A DNA stretch of 64,000 nucleotides from an uncultured Eubacteriales bacterium. Lineage in GTDB: Bacteria; Bacillota; Clostridia; Christensenellales; UBA1242. The stretch is from the NCBI GenBank assembly GCA_948806215.1, contig CAQIDI010000002.1, forward strand, positions 12,968-76,967, given 5' to 3'. The position numbers and the translations under genes are program-made. Positions 1 through 64,000 of the stretch are shown in pieces. The notes under the pieces were generated by a model. It was not told the origin of the DNA and did no database searches. It saw nothing but the letters and a program-made list of their open reading frames with translations. Position 1 is the stretch's first letter, and each line of letters begins with the position of its first letter.

Positions 1-16
1 ACGGAAAATTTTCCGT
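1..16. terminator. palindromic hairpin just downstream of the 34..738 gene (window edge)
   Basis: ACGGAAAATTTTCCGT is a perfect palindrome 18 nt past the stop codon. The U-tract for the minus strand would lie outside the window. Confidence 0.35.
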
Positions 17-33
17 GTTTTATAATTTTTTTA

Positions 34-738
34 TTAAGCAACGCCGTTAACAAATTTAACTATTTCGCCTGCATTTGCTGTGAACAATTTTACTAATATT
101 AAGAATAGTAAAGTTACAACAATACCAATAATTGCGTTAATCATACGCTTTTTAGCTTCTTCACGCTTATCTGCGCTTTCTGCTTTACTAAAGTTAATTC
201 CAAGAACAATAACAAATATTGAACCTGCTGTTCCTAAAATAATTAACACAGGGTTTAATATTTGGTCGATAATGCCAGTGATTGACATCATACTATCGTA
301 CCAAGGTTGTGCGGTTATGTTCATTGGACAAACATAATTTTTGTATTCATCAGAGTTTGTGTCTGTTATTTTTGATTTAGCACAATCCGGTGTGTATGTT
401 TTTTCACCCTTATCATTTTCACCAATTTTATAACATTTTGAGCAACCTTTTACTGTACAATCACAAGTAGCACATTTTATTGGTAAAGTATCTTTAGTAT
501 AAGAGGTTGCAACCATTTGAGAATTATCTAAATTTGGAGTAACAAAATATGCTGTTAATGAAACTTCTTCGTGCATATGCTCTGCGTGATTATGCTCAAC
601 AGCTAATGCGTTTACTTCTATTTGATTTGTGTTATAGCTAATAATAGCCGAACAAATTAAAGAAGTTAAGGTTAATACAAACGCCAAAACAAAAATTATT
701 TTGTTATAGGTGTTAACGAACTTTTTTAATTTTGTCAT
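34..738 (-). CDS. hypothetical membrane protein with an N-terminal signal anchor, a His-rich then Cys-rich ectodomain, and a C-terminal two-helix hairpin reminiscent of TrbC/VirB2-type pilin subunits
   Basis: 234-aa ORF. Hydrophobic segment near residues 14-35. Motifs AVEHNHAEHMHEE and CATCDCTVKGCSKC. C terminus is TM, then a charged loop (KAESADKREEAKKR), then TM. Confidence 0.6.
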   Translation of the reverse strand: MTKLKKFVNTYNKIIFVLAFVLTLTSLICSAIISYNTNQIEVNALAVEHNHAEHMHEEVSLTAYFVTPNLDNSQMVATSYTKDTLPIKCATCDCTVKGCSKCYKIGENDKGEKTYTPDCAKSKITDTNSDEYKNYVCPMNITAQPWYDSMMSITGIIDQILNPVLIILGTAGSIFVIVLGINFSKAESADKREEAKKRMINAIIGIVVTLLFLILVKLFTANAGEIVKFVNGVA

Positions 739-898
739 TTTTTATCCCCTTTTGTATATTTTTATATTATTATAATATCATTAAAAAATTTATTAAGTAA
801 AGTTTTTTAACTGAACTTTTGTTTAAAATAGCTAAATATTAATGATTGTATGCAAAAAACAATAAAAAAAACGAACCAAATTTAGTTCGCTAAAATTA

Positions 899-1057
899 CT
901 ATCTTATTATAGTTTGAGCAAAATTAGTTGTAGCGCGAGTTATTTCTTGCAAATCACCATTTGTGCCATTACAAGCAAAAACAGCAAAAAGAACGCTTAC
1001 AGCAACAACAGCAACAACAATAGCCCAAGAGAACTTGCTTCTCATTAATTTTTTCAT
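899..1057 (-). CDS. small hydrophobic protein, possibly a lipoprotein or membrane peptide
   Basis: The tracked ORF is 899..1084. The internal start MKKLMRSKF at 1057 follows a purine-rich AAGGTGGGG stretch. It has a single hydrophobic segment ending in FAC. Confidence 0.4.
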   Translation of the reverse strand: MKKLMRSKFSWAIVVAVVAVSVLFAVFACNGTNGDLQEITRATTNFAQTIIR

Positions 1058-1275
1058 ATTTCCCGACCCCACCTTTTGGCACAAATCTAGTTTATTGTTT
1101 ACATTATAAACTTTAAAGCAAAAAAATGCAACCTAATATACTAAAAAAATCAAATTTTTTAAAAATATAATATTATGTACTGTTCAAATTAAAAATATTT
1201 ACAATTAAAAAAATTTTGGGCTAGACATTAAAAATTTTTTTTGATAAACTTTTATAACTAAAAGGAGATTAAATT

Positions 1276-1329
1276 ATGGACCCAGTGCCGAATCAAAAAC
1301 TAAATAACGCCAGCACTGAGAAAATTTAA
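1276..1329 (+). CDS. putative 17-aa leader peptide MDPVPNQKLNNASTEKI upstream of mgtE
   Basis: ATG is 8 nt after a strong SD (AAAGGAG, 1261-1267). Pro codons are at positions 3 and 5. The stop lies 43 nt before the mgtE ATG. Absent from the ORF track because it is short. Confidence 0.5.
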   Translation: MDPVPNQKLNNASTEKI

Positions 1330-1370
1330 CTCTAGTTTTTTATTGTTTTCTCGTGCTAAAAGGAGAAAAC
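1283..1370 (+). promoter_or_regulatory. mgtE leader with mutually exclusive helices, one of which sequesters the mgtE SD
   Basis: GUUUUCUC (1345-1352) can pair with GAGAAAAU (1318-1325, the last sense codons of the leader ORF) or perfectly with GAGAAAAC (1363-1370, 3' half of the mgtE SD AAGGAG). An extra helix is CAGUGC 1283-1288 with GCACUG 1313-1318. Confidence 0.5.
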
Positions 1371-1371
1371 A

Positions 1372-2697
1372 ATGGATATAGAAAAATTATTAGTTGATAA
1401 AGATTTTAACGAACTAAAAAAACAACTTGAAAACAAAAACATAGCCGATATTGCTATGTTATTTGAAGGAATTGAAGATAAAGATAAAATTATATTATTT
1501 AAGCTACTAAATAAAGATATAGCAGCCGAAGTTTTTTCTTATCTTAATCCCGATATGCAAGAAACAATTATTACCGCCATTAAAGATAGCGATATTCAAA
1601 ACATTATGAAAGAACTATATCTTGATGATGCAACCGACTTTATTCAAGAAATGCCGGCAAATGTTGTTAAACGCGTTTTAAAAAATGTTGATAACAAAAC
1701 CAGAGAACAAATTAACAAGTTACTTAGCTACCCCGATAACAGTGCTGGCAGCATTATGACCACCGAATTTATAGACTTAAAAAGCAACTTAACTGTTAGC
1801 GAAGCTTTTGAAAAAATTAGAAGAAAAGCAAACGATAGCGAAACAGTTTACACAATTTACATTACCGATGAATATCGCAAGATTAGTGGTGTTGTTAGCA
1901 TTAGAGATTTATTAATTGCAAAAAACGATGCAAAGTTAAAAGATATTATGGAAACCAATGTTATTACTGCAAACACACTAACCGATAAAGAAGACATTGC
2001 TAATATGTTTTCTAAATACGATTTTTACACTTTGCCAATTCTTGATAACGAACAACGCCTAGTGGGCATTGTTACAGCCGATGATGTTATGGAAGTTATT
2101 CAGAACGAAGCCACCGAAGATATGGAAAAAATGGCAGCTATAACCCCTAGCGACGAAAGCTATTTAAAAACCAGTGTGTTTAAGCACGCAAAAAAACGAG
2201 TGTTTTGGCTACTGCTTTTAACTTTATCGGCTTCTATTACAGGAGCAATAATTTCTCACTTTGAAGATGCCTTTGTTTTAGTTCCGGTTTTAGTTAGCTT
2301 TATTCCAATGCTTATGGATACTGGTGGCAACTGTGGTTCGCAAGCATCAACTTTAATAATACGCGGGCTTGCTTTAGGCGAAATTAAAACTGCCGACTAT
2401 TTAAAAATAATGTTTAAAGAATTTAGGGTTTCGCTTGTTTGTGGGGTAATACTATCTATTGTAAACTTTTTTGTAGTGTGGTTACGCTCTGGCGACCCAC
2501 TAGTTGGCTTGGTTGTTGCATTAACACTACTAATAACAATTTGTGTTGCTAAATTTATTGGCGGAATGCTTCCAATACTTGCTAAAAAAATAAAATTAGA
2601 CCCAGCAATTATGGCTGCCCCAATTATTTCCACCTTAGTAGATTGCATAACTATTGTTTGCTATTTCTTAATTGCAACTGCAATTTTAGGCTTATAA
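1372..2697 (+). CDS. mgtE: magnesium transporter MgtE
   Basis: 441 aa with an N-terminal MgtE_N-like region, a tandem CBS region, and a C-terminal 5-TM channel with PMLMDTGGNCGSQAST. Confidence 0.95.
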   Translation: MDIEKLLVDKDFNELKKQLENKNIADIAMLFEGIEDKDKIILFKLLNKDIAAEVFSYLNPDMQETIITAIKDSDIQNIMKELYLDDATDFIQEMPANVVKRVLKNVDNKTREQINKLLSYPDNSAGSIMTTEFIDLKSNLTVSEAFEKIRRKANDSETVYTIYITDEYRKISGVVSIRDLLIAKNDAKLKDIMETNVITANTLTDKEDIANMFSKYDFYTLPILDNEQRLVGIVTADDVMEVIQNEATEDMEKMAAITPSDESYLKTSVFKHAKKRVFWLLLLTLSASITGAIISHFEDAFVLVPVLVSFIPMLMDTGGNCGSQASTLIIRGLALGEIKTADYLKIMFKEFRVSLVCGVILSIVNFFVVWLRSGDPLVGLVVALTLLITICVAKFIGGMLPILAKKIKLDPAIMAAPIISTLVDCITIVCYFLIATAILGL

Positions 2698-2722
2698 AAA
2701 AACACCGATTTGGTGTTTTTTT
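2696..2722. terminator. bidirectional intrinsic terminator shared by mgtE and radC
   Basis: An A-run, then AACACC-gattt-GGTGTT, then a T-run, lying between convergent genes. Confidence 0.8.
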
Positions 2723-2724
2723 AA

Positions 2725-3498
2725 TTAATCGTAAAATTCAAATTTTGGTTGCATAACAGCTTTTGTTTTTTCATCGCCAGTTTCAAGTAAAATGTTAAGA
2801 GCATTTTTAGTAAACTTTTCAATTAATCCTTGTTGCCTATAACTATAGTATTTGTTTTCTGCACCAATAATAACGTGATCAACAAAGCCAACACCGTTAA
2901 TGGTTAACGATAAAGCAATGGCTTTTGTTAACTTATCGTCTTCGGCACTTGGCAATGCTTTGCCTCCGGGATGGTTATGACAAACTGCAACCGAGCAAGC
3001 ATTTGCTGAAATTGCTTGTTCCATAATTTTTTTAACACTAACAGCTGCTTGATTAACCGAACCAGAACTAATTAGTTCGTAGCGTTTAACTGTTCCATTA
3101 TTATCTAAATAAATTGCATAAAATTGTTCGTTTATTTTAGCACTAAGCAAGTTACCAACAAAAACTAGCAAGCTTTGCATATTGTTAATTTTTGTAACTT
3201 TACTTAATTTACTTTTGTTATAAGCAAAAAAGAAGTGCTTAATTGAAGAAATAAAATTTGCTGTTTTATTACCAACTCCGTTAACCTTAATTAAATCTTC
3301 AACTTTTGCATCTAAAACATTTGCAAAACTGCCAAATGTGTTTATTAACCTATGAGCGATAGGATTAGTATCGGCTCTTGGAATAACATATGTTAACAAC
3401 AATTCTAAAATTTGATGCTCATCCATATTATTAAACTCAGAATTATTTGCTCGTTCTCTAAGCCTAGACCTATGACCTGCGTGTAAGTTTTCTTTCAT
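2725..3498 (-). CDS. radC: RadC-like JAB/MPN domain protein
   Basis: 257 aa with a C-terminal HNHPGG..S..D JAMM-type motif and an N-terminal helix-hairpin-helix-like region (VNGVGNKTA). Confidence 0.85.
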   Translation of the reverse strand: MKENLHAGHRSRLRERANNSEFNNMDEHQILELLLTYVIPRADTNPIAHRLINTFGSFANVLDAKVEDLIKVNGVGNKTANFISSIKHFFFAYNKSKLSKVTKINNMQSLLVFVGNLLSAKINEQFYAIYLDNNGTVKRYELISSGSVNQAAVSVKKIMEQAISANACSVAVCHNHPGGKALPSAEDDKLTKAIALSLTINGVGFVDHVIIGAENKYYSYRQQGLIEKFTKNALNILLETGDEKTKAVMQPKFEFYD

Positions 3499-3858
3499 AG
3501 TTTAATTTTATAATAATAATTAAAAACAATCAATTAAATTGCAATCTAACAAATATTTTAATTTGTATTAAATGTTTAATATAAATTATATGTGTTTTAT
3601 ATTTAGCATTAATTTGACTAAGAAATTAAATTGAAATATGCTTTTCTTATAAATTTTTTGTATTTTTAAACAATAAAGATATTCAGGAACTTGAATTAAC
3701 ACCTTGTGGTGAACTATATAAATTAATTTATAGAACTCATAGAAAATGGACAGATTGGCGAATTAAAAATGGCCTTAAAGTTTTAATGCCGGAAGAAGAT
3801 TTAGCACTTGTTTCTAATTACCAAGAACTTAGCAAATAGACATAAATAAACTATAAAA

Positions 3859-3886
3859 CAAAAAAGACATATTAACTATGCCTTTT
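3859..3886 (-). terminator. intrinsic terminator after pflA
   Basis: Minus strand reads AAGGCATA-gttaa-TATGTCTT with one mismatch, followed by a U-run. Confidence 0.5.
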
Positions 3887-4603
3887 TTATTTTATTAAAT
3901 TATATTTTTTAAATATTTTGTTAGCCTTTTCCATTTCGGCGTTAGTTGGTTCTTTGGTTGAATACAACTTATAATCCATTCCTAATTCTTTCCATTTATA
4001 TTCACCCATTTTATGAAACGGCAATAATTCAACGCGCTTAACACATTTAAAGTTGCTTAAAAACTTTGCTAAATTTTCTAGTTCTTCAAAATTTAATGTG
4101 TAGTTTGGAACAATAACGTGTCGTATCCAAACCGGCTTGTTGATTTTTTCGCAATATTCTAGTGTGTTTAAAGTGTTAAAGTTTTCAACACCAGTTAAAG
4201 TTTTACTTAACTGATTATTTAATGCTTTTATATCTAGCAACAACATATCGCTTGCATTAATAACTTTTTTGCTAATTTTTAGTGGAAGCGAACCTGCTGT
4301 GTCAACCGCAACTTTTATGTTTAACTTATGCAATCTTTTTATTAACGAATAAACAAATCTATGTTGCAAAAGTGGTTCTCCACCAGATATTGTAACACCG
4401 CCCGAGCTAATATAGTTTAAATATGGCTTAATGCCATTAACAACTTGTGTTACGCTCATTTTTTTTCCAGCTTTAATTTTCCACGAATCAGGGTTATGAC
4501 AATATAAGCATCTTAAAAAGCAACCTTGCATAAACACAACATATCTAACACCGGGGCCATCAACTGCACCAAAGGTTTCAACTGAGTGAATATATCCTTT
4601 CAT
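3887..4603 (-). CDS. pflA: pyruvate formate-lyase activating enzyme (radical SAM)
   Basis: 238 aa with CFLRCLYCHN (CxxxCxxC) and GGEPLL, located immediately downstream of pflB. Confidence 0.9.
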   Translation of the reverse strand: MKGYIHSVETFGAVDGPGVRYVVFMQGCFLRCLYCHNPDSWKIKAGKKMSVTQVVNGIKPYLNYISSGGVTISGGEPLLQHRFVYSLIKRLHKLNIKVAVDTAGSLPLKISKKVINASDMLLLDIKALNNQLSKTLTGVENFNTLNTLEYCEKINKPVWIRHVIVPNYTLNFEELENLAKFLSNFKCVKRVELLPFHKMGEYKWKELGMDYKLYSTKEPTNAEMEKANKIFKKYNLIK

Positions 4604-4614
4604 ATAACACCAAA

Positions 4615-6825
4615 TTAGAACCTTGTGTGGAAAGTACGATTAATAACATCTTGTTGTTGTTCTTTTGTTAATTTAATAAAGTTAACTGCGTAGCCAGAAA
4701 CTCGAATTGTTAGTTGTGGATATTTTTCTGGATGATCCATAGCATCTAATAAAACATCTCTATTTAAAACATTAACATTTAAGTGATGTCCTTTATCGCC
4801 AAAATACCCATCCATTAACGAAACTAGGTTTTTAACTTTGTCTTCTTCGGTTGTGCCAAGAGCCGATGGAATAATAGAGAATGTGTTACTAATACCATCT
4901 TCGGCACTATCGTAAGGAAGTTTAGAAACCGATTTTAAAGATGCAACACAACCCATTTTATCACGGCCGTGCATTGGGTTTGCACCCGGGGCAAATGGTT
5001 CGCCAAGTTTTCTACCATCAGGAGTAGAACCTGTGTGCTTACCATAAACAACATTACTGGTTATTGTTAAAACCGATAAGGTTTGACGGCTATTTCTGTA
5101 AGTTGGCTGTTTGCGTAGTTTTTTAATAAACGAATTAACAATCCAAATAGCAATTTTATCGGCACGGCTATCGTTATTACCATATTTAGGATAATCACCT
5201 TCAATTTCAAAATCGATAGCAACACCATTTTCATCTCTAATTGGTTTTACTTTTGCATATTTAATTGCCGATAAACTATCGGCAACAACGCTTAAGCCTG
5301 CAATTCCGCCAGCCATAGTTCTTACAATTTCGTTATCGTGCAAAGCCATTTCAATGCTTTCATAGCAATATTTATCGTGCATATAGTGAATAGCATTTAA
5401 TGTGTTAACATAAAGTTTTGCAAGCCAATCAAGAGTTATATCAAAATTTTTAATAACTTTTTTATATTCTAAATATTCATCAGGAATTGGGTCGCACACA
5501 TCGTATAAATCTTCTTTAGTTATTTCATCAACTCCACCATTAATTGCATAAAGCAAAGCTTTTGCTAAGTTACAACGAGCACCAAAGAATTGCATTTGTT
5601 TTCCAATACGCATTGCCGAAACGCAACAAGCAATACCATAATCGTCGCCAAATTTAGGACGCATTATATCATCGTTTTCGTATTGAATAGAACTTGTGTT
5701 AATAGAAGTTTTTGCAACATATTTTTTAAAGTTTTCTGGTAGATTCTTACTCCATAAAATTGTTAAGTTAGGTTCTGGAGCAGGGCCTAAATTGGTTAAT
5801 GTATGCAAAAATCTAAAGCTCATTTTAGTAACCATATGTCTGCCATCGTTACACATTCCACCAATAGATTCGGTTACCCAAGTTGGGTCGCCAGAAAATA
5901 ATCTGTCGTATTCGCCGGTTCTTAAAAATCTTACAATTCTAAGTTTCATAATAAAATGGTCAACAAATTCTTGAATTTGGCTTTCAGAATATTTTCCAGA
6001 TTTTAAATCTTGTTCGGCATAAATATCTAAGAATGTGCTAATTCTACCAATACTCATAGCCGCACCATTTTGATCTTTAACAGCAGAAAGATATGCAAAA
6101 TATAACCATTGAATAGCTTCTTTAACATCGGTTGCTGGTTTAGAAATATCAAAACCATAATTACTAGCCATTTGTTTTAATGCTTTTAATGCTTTAATTT
6201 GTTCTGCAATTTCTTCACGGTTTCTAATAACTTCTTCGGTGAAAGTTTTTTGTTCATCTTCTTTTAAACTATTACGCTTTTGTTCAATTAAATAATCAAC
6301 ACCATAAAGTGGAACTCTGCGATAGTCGCCAATAATTCTGCCCCTGCCATATGCATCAGGTAGTCCGGTTATTATGTGAGTGTGGCGTGCGGCACGCATT
6401 TCGGAAGTGTAAACATCAAAAACACCATCGTTATGTGTTTTACGATATTTAAACACGTTAGCCACATCGGCATCCATTTCACGGTTATATTCTTCCATTT
6501 CTTTATAAACCAATCTAATTCCGCCAAATGGCATAATTGCTCTTTTTAAAGGTTCATCGGTTTGCAAGCCAACAATTTTTTCTAATTTTTTATCAATATA
6601 ACCCGGGTTATGAGCAGTTATTGTGGAAATGGTTTTATTATCAATATCGTAAACACCACCACGTTCGCGTTCAACTTTCATTTTTTCTAAAAGTTCATTC
6701 CAAAGCTTAACTGTGTTTTTTGTAGGTTTAGTTAAAAAACTTTCGTCACCGCTATAAGGGGTATAGTTTTTAACAATAAAATCTCTTACATTAATATTTT
6801 TATCTTCGTGGTAAATATACTTCAT
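4615..6825 (-). CDS. pflB: pyruvate formate-lyase (formate C-acetyltransferase)
   Basis: Active-site GIACCVSA and C-terminal glycyl-radical motif RVSGYAVNF. The ATG at 6825 follows GGAGA. The tracked ORF begins 4 codons earlier (6837) without an SD. Confidence 0.95.
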
Positions 6826-6984
6826 TTTAATCTCCATAATTTATTATTTTTATTAGTTTTGCCATATAAACAAAATATAACAGCAAAATATATTATATAT
6901 AATAGTTAATTAAAGGTGAAACAAAAAATAGAACTTTTTAAAAATTTGTTTAAATACACCAACTAGCATTATTTTTGCCGATAT

Positions 6985-7007
6985 AAAAAGCCCTTAAGCG
7001 GGGCTTT
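6985..7007 (-). terminator. intrinsic terminator after nrdG
   Basis: AAGCCCC-gcttaag-GGGCTT on the minus strand, followed by a U-run and abutting the stop codon. Confidence 0.75.
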
Positions 7008-7502
7008 TTAATCGTTATATAAAACAATTTGTTTTTGTTTTAGCGACTCGGCAACATTAATTACTCGCTGATTTTCCGACCCACACCATTTTAATGTTGG
7101 ATTACGGCGTTCATCAACATATTGCCCATCAACTAAAACATCAATATAATTTAAAATTTCTTTATTTTGCAAATCCCTATCAAACAAGAAACCCGACCAA
7201 ACCCAAAGGTTTTTTTGTGGATAAGCTTGTTTAAAAGCTTTGGCAAGTTTTGTGCTACCTTCAATATTTAAAGGGTGCAGTGGCTCGCCGCCTAAAATCG
7301 ATAATCCTTCAATATAATCGTTTTCACACAATTTTAAAATAGTTTCAATAGTTTTATCGTTAAACTCTTGTCCACCATTAAAATTATGTGTTTCGGGATT
7401 AAAACAATTTTTGCAGTTAAAGGAGCAACCTTGCATAAAAATAGAAACTCTAACACCCGGACCATCTGCAATATCCATTTTTCTAATTTTATTATATCTC
7501 AT
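7008..7502 (-). CDS. nrdG: anaerobic ribonucleotide reductase activating protein
   Basis: 164 aa with a radical-SAM CSFNCKNCFN motif, located downstream of nrdD. Confidence 0.9.
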   Translation of the reverse strand: MRYNKIRKMDIADGPGVRVSIFMQGCSFNCKNCFNPETHNFNGGQEFNDKTIETILKLCENDYIEGLSILGGEPLHPLNIEGSTKLAKAFKQAYPQKNLWVWSGFLFDRDLQNKEILNYIDVLVDGQYVDERRNPTLKWCGSENQRVINVAESLKQKQIVLYND

Positions 7503-7522
7503 TACTCCCCCTCCCAGTTTAG

Positions 7523-9679
7523 TTATACATCTTTGTTATCGATGTGTAAAACTCTATCTCTTATTTCTTGAGTTCTGCCTTTATTCCAAAAGTTTGTTCC
7601 AATGTAACCACAAGTTCTACGAGCAACATTAAGTGTATCGTGATCACGATTGCCACAATTTGGGCAATACCAATCTAAATTATCATCAATTAACACTTCA
7701 CCTGTGTAACCACATTTTTGGCAGTAATCGCTTTTTGTATTTAGTTCGGCATACATAATATTATCGTAAATAAACTTAATAACTTGTAAAACAACTTCTA
7801 AATTGTTTTGTAGGTTTGGTGTTTCAACATAAGATATAGCACCACCTGGGCTTAGTTTTTGGAAATCGCTTTCTAATTTTAATTTAGAGAACGCATCAAT
7901 TTCTTCAAACACTGGAACGTGATAAGAGTTGGTAACATAATTCTTATCGTTAATTCCTTTAATTTCGCCAAATCTTTTCTTTAAGCATTTGGCAAATTTA
8001 TAGGTAACCGATTCGATTGGAGTGCCATAAACACTATAATCAATGTCTTCAACTTCTTTCCAAGCACTGCAAGCATCGTTTAGTTTTTGCATAACTTCTA
8101 TTGCAAACTCTTTTCCTTTTCCGCCATCGGTGTGGCTATTGCCAGTCATATATTTAACACACTCATATAGTCCGGCATATCCAAGAGAAATTGTTGAATA
8201 TCCACCGTGAAGTAATGGGTGAATGCTTTCTCCTTTTTCAAGCCTTGCAAGTGCTCCGTGTTGCCACAAAATTGGTGCAATATCGCTTGTTGCTTTAGCC
8301 AATCGTTCGTGACGAAGTTTTAATGCTTTGTGGCAAAGTTCTAATCGTTCGTCGTAAATTTTCCAGAATTTATCTTTATCGCCACCAGAAGATAATGCAA
8401 TATCAACTAGGTTAAGAGTAACAACGCCTTGGTTAAAACGTCCATAGTATTTTCCTTTGTTGGTTGTTGGGTCAACATAAGGAGTTAAGAACGAACGGCA
8501 TCCCATACAAGGATAGCAGTTGCCTTCACCGTTTTTGTTTATTTTTAGTTCTAACATTTTCTTTTCAGAAATATAGTCTGGAACCATACGTTTAGCTGTG
8601 CACTCTGCTGCTAATTTTGTTAAATAATAATACTTACTATCTTCGTGGATATTATCTTCTTCTAAAACATACAAAAGTTTTGGGAACGCAGGAGTAATAT
8701 AAACTCCTTTTTCGTTTTTCATACCTTCTATTCGTTGTTTTAAAATTTCTTCGATAATTAAAGATAATTCGTATTTATATTCTTCGGTTTCACCAAGATA
8801 TAAGCAAACACTAAGGAATGGTGCTTGACCATTGGTGGTTGTCATAGAGTTAACTTGATATTGAAAAGTTTGAACTCCATCTTTAATTTCTTTTAAAACA
8901 TCTTCTTTAGCAAATTTTTCACATTGTTCCGAAGTTAACTTTCTATCTTTATACTTTTTTAAATAACGATTATAACTATCTCTAACAAATGGTGCTAAGT
9001 GCGACATTGTTACGGTTGCTCCACCATATTGGCTAGAAGTTACAGCGGTTATAATTTGAGTTGCGATTGTCATAGCTGTTAAAAACTTATGTGGTTTTTC
9101 AATCATAACGCCATTAATGTTTGTTCCATTTTGCAACATATCTTCAAGGTTAATTAAATCACAGTTATGAAGCGCGTTTTGTGCAAAATAATCGGCATCG
9201 TGGAAATGCAAAATACCTTCATCGTGAGCTTTAACAATATCTTCTGGTAATAAAAATCTTCTAGTAATATCAGTACTAGTAATACCAGCTAAATAATCAC
9301 GCTGAGTTGTTACAATTTTTGCATTTTTATTGGAGTTTTCGGTGTTCCAATATTCGCTTTCGCCATCGATTAATTCTTTAATTGTTTGGTCGGTGGTGTT
9401 AGCTTTTCTAATTAATGCACGGTTATAACGATAAACAATATATTTTTTTGCAAGTTCATAATGACCTTGTTCCATAAGTTTTTCTTCAATAATATCTTGA
9501 ATATCTTCAACCAAAATGCGTTTTTTATCTAATTCATTAATATAATTAACAATTTCTTTAATATCTTCTTTACTAGCTCGCAAAGATGGTTTAACTTCTT
9601 TGTTAGCCTTTCCAATTGCAATTTCTATCTTACTTTGGTCAAAATCAACTATGTTACCATCACGTTTAATTACTTGCAT
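7523..9679 (-). CDS. nrdD: anaerobic ribonucleoside-triphosphate reductase
   Basis: ATP-cone N terminus, C-terminal Zn ribbon (CQKCGY...CPNCG) and glycyl-radical motif RRTCGYIG. The start at 9679 follows GGGGGA. The tracked ORF extends to 9703. Confidence 0.95.
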   Translation of the reverse strand: MQVIKRDGNIVDFDQSKIEIAIGKANKEVKPSLRASKEDIKEIVNYINELDKKRILVEDIQDIIEEKLMEQGHYELAKKYIVYRYNRALIRKANTTDQTIKELIDGESEYWNTENSNKNAKIVTTQRDYLAGITSTDITRRFLLPEDIVKAHDEGILHFHDADYFAQNALHNCDLINLEDMLQNGTNINGVMIEKPHKFLTAMTIATQIITAVTSSQYGGATVTMSHLAPFVRDSYNRYLKKYKDRKLTSEQCEKFAKEDVLKEIKDGVQTFQYQVNSMTTTNGQAPFLSVCLYLGETEEYKYELSLIIEEILKQRIEGMKNEKGVYITPAFPKLLYVLEEDNIHEDSKYYYLTKLAAECTAKRMVPDYISEKKMLELKINKNGEGNCYPCMGCRSFLTPYVDPTTNKGKYYGRFNQGVVTLNLVDIALSSGGDKDKFWKIYDERLELCHKALKLRHERLAKATSDIAPILWQHGALARLEKGESIHPLLHGGYSTISLGYAGLYECVKYMTGNSHTDGGKGKEFAIEVMQKLNDACSAWKEVEDIDYSVYGTPIESVTYKFAKCLKKRFGEIKGINDKNYVTNSYHVPVFEEIDAFSKLKLESDFQKLSPGGAISYVETPNLQNNLEVVLQVIKFIYDNIMYAELNTKSDYCQKCGYTGEVLIDDNLDWYCPNCGNRDHDTLNVARRTCGYIGTNFWNKGRTQEIRDRVLHIDNKDV

Positions 9680-9713
9680 TTTTTTATCCCCCATAAATTC
9701 CATTATTGGTTGA

Positions 9714-9743
9714 ATTATATAAAAGATATTGTGGTTTTGTCAA
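9714..9743 (-). promoter_or_regulatory. sigma-70-type promoter of nrdDG
   Basis: Minus strand has TTGACA (9743-9738), an 18-nt spacer, then TATAAT (9719-9714). Confidence 0.6.
9719..9734 (-). promoter_or_regulatory. NrdR box 2 (degenerate 3' half) inside the promoter spacer
   Basis: Minus strand CCACAATATCTTTTAT compared with the known NrdR consensus acaCwAtATaTwGtgt. Confidence 0.5.
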
Positions 9744-9750
9744 TTTTAGA

Positions 9751-9766
9751 ACACAACATATTGTGA
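9751..9766 (-). promoter_or_regulatory. NrdR box 1
   Basis: Minus strand TCACAATATGTTGTGT is a near-perfect match. Its centre is 32 bp from box 2, the typical tandem spacing. Confidence 0.65.
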
Positions 9767-10038
9767 TTTTGGCTAAATTTTGGTTAGATTAAATAAAGTT
9801 TTAAAAAGTCAATTTAATTTTTAAAATTTTTAAAATTTTTAATTATTAATTGCAAATAATAATTATACAAACCTAGTGGCTTAATATGATAACTTATAAA
9901 TAATTTTTTGAATATTTATGCCAAGCCAAAAAAAATTGAATAAAATTGATTTTTTTAAAAAAATTTTTAACATTAAATACCTAACTGGAATAAATAATTA
10001 ACAATTAAAAAAATCCAAAACAAATTTTTAAAAAAGTC

Positions 10039-10067
10039 TTTTAATTTTAAATTATCTGTGCTACAAT
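10039..10067 (+). promoter_or_regulatory. extended -10 promoter of the aspS leader
   Basis: TGcTACAAT at 10059-10067 with a weak -35 TTTTAA at 10039-10044 (17-nt spacer). Confidence 0.45.
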
Positions 10068-10120
10068 ATTTTTAGTATCCACTTTAAAGTGGCTACAAAT
10101 TAAAAGGAAACACTTAAGTT

Positions 10121-10180
10121 ATGAAATTTATTTTTGTTGATAATAACAATAATAATAATAATCTAAACATAACACATTAG
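10121..10180 (+). CDS. putative leader peptide MKFIFVDNNNNNNNLNITH (Asp plus seven consecutive Asn codons)
   Basis: ATG is preceded by AGGA (10105-10108). Codons 7-14 are GAT AAT AAC AAT AAT AAT AAT AAT. Followed by the terminator at 10216-10257. Not in the ORF track because it is short. Confidence 0.55.
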   Translation: MKFIFVDNNNNNNNLNITH

Positions 10181-10215
10181 AATGGGTTTTCTTTTTATTT
10201 GCTTTGTTAAAAAAC

Positions 10216-10257
10216 ATAACACTTGAAAGGTTAAACTCCGTTCAAGTGTTATTTTTT
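10216..10257 (+). terminator. intrinsic terminator (attenuator) between the leader ORF and aspS
   Basis: 12-bp perfect stem ATAACACTTGAA / TTCAAGTGTTAT (10216-10227 with 10241-10252), then TTTTT. It lies upstream of the aspS SD (AAGAGG 10275-10280). Confidence 0.75.
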
Positions 10258-10290
10258 AATTTAAAATAAAAATCAAGAGGTTATAAAAAA

Positions 10291-12027
10291 ATGAGTACTT
10301 ACAGAACACACACATTAGATAAAATAGAGGAATCGGTAATTGGATCGCGTGTTACTCTTTCGGGCTGGGTAGCAAGCATTCGTGACCACGGCGGAATTTT
10401 GTTTTTAGACCTTCGTGACCATTATGGAATGGTGCAAGTGGTTTTAAAAGATGAAACAATGCTAGAAGGCGTTTGTCGTGAAACAGTTATTATGGTGGAA
10501 GGCGAAGTTATTAAACGCGCCGAAGCCGACTACAACGAAAAACTAAAATCTGGCAAAGTTGAATTAAAAGCCGAAAAAGTAACAATTCTTGGTAAGAGCA
10601 AAAACATTTTGCCTTTTGAAATTGCCGATAGCAAATCGGTTAACGAAGATACCAGATTAAAATATCGTTACCTAGACCTTAGAAACCCATTAATGCAACA
10701 AACATTAAAACTTCGTAGCGATTTAACTTACGACCTTAGAACTTGGATGCGTGAACTAGATTTTACCGAAGTTCAAACACCCCTACTTTCCTCCTCTAGC
10801 CCAGAAGGTGCACGCGACTTTTTAGTTCCTAGCCGACTACACAAAGGTTGCTTTTATGCTTTACCACAAGCACCACAACAATTTAAGCAACTGCTTATGG
10901 TTGCCGGAATGGATAAATATTTTCAAATTGCGCCTTGCTTTAGAGATGAAGACGCCCGAGCCGACCGTTCTCCTGGAGAATTTTATCAATTAGATATGGA
11001 AATGAGTTTTGCTACGCAAGAAGATGTTTTTGAAGTTATGGAAAACATATTATATAAAGCTTTTAGCAAATATGGTAAATTTCCAATTAGCAAACCACCT
11101 TTTGCACGCATTCCTTATAAAGAAAGTATGTTAAAATATGGAACTGATAAGCCAGACCTTAGAAACCCAATTATTATTAAAGACTTAACTAAGGTTTTCG
11201 AAAAAACCGAATTTGGTGCTTTTAGCGGAAAAACCGTTCACGGTTTTGCAATTAGTTGTGCTGGAAAATCTCGTAAGTTCTACGATGGATTACAAGATTA
11301 TATCTTATCACAAGGTGCTAAAGGTTTAGCTTGGGTTGCTTATCAAGCAGATGGAACTTTAAAAGGTCCTATTATTAAATTTATATCCGAACAAGAGCAA
11401 GCCGATTTAATTAAGGAAACCGAAGCTAAAATTGGTGATGACATTTTCCTAATTGCAGACGAAGAAAAAATGTGCAACAAACTTTGTGGTTTGTTTAGAA
11501 CTGAAATTGCTAAACAACTTGATATTATTAAAAAAGATAGCTACGAATTTTGCTGGATTATTGATTTTCCAATGTATGAGCTAAACGAAGAAACTGGAAA
11601 AATAGATTTTTGCCACAACCCATTTAGTATGCCTCAAGGCGGACTTAGTGCCCTTACAGAGAAACAACCATTAGATATTCTTGCTTATCAATATGATGTT
11701 GTTGTTAACGGAATTGAACTTTCAAGCGGTGCTGTTAGAAACCACGACCTAGATATTATGGTTAAAGCTTTTGAAATTGCTGGTTACGATGAAGAAACCA
11801 TCAAACAAAAATTTAGTGCTTTATATGAAGCATTTAAGTATGGTGCTCCTCCTCACGCAGGCATTGCACCAGGGCTTGATAGAATGTTAATGCTATTATT
11901 AGATGTTCCATCAATTAGAGAAGTTGTTGCTTTCCCACTAAACTCTAAAGCAGAAGACCCTATGATGAAGGCTCCAAGTGCTGTAACTGAACAACAACTA
12001 CGCGAAGTACACATTAAAATTAGATAA
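10291..12027 (+). CDS. aspS: aspartyl-tRNA synthetase, bacterial type
   Basis: 578 aa with an N-terminal OB fold, QAPQQFKQ, motif 2 FRDEDARADR, a large insertion domain typical of bacterial AspRS, and motif 3 GLDRMLML. Confidence 0.95.
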   Translation: MSTYRTHTLDKIEESVIGSRVTLSGWVASIRDHGGILFLDLRDHYGMVQVVLKDETMLEGVCRETVIMVEGEVIKRAEADYNEKLKSGKVELKAEKVTILGKSKNILPFEIADSKSVNEDTRLKYRYLDLRNPLMQQTLKLRSDLTYDLRTWMRELDFTEVQTPLLSSSSPEGARDFLVPSRLHKGCFYALPQAPQQFKQLLMVAGMDKYFQIAPCFRDEDARADRSPGEFYQLDMEMSFATQEDVFEVMENILYKAFSKYGKFPISKPPFARIPYKESMLKYGTDKPDLRNPIIIKDLTKVFEKTEFGAFSGKTVHGFAISCAGKSRKFYDGLQDYILSQGAKGLAWVAYQADGTLKGPIIKFISEQEQADLIKETEAKIGDDIFLIADEEKMCNKLCGLFRTEIAKQLDIIKKDSYEFCWIIDFPMYELNEETGKIDFCHNPFSMPQGGLSALTEKQPLDILAYQYDVVVNGIELSSGAVRNHDLDIMVKAFEIAGYDEETIKQKFSALYEAFKYGAPPHAGIAPGLDRMLMLLLDVPSIREVVAFPLNSKAEDPMMKAPSAVTEQQLREVHIKIR

Positions 12028-12060
12028 CAAATCTTAAAAATATTACTTTAATAAAAAATA

Positions 12061-12088
12061 AAAATAACCACCATTTCGGTGGTTGTTT
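12061..12088. terminator. bidirectional terminator between aspS and the GT2 gene
   Basis: AACCACC-atttc-GGTGGTT flanked by an A-run and a T-run. Confidence 0.75.
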
Positions 12089-13393
12089 TTAATTATTAAC
12101 ATTTTGTGATTCGATATCTTCAATATTTCTTGAATCGGTGTGCGGAATTTGTTTCCATTTAACTTTTTTAAATAGTGCAACAATCGAAATAGGAAGATAT
12201 GAAAACATAAACACTGGAAACATTAAAGAATGTTTTATTTTTTGCCAGAATGTTGTTTTAACACGCTTACGTTCGCTTATTAAAATCAACATTCCATAAG
12301 CAAATAATAAAGCATAGAAAATTGCAATGGTTGATAATAATCCCGCTAAAATTGTTAAAATCGGAACTGGAGCACCTGGTGCGATTTTTGATGTGAATGT
12401 GTAGAATGCACCATATATAATATAAATTATGTTCCAAAAAACAGTTATTGCCGAGAATGGGAATATCATTATCATCATTTCGTAACTTGCAAATCCGTTA
12501 CGAGTAAATAGCGATGCAAACAATGCCAAAAAATAACCAACAAAACATTGATAAAAACCTTTTTGCCAACGCATGCGTTGATTCCAACTTGCTTTAAAAG
12601 TTGTTGGCTGTTCATCGTAGAAAATTGCATCGTCGCAATATGTAACTTTTTCGCCACAAGCAATGTTATTTGTGCTAAATTCTATATCTTCGGTTAAAGT
12701 TGTGTATTTCCAACCAGTATCAACATTTAATATTTGTGAACTAACTGTAAAACCTGTTCCCGAAACAAAGGTACTGGTGTTAAGCAATGCACGAGGAGTG
12801 TGTATAAATCTGCACTCTCTTAAAAAAGCCATACCTGTTGTTGCTGAAACCCAATTGGTGTTAAAGTTTTTAGAGTTACGATAACTTGTTATTATTTTAG
12901 AACCGTTATCAAAAGCTTTGTTAACCTCTAAAACATAGTTTTTATCTAGCAAGTTATCAGCATCAAAAATCATATAAGCATCGGGAATGTAATCTGGAAA
13001 GTCTTGTTTTATTTTTTCAAGTAAAAAATCTAATGCGTAACCCTTACCGACAACTTCTTTATTAAAGCGTTCGTAAACAGTGCATTCAACTTCTGGATAC
13101 TTTTGAGCTGCTTCTCTTGCCACATTAGCTGTGCTATCGGTGCAGTTATCAGCAACCATAAAAATTTTTAGTTTGCTTTTGTCGTAGTTCTGTGTTTGAA
13201 TACTATTTATTAACTGACCAATAACTTTTTCTTCGTTACGCCCTGCAATTAAAACAGCATAGGTATGATCTTGTTTGGCTTCTGGAAATTTCTTTTTAAA
13301 AAATAAGCCTATAGCACCCAAAACAAACTTATAGGAAAATAACACAGTAAATGTTATAGATATTATCAAATTTATAATTTCAAGAATCTTCAT
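12089..13393 (-). CDS. membrane-embedded processive family-2 glycosyltransferase (polysaccharide synthase-like), paralog 1
   Basis: 434 aa with an N-terminal TM, motifs FDADN, LTEDIEF and QRMRWQKG (Q-x-x-R-W), and C-terminal multi-TM. Confidence 0.85.
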   Translation of the reverse strand: MKILEIINLIISITFTVLFSYKFVLGAIGLFFKKKFPEAKQDHTYAVLIAGRNEEKVIGQLINSIQTQNYDKSKLKIFMVADNCTDSTANVAREAAQKYPEVECTVYERFNKEVVGKGYALDFLLEKIKQDFPDYIPDAYMIFDADNLLDKNYVLEVNKAFDNGSKIITSYRNSKNFNTNWVSATTGMAFLRECRFIHTPRALLNTSTFVSGTGFTVSSQILNVDTGWKYTTLTEDIEFSTNNIACGEKVTYCDDAIFYDEQPTTFKASWNQRMRWQKGFYQCFVGYFLALFASLFTRNGFASYEMMIMIFPFSAITVFWNIIYIIYGAFYTFTSKIAPGAPVPILTILAGLLSTIAIFYALLFAYGMLILISERKRVKTTFWQKIKHSLMFPVFMFSYLPISIVALFKKVKWKQIPHTDSRNIEDIESQNVNN

Positions 13394-13434
13394 AATTATA
13401 TTATGTTACCCTTTTAAATTCACTTAGCTTATCT

Positions 13435-13463
13435 ATTATAAAATATCCCCCCCCCCGCGTCAA
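13435..13463 (-). promoter_or_regulatory. promoter of GT2 paralog 1 with a homopolymeric G10 tract in the spacer
   Basis: Minus strand TTGACG-C-G10-ATATTT-TATAAT. The -35 is 13463-13458 and the -10 is 13440-13435, with a spacer of exactly 17 nt. Confidence 0.7.
13447..13456. repeat. C10/G10 homopolymer (candidate slipped-strand contingency tract)
   Basis: Ten consecutive C on the given strand. It is the only long G/C homopolymer I found in this AT-rich window. Confidence 0.9.
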
Positions 13464-13581
13464 ATACTTTACAAACAAAAATAAACTAATATTTTTTATA
13501 AATTACATATTTATTTTATTATTTACAAAAACCAACAAAAACATATAAAATAGGCATTAATTTTTTATTTTGTTTTTTTAC

Positions 13582-13616
13582 AAAAAAAAGAGCAACATTT
13601 TATTGTTGCTCTTTTT
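13582..13616 (-). terminator. intrinsic terminator after GT2 paralog 2
   Basis: GAGCAAC-loop-GTTGCTC flanked by an A8 run and a T-run. It separates the two GT2 genes into distinct transcription units. Confidence 0.75.
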
Positions 13617-13629
13617 GTTTTATTAAATT

Positions 13630-14997
13630 TTATTCGTTAACAACTGTTGTACTATCAGAATTATTTTCGCTGTTATCAGCATTAGCTTTTAAAACAACAA
13701 CTTCGCTACCACCAGTTTCGTTTAGAGTTTCAAAATCAGTTGTGTCGTCGTGTGGAATTGTTTTCCAGCCACAATTTTTATTAAATACTGCCACAACATC
13801 AATTGGGAATTGTAGTAACAAAAATAGTGGCCAAACCAAACTCATAACTACTTTTTTAAAGAAACTAACATTTTTAATTCTCTTGCGTTCCAAAATAAAG
13901 ATAACAATTGCACTTAACAACCCCGTTGCATAAGTGGTTACACTAACAAACAACATTCGTTTTAACCATTCAAGCAAAACTGGTCCTAAACTTATACCAA
14001 ACAATGGTGAAAACAATAGCATTATAAATTGTAAAATACTAATGGTTGTTAACACTAAGCAAAATGGCATAATGTTAATTAAAATATCGTAAGTGGAAAC
14101 TTTGTTTTTCTTTTTAAACGAAAATAAACTTTTTAAAAGTTCTTTTGTTTTTTGTAAATATACTAGTAAGTGCCCACGGCTCCACCTAACACGCTGACGC
14201 CACATAACTTTAAAACTGGTTGGTTGTTCATCGTAGAACACAGCTTCGTCACAATATTTAATTTTTTGACCTTTTAAAATTTGATCAGCTGTAAATTCCC
14301 AATCCTCGGTTAGTGTAACATATTTCCAGCCATCCTCAACCAATTTTGAATTTATAACATAACCTGTTCCTTGAACACGGGTGGAACAATTTAAAACAGT
14401 TCTTCCGCGACTTTCAAGCCTACATCCAATCATGAAATACAAACCATACATGCCTGAAATTATGTTACTACCAAAGTTTTTAGAATTTCTAAACGATGTT
14501 ATAACATATTCACCATTGCAAGAATCAAAGGCATCGTTCATTTTTTCAAAATAATCGGCACTTAAAATATTATCGGCATTAAACAAGAAAAAACCATCGT
14601 AACTATTAATGCCATAATCTCTTTTAATACATTTAAATAAATGCCTAAACGCATAACCCATTGTACATTCGTTTGGATTATTATATTCATAAACAGTTGC
14701 ACCTAATTCTCTTGAAATTTCGGCAGTTTTATCGGTGCAATTGTGTGCTATAACAAAAACATGAAGTTTATCTTGCGGATAGTTATTTTTATAAATACTT
14801 TTAATTAAATTACCAACAACCTTTTCTTCGTTTCGTGCTGGAATAATAATGCCATATTTTCGTTGTGTTTTTGCTTTTGGATATTTTTTGTAAGCAAAAA
14901 TTCCCACAATAGAAAAAAATATAAAATGAAAAACTAATAACGAACAAAATGCAAATATACATCCAAAAACAATATCAATTATTTGATTATATGCCAT
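13630..14997 (-). CDS. membrane-embedded processive family-2 glycosyltransferase, paralog 2
   Basis: 455 aa with FNADN (Asn replaces the first Asp of the DxD-like motif), LTEDWEF and QRVRWSRG, C-terminal multi-TM and an acidic/Ser-rich tail. Confidence 0.85.
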   Translation of the reverse strand: MAYNQIIDIVFGCIFAFCSLLVFHFIFFSIVGIFAYKKYPKAKTQRKYGIIIPARNEEKVVGNLIKSIYKNNYPQDKLHVFVIAHNCTDKTAEISRELGATVYEYNNPNECTMGYAFRHLFKCIKRDYGINSYDGFFLFNADNILSADYFEKMNDAFDSCNGEYVITSFRNSKNFGSNIISGMYGLYFMIGCRLESRGRTVLNCSTRVQGTGYVINSKLVEDGWKYVTLTEDWEFTADQILKGQKIKYCDEAVFYDEQPTSFKVMWRQRVRWSRGHLLVYLQKTKELLKSLFSFKKKNKVSTYDILINIMPFCLVLTTISILQFIMLLFSPLFGISLGPVLLEWLKRMLFVSVTTYATGLLSAIVIFILERKRIKNVSFFKKVVMSLVWPLFLLLQFPIDVVAVFNKNCGWKTIPHDDTTDFETLNETGGSEVVVLKANADNSENNSDSTTVVNE

Positions 14998-15050
14998 TTG
15001 TTTATTTCTCCCCTAAAAAATAAATAAAAACCCATTTAAAGGTTCAATAT

Positions 15051-15079
15051 ATTTTACCATCAATCCTCCACAGTGTCAA
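15051..15079 (-). promoter_or_regulatory. promoter of GT2 paralog 2
   Basis: Minus strand TTGACA (15079-15074), a 17-nt spacer, then TAAAAT (15056-15051). SD is AGGGGAG before the ATG. Confidence 0.6.
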
Positions 15080-15200
15080 TTATTTTACATTATTCGACAA
15101 AGTTTGCTTAATGTTTAATTGTTTTTTAAAAAAATATAATATAAATTAAACAATACTATTTTAAAATTATTAAAAAAATAATTTTTATCTTAGCCTTAAT

Positions 15201-15231
15201 AAAAAAAAGAGCGTTTATTTCGCTCTTTTTA
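15201..15231 (-). terminator. intrinsic terminator after the metallophosphoesterase gene
   Basis: AGAGCG-loop-CGCTCT flanked by an A8 run and a T5 run. Confidence 0.75.
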
Positions 15232-16848
15232 TTAAAATTTTGCTTCGAAGCATGCACTAGGAATCCATTTTCCTGTTTCAAAGTCGCGACCTAAAACCAT
15301 AACCTTGTCTTCGTAAACTTTAATGTAGTAACCTTGTGAACCTTTTAAATACTCACCTGTTGGAATATAGTAACTGCTCCATAAATATGCAACTGAGGCA
15401 GTGTTAAACACATTTGGTAATTCACTATCTTTAGCATGCATTGACCCTCTTGTGTTTAAATCCCAGTGACTATGTCCATTAAACATATAAATTTGTGGAT
15501 ATTTTTTTACAATCGCGCGTAACTCACTATCCTGTGTTACACCATCCCAACCCTGACCTTCAAAGCTTCCGGCAATAGTGTTGTAAAGTGATTGATGTAA
15601 ATAAACAAACACAGGTTTATTAGGTTCGGCTGTTGTAATTTCGTTTAACCTATTATCAAACCAATCTAATTGGTCTTGTTCAAGCCACGCATCAACTCCA
15701 CTATATAAGTTAGATTGGCTACCTAAGAAAATGTGGTTATAACCGTTAATTTGTTTTTCGTAGTAAACCGAATCGGTTTCGGCATACTTTTTAAAATAGC
15801 CAACTTGGGTGTTATAATCGCCAAAATATAAATCATGATTTCCAAGTGAATAATAAATGTTTGGCATTCCATTAACAGAATTTGCTATATTAATTGCTTC
15901 TTGCCATTCGTTTTCTCTGCCAGAATTAGCAATGTCACCAACAATAATAACACCGTCGCTATTGCTGTTTGAAACAATATCATTACACATATCTAAATAA
16001 TGCTTACTATGCAATGTTTTTGCATCGGAACTTGCTAAATGTGTATCGGCTAATGCAATATGAATATCGCTTACAACTTGAAACTCACTAAGTGGTGCTT
16101 CTAACTCATCATATTGGCAACCCTGAGGTAAATTTATTTCAGCATAGCCTTCACTAATTCCAACGTTATTATAACAATAAGCAATAAGTTTAGTTGCATT
16201 GTGTGGAATTATTGTGTTTTCGTACATATTAAATGTTGTAGGGTTTCCATTGACTCTAAAGGTTGCTAGGTTTGTGTAATCGGTTAAAATTCCGTTTTCA
16301 TTAGCCCAATATAACATAATATCGGAAGCATGATAACCAGATTGTAAATAAACTTTAACTTCACCATTAGCCAAGCCCGACGAAGTATTTGCAATGTTAT
16401 ACTCAATCTTTGTTGGGGCTTGTGGTGTTGTAAGTTTATCCTTAACAACAACAAATGGAGCTATTTCTTTAATATTATTTTCGGCATCGAATAAAATTGC
16501 ATTATATGCCCCTGCCGGAAAATTTCTATATGCTTGACGACTTTGGTTAAAAGTTGCTGCACGTTGAAGTGAATAGGTATTACCAGAAATAAATCCATTG
16601 CGGTTAACCCAATACCATCTAATAGATTCCACTTCAGAGATATTATCAGTAACTCTATAAACGCCAACCCAATTAGATTCGTCCCCTTTAGCAGTTATTA
16701 AAATTTCTTCGTTTGTGTAGTACTTTGCTTTATTAGTTTTTATTTGTCTTTCTGGTAATATAATGTTTACACAACCCGACAAACAACATAAACATAACAA
16801 CAATAAAACAGAAGCCAATGCACATAAACTTTTTAACTTTGTTTTCAT
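15232..16848 (-). CDS. surface lipoprotein with an N-terminal beta-sandwich-like module and a C-terminal calcineurin-like metallophosphoesterase
   Basis: 538 aa with signal peptide and lipobox LSGC. Motifs are SDIHI, GDIANSG, GNHD, LHQS and GHSHW. The N-terminal module carries a WVGVY motif. Confidence 0.8.
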   Translation of the reverse strand: MKTKLKSLCALASVLLLLCLCCLSGCVNIILPERQIKTNKAKYYTNEEILITAKGDESNWVGVYRVTDNISEVESIRWYWVNRNGFISGNTYSLQRAATFNQSRQAYRNFPAGAYNAILFDAENNIKEIAPFVVVKDKLTTPQAPTKIEYNIANTSSGLANGEVKVYLQSGYHASDIMLYWANENGILTDYTNLATFRVNGNPTTFNMYENTIIPHNATKLIAYCYNNVGISEGYAEINLPQGCQYDELEAPLSEFQVVSDIHIALADTHLASSDAKTLHSKHYLDMCNDIVSNSNSDGVIIVGDIANSGRENEWQEAINIANSVNGMPNIYYSLGNHDLYFGDYNTQVGYFKKYAETDSVYYEKQINGYNHIFLGSQSNLYSGVDAWLEQDQLDWFDNRLNEITTAEPNKPVFVYLHQSLYNTIAGSFEGQGWDGVTQDSELRAIVKKYPQIYMFNGHSHWDLNTRGSMHAKDSELPNVFNTASVAYLWSSYYIPTGEYLKGSQGYYIKVYEDKVMVLGRDFETGKWIPSACFEAKF

Positions 16849-16960
16849 TTTTATCTCTCTTTAACTTTGCTAAAATTAATAAATTTTTTAAGCAAATTTT
16901 ATTTTACTGGTAAAAATGTAATAGCCACAATATTTTTTTAAAATAATTTATGGTTACTTA

Positions 16961-19900
16961 CTATTCTCCAATTTGAATCTCTATTTGTTCTTCAATAGTA
17001 TAACCTGAAGTATTAAATAAAACAATTTTATATTTTCCTGCAGGTAAACTTAAATATTCTGCTCTTGAATCACCCGGAATTTGCTCTTTAATGTTATAAG
17101 CTTCACCTGATACATGAGTATCATCAACAACATAATAATAGTAAATTGATTGATCTACACCAATAACATCATCTACTAAATAAATTCCTACCCAGAAGGA
17201 TTTAAAGTTATTTGCTGGGCGTGTTGCTGTAATTAAAACATCTTCACCAACAGCATACTGTGTTTTGTTTACAGAAACTGTACCTTTTTCTTCGCTAACA
17301 GGGGCTTCCAAAATTTCGAATACAATTTGTTTCTCAACTGTGTATCCAGAAGTGTTAAATAACACCATTTTATATTCACCCTTAGGTAATTCTTTTAAAT
17401 CTATACGTTCTGAGTTAAATGATTGTTCTTTAATATTATAAGCTGTGCCTGATGTGTGACAAGCGTCAATCACATAATACCAATAAATTGATTTTGCTGT
17501 GTTAAAATCAGTATCACTGGTTAAATATAATCCAACCCACCAAGTGCCCTCAGCTGAACCATTTGGAGCAATTGCTGTAACTAAAATTGATTCATCCTCG
17601 TAGTAACTTGTTTTATTCAATGTTAATCTTTCGAAATCAGCAGGAACAACGCTTAATACTGCATATCTGCGTTCTAATTCTAAACCATCAAATTTAAATA
17701 TTGCAACTGCTTGCGAAGTGCCAGCATCAGTTAAAGTGTTATTTAAATATTCAACTGTAACACCACTTGGCAAATCACCAGTTATAGTTAATGATTGAGC
17801 AGTGCCATTAGCAACAACTTCGCCATCATTAAATTCGATATTTGATAAATCAACCAATCCACTATTTGTTCCACTTGGTAAAACAGTGATATCAATTGAA
17901 TATTTATAGTCGTAACCACTATTTATAAAGTAATATAGAACATAATCGCCAACTGGCAACTCTTCTGATTTATTTGCAATTGTTTCTTGCAAACATATAG
18001 TTCTAATTAATTTATCGTTAAATCTGTTAAAGTAATAATAGAAGTAAGAAATCTCATTGCTTTCAACATTTCCAGGAACTGCACCTTTACGATAGATTCC
18101 TACCCATGCATCCTTTGTTAAAGTTTCGTTTTCACGCGAAATGCTAACAAAAACTTTTTCGCCATAGTTATAAACAGCCTTATTAGTTGCAAATTTAGAA
18201 ACTGTTATTGTTGCTTTTCTGCGTCCAACAACTTCCGATCCTTGCTTAAATGTTGCAACAATATCTTTTGAACCAATTTCTGTTAGTTTTGGATCGGCAT
18301 CATATTCAACTGTAACGCCATTTGGCATTCCAGTTGCTGCAATAGTTTTTTCTGTGCCATCGTAAATATATAATTTGCTTTCAAATTTTACTGAACTTAA
18401 ATCAATTTTATCTTCATATTCGTAAACAGTATCGGCAACAACTGGTGTGGCTTTTTGCCAATTAAATTCGCCAAAATTATAAGAAGTGTTAAACACATTT
18501 AAAAAATCCATATAGGAATTAACATTGCCATTTGCAACGCTGTGAATTTTATTTTCTTCATCAGCATAAGATAAATATTTTAAATAGTCTTTAGCAACAT
18601 AATTAGAATATTGAGTATCAATATATTTATAAACATTATAAGAAGGTTTTGTGTTACGACTAACATCAATTAAACCTGGTCTTAAACTTGCACCAACTTC
18701 GGCTTCGTGATCGTATAACCTATAATAATACCAAGCAACAACCGAATCCAACTGAGTTATTTTATACCAAGTAGCTGCAATAGCACCTGCTTGTTGGTTT
18801 CTATCTAGTTCAGTATCGTTTAACGAAGAAACACCAGATTCTGTTAAATAAACTTTTCTAACTGTGTTGTTATATTTTAATTCAGGTTGATTTAGATACA
18901 TATCTAAAATTTCTAAGTTAGAAAATGTTAGCTTTGTTGAAGTGTTATAATCGTTAGACATTCCAACTTTTCTACCATTTAAAGTATCTTGCAAGAAAAT
19001 TTCTGCTGGAGCTAAACCATATGTGTAGCAATGAGGAGCAATAGCCCAATCATAATCGCCTTCGGCTTTGGTTTTGTTATTTAACCATTCTATCATTGCT
19101 TTTGGAGCATAAGCTTGAACAGCGGTTGCTGGTTTAATTGTGTAACCCGGTTCAGACCAAGCTTGAGTAAATGGAACTGAAACTGTGATATCTTTATGAT
19201 ATTTTTTAGCAGCCAAGTTTGTTAAACGAAGAAGCCTTGAATATTCTTCCATATAAGTTTCAAGTGGTAATTGTTTTTCTGACATACGGTTATAATCTTT
19301 TGCATAGTCAATTTCGTTTTCTACAACAAAGTTACCAATATAACCATTTGCGAAATTATTAGTTGTGTAACGATTGCTTAAAAATTCGATTATTGCAACA
19401 TAATATTCAAAACCATAACTGTTTGAAGAATTAAAGCCCATTAACACAGTTCCCTCGGTTGACCAAGGATAGTATGTTAATTTTCTTGGAAAAATTTCTT
19501 CGTTGGTGTTTTTAGCAGCATATAAAATTGCTGTTACGTGTGCACCCAAGCGATAGTAATCGTTAACTTGTTTATCAAACCAATCAACAACACTTTTTCT
19601 AAAATAATAAGTTTTTCCATTTGAATCAAAAGTTATAAAGTCGCTATCAGGATGAGCAAGCTCAATAGCTTCGCCATTTTCATCAATTATTTCGTTTGGA
19701 TAAACTAATCTTTCAATATCAAAGTTTAAAGTAGCATAAGAACAATTTAAATCTTCAAAATAATTAGCATTTTCGCCAAGTAAACCCTTTTTTGATTTTA
19801 AATCTAATGTTGGGTTATTTTTTACTTGCGCTTCAATTTCTGTAGTATAAATTGGACCTTTTAAAATTGTATCATCTAAAACAACATAATATTTGTTATA

Positions 19901-20275
19901 GATCATATCAAAGTTATCTTTGTATCTATCAATTTCTAAGGTAGCTTCGGTTCCTAATTTATAGTCCCCTACAATAGTACCTTCGCCTATGTTTGAAACC
20001 ACATTTTCCGATAAGCCCTTAATGTTATCGCCTTTAAAATATTCGTAAGCTTTAACACCAATAACTTTGGCTGTTTTGTTTCCAACTTCCGCCTCAGAAC
20101 TATTTAACTTAACAGTTAGCTTTTCAGCACTGGCAGAAATTGTCATTGTTATTGCTTTTTGATCGCCACTAGGCGGATTTTCTGGGTCGACACAACCACA
20201 AGCTAAACCTGTTAAGCACAAACCAAAAGTTAACAACGCGCTAATTAAAATTGTTAATATTTTTTTGCTTTTCAT
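16961..20275 (-). CDS. large surface lipoprotein with a clan GH-A-like TIM-barrel glycoside hydrolase core plus repeated C-terminal beta-sandwich-like modules
   Basis: Start MKSKKIL at 20275 follows AAGGAG (the tracked ORF extends to 20308). Signal peptide ends in GLACGC. Candidate acid/base VENEIDY and nucleophile YLTESG. Two GVTVEY repeats and three roughly 100-aa WVG(I/L)Y modules. Confidence 0.7.
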   Translation of the reverse strand: MKSKKILTILISALLTFGLCLTGLACGCVDPENPPSGDQKAITMTISASAEKLTVKLNSSEAEVGNKTAKVIGVKAYEYFKGDNIKGLSENVVSNIGEGTIVGDYKLGTEATLEIDRYKDNFDMIYNKYYVVLDDTILKGPIYTTEIEAQVKNNPTLDLKSKKGLLGENANYFEDLNCSYATLNFDIERLVYPNEIIDENGEAIELAHPDSDFITFDSNGKTYYFRKSVVDWFDKQVNDYYRLGAHVTAILYAAKNTNEEIFPRKLTYYPWSTEGTVLMGFNSSNSYGFEYYVAIIEFLSNRYTTNNFANGYIGNFVVENEIDYAKDYNRMSEKQLPLETYMEEYSRLLRLTNLAAKKYHKDITVSVPFTQAWSEPGYTIKPATAVQAYAPKAMIEWLNNKTKAEGDYDWAIAPHCYTYGLAPAEIFLQDTLNGRKVGMSNDYNTSTKLTFSNLEILDMYLNQPELKYNNTVRKVYLTESGVSSLNDTELDRNQQAGAIAATWYKITQLDSVVAWYYYRLYDHEAEVGASLRPGLIDVSRNTKPSYNVYKYIDTQYSNYVAKDYLKYLSYADEENKIHSVANGNVNSYMDFLNVFNTSYNFGEFNWQKATPVVADTVYEYEDKIDLSSVKFESKLYIYDGTEKTIAATGMPNGVTVEYDADPKLTEIGSKDIVATFKQGSEVVGRRKATITVSKFATNKAVYNYGEKVFVSISRENETLTKDAWVGIYRKGAVPGNVESNEISYFYYYFNRFNDKLIRTICLQETIANKSEELPVGDYVLYYFINSGYDYKYSIDITVLPSGTNSGLVDLSNIEFNDGEVVANGTAQSLTITGDLPSGVTVEYLNNTLTDAGTSQAVAIFKFDGLELERRYAVLSVVPADFERLTLNKTSYYEDESILVTAIAPNGSAEGTWWVGLYLTSDTDFNTAKSIYWYYVIDACHTSGTAYNIKEQSFNSERIDLKELPKGEYKMVLFNTSGYTVEKQIVFEILEAPVSEEKGTVSVNKTQYAVGEDVLITATRPANNFKSFWVGIYLVDDVIGVDQSIYYYYVVDDTHVSGEAYNIKEQIPGDSRAEYLSLPAGKYKIVLFNTSGYTIEEQIEIQIGE

Positions 20276-20441
20276 AAAAATTTTCTCCTTTAACCTTATT
20301 TTGTTCAAAGCATAATAAAAAAATTTAATTTAATGCCAATAATTTTAACACTAAACTAATATAATTAATTTTTTTGTATCCTAGTCAATTATAATCGCTT
20401 AGTAAAATTTTGTCAAAAAAATAAGCAAAATTGTGGTTCGC

Positions 20442-21377
20442 TTATTTTTTTCTACCTTCCGTTTTAGAAATTACTTTCCCAAAATTCAAATTGAAATTTT
20501 GTTCGCCAACAATGCTTTTTAAAACATATGACGCATAATCTTTATCGTGCAAACTATAGCCATTATTTTTTATTGCCGTATATATTTTTTTAGAAATATC
20601 AACATTTTGGTTGTGCAGTTCGGAAATTTGTTTTTCATTAAATAGCGGGCAATCTAACATATACACCGGGTCTGCAAAATAAAGGCAGTTTTCAAAAATT
20701 TCGGCAAAACTTCCAGTTGCACAATCAAATTTTTCTTGTTCGGTTAACGGTTGTTTTTTGTTTTTTACATAATCTTTAATAAATTCTTCTATATCTAAAT
20801 CCACTAACTTAAATCCGGTTTTAGGACTATATAATATATTTTCTCCATTATTATCAAATTCCCGAATACCAAAATTTGCCATAACCATTATACCATTAAG
20901 CAACTCATCGAAATGTTCTTGCGGTGCCTGATTTAACATTTTTATTGTTTGCAAATTGTAATTAAACACATAATCTGACACATTTAAAAGTTGTTGTTTG
21001 CTTAATTCATTTAAATCACAATTAATATTTAATGCATCTTTACAAATTTGCTCACTATTGTATTTATATAAAGGTCTACCTACAACTCTTTCTTGAAGTT
21101 CGTAATAATCGTTTTCAAAATATTTACACACATAAATTTTAGATGTTGGAACTCCGCTTTGAATTAACAAATTGTTAAAAGCTCTAATCTTATCAAAATT
21201 TCTATAACGCACTCTAAAATACCCTGCGTTACCAGCATTAACTGGCTCTAAGCTTTTTAAAACTGCATAGCCGTTTTTATTTAAATAACAAGCTTTTATT
21301 GTTCCTATTTTGTTTGGTTCTATATTATTTTGTTTTATTCTGTTAATGTAGGCTTGTAAAACACTTTCACTATTCAA
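20442..21377 (-). CDS. protein-kinase-like fold protein (uncharacterised family), paralog 1
   Basis: 311 aa with a TTG start 7 nt after AAGGAG. Motifs are AVLK (beta3 Lys-like), YELQERVVG (hinge-like), DNNGEN (D-x4-N) and VDLD. Paralogous to 29121..30020. Confidence 0.55.
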   Translation of the reverse strand: MNSESVLQAYINRIKQNNIEPNKIGTIKACYLNKNGYAVLKSLEPVNAGNAGYFRVRYRNFDKIRAFNNLLIQSGVPTSKIYVCKYFENDYYELQERVVGRPLYKYNSEQICKDALNINCDLNELSKQQLLNVSDYVFNYNLQTIKMLNQAPQEHFDELLNGIMVMANFGIREFDNNGENILYSPKTGFKLVDLDIEEFIKDYVKNKKQPLTEQEKFDCATGSFAEIFENCLYFADPVYMLDCPLFNEKQISELHNQNVDISKKIYTAIKNNGYSLHDKDYASYVLKSIVGEQNFNLNFGKVISKTEGRKK

Positions 21378-21443
21378 AACTTTTTCTCCTTTGCTTTACT
21401 AAACTAATTTTAACATTTTATTAACTTAGTTGCAATAGTGAAA

Positions 21444-21474
21444 TAAAAAAGTGCTCTAAACAGAACACTTTTTT
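21444..21474 (-). terminator. intrinsic terminator ending the ABC exporter operon transcript
   Basis: Minus strand AAAGTGTTCT-gttt-AGAGCACTTT with one mismatch, then a U-run. A TTGCAA-17-TAAAAT promoter for the kinase-like gene follows. Confidence 0.65.
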
Positions 21475-21633
21475 ACATAATAATATTTCCATTAATTTTC
21501 TTACTATTTAATAAGTAATAAGTTTTTTATTAATAATTAATTTTGCCTATTCAATTAAGTAGGTTGTTTGTTAGCGGGGATAGATTTCGCCACTCAATAC
21601 TTTTTTTGAATGTCAAAAAAGTATTATAAAATT

Positions 21634-23670
21634 TTATACCTTGCTAAATTGGCTATTATATAGATTATAATAGAATCCTTGTTTTTTAAGAAGTTCGGCG
21701 TGAGTACCTTGCTCAATAATGTTTCCTTTGTTCATAACCAGGATTAAATCGGAATTAACAATGGTGCTTAACCTGTGAGCAACCACAAAACTTGTTCGAT
21801 TTTGCATCATAGTATTAAATGCATTTTGAATTAAAGTTTCGGTTCTAGTATCAATATTAGATGTTGCTTCATCTAATATTAAAATTTTTGGTTTTAATAA
21901 CATTATTCTTGCAATACAAATTAACTGTTTTTGGCCTTGCGATAAGTTATCGCCATTTTCGTTAATCATTGCATCATAGCCGTTTTCCATTGTTTGAATA
22001 AAGTCGTGAGCGTGTGCTAGTTTTGATGCTTTTATTATTGCATCCATAGAAGCATTTGGATTTCCGTAAGCAATATTTTCTTTAATGGATGCAGCAAACA
22101 ACCAAGTATCCTGTAACACCATACCATAACTATCACGCAAACTAGCTCTGGTTATATCGGTAATTGGTTCTCCAGAAACCTTAATTGTTCCACTGTTAAC
22201 ATCGTAAAAACGCATTAACAAATTAATCATTGTGCTTTTGCCACAGCCTGTAGGCCCAACAATTGCAACCTTCCAACCATTTTCAACCCTTAAGTTTAAG
22301 CCTTCAATAAGTTTTTTGTTTGGAGTGTAGCTAAAGCTAACATCGTTCATTTCAACTGTGCCATCACAATTTTCTAACACTTTATTATCTGCATCACTAA
22401 CTTCATCATCAATACTTAAAACATTAAACACCCTGCGTGCAGCAGTATAAGCCGCTTGAACATCGGTAAAAATTGAAGAAAGTTCATCGAATGGTTGAAC
22501 ATATTTATTTGCATATTGAAGAATAACAGAAACCGAACCTATTGAAATACCACCAGAAATTGCAGTAATAGTTCCCATAATAGCAACAATACCATAAATA
22601 ACGCCATTAATAAATCTAGCAACCGGACCTGATAATGCAGAATAGAAATTTAGTTTTTCTGATACTGCACCAACTTCGTGGTTTATTTTATCAAATTTTT
22701 CTAATGCTTCATCTTCATAACTAAAAGCTTTTAAAACTTTTTCGTTACCAAGCATTTCAACAATATTTCCAGATAGGTCTCCGTTTAGTTTTGCATTTCT
22801 TCTAAAGAACTTATCGGATTTAATTGTTATATATGCAGTTGCTGCAATAGATATTGGAGTTAATGCTATAATAGCTGCCGAAATTGGCACATTAATTGTG
22901 AACAAGATATAAATTAATAGCACTATTGTTGCAAAACAATCAATAAACGAAGTTAAACCTTCTAAAAACCCATCGGTTATATCTTCAACATCGTTAATCA
23001 TACGGCTTTGCAAATCGCCTTGTGAACTACCATCTATATATTTTAGCGGAACAGTGTTAAACTTTTTAAACAATGCTTCGCGTATCGAGCGAGATGTTTT
23101 ATAACCAACAATGCTTTCTGTGAAGTTTGTTAACCACCTAGTAACTGCATATCCAGTTGCGGTTATTGCCAACCAAACTAATATTGTTGATAACCTTGAA
23201 AAATCTACATCTCCAACTCCCACTATGCAATCGATTGCCTTACCAGAAAGAATTGGCACAAATAATTCTAATGCAGAAGTTATAAGCGACAAAATAACCG
23301 AGGCCACCATCCAATACCAATGCTTCCCAACAAATTTGAAAAATCTTAGTAGGATTTTTTGTTTCTTTTTATCAGGTCTATGCAATCTTTCTAATTTAGT
23401 ACCCTGAGTTAAAATTGGTGTAGGGTCAATAATTTTGTTGCGTTGCATATTTTTTTCTTCGTTAGTAGCAGTATCAAGTTTATAAAGCGATGCTGGTGCA
23501 ACCTTTTCTACTATTGGTGTTGGTTGCACTTTATCTGGATTATTAAAACTTGGTGGTGGAAGATCTTTTAATTGCTTTTGTAAATCTCTAAACTCTTTTT
23601 GAGTCATATGAGCAGGTTTTACTTTTGCTTTAGACTTTACTTCCTTTTCCTTTATATTCTTTTTATCCAT
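21634..23670 (-). CDS. ABC exporter subunit (fused permease-ATPase) with a roughly 100-aa Lys/Pro-rich N-terminal extension
   Basis: 678 aa with a 6-TM exporter domain, Walker A GPTGCGKST, signature LSQGQKQ and Walker B ILILDEATS. Confidence 0.9.
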   Translation of the reverse strand: MDKKNIKEKEVKSKAKVKPAHMTQKEFRDLQKQLKDLPPPSFNNPDKVQPTPIVEKVAPASLYKLDTATNEEKNMQRNKIIDPTPILTQGTKLERLHRPDKKKQKILLRFFKFVGKHWYWMVASVILSLITSALELFVPILSGKAIDCIVGVGDVDFSRLSTILVWLAITATGYAVTRWLTNFTESIVGYKTSRSIREALFKKFNTVPLKYIDGSSQGDLQSRMINDVEDITDGFLEGLTSFIDCFATIVLLIYILFTINVPISAAIIALTPISIAATAYITIKSDKFFRRNAKLNGDLSGNIVEMLGNEKVLKAFSYEDEALEKFDKINHEVGAVSEKLNFYSALSGPVARFINGVIYGIVAIMGTITAISGGISIGSVSVILQYANKYVQPFDELSSIFTDVQAAYTAARRVFNVLSIDDEVSDADNKVLENCDGTVEMNDVSFSYTPNKKLIEGLNLRVENGWKVAIVGPTGCGKSTMINLLMRFYDVNSGTIKVSGEPITDITRASLRDSYGMVLQDTWLFAASIKENIAYGNPNASMDAIIKASKLAHAHDFIQTMENGYDAMINENGDNLSQGQKQLICIARIMLLKPKILILDEATSNIDTRTETLIQNAFNTMMQNRTSFVVAHRLSTIVNSDLILVMNKGNIIEQGTHAELLKKQGFYYNLYNSQFSKV

Positions 23671-23678
23671 TTTATCCC

Positions 23679-25403
23679 CTACTTTGTTTGTGAATCGTTA
23701 ATTTCTTTATAAACATCACAGTTTTGCATAAGTTCGCTATGCTTACCAATACCAACAACATTGCCTTTATCAAGCACAACAATTTGATCTGCATTTTTAA
23801 CTGAGTTAACACGCTGTGAAACAATAAACACTGTCATATCTTTAGTATCGTTTTTTATTGCCGACCTAAGTGCCGCATCGGTTGCAAAGTCTAACGCACT
23901 AGCACTATCGTCTAAAATTAAAAATTCAGGATTTCCAACTAACGCACGAGCAATTGTTAAACGCTGGCGTTGTCCACCAGAAAAGTTTTTTCCGCCGGCT
24001 TGAACTTTAAAATCAAGTTTACCATCTAATTCGTTAACAAATTCTTCCGCCTGTGCTGTTTTAATTGCTTTAAAAATTTCTTCGTCTGATGCATCTTCTT
24101 TTTTGAAGCACATATTTTCGCGAAGCGAACCACTAAACAAAACTGCTCGTTGTGGCACAACTCCAATAATTTCACGAAGTTGAATTAAATCTAAATCGGT
24201 AATATCTTTTCCATAAATTTTAACTTTGCCTTTTGTTGCATCGTAAAATCTTGGAATTAAGGAAACAACTGTTGTTTTTCCGCTACCAGTTCCACCAATA
24301 ACTCCAATGGTTTGCCCACGCTTAACTTTTAAACTTAAATTGTTTAATGCGTTTTTGCTTGCCCCCTGATAACCAAACGATACATTTTTAAACTCAACTG
24401 CAAACTCGCTTTTTCTATCGTCTTCATTAAACAGATATGCATTTTCTGGGCTTAGTATTGATGGTTTAGTATTAAATACTTCGGTTATTCTGTTGTTACA
24501 GTTAACCGCTTTAATTAACGAAATAATAATATTGGCAAGAGTAACAAGCGATGCTCCAATTTGTTTTAGATAGTTAATAAACGCTGTTATATTACCAACA
24601 GTTAAAGTTCCTAGGTTAACATCGATTGCACCAAACCATAATATCGCAACAATTGCAAAGTTTAAAACAATACTGGTTATCGGATTTAAAATTGTTGAAA
24701 CAATAGAAACATTAACACTAGAATTCATAAGTTGTTTTGTTACAACACTAAATCGATTTTCTTCATATTCTTGTTTGTTAAATGCTCTAATAACACGAGA
24801 ACCTTGCAAGTTTTCACGAGTAACATCGGAAACTTTATCTAGGTTTTTTTGTGTTCTATCGTAAAGCGGAATTGTTGCTTTTAACAAAAACCAAACAATA
24901 ACAAATATAACTGGTGCAACAACTAAGAAAACTAAACTTAATTTTAAGTTGATTGAAAGTGCCATAATTAATGCACCCACAAGCAAAAATGGCACGCGAG
25001 TAACATTACGGAACACTTGTGAAACAGCTTGACGAATACGCGAAACATCGTGTGTTAAACGGTTATTAAGCGATGCTGTTGAAAACTTATCAATTTCGGC
25101 GTGCGAAAATGTGGTTATGTGTTTAAATAAGTCGGTACGAAATTTAACCGCAACTCCGCTAGAAGCTTTTGCAGCCATTTTTTGACATACAACCGCCGAT
25201 AAAATTCCAACAACATTTAGCCCTAAAACTATTGCTCCATAAATATAAATATGGTTTGCGTCTCTATTTGCAACCCCCACATCAATCATTGATGCAACAA
25301 GTAACGGAATAATTAACTCCGTTATGGTTTCAATAAGTTTTGCAAGTGGTGCAATAATAGTTTCTTTTAAATAATCTTTCAAGTATCCCTTTAATCTTTT
25401 CAT
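23679..25403 (-). CDS. ABC exporter subunit (fused permease-ATPase), partner of 21634..23670
   Basis: 574 aa with GGTGSGKTT, FSGGQRQR and LILDDSASALD. The Walker B ending DD instead of DE suggests a degenerate site, as in heterodimeric exporters. Confidence 0.9.
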   Translation of the reverse strand: MKRLKGYLKDYLKETIIAPLAKLIETITELIIPLLVASMIDVGVANRDANHIYIYGAIVLGLNVVGILSAVVCQKMAAKASSGVAVKFRTDLFKHITTFSHAEIDKFSTASLNNRLTHDVSRIRQAVSQVFRNVTRVPFLLVGALIMALSINLKLSLVFLVVAPVIFVIVWFLLKATIPLYDRTQKNLDKVSDVTRENLQGSRVIRAFNKQEYEENRFSVVTKQLMNSSVNVSIVSTILNPITSIVLNFAIVAILWFGAIDVNLGTLTVGNITAFINYLKQIGASLVTLANIIISLIKAVNCNNRITEVFNTKPSILSPENAYLFNEDDRKSEFAVEFKNVSFGYQGASKNALNNLSLKVKRGQTIGVIGGTGSGKTTVVSLIPRFYDATKGKVKIYGKDITDLDLIQLREIIGVVPQRAVLFSGSLRENMCFKKEDASDEEIFKAIKTAQAEEFVNELDGKLDFKVQAGGKNFSGGQRQRLTIARALVGNPEFLILDDSASALDFATDAALRSAIKNDTKDMTVFIVSQRVNSVKNADQIVVLDKGNVVGIGKHSELMQNCDVYKEINDSQTK

Positions 25404-25560
25404 ATTAATCCTAAGTAATAAAAAATTTTACAATAAAATAATAACAACATTTATTTTTTTTTCAAAACGATTTTTGATTTTAATTATATTATAAGATATA
25501 TTATTAATAAATAATAATTATATATTTATTATATAAAAAATTTAAAATTGTATCAAAAAA

Positions 25561-25584
25561 CAAAAAAAGCACCATTAGGTGCTT
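25561..25584 (-). terminator. intrinsic terminator after the 77-aa membrane protein gene
   Basis: AAGCACC-taat-GGTGCTT, then a U7 run on the minus strand. Confidence 0.75.
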
Positions 25585-25595
25585 CTTTGTTGGTA

Positions 25596-25829
25596 TTAGT
25601 CAATCCAAAGAACTTTATTAGCTAGAAGAATTGTGATCATATCAACTAACCAGAAAATAGCTGGACAAACAAATAACATGATGATTGCTAAAACAATACC
25701 AAGAACATTGTTTTTGTTTAAGCTTCTGCATAAACGATAAACAGCCCAAACGATATCCAAAACTGGTAATGCAAGAATGAATTTAACAATTTTTGGAAGT
25801 CCATCAAATGCTTTTACTATTCCTTTCAT
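25596..25829 (-). CDS. small two-TM membrane protein
   Basis: 77-aa ORF with two hydrophobic helices, an SD-like AAGGAGTAGGG upstream, and its own terminator. Confidence 0.6.
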   Translation of the reverse strand: MKGIVKAFDGLPKIVKFILALPVLDIVWAVYRLCRSLNKNNVLGIVLAIIMLFVCPAIFWLVDMITILLANKVLWID

Positions 25830-26155
25830 AGCCCTACTCCTTATATTTTTTAATTCTTTTGTAATATATTCATTACATTATTAGTTTAGTCCAGTTGAAT
25901 ATAATTTGTCAACCTATGTCCTACATTTTATTTAACATTTAGTCAAAATAATTTATAAATTTTAAATTCTTAAATTTTAAAAATTTATTAAAATAAAACA
26001 AGAACCATAACCAACTATTTTATCGTTAAGTTATATCAAAATTAGTATATGATATTTGTTTTTAAAATATTATAAAAATAGTTATAAACTAAAAATTGTT
26101 AACAAATTTTTTTTAATTTTAAAATAAAAACTAAAACCTGTTTTTTGCAAAAGCT

Positions 26156-26181
26156 TTAAAAAAGTGGCGTTTGCCACTTTT
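26156..26181 (-). terminator. intrinsic terminator after asnS
   Basis: AAGTGGC-aaac-GCCACTT, then a U-run on the minus strand. Confidence 0.8.
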
Positions 26182-27567
26182 TTAATATTCACAATTTTTT
26201 GGTGTTCTAGGAAATAATAAAACATCTCTAATGTTACTAATTCCGGTTACATACATTAAAAATCTTTCAAATCCAAGCCCATAACCACTATGTTTAACCG
26301 AGCCGTATTTTCTAAGATTAACATACCACCAATAGTCTTTTTCTTTTAAACCGCATTCGGCAAGTTTAGTTTTTAAAACATCTAGCCTTTCTTCTCTTTC
26401 GCTTCCGCCAACCATTTCGCCAATGCCTGGAACTAAAAGGTCGCAAGCTCTAACTGTTTTTCCGTCATCGTTTAAACGCATATAGAACGCCTTTATTTGT
26501 TTAGGATAATCAGTTACAAACACTGGGCAGTTAAACACTTTTTCACACAAGAATTTTTCGTGTTCCGATTGCATATCGCAACCCCAGAAAGCTTTAAACT
26601 CAAATTTATCGTTGTTCTCTTCTAATATTTTAATAGCATCGGTATAAGTTAATCGTTTAAAATCGCTATTAACAACTTTATTTAATCTGTTTAATAAATC
26701 GTTATCAACAAATTGGTTAAAGAAGTTTAACTCATCGGCGCAATTAACCAATAAATCGTTAATTAAATATTTTACCATTTTTTCTATTAAATCCATAACA
26801 TCGTTTAACTCGCAAAATGCAACTTCGGGTTCTATCATCCAAAATTCGCTTGCGTGCCTTGTGGTGTTACTGTTTTCACTTCTAAAGGTTGGTCCAAAAG
26901 TGTAAATTTTAGAAAATGCTAAAGCTAAAGCTTCGCCTTCTAACTGTCCGGTTGGAGTAAGAAAAACTGGTTTTCCAAAAAAGTCGTTTTCTGGTGTTGC
27001 ATTTTCTAATGATTTTTTATCGTAAACTTTGTGAGTAGTTACTCTAAACACATCGGAACCACCTTCGCAATCTGCCCCAGTAATAATTGGAGTGTGAACA
27101 TAAACAAAACCATTTTCGTTAAAAAATTTGTGAATTGCATATGCCGCTTTACTTCTAACGCGGAACACCGAATTAAATAAATTTGTGCGTGGTCTTAAAT
27201 AAGCAATTTCACGCAAAAATTCAACACTATGACGCTTTTTTTGTAGTGGATATTCTGCATCGGTTTCGGATAGAACTTCCACTAAAGAAGCTTGAAGTTC
27301 AAACGGTTGTTTGTTGTTTGGTGTTAAAACAATTTTACCTTTAATTAAAACCGAACTTCCTGTGTTTAGTTTTGACACAACATCGTAATTAATTAAGTTG
27401 GCATTAACCACAACTTGAAGCGACTTAAAACAAGTTCCATCGGTTAAATCAATAAAAGCAAATGTTTTTAAATCTCTGGAACTTTTAACCCATCCACCAA
27501 CAGTTACTGTTCCGCTTATATAATCGTTAACATTATCGTATAATTTTTTAATATCTAACTTTTCCAT
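26182..27567 (-). CDS. asnS: asparaginyl-tRNA synthetase
   Basis: 461 aa, class IIb, with FRSENSNTTRHASEFWMIEPE and C-terminal GYGLGFERFLMY. It lies 15 nt downstream of the archaeal-type aspS. Confidence 0.9.
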   Translation of the reverse strand: MEKLDIKKLYDNVNDYISGTVTVGGWVKSSRDLKTFAFIDLTDGTCFKSLQVVVNANLINYDVVSKLNTGSSVLIKGKIVLTPNNKQPFELQASLVEVLSETDAEYPLQKKRHSVEFLREIAYLRPRTNLFNSVFRVRSKAAYAIHKFFNENGFVYVHTPIITGADCEGGSDVFRVTTHKVYDKKSLENATPENDFFGKPVFLTPTGQLEGEALALAFSKIYTFGPTFRSENSNTTRHASEFWMIEPEVAFCELNDVMDLIEKMVKYLINDLLVNCADELNFFNQFVDNDLLNRLNKVVNSDFKRLTYTDAIKILEENNDKFEFKAFWGCDMQSEHEKFLCEKVFNCPVFVTDYPKQIKAFYMRLNDDGKTVRACDLLVPGIGEMVGGSEREERLDVLKTKLAECGLKEKDYWWYVNLRKYGSVKHSGYGLGFERFLMYVTGISNIRDVLLFPRTPKNCEY

Positions 27568-27582
27568 TCTTACTCCTTAAAA

Positions 27583-28869
27583 CTATGGATTAATTCTATT
27601 TGGTCCACGGAAAATAAATTCTGCTTCTTTAATGCTTTGAATATTTAACATTAACATAATAATTCTATCTAGTCCCAAGCCAAAACCACCGTGTGGAGGG
27701 CAACCATATTTAAAGAACTCTAAATAAAATTTAACATCTTCGCCCAAACCTTTTTCTTCGGCTTGTTGCTTTAAAATTTCATATCTGTGTTCACGCTGAG
27801 CACCAGTTGTTATTTCAACCCCTCTCCAAATTAAATCGTAACCTTGAGGCACTCCGTTTTTTCGCATATGATAGAATGCGCGTTTATCCTTTGGATAATC
27901 GGTTATAAACATAAATTCGTGGTTAAACTTATCCTTAGCTAGTTTATAAACTAATTTTTCGGCTTCGGTTGATAAATCTAATTTATCTTCGTCGGTTGGC
28001 TTATAGCCATATTTTACAATTTCAGAATAAACATCGGCTAATTTCATTCTTGGAAAAGGTTTTGTAGGAATAATAACTTGTGTTCCAAAAACTTGTTCAA
28101 TAATTTCGCCATACTCTTGTTTAACTTTTGTTAACGCGTAAATTAACAAATCTTCTTCCAAACTAATAACATCTTCAAACGATTCGATATAACTAAATTC
28201 AATATCAAAACCGGAAAATTCGGTTGCGTGCCTATTGGTGTAACTTTGTTCTGCTCTAAACACAGGACCACTTTCAAAAATTCGTTCAAAACCTGCAGCC
28301 ATTGCCATTTGTTTATAAAATTGTGGGCTTTGAGCAAGATATGCTTTTTTATCAAAATATTTAACTTCAAAAACATCCGAACCGCTTTCGCTAGCTGTTC
28401 CAATTAGTTTTGGTGTGTGGATTTCGATAAATTTATTATTTAACAAAAATTCTCTTAAGGCATTTGTAAAACAACTTTGAATTTTAAAAATAAGAATATT
28501 TCTTTCACTTCTTAAATCAATCCAACGATAGTCTAGGCGGTTATCAATGTTAGCATTATCCATAATTGGTAATGCTTCGGCGTGAGAAGTTACTTCCACT
28601 TTTGTTGGAATAAACTCTACTCCCCCCATTTTAACATATTCACTAATAACACTTTTACCAGTAACGCTTACAACACTATTTGCAATTGTACCTTTTAATG
28701 CTTCAACAATTTCTGGCATTTTTTCTTTTTCGATGGTTACTTGAATTTTTCCGCTAATATCTCTAACAACCAAAAAAATCATATATTTAGAATCTCTAAA
28801 TTTTTCAACCCACCCCATTATTTTACTTTCTTTTTCTGGAACTAATTCGTTAATATAAGTTCTTTGCAT
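27583..28869 (-). CDS. aspS: aspartyl-tRNA synthetase, short archaeal/eukaryal type
   Basis: 428 aa with no bacterial insertion domain. Motifs are AQSPQFYKQ, FRAEQSYTNRHATEF, GAQREH and GFGLGLDRIIML. Confidence 0.85.
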   Translation of the reverse strand: MQRTYINELVPEKESKIMGWVEKFRDSKYMIFLVVRDISGKIQVTIEKEKMPEIVEALKGTIANSVVSVTGKSVISEYVKMGGVEFIPTKVEVTSHAEALPIMDNANIDNRLDYRWIDLRSERNILIFKIQSCFTNALREFLLNNKFIEIHTPKLIGTASESGSDVFEVKYFDKKAYLAQSPQFYKQMAMAAGFERIFESGPVFRAEQSYTNRHATEFSGFDIEFSYIESFEDVISLEEDLLIYALTKVKQEYGEIIEQVFGTQVIIPTKPFPRMKLADVYSEIVKYGYKPTDEDKLDLSTEAEKLVYKLAKDKFNHEFMFITDYPKDKRAFYHMRKNGVPQGYDLIWRGVEITTGAQREHRYEILKQQAEEKGLGEDVKFYLEFFKYGCPPHGGFGLGLDRIIMLMLNIQSIKEAEFIFRGPNRINP

Positions 28870-28893
28870 AATTTATCTCCTTTAATTAATATT

Positions 28894-28921
28894 AAAAAAA
28901 CCCTTAAAAAAATTTAAGGGT
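28894..28921 (-). terminator. intrinsic terminator (attenuator) between the leader ORF and the aspS2-asnS operon
   Basis: Minus strand ACCCTTAAA-tttt-TTTAAGGGT followed by TTTTTT. It is located 13 nt before the SD (AAAGGAG) of aspS2. Confidence 0.7.
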
Positions 28922-28983
28922 AAATTTATTTAATTACTTAAATTGCTTTGGAACTAAAAAAGCCTACCCAATTATATGTGTAA

Positions 28984-29028
28984 TTAAAAGTTATTATCGC
29001 AATCATCAACTTTAATAATCTTTTTCAT
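28984..29028 (-). CDS. putative leader peptide MKKIIKVDDCDNNF (three Asp and two Asn codons in the last seven)
   Basis: ATG is 7 nt after AGGA, downstream of the promoter at 29050-29079 and upstream of the terminator at 28894-28921. Not in the ORF track because it is short. Confidence 0.5.
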   Translation of the reverse strand: MKKIIKVDDCDNNF

Positions 29029-29049
29029 ATTTTGTTCCTAACACTTGTA

Positions 29050-29079
29050 ATTCTAGCACTTTAATTATTTAGCAGTCAA
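29050..29079 (-). promoter_or_regulatory. promoter of the aspS2-asnS leader
   Basis: Minus strand TTGACT (29079-29074), an 18-nt spacer, then TAGAAT (29055-29050). Confidence 0.55.
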
Positions 29080-29120
29080 CAATTAACCACTAATTTATTT
29101 TAGTTTGTTGTGTTGTTTTT

Positions 29121-30020
29121 TTATTTACGCGCATTGTTTAAAAAGTTTCCCGAAACCGAAGATTTACTTTGTAAGTGCGCATCTTGTTCTGGAGTTAAAC
29201 TAAAATTGCATTTTTTAATAGCATTATAAATTCTATTATGAATAACATCCATATTTTTAAAAATTATTTTTTGCTGATTAGCATTCATACAATTAGTAAA
29301 TGCAGTAAAATCGGCAAATGCCGAATAAATTTTTTTGGCAACATCAAAATCGCTAACATTAACTGGTTCTTCTATTTTTTTGTTAACAGCTAAATCAACA
29401 AACGAAAATCCATTGTTTTTATCAAATAAAAAGTTTTCCGAACGAGAATCGTCAATACTAACACCTTGTTGCATTAAAATTTTAAAATCTCTAACAAACT
29501 TAATATATAGTGCGGTGTCGCAATCCTTTAACATTCTTTGCATTTGCGAATTATATCTAAACATCGCGTTTCCAATATCGTTTTTTTCGAAGTACTCAAT
29601 TTTCCCTTCACGCTCTAATTCAGAACTAGTGTGAGAATCATCCAAAACGCCTTTGCCATAAGTTATTGCTCTGGCTGTTGAAGGATAATAAATGCTAAGA
29701 GCATTACCCGGAGCACGCTCTTGAAGTTCATAAAAATGATGCTTTCCACTAAAGCACGCACACAACCTTGGGGTGTTAATTTTATAGGCTTCAATTAAAT
29801 TATCTAACACTTCTTTTTTTAATTTATATTGTTCTTCACGGTAATCAGTCATAGTTTCATATTTATCAATATTTTTTAAAACAACATAATTACCATAATA
29901 ATAACAATAAGAATATGTACCTTTAACATCGGGTGCTTTTTTACGCCTAATTTCTGGCACGCAAGTATTAAATAAATAATGGTAAGATTTCATTTCGTCT
30001 AATAATCTTATTTTACCCAT
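29121..30020 (-). CDS. protein-kinase-like fold protein (uncharacterised family), paralog 2
   Basis: 299 aa with VVLK, FYELQERAPG, DDSRSEN (D-x4-N) and FVDLA. It aligns along its length with 20442..21377. Confidence 0.55.
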   Translation of the reverse strand: MGKIRLLDEMKSYHYLFNTCVPEIRRKKAPDVKGTYSYCYYYGNYVVLKNIDKYETMTDYREEQYKLKKEVLDNLIEAYKINTPRLCACFSGKHHFYELQERAPGNALSIYYPSTARAITYGKGVLDDSHTSSELEREGKIEYFEKNDIGNAMFRYNSQMQRMLKDCDTALYIKFVRDFKILMQQGVSIDDSRSENFLFDKNNGFSFVDLAVNKKIEEPVNVSDFDVAKKIYSAFADFTAFTNCMNANQQKIIFKNMDVIHNRIYNAIKKCNFSLTPEQDAHLQSKSSVSGNFLNNARK

Positions 30021-30148
30021 AACACTCTCCTTAAAATTAGAATATCATATTTTAACCTTTATTTCAACACCTCTTAAATTTTAATTTTAAAAGCAATATG
30101 TTTGACTAATAATTAAAAATGTTTTTTAATAACCTTGGAGATTAAATT

Positions 30149-30856
30149 ATGGATTATAGTAAATATATTGTAAAAATAAAATTATTTAATAGTTATTTTG
30201 ATTGTAACGATAAAATAAAACCCACAGCTATTTTTAATTTATTTCAAGATGTTGCTTGTGTTAATGGCGAACAACTAGGCGTTGGCTTTGAAGCAATGCT
30301 AAGCAAAAATTTATATTGGGTGCTATCACGAGTTAAATACGATATTATTATTGCACCAAAAGTTGATGAAGAAGTTTTTGTTGAAACTTGGCCTTGCGAA
30401 AAAGGGAAAATTGATTTTGATCGTGACTTTTTAATTAAAAACCTTAATGGCGAAGTTTTAATTATGGGAACCAGCAAATGGTGTGTTATTTCTTCGGTTA
30501 CTAGAACCTTAGAACGCACCGATAATGTTAACTACAACTGCACTTGCTTGCAAACAAGAAACTACACCGAAAAATTTGTTAAAACCGAAGCTGTTGAAAT
30601 TAAAGATAAAGCCGATTTTGTTCACACTGTTACATTTAGCGAAATCGACCATAACCAACACTTAAATAATGTTAACTATGCAACCTATGTAACAAATACT
30701 CTTGCCGATTATTATTTTAATCACCTGCAAGTAAATTTTATTTCGGAATGTAAATTAGGCGACGAAATTAAAGTGTTTAAAAAACAAACCGATAATGGTT
30801 ACTTAATTTCAGGTTATGTTAACGAAACATTAAAATTTAGTGCGTTTGCTAAATAA
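30149..30856 (+). CDS. acyl-ACP thioesterase
   Basis: 235 aa with a double hot-dog pattern, including YWVLSR, ETWP, RDFLI and a second-half DHNQHLNNVNY. Confidence 0.8.
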   Translation: MDYSKYIVKIKLFNSYFDCNDKIKPTAIFNLFQDVACVNGEQLGVGFEAMLSKNLYWVLSRVKYDIIIAPKVDEEVFVETWPCEKGKIDFDRDFLIKNLNGEVLIMGTSKWCVISSVTRTLERTDNVNYNCTCLQTRNYTEKFVKTEAVEIKDKADFVHTVTFSEIDHNQHLNNVNYATYVTNTLADYYFNHLQVNFISECKLGDEIKVFKKQTDNGYLISGYVNETLKFSAFAK

Positions 30857-30894
30857 AAATGTTTTTTAATTTTGAAAGCATTAATTAATTTAAT

Positions 30895-30927
30895 AGTAAG
30901 TGCAATTAATAGGCACTTACTATTTTT
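30895..30927 (+). terminator. intrinsic terminator after the thioesterase gene
   Basis: AGTAAGTGC-loop-GCACTTACT (9 bp), then ATTTTT. Confidence 0.75.
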
Positions 30928-30996
30928 AATTATTATTGCTTTATGGTGCAAATTAACCATATTTGTTGCAATAGGGACGCACCAATTATAATTTAA

Positions 30997-31026
30997 TTGA
31001 CAGCATTAACAAATTTTTTGCATAAT
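30997..31026 (+). promoter_or_regulatory. promoter of GT2 paralog 3
   Basis: TTGACA (30997-31002), an 18-nt spacer, then CATAAT (31021-31026). It is overlapped by the inverted repeat TTTTTGCA-N9-TGCAAAAA. Confidence 0.5.
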
Positions 31027-31103
31027 TGAAATGCAAAAATTTTTAACCTAAAATTAAAATGACTATTATATAATAGTTATGTAAATAATTAAATGAGGAA
31101 ATT

Positions 31104-32411
31104 ATGTATTTTAAAGTTTTAGATATTGGCAACTGGATTATGATTGGTTTAGTTTGCCTTTCGGTTTTAGTTTTAATATATAAGATATTTTATCATATTT
31201 ATGCTCTAATGCCGGCAAAGCGTTTTCCACAAGCAAAATTTAATCATCGCTATGCCATATTAGTTCCTGCCAGAAACGAAAGTAAGGTTATTGATAACTT
31301 GTTAAAAAGTTTTAGCGAAACCGATTACCCTAAAGAACTTTATGATATTTATGTTGTTGTTGAAGATAAAAACGACCCCACAGTGGAAATTTGCAAAAAC
31401 TATGAAAATGTTTATTCGTTTGTTCGCCCTGATTTAGAAGTTAAAAGTAAAGGTGGTGCTTTAGACCACATTTTAAAACACTTAATAAATTCTGGAATAG
31501 CCAAACAAAAAAACTACGAAGCATATTTTATTTTTGATGCAGATAACACTGTTACTAAAAATTATTTGTTAGAAATGAATAAGGCTTTTGATGCAGGCTT
31601 TGAACTAGCACTTAGCTACAGAAATTCGAAAAACTGGAATAATGGTTGGGTGGCAAGTTGCAGTGCATTAACATTTAGTATGCTAAACACCTTTCAAAAT
31701 AAATGCCGTGCAAGGTTTACTCAAAATGTTTTAGTTTCTGGAACAGGTTTTTATGTTTCAGCAAGAATAATAAATAACCTTGGTGGTTGGCCATTTCAAT
31801 GCTTAACCGAGGATGCCGAAATTAGTAACTATGCAGTTTTAAACGGAATTAAAGCAACCTATAACGAATATGCCGAACATTATGACGAACAACCTGTAAC
31901 CTTAAAAGTTAGTTGGAACCAACGAATTAGATGGATTAAAGGATATATGCAAGTTGGAAAGAAATATCATAAAAAACTGTTGAAAAGTGCATTGTACTCT
32001 AAAGAAAATCGTTTTGCAAAAGTTGAGTTTGCAATAAACATTATACCAGTGGCTATTCCACTTGCTTCGGTTATAATTTATTCGCTATTTGCTTTAGTAA
32101 TGGGTTTTGTTGGTTTAAGTTTGCACGTTCCTATTTGGCAATGGCAAATGGCTTTTATAAATTTTGCAGCAAGCATTTTGGGAATTTATTTCTTCTTTTT
32201 CTTTTATACTGTTGCAATGTTACTTGCCGAGCGTGAACACATTTCTATAACTTTTTGGAATGCATTAAAAACTTGCATTATGAATCCATTTTTTATGGGA
32301 TTATATTTGCCGATTTATATTGTTGCATTATTTAAAAAAGAAGTTAAATGGAAGCCAATAGAACACACTGGCAAAGATGTTACTAATAATAAAGAAAAAA
32401 CACCAAACTAA
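31104..32411 (+). CDS. membrane-embedded processive family-2 glycosyltransferase, paralog 3
   Basis: 435 aa with FDADN, LTEDAEI and QRIRWIKG, an N-terminal TM and C-terminal multi-TM. Confidence 0.85.
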   Translation: MYFKVLDIGNWIMIGLVCLSVLVLIYKIFYHIYALMPAKRFPQAKFNHRYAILVPARNESKVIDNLLKSFSETDYPKELYDIYVVVEDKNDPTVEICKNYENVYSFVRPDLEVKSKGGALDHILKHLINSGIAKQKNYEAYFIFDADNTVTKNYLLEMNKAFDAGFELALSYRNSKNWNNGWVASCSALTFSMLNTFQNKCRARFTQNVLVSGTGFYVSARIINNLGGWPFQCLTEDAEISNYAVLNGIKATYNEYAEHYDEQPVTLKVSWNQRIRWIKGYMQVGKKYHKKLLKSALYSKENRFAKVEFAINIIPVAIPLASVIIYSLFALVMGFVGLSLHVPIWQWQMAFINFAASILGIYFFFFFYTVAMLLAEREHISITFWNALKTCIMNPFFMGLYLPIYIVALFKKEVKWKPIEHTGKDVTNNKEKTPN

Positions 32412-32426
32412 TTTGGTGTTTTTTTA
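32395..32426. terminator. bidirectional terminator overlapping the GT2 paralog 3 stop codon
   Basis: An A-run, then CACCAAA-ctaa-TTTGGTG, then a T7 run. Confidence 0.8.
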
Positions 32427-32466
32427 TACCTTTAAATATTTAACCAATTACATTAAGCATTTTAAA

Positions 32467-33729
32467 TTACATATGTTTTGTTCTAAATTCTTCCAGTGCT
32501 AAATGACCAACTTCTTTTTTGCTTTTATCCATATCATAAACCGATGGCATATAAATAATGCTATCTGGGCTAACTACTGGCTTACTTACAATAACTTTTC
32601 CGCTTTTTAAAACACGCTTGTTGCAAACATATTTTAAACCCATTTTTTTCTGATTATATTCAATAGCAGTTTTTTCGTTTATCTCACGAAGCAAATTTAA
32701 TTTATCTGCCGCATTGGTTTGAGTTAACCTAGTAGAACTTCTAATCGGATTATATGTAAAACCATTTTCTCTTAAGTATTCTGGCAAAAACATATTCTTT
32801 TTTAACCCTTGAAGCAAAAGTGTTTTAGTTAATGGGTCTTTATGGTCTAGTTTATCAATAACTTTAGTAGGATGCAATGCTTCTAGTTTTGCAAACATAT
32901 ACTTTTCGTTTACTGGTTTAAATGGTTTATAAACTCCTTTATAACTAAAACCTAAAGCGTTAAATGTTTCTTCAATACTTACCAAACTTCCTTCTGGGAA
33001 ATACATTCTAAGGTGCTTTACCTTTTGATATAATTCAGGATAACTATTTCTAAGCCCCGATGCATCGTTGTTACCTTTTAAAGCAATAACCAATTCTTTC
33101 TTTAAATTTTTTATGTAATTATCAACCGGCAAAACAGCTTTTGAAAAATAGCAATCCGAAAATAGTGTTACATATTCCGTTGGCGAACAACCAAAGGTTG
33201 CAGCTTTGCTTCTAATAGTGTTATAATCTCTGGTTTCTCTAATAGAATCAAGGCATCCGTTTTCATCGGCATATTTTTCCACCAAATCATAAAGCTCGGC
33301 AAAATCTGATTGATAAAAACCTTTAAGACTCATTATTTCGTCGTAACTAATTTTTATGCCTTTTGCTTTTTCTTTTTCAATAAACTTTTTAATTGTGTGA
33401 TAAAATGGATATTCTTTAACTTTTTTATCCATTTTTCCGCCAGCTAAAATATATGCATCAATTTCTTCAAAACAACGAAGAATATTAAGTTCTCGATGTT
33501 TAACAACTGGTGTGTAACCAAGACTTATTAAAACATTATCCTTACTAAACTCCATTTTACAAATTGGGTCGTCAGGATTTGTTTCTAACATTTTGCGTTT
33601 TTTCTTGTTCATATTAGAAACATAAGTTTTAATTGGTTTATCAAATGGCAAATTTGGATCAGATAAACTACCACCTTTAGCTAAGTACGCTTTTATTAAT
33701 TTATCAATTTCAACTAATCTACTATCCAT
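32467..33729 (-). CDS. hypothetical protein built from repeated helical modules
   Basis: 420-aa ORF with no motif I recognise. It has repeated elements (EIDKLIKAYLAKGG / EEIDAYILAGG) and recurring L(G/K)(F/Y) ends. Confidence 0.6.
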   Translation of the reverse strand: MDSRLVEIDKLIKAYLAKGGSLSDPNLPFDKPIKTYVSNMNKKKRKMLETNPDDPICKMEFSKDNVLISLGYTPVVKHRELNILRCFEEIDAYILAGGKMDKKVKEYPFYHTIKKFIEKEKAKGIKISYDEIMSLKGFYQSDFAELYDLVEKYADENGCLDSIRETRDYNTIRSKAATFGCSPTEYVTLFSDCYFSKAVLPVDNYIKNLKKELVIALKGNNDASGLRNSYPELYQKVKHLRMYFPEGSLVSIEETFNALGFSYKGVYKPFKPVNEKYMFAKLEALHPTKVIDKLDHKDPLTKTLLLQGLKKNMFLPEYLRENGFTYNPIRSSTRLTQTNAADKLNLLREINEKTAIEYNQKKMGLKYVCNKRVLKSGKVIVSKPVVSPDSIIYMPSVYDMDKSKKEVGHLALEEFRTKHM

Positions 33730-33809
33730 AATATTTCCTTTAAATTATTACCAATACATTTTAAATCACAAACGGCATTATGTCAATACACAAAAAATTA
33801 ATATATATT

Positions 33810-33834
33810 AAAAAATAAAGGCGTTAACCTTTAT
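33810..33834 (-). terminator. intrinsic terminator after tsaD
   Basis: ATAAAGG-loop-CCTTTAT, then a U-run on the minus strand. Confidence 0.65.
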
Positions 33835-33853
33835 TAGTTTTATTTATTAATGT

Positions 33854-34942
33854 TTAAAATAATTTTTTAATTTCATATTTTAAATTTAAGTTAGGTGTTG
33901 CAGTTAAGCTTAGATCGCTTAACCCACAACCAGAAATTAAATTGTTATAACCCTCGCAAGCTATCATTGCTGCATTATCGGTGCACAAAATTAATGGTGG
34001 AAATTTAACATCTATTTCATTTAATTTTCCGGCGTTAATTAGTTCTTGGCGCAAGTAACTATTAGCCGCAACCCCACCTGCAACAGCTAGAGTTTTTAGT
34101 TTAAATTTTTTGCAGGCCTTAATGCTTTTATCCACTAAAGCTTTAACCGCTTCTGCCTGAAACGAAGCACAAACATCGGCAACATTTGGTTGAATATTAT
34201 GTTGTTTTAAATTGTGCAAATAATTAATAACAGCAGTTTTTAAACCAGAATAACTAAAGTTAAAACTATTTTTAAGTATATCTTTTTTGACAAAAACTAT
34301 ATTATTCTGTCCTAGTTTTGCTGTTTTATCAACAATTGGTCCACCTGGATAGCCTAAACCCAAAACCTTAGAAACTTTATCGTAAGCCTCGCCAACTGCA
34401 TCGTCAATAGTTGAACCAATTAAGGTGTTAGTAACATAATCTTCAACCTTAACAATAGCAGTGTGTCCACCCGAAACAACTAAACTTATAAACGGTGGTT
34501 TAAGTTCGGGACAAGCTAAATAGTTTGCACTAATATGACCTTTAATGTGATTAACTTTTATTAGTGGAATATTAAGTGCATATGCAAGCGATTTTGCAAA
34601 GTTAACCCCAACCATTAGTGCCCCCATTAAACCTGCACCATAGGTTACTGCTATTGCATTAATTTTATCTAAAGTAACATTTGCTTTTTTTAAGCTTTCT
34701 TCTAAAACATTATTAATGCACATTAAATGATTTCGGCTAGCAACTTCTGGCACAACCCCACCAAATCTTGCGTGAATATCTATTTGGCTGGCAATAACAT
34801 TACTTAAAACTTCGCGGCCATTTTTAACAACAGCAATACTAGTTTCGTCGCAACTGCTTTCTATGCCTAAAACATAAATATCTTGACTTTTATAGTTTGC
34901 ATATAGATTATTAAATTTTTCTTTTGCAATTTGATAATACAT
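33854..34942 (-). CDS. tsaD: tRNA N6-adenosine threonylcarbamoyltransferase TsaD
   Basis: 362 aa, Kae1/TsaD family, with GIESSCDETS, NHIKGHI and VSGGHT. Confidence 0.93.
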   Translation of the reverse strand: MYYQIAKEKFNNLYANYKSQDIYVLGIESSCDETSIAVVKNGREVLSNVIASQIDIHARFGGVVPEVASRNHLMCINNVLEESLKKANVTLDKINAIAVTYGAGLMGALMVGVNFAKSLAYALNIPLIKVNHIKGHISANYLACPELKPPFISLVVSGGHTAIVKVEDYVTNTLIGSTIDDAVGEAYDKVSKVLGLGYPGGPIVDKTAKLGQNNIVFVKKDILKNSFNFSYSGLKTAVINYLHNLKQHNIQPNVADVCASFQAEAVKALVDKSIKACKKFKLKTLAVAGGVAANSYLRQELINAGKLNEIDVKFPPLILCTDNAAMIACEGYNNLISGCGLSDLSLTATPNLNLKYEIKKLF

Positions 34943-34951
34943 AAGTTTTGT

Positions 34952-36056
34952 TTAACTTTTCTCCCACTTTAAATATTCAACAACAAATTCTTCTAATTCG
35001 CCATTCATAACGCCCATAACATCGCTTGATTTAAAATTAGTGCGATGGTCGCTAACCATTGTGTAAGGGCAAAAAACATAGCTTCTAATTTGACTGCCCC
35101 ATTCAATTTTTTTAGAATCGCCTTTTAATTTTAAAGCAGCCTTTTTGTTTTCTTCTTCCTTAAGTGCAACCAGTTTACTTTTTAAAACTTTAAAAGCTGT
35201 TTCACGATTTTTAATTTGACTGCGTTCGTTTTGGCAAGTTACCACAATCCCTGTTGGAATGTGTGTTAATCTTATTGCGCTATCGGTTTTGTTAACGTGT
35301 TGCCCACCAGCTCCGGAACTTCTGTAAGTATCAACTCTAACTTCATCGGCATTAATAACCACCGATGTATCATCTTCTACTTCTGGCATAACTTCAACAC
35401 TTGCAAAACTTGTGTGGCGGCGTTTATTAGCATCAAACGGACTAATTCTAACCAACCTATGCACACCAATTTCGCTTTTTAAATAACCATAGGCGTTAAA
35501 CCCGTTAACCATAAAAGTAACACTTTTCAAACCTGCCCCATCGCCATCTAAACTATCAACAACTTCAATTTGGTAGCCCTTTAGTTTTGCATACATATTA
35601 TACATTCTAAAAAGCATTTGAACCCAATCGCAACTTTCTGTTCCACCAGCGCCACTATGAATTTTTACAATAGCATTATTTTTATCGTATTTATCGCTAA
35701 GCAAAGTTTGAACATAAAGCCCATTTATTTGCTTTGTTAATCTGGCTAGTTCCGAGTTTACAAAAGCAATAGCATTACTATCGCTTTCCTGCACATTTTG
35801 CATTCCGAATTCTAAAAAACTTAAGTCTTCTTTAAGTTTTTCGTATTCTTCAATTTGATATTTTAAATTTTTTAATTCAATATTATAGCTTGTGCTGAGT
35901 TTAATATTTGAATAAACAGATGCATTTAATAGTTCTTTTTCTAAAAACTCAATTCTACTTTTTTTAGAATTTAAGTCAAAGACACTGACAGCAAACATTT
36001 AAGCTGTCAGTAAGTTTTTTAAATTGTTCTTGCTCGTTTTCAAAATTAAATAACAT
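34952..36056 (-). CDS. prfB: peptide chain release factor 2, requiring a programmed +1 frameshift
   Basis: Frame 0 is ATG 36056 ... CTT TGA (stop at 35978-35976). The +1 frame continues FDLNSKK... with an SPF motif (RISPFD) and GGQ (SGAGGQHVN). The ORF track shows only the downstream frame. Confidence 0.93.
35975..35981 (-). other. prfB +1 programmed frameshift site CTT TGA C
   Basis: The canonical autoregulatory heptamer at codons 26-27. No SD-like stimulator is seen upstream (TGC TGT CAG TGT). Confidence 0.9.
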
Positions 36057-36081
36057 TTTTATTTCCTTAATTAAACTTTAA

Positions 36082-36630
36082 TCACTTATTTAAAACTTTT
36101 CTTAATTTAACTATTTGTGAACTGTATTTTTTTGTTAACCACTCTTTAACATCGCTTGGCAAATTATCTATTCTGGCAGGATTAAAATTATCCGACATAT
36201 CTGCTTCTTTTAACCTAATAGCATTAATATTATTGCTAGCAATTATTTTATCTATTTTTTTATAATATAAAGCCAATTTTTGTTTTTGTGATAAATTTTC
36301 GGTGTTAACATTTTCGTTTGTTACAAGTTTAACAATATCTAAAATTTCGTTAGTAAAACCAACATCTAATAAATCGTTATAGGTAACACAAGTATCTTCT
36401 AAGGTATCGTGTAATAATCCAGCAACTTTTTCAATGGGTTCTTTTAAGCTGTTTGATACCCTTATTAAATGCCCAACATAGGGCTTGTTATCTTTATCCA
36501 CAACATTTTTAAACAGTTTATTAACTATGGTTTCGGCTTTAACATACAAATCGTTTATTTCTAAAAGTTCTTCAAACTCTTGCAAAGAAAAATATTTTAA
36601 TAAATTATTATGTTTTAACTTACTATCCAT
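36082..36630 (-). CDS. stand-alone HD-domain protein of the RelA/SpoT hydrolase type (small alarmone hydrolase-like)
   Basis: 182 aa with GHLIRV....AGLLHDTLEDT and a downstream LKEADMSDN, matching the (p)ppGpp hydrolase HD pattern. Confidence 0.65.
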   Translation of the reverse strand: MDSKLKHNNLLKYFSLQEFEELLEINDLYVKAETIVNKLFKNVVDKDNKPYVGHLIRVSNSLKEPIEKVAGLLHDTLEDTCVTYNDLLDVGFTNEILDIVKLVTNENVNTENLSQKQKLALYYKKIDKIIASNNINAIRLKEADMSDNFNPARIDNLPSDVKEWLTKKYSSQIVKLRKVLNK

Positions 36631-36643
36631 ATTTAACCACCAT

Positions 36644-37060
36644 TTATTTTTTATATTGTTTTACAATTTTTAAAAATGCTTTTGTTATATCGTTATAATC
36701 ATTATAGAAAATAACTTTAGTAGCCAAATTTTCCATAGTTAACGAAATATCGCTACCAGTTTTTGCAATTACATAAATAGGAACATTATTAGCATAGCAA
36801 TAGCCTGCGCCAATTCCTAGCCCAACACCTTTTTCAGAAAATTCTATAATAATCATATCGCTAGCTTTCATTGCCGGAAAAGCATAATCTATCATTAGTT
36901 TTTTCCCCTTTGGCAAAGTTGCCTCGCCATACTTTTCAACATCTCTAGCCATAACAGTGTTTTTTATTCCTGCTTTTAATAAAGCCTCGGTTAATTTATC
37001 AATTTTGATTTTATCTTCTTCACCATCGTGAAATTTTAACGACATAAATGCATTTATCAT
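36644..37060 (-). CDS. nucleoside 2-deoxyribosyltransferase-like (Rossmann-like) small protein
   Basis: 138 aa. The segment MIIIEFSEKGVGLGIGAGYCYANNVPIYVI resembles the NDT/Rcl family core, but the assignment is tentative. Confidence 0.45.
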   Translation of the reverse strand: MINAFMSLKFHDGEEDKIKIDKLTEALLKAGIKNTVMARDVEKYGEATLPKGKKLMIDYAFPAMKASDMIIIEFSEKGVGLGIGAGYCYANNVPIYVIAKTGSDISLTMENLATKVIFYNDYNDITKAFLKIVKQYKK

Positions 37061-37089
37061 ATTAAAACCTCTTAAACATTAATCCTTTG

Positions 37090-37665
37090 TTATTTTAAAT
37101 TTTCCGGAATAAAACTTTTTAGTTTTTGCTTTAATTGTTCAACAACACCATTCAATTCTGGAAAATGCAAAACATATGTATCAGCAAAATTAATAATAAA
37201 ATTGTAATCTTCTAAAACTTGTAAATCCTTGCACTTGTTTTGTATCATATGGTTTTGAGCTTCGATTTTATCAACCAAGTTTGCAAATAATGCTTCTCTG
37301 GTTTGTTTTTCTTCAAACTCATTAAAAAATTTAATAATATATGGTTTTTTAAATTTTTCGCTAATAGCACTAATTTTATTAACTTCTTCAATATGTTTTA
37401 ATTGTTTTATATTAGCATTACCAGCACTGTTTGGAGCTTCGATATCAAATTTCATACCAGCTTCTGCTAGGTCGTGAAACAATAATAGTTCCAACACGTG
37501 AGATTTGTTTAGTTTTAAATCGTACTTCGCCATTAAATCGTAGGCAACAAACAATGTTCCAAAAATGTGACCCGCCACATTTTCGTGCATTGCTTTAAAC
37601 GACTTATATCTTGTAACGCATTTTAATTGTTCAATATAACTATAGAACTCGATTAATTCTTCCAT
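37090..37665 (-). CDS. HD-domain phosphohydrolase, YfbR-like 5'-nucleotidase family
   Basis: 191 aa with ENVAGHIF and LLLFHDLAEAG motifs. Confidence 0.6.
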   Translation of the reverse strand: MEELIEFYSYIEQLKCVTRYKSFKAMHENVAGHIFGTLFVAYDLMAKYDLKLNKSHVLELLLFHDLAEAGMKFDIEAPNSAGNANIKQLKHIEEVNKISAISEKFKKPYIIKFFNEFEEKQTREALFANLVDKIEAQNHMIQNKCKDLQVLEDYNFIINFADTYVLHFPELNGVVEQLKQKLKSFIPENLK

Positions 37666-37682
37666 TAGTTAATCCTTAAATA

Positions 37683-40352
37683 TTATTTTCCGCAGCAGTT
37701 CTTATATTTTTTACCACTTCCGCAAGGGCACGAATCATTACGTCCAACAACACTCTTATTTGTTTTTGTGTTTGATTTTTCTGGATTATTATCAACCATA
37801 ACAACAGGTTTTGTTTTTTGAATTATTGGTTGAATATCAATTCTAACGTGCATTAAGAAAGTTGCAACTTCTTCACGAATGGTTGTAATCATTTTATCAA
37901 ACAATTCGTAGCCTTCTTCTTTATAAGCAACAACTGGGTCGTGATTACCATATGCCCTTAAGCCAATTTCGTTACGAAGCATATTCATATAATCCAAATG
38001 ATCCATCCATAAAGTATCAACAACTTTTAGCATAATTGCTCTTTCAATGGCTTCAAAGTTAATATTTAGTGCAGTTAGTTCATCACATTTTTTCTGATAA
38101 TATGCAATGGCGTTAGCCGAAATTTTTTCGGCTGCTTCTTCGGCAGCTAATCCTTCCACCACTTCTGGTGTTACTAAATTATAATCCGGAACAAACACTT
38201 TAGCATTTAACGCATTATTTAACTCTTCTAAATTCCATTCGTCATACATACTATCGTCACTAATATGATCGTAAACAACATCTTCGGTTAGTTCCCTAAT
38301 CATATCAATAACTTCTTCGTGCACATTAGCACCATCTAAAACACGGTTGCGCTCGTCGTAAACAATAGTTCTTTGAGCATTTAAAACATCGTCGTAGCGA
38401 AGCACATTGGAACGAGCAGAAAAGTTAAAGCCTTCAATTCGTTTTTGCGAAGCCTCGATTCGGTGCGATAACATTTTAAATTGATAAGGAGTATCCTCAT
38501 CCATTTTAAACATTGTAACAATTTTTTTCATTTGGTCGCCACCAAAGCGTCTAATAAGTTCGTCTTCCATACTAACATAGAACACACTGCTTCCTGGATC
38601 GCCTTGACGGCCGGCACGACCACGCAACTGGTTATCAATTCTGCGGCTTTCGTGTCGCTCGGTGCCAATTATGTGAAGACCACCAACAGCAATAACCTTT
38701 TTCTTTTCGGCATCGGTTACAACTTTAAATTCGTTATAGGCTTTTCTGTAGCGTTCACGCATTTTATTTAACTCTTCGTTATCGGTTTCAACAAACGAAG
38801 TGCAAAATTCTAATTGTTCATCGGTAAACCCTAGTTCTCTCATTTTTTGTTTAGCCATAAATTCTGGGTTACCACCAAGCAAAATATCGGTTCCACGACC
38901 AGCCATATTTGTTGCAATTGTAACACTGCCAAGTCGGCCTGCTTGTGCAATAATTTCGCTTTCTTGTTGATGATTTTTAGCATTTAACACAAAATGTTTA
39001 ACTTTTGCTTGTTTTAATAGTTTAGAAACATACTCGCTTTTTTCGATTGTTATTGTGCCTATTAAAACTGGCCTACCTTCGGCGTGAATTTCTTTAACTT
39101 CTTCAACTAAGTTTCTAAATTTAGCATCTTCTGTTGCATAAATAATATCTGGATAATCAACACGCCTAATTTGCTTGTTAGTTGGAATTGTAACAACATC
39201 TAATCCATAAATTTTGTTAAATTCGATTTCTTCGGTTTTGGCAGTACCTGTCATACCACTTAGTTTTTTATAAATTCTAAAGAAGTTTTGGAATGTAATG
39301 GTTGCCAAGGTTTTGTTTTCGTCCTTAATTTCAACACCTTCTTTAGCTTCGATAGCTTGATGAAGACCATTAGAATATTTTCTGCCTTCCATTAATCTAC
39401 CGGTAAATTCATCTACAATAACAACTTCGTTATCACGAACAATATAGTTATTGTTAATTTTCATAATGTATTGTGCTCTTAAAGCATTGTTAATGTGATG
39501 GTTAAGTTCTATGTTGTTAACATCACTTAAGTTTTCAACTTTAAAATATCTTTCGGCCTTAGTTACACCTTGCTCGGTTAATCTTATTGCTTTTTCTTTT
39601 TCGTCAATTTCGTAATCGTCTGTTGTTAAACGCTTTGCAAAAGCTGCTGCAGTTTTATAGGTTTCGTTGCTTTTAAAACCCATACCCGAAATAATTAACG
39701 GAGTTCTTGCTTCATCAATTAAAATACTATCAACCTCGTCCACAATAGCAAAGTGATAACCTCTTGCTACTCTATCTTCTTTTTTGGTTACCATATTATC
39801 ACGCAAATAATCAAAGCCAAGTTCGTTATTTGTTGAATAGGTAATATCGCAAGCATAAGCATCACGTTTGTCGCTTGGGCTCATACCCGACATAGAAACA
39901 CCAACGGTTAAACCTAAAAATGTAAACAATTTGCCCATCCACTCGGCATCACGTTTAGAAAGATATTCGTTAACTGTTACAATGTGAACACCCTTACCTT
40001 CTAATGCAACTAAATAAGCCGGCAAAGTTTCCACCAAAGTTTTACCTTCACCAGTTCTCATTTCGGCAATTCTACCTTGGAACAATGCAATACCACCTAA
40101 TAATTGCACATAAAAGTGTCGCATACCAAGAACACGCTCACTAGCTTCTCGAACCAAAGCATAGGCATCTGGTAAAATATCTTTTAATTTTTCACCATCA
40201 GCTAAGCGTTGTTTTAATTTAGGTGTGGTTGCTTTTAATTCTTCATCGGTTAAACCTTTATAATAATCCGATTTGCTTTCAATTAAATTCGCAATTTTTT
40301 GTAGCTTTTTTACATTGCGATCGTTATCGCTTTTAAATAATTTAAATCCCAT
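37683..40352 (-). CDS. secA: preprotein translocase ATPase SecA
   Basis: 889 aa with a DEAD-like motor (MRTGEGKT, DEVDSILIDEARTPLI) and a C-terminal zinc-binding CPCGSGKKYKNCCG. Confidence 0.97.
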   Translation of the reverse strand: MGFKLFKSDNDRNVKKLQKIANLIESKSDYYKGLTDEELKATTPKLKQRLADGEKLKDILPDAYALVREASERVLGMRHFYVQLLGGIALFQGRIAEMRTGEGKTLVETLPAYLVALEGKGVHIVTVNEYLSKRDAEWMGKLFTFLGLTVGVSMSGMSPSDKRDAYACDITYSTNNELGFDYLRDNMVTKKEDRVARGYHFAIVDEVDSILIDEARTPLIISGMGFKSNETYKTAAAFAKRLTTDDYEIDEKEKAIRLTEQGVTKAERYFKVENLSDVNNIELNHHINNALRAQYIMKINNNYIVRDNEVVIVDEFTGRLMEGRKYSNGLHQAIEAKEGVEIKDENKTLATITFQNFFRIYKKLSGMTGTAKTEEIEFNKIYGLDVVTIPTNKQIRRVDYPDIIYATEDAKFRNLVEEVKEIHAEGRPVLIGTITIEKSEYVSKLLKQAKVKHFVLNAKNHQQESEIIAQAGRLGSVTIATNMAGRGTDILLGGNPEFMAKQKMRELGFTDEQLEFCTSFVETDNEELNKMRERYRKAYNEFKVVTDAEKKKVIAVGGLHIIGTERHESRRIDNQLRGRAGRQGDPGSSVFYVSMEDELIRRFGGDQMKKIVTMFKMDEDTPYQFKMLSHRIEASQKRIEGFNFSARSNVLRYDDVLNAQRTIVYDERNRVLDGANVHEEVIDMIRELTEDVVYDHISDDSMYDEWNLEELNNALNAKVFVPDYNLVTPEVVEGLAAEEAAEKISANAIAYYQKKCDELTALNINFEAIERAIMLKVVDTLWMDHLDYMNMLRNEIGLRAYGNHDPVVAYKEEGYELFDKMITTIREEVATFLMHVRIDIQPIIQKTKPVVMVDNNPEKSNTKTNKSVVGRNDSCPCGSGKKYKNCCGK

Positions 40353-40523
40353 AGCTCTCCTAAAAAACTTTTAATTACGCTTAATATTTTACTACAATTT
40401 AAAACTTACTCCAACGGAATATAAATAATATTTATTAAATAACTAATGCGTATTTTGAAATTTTTTGTTGCATTATTATAACAAAAAAATAAAACAGCTT
40501 TTGTTCGCCATTTTATTTTTTAA

Positions 40524-41216
40524 CTATTTAATTATTGTGTGCGCAAAAGTTACGCCATAAACATTTTTAGCACCAGCTAATTTTAACACTTTTGCAATGG
40601 CATTTATTGTTGCTCCTGTTGTGTAAACATCATCAACAAGCAAAACATTCTTCCCTTTAACTTTGCTTTTATTTGTAACAACAAAAGCATCCTCAACATT
40701 TTGCTTTCGTTCCTTTTTAGTTAAGTGAGTTTGAGTGGCTGTGTTTTTGCTTCTTGTTACAACTGCTAAATCAACTTTATATCCCGCTTCACTAAAGGCA
40801 ACAGTTAATAATTCCGACTGATTAAAACCTCGTTCGCCTTCTCTGCGTAAGTTAAGTGGAACAGGAATAACAACATCAACATCTATGTTTTGTTCTAACA
40901 ACGATTGTAACATTAAGTTACTTAAAGTTCTGGCATAATAAATTTTGCCGTTATATTTTAATCCGTGAATTAGGCTAATAACATCGCCATCAAAAATATA
41001 TGGTGCAAAACACTTTGTAAATTCGGGGAGTTCCTTTTTGCAGTGAACACAATATTTGCTATCAACAGTAACAGGTTCTCCGCACTTGAAACAAACTGAG
41101 CCATTTATTTTAGGCAATTTATTTAAACATTTGTCACATAAACTTAACTTTTTGTCAGAATCTATCTCTTTTCCACATACTAAACACTTATATCCATTTG
41201 GAAATAATAAACTCAT
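40524..41216 (-). CDS. comFC: ComF family protein (ComFC-like phosphoribosyltransferase)
   Basis: 230 aa with N-terminal Cys pairs (CLVC...CDKC, CFKC...CVHC) and the PRTase motif VLLVDDVYTTGATI. Its ATG overlaps the recD2 TGA (ATGA). Confidence 0.85.
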   Translation of the reverse strand: MSLLFPNGYKCLVCGKEIDSDKKLSLCDKCLNKLPKINGSVCFKCGEPVTVDSKYCVHCKKELPEFTKCFAPYIFDGDVISLIHGLKYNGKIYYARTLSNLMLQSLLEQNIDVDVVIPVPLNLRREGERGFNQSELLTVAFSEAGYKVDLAVVTRSKNTATQTHLTKKERKQNVEDAFVVTNKSKVKGKNVLLVDDVYTTGATINAIAKVLKLAGAKNVYGVTFAHTIIK

Positions 41217-43432
41217 AAATTTTCTCCTAAACTTGAAATATTGCTAACATCGCACAAAAATTGTTTAAGCATTGTGCTACGAGTTAATGTTGAACGATTG
41301 TGCACCATCATTGCAATACTTTGTTTTGACCCCACCAAAACAACCATTCGTTTTGCTCTGGTAACCGCAGTGTAAAGCAGGTTTTTTGTTAGCAACATTG
41401 GTGGGCCAGATATAACTGGAATTATAACAACATCAAATTCGCTGCCTTGGCTTTTATGAATTGTTATAGCATAAGAAAGCACCAGTTCGGCTAAATCTTT
41501 TTTCAAATATTTCGCATATCTTCCATCTTCAAACAACACAGTTATTTCTAGGCTATTTGGTTCGATAAAAGTTATTTCGCCAATATCTCCATTAAACACT
41601 CCTGTGCCTTCTTCTCTATCATCTTTGATCCAATTTCGTTCGTAGTTATTTGTTATTTGCATAACCCTATCGCCAAGCCTATAAACAACTTTTTCGGTTA
41701 CAACTTCCGGCTTTTTTAAACTAGGCGGATTTAATTTTTCTTGCAAGTTTTTGTTAAGGTTATCAACACCACAAAGCCCCGACTTCATAGGTGCTAAAAC
41801 TTGTATCTTAGCTGGATCAATATTTAGATATTTTGGAATACGTTCACAAGTTAATTTTACCACACTGCTTAGCATTTCGCTAGGTTCTTTTTTCGCCTCG
41901 TAAAAAAAGTCGGAACTTTTGTTATCAAGCAGTGGCATTTTACTATTATTAATAGAATGTGCATTAGTTATTATTAAACTATTTTCACTTTGCCTATAAA
42001 TGTGAGTTAATTCGCACACATTAATAACGCCACTTTCTATAATATCACCCAAAACATTTCCTGCCCCCACAGAAGGCAACTGGTCTTTATCGCCAACAAG
42101 CACAAGTTGAGTTCCTTTTTTTAAAGCTCTAACAAGGTAACTCATAAGCATTACATCCACCATACTAACTTCGTCAACTATTACAACATCAAATGGTAGT
42201 TTATTGTTTGCATTATAAACAAACATATTATCGCCGCTTAAAAAATCAACCACAAGTGCCCTGTGAATTGTGCTTGCTTCTTCACCAGTGCTTTCCGAAA
42301 GTCTTTTTGCAGCTCTACCAGTTGGCGCTAAAAGTTTAACAACTTTGCCCATTCCTTTAAATATTTGAAGCATACATTTAACAATGGTTGTTTTTCCTGT
42401 GCCCGGGCCACCAGTTATAACACTTACCCCATTGTTAACCGCCATCTCGATTGCGTGTTTTTGATTATCGTGCATTTGCAAGCGATTAACTTGTTCGTAA
42501 TATTTAATCGAATCGGAAACATCCAAATTTTTGCCTTTGCCCAATTCGTTTAACAAGTTTAATGTTAAGCCAACAATTTTTTCGGTGTTATAAAGTTTAC
42601 TAAGCATAATAACTTGGTTATCGTTTAGTTCAAAAACTTTTATAAGCGAATCCATAATTAAGTTATTAATAACTTTATCAATTTCAATATTATTAGTTGC
42701 AACTCTAAGCAAGTTGGTTAACTCGCTTTCTAAGTTGGGTTTTGTAATAAAAGTATTACCAGTTTTATCGCTGTTTTCTTTTAAAACGTGCAGTATTCCT
42801 GCCCTAAACCTAAACTCGCTGAGCTCACTAATACCCATTTTTTGTGCTATTTTATCGGCAGTGTAAAAACCAATGCCATCAACATCTTCACAAAGTTTAT
42901 ATGGGTTCTCTTTTAAAATATATTCGGTTTTATCAAAATAAGTATTATAAATTTTAACTGCTAGTCCGGTTGAAATGTTATACTCCTGCATAAGCATAAC
43001 CGAATTTTGCATTTTTTTAATTTCGTTAAAAGCTTCGCCAATTTCTTCGGCTTTTTTGACTGAAATTCCCCTAACTTCGCTTAGCCTTGAAGGATTAAAT
43101 TCAATAACATCTAAAGTGGCTTCGCCAAAATAATTAACAATAGAAAGTGCTGTTACTGGACCAACACCCCTAATTAGACCACTGCTAAGATATTTTACAA
43201 TACCATCTTTTGTTGTTGGTTTTGCTATTTTAGTTTTTGTTACATTAAATTGTTCGCCATAACGATTATGTTTGGTAAAACTTCCGTCTAGTTCCACACA
43301 CTCGCCTTCGGATATTTGCGGAAATTTTCCAACACACGTAATAATTTCATTATTACTTTCTAATGTTGCAACGGTGTAACCATTATCGTTATTACGAAAA
43401 ATTATTTCTTGTATAATTCCTTTTATTGTCAT
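41213..43432 (-). CDS. recD2: RecD2-type SF1B DNA helicase
   Basis: HhH-containing N terminus, Walker A GGPGTGKTT, VIVDEVSM and C-terminal YAITIHKSQGSEF. The start is uncertain: ATG at 43432 or TTG at 43447, neither with a strong SD. Confidence 0.88.
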   Translation of the reverse strand: MTIKGIIQEIIFRNNDNGYTVATLESNNEIITCVGKFPQISEGECVELDGSFTKHNRYGEQFNVTKTKIAKPTTKDGIVKYLSSGLIRGVGPVTALSIVNYFGEATLDVIEFNPSRLSEVRGISVKKAEEIGEAFNEIKKMQNSVMLMQEYNISTGLAVKIYNTYFDKTEYILKENPYKLCEDVDGIGFYTADKIAQKMGISELSEFRFRAGILHVLKENSDKTGNTFITKPNLESELTNLLRVATNNIEIDKVINNLIMDSLIKVFELNDNQVIMLSKLYNTEKIVGLTLNLLNELGKGKNLDVSDSIKYYEQVNRLQMHDNQKHAIEMAVNNGVSVITGGPGTGKTTIVKCMLQIFKGMGKVVKLLAPTGRAAKRLSESTGEEASTIHRALVVDFLSGDNMFVYNANNKLPFDVVIVDEVSMVDVMLMSYLVRALKKGTQLVLVGDKDQLPSVGAGNVLGDIIESGVINVCELTHIYRQSENSLIITNAHSINNSKMPLLDNKSSDFFYEAKKEPSEMLSSVVKLTCERIPKYLNIDPAKIQVLAPMKSGLCGVDNLNKNLQEKLNPPSLKKPEVVTEKVVYRLGDRVMQITNNYERNWIKDDREEGTGVFNGDIGEITFIEPNSLEITVLFEDGRYAKYLKKDLAELVLSYAITIHKSQGSEFDVVIIPVISGPPMLLTKNLLYTAVTRAKRMVVLVGSKQSIAMMVHNRSTLTRSTMLKQFLCDVSNISSLGENL

Positions 43433-43667
43433 AGTTAAATAATACAATAAATTAAGAATTTTAACAAATAAAAAACTTTAACCAACTAAAACATTTGTTC
43501 GCAATTTTTTTACAAACCTGTTTTTGTGTAAAAATATAAGTTATTTTATGTTTTGTTTTGGAATTTAGTAGCTTTTTAATTATACTACTATAAGTTAATA
43601 TTTATAATAACAATATTAATTTTATAATACATATATAATAAATGCTAAAAAATTTAAGGAGTTAAAC

Positions 43668-45410
43668 TTGATTAAGATACTAAAATTTTTAAAACCATAT
43701 TGGAAACTGGTAACCATAACTTGCATAATATTGTTGGTTCAAGTTATTTCAAATTTATTTGTTCCTAACTTGCTTGCAAATATGATTAAGTGCATTAAAC
43801 CACAACTTGAAAATTCGGCAATTATAGAAATTGTTGAACGAGGTGCAATAGCACTTGGTGTTGTTTTGGCTGTTATTGCTTGCCAAATCACAACTTCGTA
43901 TTTATCCAGTAAAATTGCAATGGCTTTTGGTAGAGATGTTAGAAAAGCTGTTTTTGAAAAAACACAACGCGTTGCTTTAAGCGAATTTTACTCAATTTCT
44001 ACTTCTAGTTTAATAAACAGAACAACAAACGATATTACTCAAGTTCAACAGGTTGTGTTAATGGCATTTAGAGTTATGCTTAATGCACCAATAATTTTAA
44101 TTGGCGGTTGCTTTATGGCTTTTAGTCTAGATGTTGAACTACCTTTTGTTATTCTTGCTTGTGTGCCTGTTTTAATTGCTTTGTTTTTAATTATTGGCAA
44201 ATTTATTGTTCCGTTATTTAAGCAGATGCAAGTTGCTGTTGATAAACTAACAGTTGTTGCCCGTGAAGATTTAACTGGTGTTAGAGTTATTCGTGCGTTT
44301 AATAACGATGAAGTTGAAAACGAACGTTTTAAAAAAGCCAACGAAACAGTTAGAAATATAAACACAAAAGCTAATATGCTTATGGGCTTTAATATGCCTG
44401 CTGTTGAATTTATATTTTCTATAGTAATGTTGTTAATTGTTTATTTTGGAGCATTAAAAGGAACAGGCATTGCCGATATTACTGCTTTAACACAATATGG
44501 AATGCGCATTATGATGGCGTTTGTTATGATGATTATGGTGTTTATTATGGTACCGCGTGCTAGTGCTAGTGCAAACCGTATTAACGAAATTTTAAATTTG
44601 CCAGAAACCATTCTTAGCAACGATAAAGTTAAAACTTATGTCAATTTAGATAATGCAAAAGGCAAACTAGAATTTAAAAATGTAACTTTTCAATTTCCTG
44701 ATGCCGATGAGCCAACACTAAAAGATATTAGCTTTAAAGTTGAACCAAACCAAACATTAGCAATTATTGGCGGAACTGGCAGTGGCAAAAGCACTGTTAT
44801 TAACTTAATACCTCGCTTTTACGATGTTACAAATGGCGAAATACTATTTGACGATGTTGACTTGCGAGATTATAACCCAACCGACCTTCGTTCAAAAATT
44901 GCATTGGCCAGCCAAAAAGTTGAACTGTTTAGTGGCACAATAATGGAAAATCTTAAATACGGAAATCCTAATGCAACCGAAGAAGAAATTAAAAAAGCGT
45001 GCAAACTTGCTTGTGCCGACACCTTTATTGAGGAAAAAGAAGATGGATATAATTATGTTATTCAAAAGGGTGCTGGAAACCTTAGTGGTGGGCAAAAGCA
45101 AAGGCTTAACATTGCAAGAGCTATTATTAAAAATCCAAAGCTATTTATTTTTGATGATAGCTTTAGCGCACTAGATTTTAAAACCGACGCGCAAATTAGA
45201 AAAAACATTAAAGAAAATGTTAAAGATGCAACTATTATTATTGTTGCTCAGCGCGTTAACACAATTATGAATGCCGATAACATTTTAGTTTTAAACGATG
45301 GCAATGCAGTTGGTTATGGCTCACACGAAAAACTTATGAAATCCTGTCCAGAATATAAAGAACTGGTTGAAAGCCAAACAAAACAAAATAAAGTTAAAGG
45401 AGGAAAATAA
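43668..45410 (+). CDS. ABC exporter subunit (fused permease-ATPase)
   Basis: 580 aa with a TTG start after AAGGAG. Motifs are GGTGSGKST, LSGGQKQR and FIFDDSFSALD (degenerate Walker B end). Confidence 0.9.
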   Translation: MIKILKFLKPYWKLVTITCIILLVQVISNLFVPNLLANMIKCIKPQLENSAIIEIVERGAIALGVVLAVIACQITTSYLSSKIAMAFGRDVRKAVFEKTQRVALSEFYSISTSSLINRTTNDITQVQQVVLMAFRVMLNAPIILIGGCFMAFSLDVELPFVILACVPVLIALFLIIGKFIVPLFKQMQVAVDKLTVVAREDLTGVRVIRAFNNDEVENERFKKANETVRNINTKANMLMGFNMPAVEFIFSIVMLLIVYFGALKGTGIADITALTQYGMRIMMAFVMMIMVFIMVPRASASANRINEILNLPETILSNDKVKTYVNLDNAKGKLEFKNVTFQFPDADEPTLKDISFKVEPNQTLAIIGGTGSGKSTVINLIPRFYDVTNGEILFDDVDLRDYNPTDLRSKIALASQKVELFSGTIMENLKYGNPNATEEEIKKACKLACADTFIEEKEDGYNYVIQKGAGNLSGGQKQRLNIARAIIKNPKLFIFDDSFSALDFKTDAQIRKNIKENVKDATIIIVAQRVNTIMNADNILVLNDGNAVGYGSHEKLMKSCPEYKELVESQTKQNKVKGGK

Positions 45411-45411
45411 T

Positions 45412-47259
45412 ATGTCTGCACAAAAAAAGAGCGGACCACACGGTGGACCTCCTGGAATGGGCGCAGTTGAAAAGCCTAAAAACTTTAAAGGAACTTTTAA
45501 AAAGTTTTTAAAAGAATTAAAACCTATTAAAATTCCTATTATATTAACTTTTATTTTTCTAACAATTTCGGTTTTAGTTACTGTTTATGCTCCAAAACTA
45601 TTAGGTCAAGCGTTAACCGAAGTTACTAAATATATTACAACTAATAACTCCGAAACACTAAAAACCATTATTACACTAATAATTATTATGGGTGTGCTTT
45701 ACTTTATTAATTTTATTTTTGGTTTAATTAGCCACCTATTAATGGGTAAAGCAAGTGCAAAAGTTACTTATTCGTTAAGAGAAAGATTAAAAAACAAACT
45801 AACAAAGTTACCGCTTAACTTTTACGACACTCGTGAAACCGGTGATGTGCTTTCGGTGTTTGTTAACGATATTGACAACATTGGTCAAAGTTTGCAGCAA
45901 GCTTTGCAACAAGTTATTTATAGCATAATAACATTAGTTGGCGTGCTTGTTATGATGTTAACAATTAATTTTTGGTTAACACTAATTGTGGTTGTAATGC
46001 TTCCTTTATCAATGATTTTAACAGGTTTTGTTATGAAGCATAGCCAAAAATACTTTGCTAGGCAAGCATCCGACTTGGGTAAAGTTAACTCTCACATAGA
46101 AGAAATTTACACAAATCAAAAAACAGTAAAATCGTTTACAAACGAAGATAAAGCAATTAAAGAGTTTGATGAATACAACAACAAACTTTACGAATCTGGT
46201 CAAAAAAGTCAATTCTTTTCGGGACTACTTCACCCATTAATTAATTTTACAAACAACTTTGGATATGTTGTTTTAAGTTTGGTTTGCTGCATATTTATTT
46301 TAAATGGAATTTCAAGCGGGCAAGAGCACTTTGGAATTTTTACCACAATGCTTGAGTTTGGATACTTAGTAACCTTTTTAAACTATAGCCAACAATTCAC
46401 TCAACCAATATTAAGTCTTGCACAAATTATGAATATGTTTCAAACAACCTTAGCCGCTAGCGAGCGTGTGTTTGAAATTTTAGATAGCGAAGAAGAAGTT
46501 TACTTACCTGTTACAAATTCGTTTAATAAAGTTAAGGGCGATATAACTTTTGAACATTTAAAATTTGGTTACACTCCTAACAAAATTTTGTTAACCGATG
46601 TTAATTGTAAAATTAAAAATGGTCAGATGGTTGCAATAGTTGGCCCAACAGGTGCAGGAAAAACTACAATTGTTAATTTGATAATGCGTTTCTACGAACT
46701 AAACGATGGAAAAATAACTATAGATGGAACAGATATTAAAACAGTTTCGCGAAATAATTTGCGTGAACGAATTGGAATGGTTTTACAAGATACTTGGTTG
46801 TTTAGTGGCACTATTATGGATAACTTAAAATACGGCAATCCTACCATTAGTGAAGAAGAAGTTATTGAAATTTGCAAAGCTGTGCACGCACACCACTTTA
46901 TAACAACCTTAAGCGATGGCTACAACACAGTTATAACCGAAAATGTTACAAACATCTCGGCTGGGCAAAAACAGTTATTAACCATTGCCAGAGCATTAAT
47001 TGCTAAGCCTGATATTATGATATTAGACGAAGCAACATCTAACATTGATACCCGAACTGAAGTTTTAATTCAAAAGGCTATGAAAGTTGCAATGCAAAAC
47101 CGAACCAGTTTTGTTATTGCACACAGGCTTTCAACCATTGTTAACGCCGATAAAATTTTGGTTGTTAATAATGGCGACATTGTTGAACAAGGTAATCATA
47201 ACGAACTAATTAAAGCAAAAGGGTTTTATTATAATTTATATAACAGCCAATTTAGTTAA
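45412..47259 (+). CDS. ABC exporter subunit (fused permease-ATPase), partner of 43668..45410
   Basis: ATG at 45412 follows AAAGGAGG, directly after the upstream stop. Motifs are GPTGAGKTT, ISAGQKQ and ILDEATS. The tracked ORF starts upstream at 45367. Confidence 0.9.
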   Translation: MSAQKKSGPHGGPPGMGAVEKPKNFKGTFKKFLKELKPIKIPIILTFIFLTISVLVTVYAPKLLGQALTEVTKYITTNNSETLKTIITLIIIMGVLYFINFIFGLISHLLMGKASAKVTYSLRERLKNKLTKLPLNFYDTRETGDVLSVFVNDIDNIGQSLQQALQQVIYSIITLVGVLVMMLTINFWLTLIVVVMLPLSMILTGFVMKHSQKYFARQASDLGKVNSHIEEIYTNQKTVKSFTNEDKAIKEFDEYNNKLYESGQKSQFFSGLLHPLINFTNNFGYVVLSLVCCIFILNGISSGQEHFGIFTTMLEFGYLVTFLNYSQQFTQPILSLAQIMNMFQTTLAASERVFEILDSEEEVYLPVTNSFNKVKGDITFEHLKFGYTPNKILLTDVNCKIKNGQMVAIVGPTGAGKTTIVNLIMRFYELNDGKITIDGTDIKTVSRNNLRERIGMVLQDTWLFSGTIMDNLKYGNPTISEEEVIEICKAVHAHHFITTLSDGYNTVITENVTNISAGQKQLLTIARALIAKPDIMILDEATSNIDTRTEVLIQKAMKVAMQNRTSFVIAHRLSTIVNADKILVVNNGDIVEQGNHNELIKAKGFYYNLYNSQFS

Positions 47260-47291
47260 AAAAGAAAGCACTTATTTGTGCTTTCTTTTTT
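47258..47291. terminator. bidirectional terminator between ABC pair 2 and the flavoprotein genes
   Basis: AGAAAGCAC-ttattt-GTGCTTTCT flanked by an A-run and a T-run. Confidence 0.8.
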
Positions 47292-48863
47292 TTAATTTTT
47301 CAAAATTAAATCTCTAATGTGTTCGGCAGTTTTTAATCCGTCAACAGCACTAGTCGTTATTCCTCCTGCATATCCAGCACCTTCGCCACAAGGGAACAAT
47401 CCTTTAATGCTACTTTCAAAATTATCATCTCTAACAATGGTTACTGGGCTAGAACTTCGACTTTCAATTCCCACAAGCAAGTTTCCACTATCTGCAAAAT
47501 TTTTTAGTTTGGTGTTTAATATTGGAAGTGCCAATTTTAAACTGTCGTAAACAAAACTAGGCAAACAATTTTTTAAATTTGTATAAGTAACTTTTAAACT
47601 TGGTTTAACCTTTAACTCACATTTTTTGCCAGTTAAAAACTCGCCAACAGACTGTGCTGGGCAATTATAATTTTTGCCACCACACTCAAAAGCCAAGCTC
47701 TCATATTTGCTTTGAAATTCCACACCAGCTAGTGGGTCGGTTGAATTAAAATCGCTAGGCGTAACATTAACCAAAACTGCACTGTTTGCGTTTTTTCCAT
47801 CACGCAAAAAATTACTCATACCATTTGTTACCACAGTATTTTCTTCGCTTGCAGAATTAACTATTTGCCCACCGGGACACATACAAAATGTAAAAACACT
47901 TCTGCCATTATTAAGATGTGTTACCAACTTATAATCGGCACTTGGCAATTTTAAATTTTTATTACCATATTGCGAAAAGTTAATATCGCTTTGCAGTTGC
48001 TCTATTCTAACACCCATTGCAAAAGGCTTTTGCTCTAGCATAACATTTTTATTTTTTAGCATATAATAAACCTGCTTTGCACTATGCCCCACAGCCAAAA
48101 CAAGGTTTTCGGTTTTTATTTCAAATTCAGAGTTATCTAAAACATTTTTGGCTTTTATGCCACAAACCCTATTGTTTTTTACTAAAATATCGGATAACTG
48201 TGTGTTAAACATAACTTTTCCGCCATTTTTAATAATTTGCATTCTAATGTTTTTTACAACGGTTTTTAGTTTATCAGAACCAATGTGTGGTTTTGCTTCA
48301 AACAAAATTTGCTTCGGTGCACCACTTAAATAAAACTGATTTATAACTGTTAAACAATATGAATTATTAACATTGGTGTTAAGTTTTCCATCGCTAAATG
48401 TTCCTGCTCCGCCTTCGCCAAATTGAACATTGCTATTAACATTAAGTTTTCCGGTTTCCCAAAATTCTTTAACTTGAATATCTCTTGTATCAACATCTGC
48501 CCCCTGCTCAATTACTATCGGTTTTAATCCCATTTCACTAAGCGCCAAAGCACAAAACATTCCACTTGGACCAAACCCAACAACCACAGGAGAATTAGAC
48601 AAGTTAAAATCCACTTTGTTATATTTAACACCTATTATATTATATTCAAACTTTTTATCGCTAAAGTTTCGTTCGTTAAATAGTGTAACACCACAGGTTA
48701 AAACATAAAAAATTTTTGGCTTACGCCTTGCATCAATTGACGATTTTAAAATTATAAAATCTAAAATTTCGCTAACATTAATCTTTAATGCTGAAGCGAT
48801 TTTTTGTTTTATTTTATCGTTATTAAAATTTGGTTCTAAAATTAAATTACTAACCTTAATCAT
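47292..48863 (-). CDS. FAD-dependent oxidoreductase (COG2509-like, uncharacterised)
   Basis: 523 aa with the dinucleotide-binding motif VVGFGPSGMFCAL and a C-terminal GEGAGYAGGI. Confidence 0.75.
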   Translation of the reverse strand: MIKVSNLILEPNFNNDKIKQKIASALKINVSEILDFIILKSSIDARRKPKIFYVLTCGVTLFNERNFSDKKFEYNIIGVKYNKVDFNLSNSPVVVGFGPSGMFCALALSEMGLKPIVIEQGADVDTRDIQVKEFWETGKLNVNSNVQFGEGGAGTFSDGKLNTNVNNSYCLTVINQFYLSGAPKQILFEAKPHIGSDKLKTVVKNIRMQIIKNGGKVMFNTQLSDILVKNNRVCGIKAKNVLDNSEFEIKTENLVLAVGHSAKQVYYMLKNKNVMLEQKPFAMGVRIEQLQSDINFSQYGNKNLKLPSADYKLVTHLNNGRSVFTFCMCPGGQIVNSASEENTVVTNGMSNFLRDGKNANSAVLVNVTPSDFNSTDPLAGVEFQSKYESLAFECGGKNYNCPAQSVGEFLTGKKCELKVKPSLKVTYTNLKNCLPSFVYDSLKLALPILNTKLKNFADSGNLLVGIESRSSSPVTIVRDDNFESSIKGLFPCGEGAGYAGGITTSAVDGLKTAEHIRDLILKN

Positions 48864-48866
48864 TTA

Positions 48867-50024
48867 CTATAAACTTTTTCCTACTATATATCCACTTGTC
48901 CAAGCCCACTGCAAATTATAACCGCCACAAAGCCCATCAACATTATTTGCTTCTCCGCAAACAAACAAGTTTTTGTTTTGCTTCGATTCTAAATTGCTTG
49001 TTAAGTCGCTTAGGTTAACGCCACCACAGTGCACCTGATTATTATCGTAAAAGCCAACAACATCTAAACTAAAATCAGATATTATTTTTGCTAGCTCTAA
49101 AATTTGATTATCGCTTAAATTATTAACACTAATATTATAATTAACTTTTGCCCGATTCAAAATTTCATACCCAAGGTTCTTATGAAATAATCCAACAAAA
49201 AATTGTTTTATGCTATTGTTCTTTAATATTTGTTTTCTTTTAGTTAACATATTAATTAAACAATTAAATTCTAAATCTGGCAAAAGGTTAATGCTAAGTT
49301 TAGCTGAATTTAAATTGTTTCTTGCCATAAAAGCCGATAAGTTCATAACACAAATTCCGCCAACACCATTATCTTTAAATAATATTTCGCCAAATTCAAT
49401 AAAAGTTTTACTGTTTAGTTCTAAACTAACTTTAACATTTGGCACTCTAATTCCGCTTAATTCTTTTATCTTATTAGATGTTTTTAAAGCACACAAACTA
49501 GGCACAAATGGTTGAACGCTTACATTTGTAAGCATATTGTTAAGTGCATTTCCACCCACACAAACCACCACTTTTTCGCAAGTATATTCGCCATTGTTTG
49601 TAATAATTTTGTAGCCACTATCACCTTTTAATATTTGGTTAGCTTTGGTTTGAGTTATTATTTCCACGTAATTATTGTTAAGCGCATTAACCATAACATC
49701 TAAAACCGAACTAGATAAGTTAGATTTAGGATATCTTCTACCTTCACTATCGGCATAACTAACCAAACCTAGTTGTTCAAAAAAATTAATAGCATCGGCA
49801 CTATTAAACTTTTTTAAAAAGTTACTAATATCAACATTATAGCTATTTTCCAAAATATTATCGTTAGTAAAGTTGCATCTGCCATTACCCGAAGCCAAAA
49901 TTTTTTTACCAACTTTTACATCGGCTTCTAAAATGGTTACTTTAACACCATTCAAACTTGCAACCAAGGCACACATCAAGCCTGATGCTCCGCCACCTAT
50001 AACTATTACTTGTTTTTTTATCAT
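48867..50024 (-). CDS. HI0933/BaiN-like NAD(FAD)-utilising flavoprotein
   Basis: 385 aa with N-terminal VIVIGGGASGLMCA and C-terminal GEANNVDGLCGGYNLQWAW. Confidence 0.8.
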   Translation of the reverse strand: MIKKQVIVIGGGASGLMCALVASLNGVKVTILEADVKVGKKILASGNGRCNFTNDNILENSYNVDISNFLKKFNSADAINFFEQLGLVSYADSEGRRYPKSNLSSSVLDVMVNALNNNYVEIITQTKANQILKGDSGYKIITNNGEYTCEKVVVCVGGNALNNMLTNVSVQPFVPSLCALKTSNKIKELSGIRVPNVKVSLELNSKTFIEFGEILFKDNGVGGICVMNLSAFMARNNLNSAKLSINLLPDLEFNCLINMLTKRKQILKNNSIKQFFVGLFHKNLGYEILNRAKVNYNISVNNLSDNQILELAKIISDFSLDVVGFYDNNQVHCGGVNLSDLTSNLESKQNKNLFVCGEANNVDGLCGGYNLQWAWTSGYIVGKSL

Positions 50025-50144
50025 ATCTTCACCAATAATTTTAGTTAATTATATTTTACAACAAAAGTTTAAATTAACCTATTTTATTTAATATTTTTAG
50101 TAATTAATTTTAAAAAACAAAAAAGCAAAACAACATTTGCTTTT

Positions 50145-50915
50145 TTATAATAATCTTTTAGGATTTAGATTGCACCTTTTATCAAATTGATTATCTGATA
50201 AACTTTCTAATGGCATATTGCCATAAATTATGCATCTATCATCGTGTGATTGAACTTCGCTTTTATTTAGTTTTAGGCGATACACTTTGCCAATTTGCAC
50301 TTTTTTCATATCTGCTGGTTTAATCCTACTTAACACCATAGGAATTAAATGTGGCTGCTCTGGACGCCTACCTAAATCTTTAACAAAGCCGTGATTTAAA
50401 TAAAATTTCAAATTTCTATCAAAAACAATTTTTCCATTTTTTATGCTTTCTTCGTTAAGACTTGCTATATCTTGTTTGCTTAGTTCATCTGCATAATATG
50501 TTACAGTTTTTTCACCATTAGTGTAAACACACAAACTATCTAACGTTATGGATTTTGCATTTAATTTTACCGCAACTTCCTTAACATATTCCAACATTTC
50601 TCTACCAATGCCGTTTCCGCGAAAAGCTTCTTCAACTTTTATTAAGCCAATATGTAGGTTTTTTGTTAATTTATCAAACTTAAAATCGCAATGGCCAATT
50701 TTTATTTCTGAAAACCCGCGTCCATCCCAACCACTTGAAGGTGTGGCACAAATAACCCTAGCTCGAGTTCCGTATAAATAAAACCACTTGCTATCGTTAG
50801 CATTTCTAAAACCATAGTGAATATAATTATTATTAAGTTTTTTTAATTTATTAACAACAAACATTTGTTGTAATAAATTAGGCTTTTCGTTGTTGATAAA
50901 AATTATATCTTCCAA
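50145..50915 (-). CDS. GNAT-family acetyltransferase-like protein
   Basis: 256 aa with motif A AFRGNGIGREML and a downstream FYLNHGF. Transcribed divergently from the TetR gene. Confidence 0.65.
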   Translation of the reverse strand: MEDIIFINNEKPNLLQQMFVVNKLKKLNNNYIHYGFRNANDSKWFYLYGTRARVICATPSSGWDGRGFSEIKIGHCDFKFDKLTKNLHIGLIKVEEAFRGNGIGREMLEYVKEVAVKLNAKSITLDSLCVYTNGEKTVTYYADELSKQDIASLNEESIKNGKIVFDRNLKFYLNHGFVKDLGRRPEQPHLIPMVLSRIKPADMKKVQIGKVYRLKLNKSEVQSHDDRCIIYGNMPLESLSDNQFDKRCNLNPKRLL

Positions 50916-51001
50916 TTAACTCACCTTTAATTTTTGCTTTAGTTATTATACCACATCATTCTACTAAGTTCAATATTTAAATTTTTGGTAAAATTGCATA
51001 G

Positions 51002-51013
51002 TTGACACAGTGT
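51002..51013. promoter_or_regulatory. TetR-type operator half-degenerate copy
   Basis: TTGACACAGTGT is an identical 12-mer to the left part of the palindrome at 51070-51084. Confidence 0.5.
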
Positions 51014-51069
51014 ATATTTTTGTTGCAAACATAACCTTTTTATAATATAATAATCATAGTTTTTTAGTT

Positions 51070-51084
51070 TTGACACAGTGTCAA
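51070..51084. promoter_or_regulatory. perfect 15-bp palindromic operator candidate
   Basis: TTGACAC-A-GTGTCAA, 34 nt upstream of the TetR start codon. Confidence 0.55.
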
Positions 51085-51117
51085 TTATTAAAATAAAAAG
51101 CAATTAGGAGGAATATA

Positions 51118-51726
51118 GTGTTGAATAAACCAGCTTTTGATAAATTAAAACCTGAAAAACAAAAACGAATATTAAACGCAGCATTTAACGAATTTTCTAA
51201 ATATCCATACGATAAATGCTCTGTTTTTCAAATTGCAAAAAATGCAAAAATTTCTCGTGCTTCGTTTTATTTCTATTTTTCGGATAAAAAAGATATTTAT
51301 TTATATATACTAAACAAATTAAAATGCGAGATTTTTAGTGATTTAAAAATAAAATTTGATGCGGTTGACCCTTTTGATGTTATATTAAAACTATTTTATA
51401 AATTTGTGGAGTTTAAAGGAACAGACATTCAAAACTTTATTGAAATGTTTTTTAAAAACTCCACACCAACAACACAAAATATTTTTGTATCCGATATTAA
51501 CTCGCCAAAACCGGATTTAAAATGTAAAATGGATTTAAGCAAATACACTAGCGAAATAACTGAAAGCCAATTTTTAACATTGATTGATATGGTGTTTTAT
51601 GGAATGCTTAAAAGCCTACATTTTTATTACCAAGATAAAATTAACAAACAAGATGTGTTAGAAAGTTTTAATAAAATAACATACTATTCAATAAACGGAA
51701 TTTTAAAGGAGAAGCAAAATGCTTGA
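51118..51726 (+). CDS. TetR/AcrR-family transcriptional regulator
   Basis: 202 aa with a GTG start 7 nt after AGGAGG and an N-terminal HTH (FQIAKNAKISRASFYFYFSDK). Its TGA stop overlaps the ABC gene start region. Confidence 0.85.
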   Translation: MLNKPAFDKLKPEKQKRILNAAFNEFSKYPYDKCSVFQIAKNAKISRASFYFYFSDKKDIYLYILNKLKCEIFSDLKIKFDAVDPFDVILKLFYKFVEFKGTDIQNFIEMFFKNSTPTTQNIFVSDINSPKPDLKCKMDLSKYTSEITESQFLTLIDMVFYGMLKSLHFYYQDKINKQDVLESFNKITYYSINGILKEKQNA

Positions 51727-54406
51727 ACTAAAAGAAATTGTTAAAGATTATGTTGCTGGCGACACAACAGTTAAGGCTTTAAAAGGAATAAGTATTGATT
51801 TTAGACAATCGGAATTTGTTTCTATATTAGGACAATCTGGTTGTGGTAAAACAACATTGCTTAATATTATTGGTGGTTTAGACCACTACACTTCGGGCGA
51901 TTTGATTATAAACAATAAATCCACAAAGGATTTTAACGATTACGATTGGGATACATATAGAAACCATTCGATTGGGTTTATATTTCAAAGTTACAATTTA
52001 ATTATGCATCTAACCGTTGCAGAAAATGTTGAGTTAGCACTTTCGCTTGCAGGTATCAGCAAAGAAGAACGACACAAACGAGCAGTTGAAGCGTTGACAA
52101 CAGTTGGCTTAAAAGACCAAGTAAATAAAAAACCAAATCAACTTAGTGGCGGACAAATGCAACGCGTTGCTATTGCTAGGTCGCTTGTTAATAATCCTGA
52201 TATTTTGCTTGCAGACGAACCAACTGGCGCACTAGATTCGGAAACCAGCGAACAAGTTATGAAAATATTAAAAGATATTAGCAAAGATAGGCTTATTATT
52301 ATGGTTACTCATAACGCCGAGTTAGCTGAAAAATATTCTACTAGAATTATTAAACTTTTAGATGGTAAAGTTATTGATGACACAAAGCCATATAATCACG
52401 AACAAGAAAAAAAGGTAAAATCAAACAAGTTACCTAAAGATAAACAAGAATTATTAGATAATATAACCATATTGTTTGAAAACAATAAAATTAGCGAAAG
52501 TGAATTTGAAAGTTACAAAACTCAAATAATAAGTAACACCGAATTTGACTTAAGCACAAATAAAAAATTAAATAAATTGTTAAAAACACAAAATCGATTA
52601 CAACACAAACGCACTTCTATGAAATATGGAACTGCACTATCGCTATCGTTTAAAAACCTATTAACAAAAAAATGGCGAACCATTATGACAAGCTTTGCGG
52701 GCTCTATTGGTATTATTGGAATTGCTTTGATAATTGCTGTTAGTAATGGTTTTACTAATTATATAAATAAAATGCAATCGGAAGCTTTGGGTAGCACCCC
52801 ACTAACCGTTTCGGCAATTACTATGGACACTGATAAATTTCAAAACATTACTCCTAACCGTGACGAAGATGAAGATATTAACGAAGATGTTGTTGTTCCA
52901 TATAACCCACTTCAACAAATTATGCAATATGGTCACTACAACAACTTTACTAGCGAATTTTTAAATCACGTTAAAAAGTTTGAAAAAGAAAATGCAGATA
53001 AGGGCAAAGATTCTAATTTAAATATGATTGAATACGATTACTTTGTACCTATTAAAATATTATCTAAGAATAACGATAACAAAGTAACACTGTTTAAAAA
53101 CGAAAATTCAACCAGTGTTTTGCAAGGGTCTTTAAGTAGTTATGTTTATCCAATGTTAAACAATTTAGATTTTGTTATGAGCCAATACGAACTAATTTAT
53201 GGAACATTGCCAAAACAAAATAGCGAAGAAGAATATTCAAAAGAAATGCTTTTGGTTGTTGATAAAGGAAACAAGATAAGCATTCAAACTTTGCAAAGTT
53301 TAGGTATTGAAACTTCTACTAACGATAAAAATGAATACAACAAAATAAACTTCGGAGACATTTGCAACAAAGAATTTAAACTATTATTTAACGATGATTA
53401 TTATATTCCGGATAGTGATAACTTTGAAGAAATAACTAAGTTTGATAAACTTTCTACCGATAACGATTCGCTGCTTAATGCTTACGAAAAAGCTTCAACC
53501 ACATTAAAGATTAGCGGAGTTATAAGACTTAAAGCCGATGCAACTACCGAGTTATTGTCAACAGGTGTTGCCTATATGCCAAGCTTAAGAGATTATTACT
53601 TAAAAAATTGTGCAAATTCGTTAATTGCAAGAAAACAATTAGCCAACAAAGAAAGCTACGCTTTTTACGATAACTATGTTTTATCAGTCGCAGAAATGCA
53701 AGGGCTATTGCCACCAAATGGTTTTCCTAATGTTGCAGCAATTAATCAATTTTTAAAGCTTGCCTACAACTACGAATTATCAAACGATGATGCATTTGAA
53801 CTTGGTATGCAACAAATTGGAATAAGCAGCATTCCATTAAGCATTGCATTCTACCCTAAAACTTTTAGTGCAAAAGATAGCGTGCTTAATATGATTAAAG
53901 AATATAACGACACTAAAACTAACGATAACGAAAAAATTGTTTGTGCCGATACTACTCAATTTTTAACTAACACTCTTGGAAGTATGGTTAACATTATTAG
54001 TTATGTGTTAATTGCCTTTGCAGCGATTTCGTTAGTTGTTTCTTCAATTATGATTGCAATAATAACCTATGTTTCTGTTTTAGAACGCACAAAAGAAATT
54101 GGTGTTCTCCGCTCGATTGGTGCTCGCAAAAAAGATATCACTAGGGTGTTTAACGCCGAAACATTTTTAATAGGTTTAACTTCTGGAGTTTTGGGCGTTG
54201 TTATTAGCTTTGTTTTAACTTTTCCAATAAGTGCTATAATAAAAGCTGTTGCAGGCGGAGCAATAACAACTTCTATGGCTATTATGGATCCTATTAGTTC
54301 AGTTATTTTAATTGCGATATCGGTTGTTCTTACAATGATATCCGGATTGGTTCCTGCAATTATGGCGGCTAACCGCGACCCAGTTAAAGCACTTAGAAGC
54401 GAATAA
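51719..54406 (+). CDS. fused ABC ATPase plus FtsX/MacB-type permease
   Basis: 895 aa with GQSGCGKTT, LSGGQMQR and LLADEPTGALD, followed by a TM, a large extracytoplasmic domain and a C-terminal FtsX 3-TM bundle. Confidence 0.88.
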   Translation: MLELKEIVKDYVAGDTTVKALKGISIDFRQSEFVSILGQSGCGKTTLLNIIGGLDHYTSGDLIINNKSTKDFNDYDWDTYRNHSIGFIFQSYNLIMHLTVAENVELALSLAGISKEERHKRAVEALTTVGLKDQVNKKPNQLSGGQMQRVAIARSLVNNPDILLADEPTGALDSETSEQVMKILKDISKDRLIIMVTHNAELAEKYSTRIIKLLDGKVIDDTKPYNHEQEKKVKSNKLPKDKQELLDNITILFENNKISESEFESYKTQIISNTEFDLSTNKKLNKLLKTQNRLQHKRTSMKYGTALSLSFKNLLTKKWRTIMTSFAGSIGIIGIALIIAVSNGFTNYINKMQSEALGSTPLTVSAITMDTDKFQNITPNRDEDEDINEDVVVPYNPLQQIMQYGHYNNFTSEFLNHVKKFEKENADKGKDSNLNMIEYDYFVPIKILSKNNDNKVTLFKNENSTSVLQGSLSSYVYPMLNNLDFVMSQYELIYGTLPKQNSEEEYSKEMLLVVDKGNKISIQTLQSLGIETSTNDKNEYNKINFGDICNKEFKLLFNDDYYIPDSDNFEEITKFDKLSTDNDSLLNAYEKASTTLKISGVIRLKADATTELLSTGVAYMPSLRDYYLKNCANSLIARKQLANKESYAFYDNYVLSVAEMQGLLPPNGFPNVAAINQFLKLAYNYELSNDDAFELGMQQIGISSIPLSIAFYPKTFSAKDSVLNMIKEYNDTKTNDNEKIVCADTTQFLTNTLGSMVNIISYVLIAFAAISLVVSSIMIAIITYVSVLERTKEIGVLRSIGARKKDITRVFNAETFLIGLTSGVLGVVISFVLTFPISAIIKAVAGGAITTSMAIMDPISSVILIAISVVLTMISGLVPAIMAANRDPVKALRSE

Positions 54407-54425
54407 TAAATAAAATATTTAATAT

Positions 54426-54458
54426 AAAAAGCAACTTAAACTTATGGTTGCTTTTTAT
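54426..54458 (+). terminator. intrinsic terminator after the MacB-like gene
   Basis: AAGCAAC-loop-GTTGCTT, then a T-run. Confidence 0.7.
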
Positions 54459-54539
54459 TTTTTTTAATATTATTTTAGTATACCCTTTGTAATTTAAGTT
54501 CAAAATAATAAAAAATTATTTTATTGTTTAGGAGTTTAT

Positions 54540-55271
54540 ATGCCAGAAGTTATAAAGGTTTTATTATTTTCTATAGGCTCGGTTGCTTTTTTATTTGTGC
54601 TTTCTAAGCTGCTTGGTAAAAAACAAGTTACACAACTAACCTTTGTGGATTATGTTATTGGTATTTCGCTAGGTTCTATTGCTGCCGAAATGGCGACCGA
54701 TACCGAAACTCCTTTTTATTATTATCTTATTGCTATGGCAATATTTTTTATTTTTGCCATTCTTTTAAGTATTGTTGGAAGATTAACTCCTTGGTTAAAA
54801 CATATTTTAAAAGGTAAGCCTAGCACATTAATTTATAATGGCAAAGTTCAATATAACCAATTAAAACGCTCTCACTTAGATATTAACGACCTACTTGCAC
54901 TTTGCAGAGAGCGTGGCTATTTTGATATTAATAACATTGCCTATGCCATTTTAGAAACAAATGGGCAACTAAGTGTTATGCCAGTTGGTAGCGAAAAACC
55001 TGTGGTTGTTAGCAATTTTGATATAGAAGTTGAACAAGCCAGCCTAACAAACTATTTAATAGTTGATGGTAGAGTTTCGTTTTCTGGTTTAAGCGAAATT
55101 AATAAAGATTGTAATTGGTTATATAAAAATTTAAACATTAATTCTAAAGAAGATATAAATCAAATAATTCTTGCTAGCTATAACGAAAAACTAAAAAAGT
55201 TTGATGTGCACTATAAAGATCCTAAAATTAATAAAAATATTAATCAAATAAAAAGCAATCAACAAAAATAG
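54540..55271 (+). CDS. DUF421 (YetF-like) membrane protein
   Basis: 243 aa with an N-terminal 3-TM region (LTFVDYVIGISLGSIAA) and a C-terminal soluble domain. Confidence 0.75.
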   Translation: MPEVIKVLLFSIGSVAFLFVLSKLLGKKQVTQLTFVDYVIGISLGSIAAEMATDTETPFYYYLIAMAIFFIFAILLSIVGRLTPWLKHILKGKPSTLIYNGKVQYNQLKRSHLDINDLLALCRERGYFDINNIAYAILETNGQLSVMPVGSEKPVVVSNFDIEVEQASLTNYLIVDGRVSFSGLSEINKDCNWLYKNLNINSKEDINQIILASYNEKLKKFDVHYKDPKINKNINQIKSNQQK

Positions 55272-55380
55272 CCTTTAACGGCTGTTTTTTTGTTTTAAAA
55301 AAAAATTACCAAAATTTGTAAATAATTTTTTTTGTATTACGCATAATAGCAATAGAACAAATTTAAAAGGGGTATTTTAA

Positions 55381-56274
55381 ATGAAAAAAGCAAAATCTAA
55401 AAATTTATTATTTGCACTTTTACTTGGGACACTTGCCATAATGTTAATATTAACTAGCACCATTGGCAATGTTTCGGCATATAATGCAGCACCAAAGAAG
55501 TTAATTGTTAAAGGCTCTAGCGAAATAACTTTTAAACCAGATTCCGCTAATGTTTGCGTAGGAGTTGAAACAGTTAATTCTAATGTTACAACCGCACAAA
55601 AAGAAAATGCAGAAACTATGGAAAAAGTTATTGAAACTCTTATTAACAACGGAATAGAAAGAGATAGCATTAAAACCACTAGTTATAATATTTTTAAACA
55701 ACACAACTATAACACTGGCGCAGAATTTATAAACACTCAGGTTTCTAACCGAATTAGTTTTAATACAAATAACATTGACGATTTAAGTTCGCTTATTACC
55801 AAATTAACCGAAAGTGGTGCAAATGTTTTTGGTGGAATTACTTTTGAATTAAGCGCTTCTAGCGAAGCTTATAATCAAGCTTTAGAAAAAGCTATTGAAA
55901 ATGCTAAAGCAAAAGCTAAGGTTTTAGCTCCAAATGTAACATTAGAAATTAAAGAAATTTTAGAAGAATATTCTTATTGCTCTCCTTGCTATTTTGATAA
56001 CTTTGCAAGAGCTGAACTAAACACAAATTCAATTATGAAAGGCGATGTTAAAGTTTGTGCTAATGTTAAAGTAATATTCACTTGCGAAAATGTTATCGAA
56101 ACAAATTCTGATTTAACAGCTCAAAATGCAAACGAAGTTAAATTTAACAACACAAACAAAGTTAATGTTAAAACAGAAAATAAAACAACTCTAAACAATA
56201 ACGATAGTGTTATGGATAAAGAGTTTTTAGTTAACACCGAAACAACTAATAAAGTATCAAACACTGCAGCATAA
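55381..56274 (+). CDS. SIMPL/DUF541-domain secreted protein with an Asn/Thr-rich tail
   Basis: 297 aa with a signal peptide. The pattern IVKGSSEITFKPDSANVCVGVET is typical of the family. Confidence 0.7.
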   Translation: MKKAKSKNLLFALLLGTLAIMLILTSTIGNVSAYNAAPKKLIVKGSSEITFKPDSANVCVGVETVNSNVTTAQKENAETMEKVIETLINNGIERDSIKTTSYNIFKQHNYNTGAEFINTQVSNRISFNTNNIDDLSSLITKLTESGANVFGGITFELSASSEAYNQALEKAIENAKAKAKVLAPNVTLEIKEILEEYSYCSPCYFDNFARAELNTNSIMKGDVKVCANVKVIFTCENVIETNSDLTAQNANEVKFNNTNKVNVKTENKTTLNNNDSVMDKEFLVNTETTNKVSNTAA

Positions 56275-56275
56275 C

Positions 56276-56305
56276 AAAAAAGCACAATTAATTGTGCTTT
56301 TTTAT
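56276..56305 (+). terminator. intrinsic terminator after the SIMPL gene
   Basis: AGCACAATTAATTGTGCT palindrome, then a T-run. Confidence 0.8.
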
Positions 56306-56418
56306 TTTTTTTAACTAATGCTTTTTATTATATACTTTTATATTTTAAAAAAAACTAATTGACACTTTATAATATTTAAAATATAATCATAATGCACTGT
56401 TAAAGTGTGGGAACTAGA

Positions 56419-56479
56419 ATAATTTAAATTAATTCTTTAATTACAATTTTTATATATGCACCCATAGCTCAATTGGATA
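56419..56479 (+). repeat. direct repeat copy A: upstream region plus the first 22 nt of tRNA-Arg (truncated pseudo-tRNA 5' end)
   Basis: 61 nt matching 56578-56639 with 2 substitutions (AA vs GG) and a 1-nt T indel. Similarity stops after the D-loop (AATTGGATA). Confidence 0.85.
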
Positions 56480-56577
56480 AAATTTTTAAGTTTAAAAATT
56501 TTGCGTCAGCGCATTACCTAAAAATGTAAACATTCTTCCTTAATTGCTCGACTAATGAGCCACGCTCTGTTATTGAT

Positions 56578-56639
56578 ATAATTTAAATTGGTTCTTTAAT
56601 TACAATTTTTTATATATGCACCCATAGCTCAATTGGATA
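56578..56639 (+). repeat. direct repeat copy B (belongs to the intact tRNA-Arg gene)
   Basis: See copy A. The offset between the two copies is about 160 bp. Confidence 0.85.
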
Positions 56640-56694
56640 GAGCGTTGGTCTACGGAACCAAAGGTTAGGGGTTCGACTCCCTTTGGGTGCACCA
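56618..56694 (+). tRNA. tRNA-Arg (anticodon ACG), CCA encoded
   Basis: Hand-folded cloverleaf. Acceptor GCACCCA/TGGGTGC, D arm GCTC/GAGC, anticodon arm TTGGT-CTACGGA-ACCAA, T arm AGGGG-TTCGACT-CCCTT, discriminator A plus CCA. Confidence 0.9.
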
Positions 56695-56754
56695 ATAATT
56701 CCCTATATTAAGCCATTTTTTGAAAGTGGGGTTTAATATTGAGAATTTAGTGTG

Positions 56755-56780
56755 AATGGCTTTATAAAGCCATTTTTTTA
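56755..56780 (+). terminator. palindromic hairpin plus T-run downstream of the tRNA
   Basis: AATGGCTTTATAAAGCCATT followed by TTTTTT. Confidence 0.6.
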
Positions 56781-56789
56781 TTGTTTAAG

Positions 56790-57884
56790 TTAATAATTTA
56801 CGCTTAATTGAGTATCTAATTGAGTATCAAAGTTTAAAACATTATTGGCTAAATTAAGCCATTTTTGATTACTATTAGGTGCTAATTTAATATAAATTCG
56901 TTCAGTTGTTAATACATCAGAGTGTCCTAACCACTGCTGAATTTGCAATGCTGGCACGCCAAATTCAAATAGTCTAGTGGCAAACGTTTTTCTAAGTGTG
57001 TGAGTGCTTACATTGTTTATCCCCTGCCCCTCACATATTTCTTTAAGTGTTTTAGAAACATTTTTTATGTCGTGCTTAAAAATTCTAAAGCTATTATCAT
57101 AACTTGCAAATCTGCTTAAAATATCAGAACAAATTCCAAACATTGGAACCACCCTATTACTTGTTTCAGTTTTAGGGGCAGAAAGCACACCTGTAGAATA
57201 TGTTTTGTGCACGTGGATTGTTTTATTATTAAAATTTAAATCTTCCCTAGTTAATGCTAGTGCTTCACCAACTCGAAGTCCAGTTAACAACATAACTAAA
57301 TATAAATCCTCGTAGGTGCAACCCTTTATAGATTCCACAAATAATTGCTGTTCCTGAACTGTTAATGGTCTAATATTTATTTTTTTGTGTTTTGGTCTTG
57401 GAAGTAAGTCTAAAATATTAACTTCAATTAAACCTAGTGTTTTAGCTTGTTCCAAACAAGCTTTTAAATAATTAAACACTTTTACACGTTGCCTAGAACC
57501 AGCAATTGAATTTAAAAACTCGTTTATTTCTTCAATCACACTAATTTCACGTGTGTTAAACCAACTAAGTGGTTTGCCTGCAAATTTTGAGATGTGGCAG
57601 TTAAATACACTTTTGTAAGTTAAACCAGTTGATAATCTGATATCTTGCTTATAAACTTTAAGCCATTTATTCCACCAGATGCCAAGAGTTAAAACATTTC
57701 GTGATTGGCGTTTACGTTCTTTTTTAGGTGCACTCTTTAAAGTTTGTTTTAATTTCAACAAAACATCTTCTGCGCTGTTACCATAAATTGCGTGTTGCCC
57801 GTTCGCATCTCGATATCGAACATAATAGCCTCTACCATTTGGGCGAGGCTTTATTGTTTTATTTTCATATTTTAAAATTTTCAT
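56790..57884 (-). CDS. tyrosine-type site-specific integrase
   Basis: Start MKILKYE follows AAAGGAGA (the tracked ORF extends to 58001). Catalytic pattern is TGLRVGEAL, HTLRKTF and LGHSDVLTTERIY. Confidence 0.9.
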   Translation of the reverse strand: MKILKYENKTIKPRPNGRGYYVRYRDANGQHAIYGNSAEDVLLKLKQTLKSAPKKERKRQSRNVLTLGIWWNKWLKVYKQDIRLSTGLTYKSVFNCHISKFAGKPLSWFNTREISVIEEINEFLNSIAGSRQRVKVFNYLKACLEQAKTLGLIEVNILDLLPRPKHKKINIRPLTVQEQQLFVESIKGCTYEDLYLVMLLTGLRVGEALALTREDLNFNNKTIHVHKTYSTGVLSAPKTETSNRVVPMFGICSDILSRFASYDNSFRIFKHDIKNVSKTLKEICEGQGINNVSTHTLRKTFATRLFEFGVPALQIQQWLGHSDVLTTERIYIKLAPNSNQKWLNLANNVLNFDTQLDTQLSVNY

Positions 57885-58146
57885 AGTTTCTCCTTTTTCA
57901 AGAAGACACTCATTTTTTAAAATTTCTACTGCTTCAAGTAAAACGCTTAAATTCTTTTTGTTTGTCACAGTTTTGCCCCGCTCCTTATTTTTTTCAAGCA
58001 TAAGGTGCGTTTTTTAAATTTGCTAGATTTTGTGCCAACTTTTGCGTGACTTAATTTTTAGCACACTTGTTTGGTTTTTAATATAAATTATATTTAAAAT
58101 ATAGGCAACTCTGGCCAGAGTAAAAAAATTTAAGGATAAATATTTT

Positions 58147-58482
58147 ATGAAACAAAAAAATGATAAACAAAAAGCTTTAGAGTTTGTTAAGGAACTCGAA
58201 GAACTACGAGGTAAACAAAAACAGCTCGCAAAGCAATATAAAAACAATTATGCAAAAGCTGATGGTTTTTTAGCTAGATTACAACTTAAGCGCAGATATA
58301 ATCGAATGCGCGATAAAGTTGATAACTACGCAGATGAAATATCTGACCAATACATAGATTTTTTAAAAAAGCACAGCAAAAAGAAAGTTGATAAAAAAGA
58401 TTATTTAAAATACAAAAACGGTATTCAAAGCAAATCATATATCAATGAACTTTTTGATGATGAGCAAAAAAAATCTAGTTAA
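58147..58482 (+). CDS. hypothetical basic coiled-coil protein
   Basis: 111-aa Lys/Gln-rich ORF with no recognisable motif. Confidence 0.45.
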   Translation: MKQKNDKQKALEFVKELEELRGKQKQLAKQYKNNYAKADGFLARLQLKRRYNRMRDKVDNYADEISDQYIDFLKKHSKKKVDKKDYLKYKNGIQSKSYINELFDDEQKKSS

Positions 58483-58542
58483 TTATTTTTATGAGTGCAA
58501 ACACGTGTATTTGCTCCGTGGTAATCCTCGGAGTTTCTTATT

Positions 58543-58854
58543 TTAACTTCTAGCATCAATTAGACCTAGTAAATAACCATAAACCTTTTTCAAATCTTCT
58601 GGGTGGACTTTTTTAACCAACTCTATTATTTGTTTTAATTCTAATGAAACATTTTTCTCCTCACTAGATTGTTGTTCTAATATTTCACCAATGGCTGTGT
58701 TTGTCTTATTTGAAATTTTTAATAAAACATCTATTGGCACCTGTCTTACCTGCTTTTCATAATTTCTGTAAGTTGTGTATGGCACATCTATTAATTTTGC
58801 AAACTGCTTTTGGTTTAAACCCGTTTTTGACTCTCTTATTTCCTTTAAGTCCAT
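58543..58854 (-). CDS. XRE-family HTH repressor-like protein
   Basis: 103 aa with the HTH_3 pattern LNQKQFAKLIDVPYTTYRNYEKQ. Divergent from the plus-strand small-gene block. Confidence 0.8.
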   Translation of the reverse strand: MDLKEIRESKTGLNQKQFAKLIDVPYTTYRNYEKQVRQVPIDVLLKISNKTNTAIGEILEQQSSEEKNVSLELKQIIELVKKVHPEDLKKVYGYLLGLIDARS

Positions 58855-58916
58855 ATTAACCTCCGGATTTATAATACCAAATAACCTAAATATAATAAAA
58901 TTTTTAAATAAAATAG

Positions 58917-58991
58917 CACAAACGTGTAATTTTTAATTGACTTATTATCACGTTTGTGTTTTTATTATTAAAAATAATGACACATTCGTGT
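58917..58991. promoter_or_regulatory. candidate operator set in the repressor/early-gene intergenic region
   Basis: CACAAACGTG (58917-58926) and its exact reverse complement CACGTTTGTG (58949-58958) flank a TTGACT hexamer (58937-58942). A related ACACATTCGTGT lies at 58980-58991. Confidence 0.45.
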
Positions 58992-59020
58992 ATTATATTA
59001 TAAATTTTGGAGGAATTAGA

Positions 59021-59278
59021 ATGAGAGGATTAGACTTTTGGAAAAATTACAGATATGCAATTTGCATTGAGTTTCAAAAAGCAGATGGAACTATTGAAAA
59101 ACACTATGTAACAGAAATTGACAACGAAACAAAAACCTTTGAGTTTAAATCGTGGGAAGAAATTAAGAAAAATAAAATTAAAGTTTTAAGCTTTACTGCT
59201 GAACGAGCTATTGACTTAATGAACAGTATGGTATGCAATGGTTTTTGTGCTTTAATATTTCCCTACTTTGGGGACTAG
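59021..59278 (+). CDS. hypothetical protein
   Basis: 85 aa. ATG follows GGAGG (59009-59013). The tracked ORF start at 58937 is the TTGACT promoter-like hexamer. Confidence 0.55.
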   Translation: MRGLDFWKNYRYAICIEFQKADGTIEKHYVTEIDNETKTFEFKSWEEIKKNKIKVLSFTAERAIDLMNSMVCNGFCALIFPYFGD

Positions 59279-59287
59279 GAGGTAATA

Positions 59288-59530
59288 ATGGAAAATAAAA
59301 TAAAAGCTACAAAAAAAGATTGTTATAACGAAATAGTTAGATTGCTTGAGATAATGCTTTTCGGAAAGAATGATTCGCAAGATGAAGAGCTATTAAAAAA
59401 GATGCTTAGAAATTGTTTAGTTGGTTTAGGAGCCATTGAACATAATGCTGAAATAAAGAAGCAAGAAAAACAAGCTTTAAAGGAACGTAAAAAACTAAAT
59501 TTAAGGGAGCAAGTTAATGAGTGCATTTGA
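59288..59530 (+). CDS. hypothetical protein
   Basis: 80 aa. ATG follows AGGAGG and is tightly packed after the previous gene. Confidence 0.55.
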   Translation: MENKIKATKKDCYNEIVRLLEIMLFGKNDSQDEELLKKMLRNCLVGLGAIEHNAEIKKQEKQALKERKKLNLREQVNECI

Positions 59531-59609
59531 GTATTTAGAAAATAAAAAACAACAAGAATTAATAAAAGCCAGATTAAAAGCTTTAACAAATTTAGTTTAC
59601 AAAAATTAA
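59517..59609 (+). CDS. hypothetical 30-aa protein MSAFEYLENKKQQELIKARLKALTNLVYKN
   Basis: ATG is 7 nt after AAGGGAG and overlaps the end of the previous ORF. Not in the ORF track. Confidence 0.4.
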   Translation: MSAFEYLENKKQQELIKARLKALTNLVYKN

Positions 59610-59618
59610 GGAGGACAA

Positions 59619-59981
59619 ATGTTTAAGTTATTTGATTTTTTAAAAAATATCACATTAAGAAAAAACGATAATAGTTTACCAAAAGTTGCTGTAGGAAAAC
59701 ACGATGCAATTTTTCTAGTAAACGATTCAACAAAACTTTTTGCTTATGCAGAACTTACACGTGCTAGCTCTGGCGAAGAACCTGACTACTACACCGTTAA
59801 GGTAACAGCTAATGGATTTAATATTCGCAAGTCCACTGTACAAGAAGTCATTTACTCTTTAGGTTGTGAAGATGAAGTTCCAGAAGAACAAACTGAAGAA
59901 GAACCTGAGCCAATAGATGAAAAAGAAGAAATGAAAAAACGCTATAAAGAAATGATTGAAAAACATAGAGATAAAAAATAG
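59619..59981 (+). CDS. hypothetical protein with an acidic C-terminal tail
   Basis: 120 aa. ATG follows AAGGAGG. The C terminus is EEQTEEEPEPIDEKEE. Confidence 0.55.
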   Translation: MFKLFDFLKNITLRKNDNSLPKVAVGKHDAIFLVNDSTKLFAYAELTRASSGEEPDYYTVKVTANGFNIRKSTVQEVIYSLGCEDEVPEEQTEEEPEPIDEKEEMKKRYKEMIEKHRDKK

Positions 59982-60014
59982 CGTAATTTCAAAAAAAACA
60001 AGGAGGTAAAGCAA

Positions 60015-60164
60015 ATGAAGTTTATAGGAAAAATAACAACCAGTATTGTTATTCTTGCATTGATTGTATGTGCTGCAGTAAACACTGCAATTCATATTAA
60101 ATCTGGCGAAGCTAAAAATTTAATTAGCAATAATAATACTCAAGTAGAACAACCAGCTGAATAA
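60015..60164 (+). CDS. hypothetical 49-aa single-TM protein
   Basis: ATG follows AAGGAGG (60000-60006). Sequence is MKFIGKITTSIVILALIVCAAV.... Not in the ORF track. Confidence 0.5.
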   Translation: MKFIGKITTSIVILALIVCAAVNTAIHIKSGEAKNLISNNNTQVEQPAE

Positions 60165-60178
60165 ACATCGGAGAAATT

Positions 60179-60547
60179 ATGGGATTATTCAATAAAAAAA
60201 ATAAAAAGAAAAAGGACCCAGTAAAGCCTAAAGAGTTTAGATATAACAAGGCAAGAACTGGGCATCCATCATACATTGTTAAAGTTTCTGGTGATAAGGT
60301 AACTATTTTGGGGTTAACAGAATATGAAAAAACTCATAAGCAAAAAAATATTAAATTAGATAAAAACCCAAACCCTAAAGATTTAAACGATTCGTTTATT
60401 AGACCCCATACTGAAACTATAACATTTACTGATAAAACCTTTAGCAAAAAATTAAAAGATTGGCAATTTGCTAATAGTGATAAATCAAAGGTTGATAAGG
60501 TAATTAAAAAAGGCGAAAAAAAAAGACAAAGCCGCAACGGTAAGTAA
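60179..60547 (+). CDS. hypothetical highly basic protein
   Basis: 122 aa, Lys-rich at both ends. ATG follows GGAGA. Confidence 0.55.
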   Translation: MGLFNKKNKKKKDPVKPKEFRYNKARTGHPSYIVKVSGDKVTILGLTEYEKTHKQKNIKLDKNPNPKDLNDSFIRPHTETITFTDKTFSKKLKDWQFANSDKSKVDKVIKKGEKKRQSRNGK

Positions 60548-60640
60548 AACAAACCATAATCACTTTATCTTGATTTAAGTATAAAAAATTTTGACTTAAT
60601 TGTCAATAGTAAAAAACAAAATAAAAAGTACGGAGGAAAA

Positions 60641-62098
60641 ATGAAAGTAAAAGAAACAATTAAATCGTTATTATTACCTTTGTTGCTGTTACTTAGTTAT
60701 TTTCTCATTAATTTAAATTCAACGCGTTTTTATGTTAATGCTCTAGAACCAAAACAAACTTATACTGGAGTTTTAGAAGATTTACAAAAAGACAAAAATT
60801 TTTCTGAAGAAAATTATTTAGAAAATTCTGAAGATGTTTCTTTAAGTGTTATTCAGATTGCAGAAAGTAAAAACAAGGAACTTTTTATCTATGTATATCA
60901 ACCTTGTTTAACTGAAGATTTAACAGCTACAACAATAAGCATATCAACTGGAATAAAAGATAACGCAAAATGGGAGTTATATAACTTAACTTTACTAAAT
61001 TCAGAAAAAACTTTGTTTAAATACAAGCTAGAAAATTTTGTTGTTAAAGATGATGTTGTCAGGTATTACGACATAAGCGAGATACATAGAAAGTTTAATA
61101 AAAACGTTGATACAGAAACTGGCAACGATAACACAATAAACGAAGTTGCTTTTAAGGTTGCACAATTATGGACTGCTTGCACTGTTAATAATGAAACAAC
61201 TTATGTTCAAACAAAAAACGAGGTTATTGAAATCACTGATAAGTATGTTGATTTTTTAAGGTATCCCCAAGCTACTTGGTTTGGTGGTTTAAATTGTGAT
61301 AGTCACTACGTTGCATTTTCAACTGACCATAATATTGAAAATTTATATGAAGTTGACATTAACTTTGCAACAAGAACATTTAAAAAAACTTATCAGTTTG
61401 ACATATCTGGTGAACAAATCCACAGCGCTATGATTACAGCTGATAATATAACTAACGAATATGGTGAATATATAAACAACTCTAAAACATTCACCTATGA
61501 AGATAAAGTTGACTATGAGATTGGTAATGGTTGGGGGTTCACCACAAAGTATAATTGGAAACGAGTTCAAAGCGTTGAAAGTTTTATTAAAGAAGTTGAA
61601 GAAAACGACACGTTAAAAGTTAGCTTTACGACTACTGCGCAAAACAACTTAAAAAACAAACAATGGGTTTTAAGGTTTTTTGAAAGTGAATATAAAGACA
61701 ACGCAAGCTATATTGGACCGCTTTTAACTAAACGAGTTGAAACTGGAACAGATGTTGAACAAGTAACTATCTTAAGATTAAAATTTGAAAGCAATGGAAT
61801 AGTTTATAACTTGGGCGTGGTTGATAACAAACAAACTGGCGATGAAAACCCAGGCAACACTGTTATAACAAATTATGAAGAATTTTGGAGACAAGTTATA
61901 AACTTCTTTAAATATAACTGGAAATACATAGTTTATGGTATATTGGCAATTATTGCATTAATAATAATTGCACCATTTATGCCTATGATTATAACCGGAC
62001 TTGTTAAATTAATTATTACCATATTTAAAGGTTTATGGTGGGCAATATGTTTACCATTTAATTTATTTAGAAAAAACACGGAGGATATTAATGAGTAA
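60641..62098 (+). CDS. hypothetical secreted/membrane-anchored protein
   Basis: 485 aa with a signal peptide and two C-terminal TM helices. ATG follows GGAGGA. Its stop overlaps the next start (ATGAGTAA). Confidence 0.65.
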   Translation: MKVKETIKSLLLPLLLLLSYFLINLNSTRFYVNALEPKQTYTGVLEDLQKDKNFSEENYLENSEDVSLSVIQIAESKNKELFIYVYQPCLTEDLTATTISISTGIKDNAKWELYNLTLLNSEKTLFKYKLENFVVKDDVVRYYDISEIHRKFNKNVDTETGNDNTINEVAFKVAQLWTACTVNNETTYVQTKNEVIEITDKYVDFLRYPQATWFGGLNCDSHYVAFSTDHNIENLYEVDINFATRTFKKTYQFDISGEQIHSAMITADNITNEYGEYINNSKTFTYEDKVDYEIGNGWGFTTKYNWKRVQSVESFIKEVEENDTLKVSFTTTAQNNLKNKQWVLRFFESEYKDNASYIGPLLTKRVETGTDVEQVTILRLKFESNGIVYNLGVVDNKQTGDENPGNTVITNYEEFWRQVINFFKYNWKYIVYGILAIIALIIIAPFMPMIITGLVKLIITIFKGLWWAICLPFNLFRKNTEDINE

Positions 62099-64000
62099 AG
62101 ATAAAACATTAGGTGTAAGAAAAACAAAAAGAGCAACTATAGGAACAAAGATTGTTGGTGGTGTGTTTTTAACTGCATTTGCTGCATTAACTACAACATC
62201 GCTTGTAGCCTCTTTTATGAACTTTGATGCAACTTGGGCAACCTTAACTGGCAAGCCAGTTTATACGCAAGAACAAGCTGATGAATATAGTAAAGAGCAA
62301 AACAAAGAAAATACTATATTATTAGAAAAATTAAACAACGAACTAAATCTAACAAAGATTGCTTTAGAGGCTGAACAAAGCATTAATAAAAACAACGTTG
62401 AATTGCTAAAGCAAAAGCAAGAGGAATTAACTAACAAAACCACTGAGTTTGCTTCATTGCAAGTTGAGAATGCTGCCAACCTTGGGAAAATAACAGCTTA
62501 TGAAAAACAAATCAATTTATTAAAAGAACAGTTAAAACAAGAACAAGAAAAAACTGATGCTGATAAACAAACAATTTTAAGCTTAAATAGTCAAATAAGC
62601 ACTTTAGAAACTGAAAAGCAAAATTTAGAAAATATTAACACTTCAAATACTAATACTATTAATTTATTAAATTCACAAGTTTTAAATCTTAACAACACTG
62701 TTACAGAACTAACCAATAATATTAATAAAAATATAACAAACATTCAGAAGTTAACTACACAAGTTAATTCTTTGCAAGAAAGTGTTAAGTACTACGAACT
62801 TTTAATTGGTGCTTATGATTTTGAAGATAAAGCTGTAATTACTTTTGAATATAACAACAGTGTTTATAGCTTACAAGTGGTTGATAAAGGAACAGCTCCT
62901 ACAACAAACACTCCAGAGGACACTGACTATATTAAATTTAATTACTGGATGCTTAATGGTGTTGAAGTTGATATTAGCACCTTAAAACCAACTGAAAATA
63001 TTACATTGGTTGCAAACCTAACATATTACTTTGATATAAATTACTACGATGGCTCTGAGAAATACTCTTCAGTAAAAGTTGAACAAGGACAAACACCAGC
63101 TAATTTACAACTTACAAATACTGCAGAAAAACACTTTTTAGGCTGGAGTTTAGATGGTGTTAATGTTGTTAACCCTTCAAGTATTCAAGTTAATGAAACT
63201 ACTAACCTATATGCAGTTTGGGATTATGCTAAAGAAGTTAAATTTGTTAATGGTACTGAACAAGTTGGTAATATTCAAAAAGCATTTAACATCTCAGAGC
63301 TAACTATTCCAACACTAACTAAAACTGGTTATAACTTTATTGGTTGGACTTTAGATGGTGAAACTATTGTTGATTTAACAAATTATGAGTTAACAACCAA
63401 TGTTGTTTTTATGGCTAAATTTGAATTAATAGAACACACAATAACTTTTATTAATGAAGGCTTAAATTATTCAATATTTAATTATTCTGTTGAAAACAAT
63501 GTAATTAATGTTACTGAACCAACTAAGGAAAACTATACTTTTACTTACTGGTCTTTAGAAAATGGTAAACGTATTAATTTATCTGAACTAGAAGTAGATA
63601 GTGATATTACACTAACTGCACACTATATTTATAATCAGTTAATAGGAACATATTATTATCGTGATTTTATGCCAAATTCATATACAGATGAAGCCACTGG
63701 AGAAACTTATCCTTGTGGTGCAGATATATATAATTTAATTATAAATGCAGATGGGACAGTTACATATAAAAAAGTAACTGGAGTTTATAACAATAGAAAT
63801 GATATAAAATTTGCTAAAATATTAAAACAAACAATTGTGACATATGATTACATTGATTTTGAATTAGCCGATAACTCAGCTAATACAGGAACTGGAAAAA
63901 TTCAAAAATTTGGTTATTTTAGTGGTAGACCTGGTAATCAAATATTTGTTGAAGAATTAACTACAGTATATACGTTTACTTTTGAAATTAATAATACTTT
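62091..64000 (+). CDS. large surface protein (partial, continues past the window) with an N-terminal TM anchor, a coiled coil and Listeria-Bacteroides-type repeats
   Basis: Hand translation is open from ATG 62091 to the window end. Sequence starts MSKDKTLGVRKTKRATIGTKIVGGVFLTAFAAL. It has a heptad-like Q/N/L-rich region and at least 4 repeats of the GYNFIGWTLDG...V...F type. Missing from the ORF track because it has no stop. Confidence 0.75.
   Translation, partial: MSKDKTLGVRKTKRATIGTKIVGGVFLTAFAALTTTSLVASFMNFDATWATLTGKPVYTQEQADEYSKEQNKENTILLEKLNNELNLTKIALEAEQSINKNNVELLKQKQEELTNKTTEFASLQVENAANLGKITAYEKQINLLKEQLKQEQEKTDADKQTILSLNSQISTLETEKQNLENINTSNTNTINLLNSQVLNLNNTVTELTNNINKNITNIQKLTTQVNSLQESVKYYELLIGAYDFEDKAVITFEYNNSVYSLQVVDKGTAPTTNTPEDTDYIKFNYWMLNGVEVDISTLKPTENITLVANLTYYFDINYYDGSEKYSSVKVEQGQTPANLQLTNTAEKHFLGWSLDGVNVVNPSSIQVNETTNLYAVWDYAKEVKFVNGTEQVGNIQKAFNISELTIPTLTKTGYNFIGWTLDGETIVDLTNYELTTNVVFMAKFELIEHTITFINEGLNYSIFNYSVENNVINVTEPTKENYTFTYWSLENGKRINLSELEVDSDITLTAHYIYNQLIGTYYYRDFMPNSYTDEATGETYPCGADIYNLIINADGTVTYKKVTGVYNNRNDIKFAKILKQTIVTYDYIDFELADNSANTGTGKIQKFGYFSGRPGNQIFVEELTTVYTFTFEINNT

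Follow-up and report, generated by a model that had tools for sequence, protein, structure and literature searches.

The stretch of DNA analyzed here (hereafter the window, 64,000 nt in full) carries on its minus strand two synthetase genes, aspS (27583-28869), whose 428-aa product is an AspRS of archaeal/eukaryal type (NF003483, 446 bits, cut-off 353) and which is preceded by a Shine-Dalgarno sequence AAGGAG at 28882-28877, and asnS (26182-27567), encoding an AsnRS of 461 aa (NF003037, 647 bits, cut-off 414) and located 15 nt 3' of aspS. A sequence scan places an operon terminator 3' of asnS on the same strand (26180-26158). Besides the synthetases, the neighbours are an acyl-ACP thioesterase and an unannotated ORF of ~300 aa without family match.

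Upstream of aspS, still on the minus strand, lies a sigma-70-type promoter (29050-29079, 10 of 12 matches) composed of a -35 box TTGACT (29079-29074), an 18-nt spacer and an extended -10 element, TGcTAGAAT, in which TG precedes the -10 box TAGAAT (29055-29050). Within the 5' leader, 3' of this promoter, a Shine-Dalgarno sequence AGGA (29036-29039) stands 7 nt before the ATG of a short upstream ORF (uORF, 28984-29028) that runs for 14 codons from ATG at 29028 to TAA at 28984 and encodes a candidate leader peptide, MKKIIKVDDCDNNF. Toward its end sits a candidate regulatory codon block, GAT GAT TGC GAT AAT AAC (28990-29007), i.e., three Asp, two Asn and one Cys, giving Asp or Asn in five of seven codons. 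Between this ORF and the first structural gene lies a predicted intrinsic terminator (28894-28921, minus strand, -10.0 kcal/mol), which as DNA reads ACCCTTAAA-TTTT-TTTAAGGGT (28921-28900, a 9-bp stem) followed by T6 (28899-28894), and as RNA ACCCUUAAA, a UUUU loop, UUUAAGGGU and U6. From the T-run there are 13 nt to the GGAG of the aspS Shine-Dalgarno sequence and 25 nt to the aspS ATG. The promoter, the ORF behind AGGA with its three Asp and two Asn codons and the hairpin with its U6 had all been pointed out in a preliminary description of this DNA, and each is present on the minus strand where it was placed, the hairpin being recovered by the terminator scan as well. The hairpin might also have the sole role of terminating the 299-aa gene upstream; we rejected this reading because a conserved promoter separates that gene from the hairpin, and it is further disfavoured by the mere 25 nt left between U-run and aspS start codon and by a relative (L088) in which a separate terminator, placed before the promoter, serves the upstream gene.

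The Asp/Asn enrichment of the leader uORF is non-random. The 32 intergenic regions of the window contain 83 short ATG ORFs, of which the two richest in Asp and Asn are the sense-strand uORFs before the window's two aspS genes, with seven of seven codons for the bacterial-type aspS and five of seven for the archaeal-type aspS (second of 83), the next best reaching three of seven. Dinucleotide shuffling of the 251-nt leader (3000 shuffles) yielded an ORF with at least five Asp/Asn codons in seven at P = 0.0003, and a separate 3000 shuffles in which a Shine-Dalgarno sequence was required gave P = 0.0007. Across 180 fetched loci with an archaeal-type aspS, a uORF with ATG, Shine-Dalgarno sequence and at least four Asp/Asn codons in seven was found only in the species of the window, in L086/L087 and in L095/L096. 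These figures bear out the earlier impression that such a codon coincidence would be hard to ascribe to chance. A homopolymer-like "uORF" signal around window positions 950-1080 arose because the signal peptide of a small lipoprotein had been translated out of frame, and it was discarded as a leader.

The second of these aspS leaders, on the plus strand before the bacterial-type aspS (10291-12027), contains a uORF found by ORF scan (10121-10180) that encodes MKFIFVDNNNNNNNLNITH, with eight Asn codons and one Asp codon, followed by a terminator, AUAACACUUGAA...UUCAAGUGUUAU plus a U-run (10216-10257, -15.4 kcal/mol). As the preliminary description had claimed, both Asp/Asn synthetase units of the window thus carry a short Asp/Asn-codon ORF and then a terminator. 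In this sister leader, a GGGU (10184-10187) lying 3 nt past the stop codon begins a predicted antiterminator, and the succession of stop codon, GGGU and terminator is a classical attenuator geometry. We do not treat the two leaders as paralogous, because nhmmer with an HMM of the archaeal-type aspS leader does not find the bacterial-type one, and their likeness (MK.I..VD..., ACACAU..AAU.GGGU...CUUUUU) was judged solely by eye.

Four elements recur in relatives with an AspRS of 82-93% identity: the promoter, the Shine-Dalgarno sequence with its ATG, the Asp/Asn uORF and a GGGUAGGCUUUUUU block. The uORF, its Shine-Dalgarno sequence and its ATG are found together in lineages whose AspRS is 93, 92 and 82% identical. 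The promoter, as TTGAC(T/G)-N17-18-TAnnAT, is retained in L085-L089 and L095, and (A)AGGA in L086, L087 and L095 despite different flanking bases. The encoded peptide comes in several variants (MKKIIKVDDCNNNI in L085, MKNIIKVDDDCNNI in L086/L087, MKKIIKIDDCNNF in L095/L096), and its Asp/Asn block varies only within these two residues (DDCDNN, DDCNNN, DDDCNN, DDCNN): both point substitutions, GAT to AAT and AAC to AAT, stay Asp/Asn, the uORF indels are in frame as whole GAT codons, and all variants are enriched in codons cognate to the downstream AspRS and AsnRS. The block spanning Shine-Dalgarno sequence, uORF and the antiterminator strand called region 2 below is 92, 90 and 85% identical in L086, L087 and L095, against 69, 70 and 63% for aspS third codon positions and 62% for the L095 linker, which indicates that the uORF block is under purifying selection. 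The predicted terminator is kept in all seven leaders, its foot pair being A-U, G-C or C-G (two compensatory changes) around an invariant stem core, CCCUUAA/UUAAGGG.

The preliminary description had offered conservation and covariation in relatives as a check, and here the outcome is divided: uORF, conserved block and compensatory changes in the terminator are kept as just described, but the uORF is degenerate and without GGGUAGGC in L088 (AspRS 89% identical) and missing from L089/L090 (AspRS 86%), with promoter and terminator kept in both cases. Strain L085, moreover, has five SNPs in the leader although its aspS is 99.9% identical, which we count against an attenuator. Scans of contig proteins (genomes and metagenomes) for further leaders gave AspRS of at most 70% and at most 67% identity, none with such a leader.

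Downstream of the uORF, folding and alignment delimit the two strands of a predicted antiterminator on the minus strand: region 2 (GGGUAGGCUUUUUUAGUU, 28952-28969), the 5' strand, in which GGGUAGGCUUUUUU is invariant in every uORF-bearing leader, and region 3 (AAUUAAAUAAAUUUACCC, 28918-28935), the 3' strand, which overlaps the ACCC foot of the terminator. The possible antiterminator proposed earlier was a 7-bp pairing of GGGUAGG (28969-28963) with UUUACCC (28924-28918); this complementarity is present and overlaps the foot, but it is merely the foot of a predicted helix of 16-17 pairs (28969-28952 with 28935-28918). When only the RNA transcribed ahead of the 3' arm is folded, the 2:3 helix comes out as the minimum-free-energy structure for L086, L087 and L095, as it does for the window once the uORF is masked; in L095, where region 3 reads ...AAAAAAAUCGCCC, it still pairs via one-sided changes (U-A to U-G, G-U to G-C). 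Folding thus predicts an antiterminator that involves the terminator 5' arm and is mutually exclusive with the terminator, covering only 4 nt (the ACCC foot) of the 9-nt arm.

Less well defined is the strand that would oppose this antiterminator. A putative region 1 (AACUUUUAAUUACACA, 28977-28992, minus strand), which comprises the final sense codons with the stop codon and 3' flank, could pair with region 2 as an anti-antiterminator, and a GCAA island (28943-28946, minus strand), conserved in the alignment within an otherwise diverged linker, may pair with the UUGC of the Cys codon region of the uORF. The 1:2 helix (GAUUGC/GCAAUU + AACU/AGUU + UUAC/GUAG) has the lowest free energy of all folds in L095 alone (-11.8 kcal/mol), is suboptimal in the window (-8.2 vs. 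-10.1) and is poor in L086/L087. Folding with ribosome footprints masked gave no consistent switch and no consistent dependence on ribosome position, the antiterminator forming whatever that position in L086, L087 and L095; the constrained folding suggested in the preliminary description yields an antiterminator, its control by the ribosome staying putative. The stop codon precedes the antiterminator strand GGGUAGG by 14 nt, so a ribosome terminating there would leave region 2 uncovered.

T-boxes are the classical means of controlling aminoacyl-tRNA synthetase genes in Firmicute-like bacteria. Here, Rfam returned no family at gathering threshold and no T-box at E-values up to 10 over positions 28600-29400 (801 nt); at that permissive level the leader proper gave a single chance-level match, to manA-II (16.1 bits vs. 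a gathering threshold of 100, E ~5.6), the remaining four matches falling outside the leader. The features expected of a T-box (RF00230) are missing, there being no Stem I or specifier loop, no T-box sequence AGGGUGGNACCGCG and no UGGN bulge, and a T-box sequence regular expression finds nothing in the leader, whereas it matches L010, L052 and L062. By inspection, the conserved block contains neither anticodon-loop mimicry nor a UGGN acceptor-binding bulge. On the Rfam and regular-expression negatives, we rejected a T-box or another known RNA family. Relatives do have true T-boxes, scoring 94-130 bits, before the archaeal-type aspS (L052, L062 (GAC = Asp specifier), L010) and before hisS-aspS (L091/L092). 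Sensing of tRNA-Asp charging would be the expected logic for aspS, because some of these relatives put an Asp-specifier (GAC) T-box before it. Their T-boxes occupy the same position before the same gene, have the same terminator/antiterminator output and presumably receive the same input, tRNA-Asp charging, as the leader described here; a T-box, however, senses uncharged tRNA directly by RNA-RNA contacts, whereas this leader is without T-box elements and has a candidate uORF instead.

On balance, we think it probable, by a modest measure, that the leader is a ribosome-mediated Asp/Asn transcription attenuator sensing the supply of charged tRNA-Asp and tRNA-Asn. Transcription would start ~7 nt past TAGAAT and the 14-codon uORF would be translated. 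With Asp-tRNA and Asn-tRNA plentiful, the ribosome would finish and leave, region 2 would be tied up either in local hairpins or with the uORF end (region 1), and the terminator hairpin with its U6 would halt RNA polymerase 25 nt before aspS. Were either charged tRNA scarce, the ribosome would stall on GAU GAU UGC GAU AAU AAC and cover region 1, leaving region 2 to pair with region 3 and sequester the ACCC foot of the terminator, with read-through into aspS-asnS. Translation of the uORF, the stalling, the identity of region 1 and the direction of regulation are here what we infer. The attenuation proposed in the preliminary description has accordingly fared unevenly: the parts of the leader are real and conserved, but the folding with footprints gives no consistent switch that would connect them.

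Several observations could be accommodated by a conditional terminator under a trans-acting factor, be it a small RNA, a tRNA or an RNA-binding protein (e.g., a synthetase that binds its own mRNA), which would recognise the block UAAUUACACAUAnAAnUGGGUAGGCUUUUUU or the terminator region and make the uORF secondary or incidental. Over the 30 nt past the stop codon, nucleotides are conserved to the same degree as within the uORF; L088 and L089/L090 retain the terminator but no intact uORF; the stem core of the terminator is invariant in every leader; and no clear switch emerges from ribosome-mask folding. We nevertheless judge such a factor unlikely, as it leaves unexplained the cognate-codon packing of the ORF, the confinement of substitutions to Asp/Asn and of indels to the reading frame, and the Asn run in the other aspS leader; the UAAUUACACAUAnAAnUGGGUAGGCUUUUUU block is also absent from L088 and L089, and no Rfam family, T-box feature or anticodon-like loop was found in the leader.

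That the terminator is the sole feature common to all seven leaders, on a short, AU-rich stem of -10 kcal/mol, would also suit a terminator that is constitutive and leaky, or a 5' structure serving to stabilise or insulate, either of which would hold aspS-asnS transcription at a fixed low level, the uORF having no regulatory role, since Asn and Asp codons arise readily in AT-rich DNA. Yet an Asp/Asn density far outside background, the purifying selection indicated for the uORF block, the antiterminator maintained in L095 and the parallel architecture before the second aspS all speak against this explanation, which we hold to be distinctly improbable. The 14-codon ORF could also be an independent small-peptide gene, for a peptide that signals or is modified, and have a terminator to itself, aspS-asnS being reached by read-through. 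It does have its own Shine-Dalgarno sequence and then a terminator, and the amino-acid sequence MKKIIK(V/I)DD..C..NN, Cys included, is kept over a range of 82-100% AspRS identity. The attenuator model, for its part, requires neither the invariant Cys codon nor the conserved MKKIIK N-terminus, which counts against it. However, none of the neighbours is a modification or export gene, the ORF is always located in an aspS leader and is lost in close relatives, and the second uORF is a homopolymeric Asn run such as regulatory leaders typically carry, all of which makes a separate peptide gene very improbable. Least credible of all is a degenerate or miniature T-box whose antiterminator is stabilised by uncharged tRNA-Asp or tRNA-Asn: despite the true T-boxes before the same gene in relatives and the faint resemblance of UGGGUAGGC, in the antiterminator 5' strand, to the start of the T-box sequence AGGGUGGNACC, the 801-nt region gives no match even at E up to 10, Stem I, K-turn and specifier loop are missing, UAGG stands where the UGGN bulge is expected, and only ~75 nt, taken up by the uORF, lie upstream of the antiterminator.

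Among the closest counterparts of the proposed attenuator is that of E. coli pheST, where a 14-residue leader peptide with five Phe, and then a terminator, precede the PheRS genes. Both have a 14-codon, cognate-rich leader ORF, an intrinsic terminator before an aminoacyl-tRNA synthetase operon and an alternative antiterminator pairing, with low charged tRNA leading to more synthetase (as proposed here). They differ in that the codons here are Asp and Asn, matching both enzymes of the operon; that the host is no proteobacterium, being an uncultured organism with a GC content of ~31% and with nearest relatives that bear Clostridia or Bacilli labels; that there is no sequence or Rfam relationship between the leaders; and that the stop codon here is 14 nt from region 2 with region 1 poorly defined. 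The same architecture of Shine-Dalgarno sequence, regulatory-codon ORF, antiterminator and terminator is found in the trp, his, leu and thr attenuators, which are represented by Rfam leader families, and in the predicted Firmicute His attenuators, although these control biosynthetic rather than synthetase genes, and the block described here mixes two amino acids, is interrupted by Cys and matches no Rfam leader family. The His-leader attenuators predicted in the B. cereus group, Peptostreptococcaceae and Erysipelotrichales (PMC9413887) show leader-peptide switches outside proteobacteria, and experiments on B. subtilis bmrB-bmrCD support a case in which an intrinsic terminator acts or not according to how a leader ORF is translated, there through antibiotic-induced stalling and with the terminator inside the ORF (PMC4191407). 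In the leader described here, by contrast, stalling would stem from a shortage of Asp- or Asn-tRNA and the terminator lies ~60 nt past the ORF.

In the literature searched, no description of an Asp- or Asn-codon leader peptide was found, so the Asp/Asn specificity would be new, while the switch type itself is classic. It is tempting to go further and to speculate that this uncultured low-GC gut lineage replaced the Asp T-box of its relatives with a two-leader Asx attenuation regulon, Asn-rich before the bacterial-type AspRS and mixed Asp/Asn before the archaeal-type AspRS-AsnRS, both reading tRNA-Asp and tRNA-Asn charging via ribosome stalling, a scenario that we regard as a fair conjecture, though short of probable. 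If true, these would be the first Asp/Asn-specific leader-peptide attenuators, the two AspRS paralogues would answer different signals, and an attenuator standing in place of the relatives' Asp T-box would illustrate how one charging sensor can take over from another in nature. Transcription and translation are reportedly often uncoupled in Firmicutes, which counts against an attenuator; if the scenario is true, coupling would be tight enough for attenuation in a Firmicute-like lineage, and since attenuation of this type works only if a ribosome closely follows RNA polymerase, its confirmation would bear on how widely uncoupling is spread among low-GC Gram-positives. The pair of leaders also offers a hypothesis for why this organism keeps two AspRS plus an AsnRS.

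On the minus strand, the leader of the archaeal-type aspS-asnS operon begins with a promoter (-35 TTGACT, 29079-29074; -10 TAGAAT, 29055-29050, with TG just before it and an 18-nt spacer), followed by a Shine-Dalgarno AGGA (29039-29036) and a candidate leader-peptide ORF (uORF, 29028-28984; ATG AAA AAG ATT ATT AAA GTT GAT GAT TGC GAT AAT AAC TTT TAA) encoding MKKIIKVDDCDNNF. Downstream lie GGGTAGG, the 5' foot of a predicted antiterminator pairing (28969-28963), a terminator hairpin, ACCCTTAAA-TTTT-TTTAAGGGT (28921-28900), with its T6 run (28899-28894), and, 13 nt past this run, the aspS Shine-Dalgarno GGAG (from 28880) and start ATG (28869). The promoter, Shine-Dalgarno, uORF, hairpin, spacing and GGGUAGG all sit where the preliminary description had placed them, every detail of it being accurate. 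The operon encodes an archaeal/eukaryal-type AspRS (428 aa; NF003483, 446 bits, cut-off 353) and, after a 15-nt gap, an AsnRS (461 aa; NF003037, 647 bits, cut-off 414), and a terminator is present after asnS. A 77-aa hydrophobic ORF (25596-25829, minus) directly 3' of asnS matches no family; it has a promoter-like site and a terminator of its own and is kept at this place in L081-L087 and L089/L090. Two separate tandem pairs of genes (21634-25403, minus; 43668-47259, plus) encode MsbA-like ABC exporters in which permease and ATPase are fused, and look like heterodimeric exporters.

The second, bacterial-type aspS (10291-12027, plus) is preceded by a sister leader (10050-10290, plus) with a Shine-Dalgarno, uORF, predicted antiterminator and terminator. 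Its uORF (10121-10180, plus) encodes MKFIFVDNNNNNNNLNITH, whose codons include eight for Asn, seven of them in a row, and one for Asp, and its terminator (10216-10257, plus) has a free energy of -15.4 kcal/mol. Both aspS units, as had been claimed, carry a cognate-codon uORF and a terminator (10121-10257 and 29028-28894). The window's 32 intergenic regions contain, on both strands together, 83 ATG ORFs of 7-41 codons. The densest Asp+Asn stretches among these were those of MKFIFVDNNNNNNNLNITH (7/7) and then MKKIIKVDDCDNNF (5/7), the two uORFs that precede the aspS genes in sense orientation, each with a Shine-Dalgarno; the next best reached 3/7. Dinucleotide-preserving shuffles of the 251-nt leader (n = 3000) yielded an ATG ORF with at least 5/7 Asp/Asn codons at a frequency of 0.0003, and a separate 3000 shuffles with a Shine-Dalgarno required gave 0.0007. 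These frequencies, and the top two ranks among 83, agree with the earlier view that the codon coincidence is hard to ascribe to chance. As an empirical control, the 400 nt upstream of aspS were scanned in 180 fetched loci, and Asp/Asn-dense uORFs with ATG and Shine-Dalgarno were found only in L081-L085, L086/L087 and L095/L096. A homopolymer-like uORF signal near 950-1080, in a stretch first taken as intergenic, was rejected as the out-of-frame translation of a small ORF (899-1057, minus) with a lipoprotein-type signal peptide (MKKLMRSKFSWAIVVAVVAVSVLFAVFAC...).

By eye, the two leaders look alike in peptide (MK.I..VD, then Asp/Asn) and RNA (ACACAU..AAU.GGGU...CUUUUU), but nhmmer with an HMM of the archaeal-type aspS leader did not detect the sister, so that common descent finds no support in this search.

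With position 1 of the RNA at 29043, the terminator occupies positions 123-144 (-10.0 kcal/mol). Its core, CCCUUAA/UUAAGGG, is invariant across leaders, and the base pair at its foot varies among leaders (three have A-U, one has G-C and one C-G); covariation, proposed earlier as a check, is thus seen as two independent double changes. The 7-bp antiterminator of the preliminary description makes up only the foot of what folding predicts as a longer, imperfect helix between positions 75-92 (28969-28952) and 109-126 (28935-28918). RNAalifold recovers this helix. In RNA that ends before the terminator 3' arm, it is the minimum-free-energy structure of L086 and L087, as it is, with the uORF masked, of L095 and the window. 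The 3' strand of L095 has changed to ...AAAAAAAUCGCCC but can still pair with GGGU(A)GG...UUUUUU, which has stayed the same, since the substitutions turn U-A into U-G and G-U into G-C.

How a ribosome would act on these structures is less regular. Between the end of the uORF stop codon and GGGUAGG lie 14 nt, which puts the latter outside the footprint of a terminating ribosome. In the sister leader GGGU (GGGUUUUCUUUUU), which starts the predicted antiterminator, lies 3 nt past the stop codon; there the classical attenuator geometry holds in the model: a ribosome at the stop codon would cover the start of region 2, the antiterminator 5' strand. Folding with ribosome-footprint masks at each Asp/Asn codon or stop codon, a form of the constrained folding suggested earlier, did predict the antiterminator, but the extent of its pairing shifted erratically with ribosome position in the window and barely responded in L086/L087. 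As a candidate anti-antiterminator, the uORF 3' half, GAUUGC...AACUUUUAAUUACAC, could pair with GGGUAG...AGUU...GCAAUU; such a helix would put the Asp/Asn codons inside region 1 (the uORF 3' end and flank) and would account for the conservation of the UUGC and GCAA islands. Only in L095 does this helix have the minimum free energy (-11.8 kcal/mol); in the window it is suboptimal (-8.2 vs. -10.1), and in L086/L087 it is poor. One might speculate that the small hairpin UUACAC/GGGUAG, followed by CUUUUUU, is a pause signal letting the ribosome catch up.

Species-representative genomes and JGI metagenomes held only distant relatives (AspRS ≤70% and ≤67% identical, respectively), most of them without a leader and with the promoter directly before aspS; closer ones were obtained through exact-protein look-ups. 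Conservation of the uORF, another check put forward earlier, proved partial. It is kept in L081-L085 (metagenome assemblies of the same species, leader ~98% identical), in L086/L087 (AspRS 93%/92%; MKNIIKVDDDCNNI) and in L095/L096 (82%; MKKIIKIDDCNNF), but is a recognisable wreck in L088 (89%; GTG AAA AAT GAT TGT TAA, without GGGUAGGC) and absent from L089/L090 (86%). In L091/L092 (85%) aspS is relocated behind hisS and a T-box (~1000-1250), and L093/L094 (83%), L097 (75%), L179 (77%) and L180/L181 (76%) have no leader. Each of the seven syntenic leaders (window, L085-L089 and L095) keeps the promoter, TTGAC(T/G)-N17-18-TAnnAT, and the terminator. From the Shine-Dalgarno through GGGUAGGCUUUUUU, identity to the window is 92, 90 and 85% in L086, L087 and L095, as against 69, 70 and 63% at aspS third codon positions and 91, 88 and 62% in the linker. 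Point changes inside the Asp/Asn block are only GAT to AAT and AAC to AAT, and indels are whole GAT codons, the pattern expected if Asp-or-Asn identity matters; the changes are few, and GAT repeats can slip.

A genuine T-box precedes archaeal-type aspS in a few relatives (L062:2759-2931, with specifier GAC (Asp) and bulge UGGC; L052:2725-2911; L010, ~2900), which would place this gene under the control of two kinds of charging-sensing leader among related lineages. We consider, with moderate confidence, that the leader is best explained as a ribosome-mediated attenuator responding to Asp-tRNA and Asn-tRNA supply. This reading explains the codon content together with the conserved translation signals, the terminator/antiterminator pair, the parallel leader at the other aspS and the sensing of tRNA-Asp charging by T-boxes at the same gene. 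The elements of the attenuation first proposed (uORF, codons, terminator, antiterminator) are present, but folding does not establish their coupling to the ribosome. The terminator might instead be controlled by another factor that binds the conserved RNA block, the uORF then being secondary: loss of the uORF in L088 and L089/L090, conservation running past its stop codon and the unclear geometry keep this main, if rather unlikely, alternative alive. A constitutive leaky terminator is more doubtful still, a bona fide small-peptide gene seems improbable, and a degenerate T-box highly so.

An attenuator is unsurprising in principle: the leader generally resembles the trp, his and leu class, and the E. 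coli pheST attenuator is the closest system in presumed mode of action. Within Firmicutes, His-leader attenuators have been predicted in several lineages (PMC9413887) and ribosome-mediated transcription attenuation has been demonstrated at bmrBCD of B. subtilis (PMC4191407). No Rfam family matches the leader, and the literature searched yielded nothing relevant on Asp-/Asn-codon leader peptides or aspS/asnS attenuators. What stands out is the Asp/Asn specificity, which would be new, and the targeting of synthetase genes in a T-box-dominated group, and the leader also bears on transcription-translation coupling. The uncultured host bacterium (~31% GC) is present in >150 assemblies. By AspRS, its closest relatives are MAGs labelled Clostridia or Bacilli, and animal guts (roe deer, rabbit, goat, sheep, human) are the main source of its nearest relatives.

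Two observations concern leader turnover. The aspS coding sequence of L085 is 99.9% identical to that of the window, yet its ~150-nt leader has five substitutions (L085:2786-3004 vs. window 28866-29085), two of them altering the uORF (D11N, F14I), which may reflect recombination or fast leader evolution. In L088 (1588-1808) and L089 (2322-2504), both without the Asp/Asn uORF, a Shine-Dalgarno-like AAGGAG is complementary to the terminator 5' arm (AAGGAGUAAA with UUUACCCUU in L088; UAAGGAGU with ACCCCUUA in L089) and is predicted to form an alternative antiterminator.
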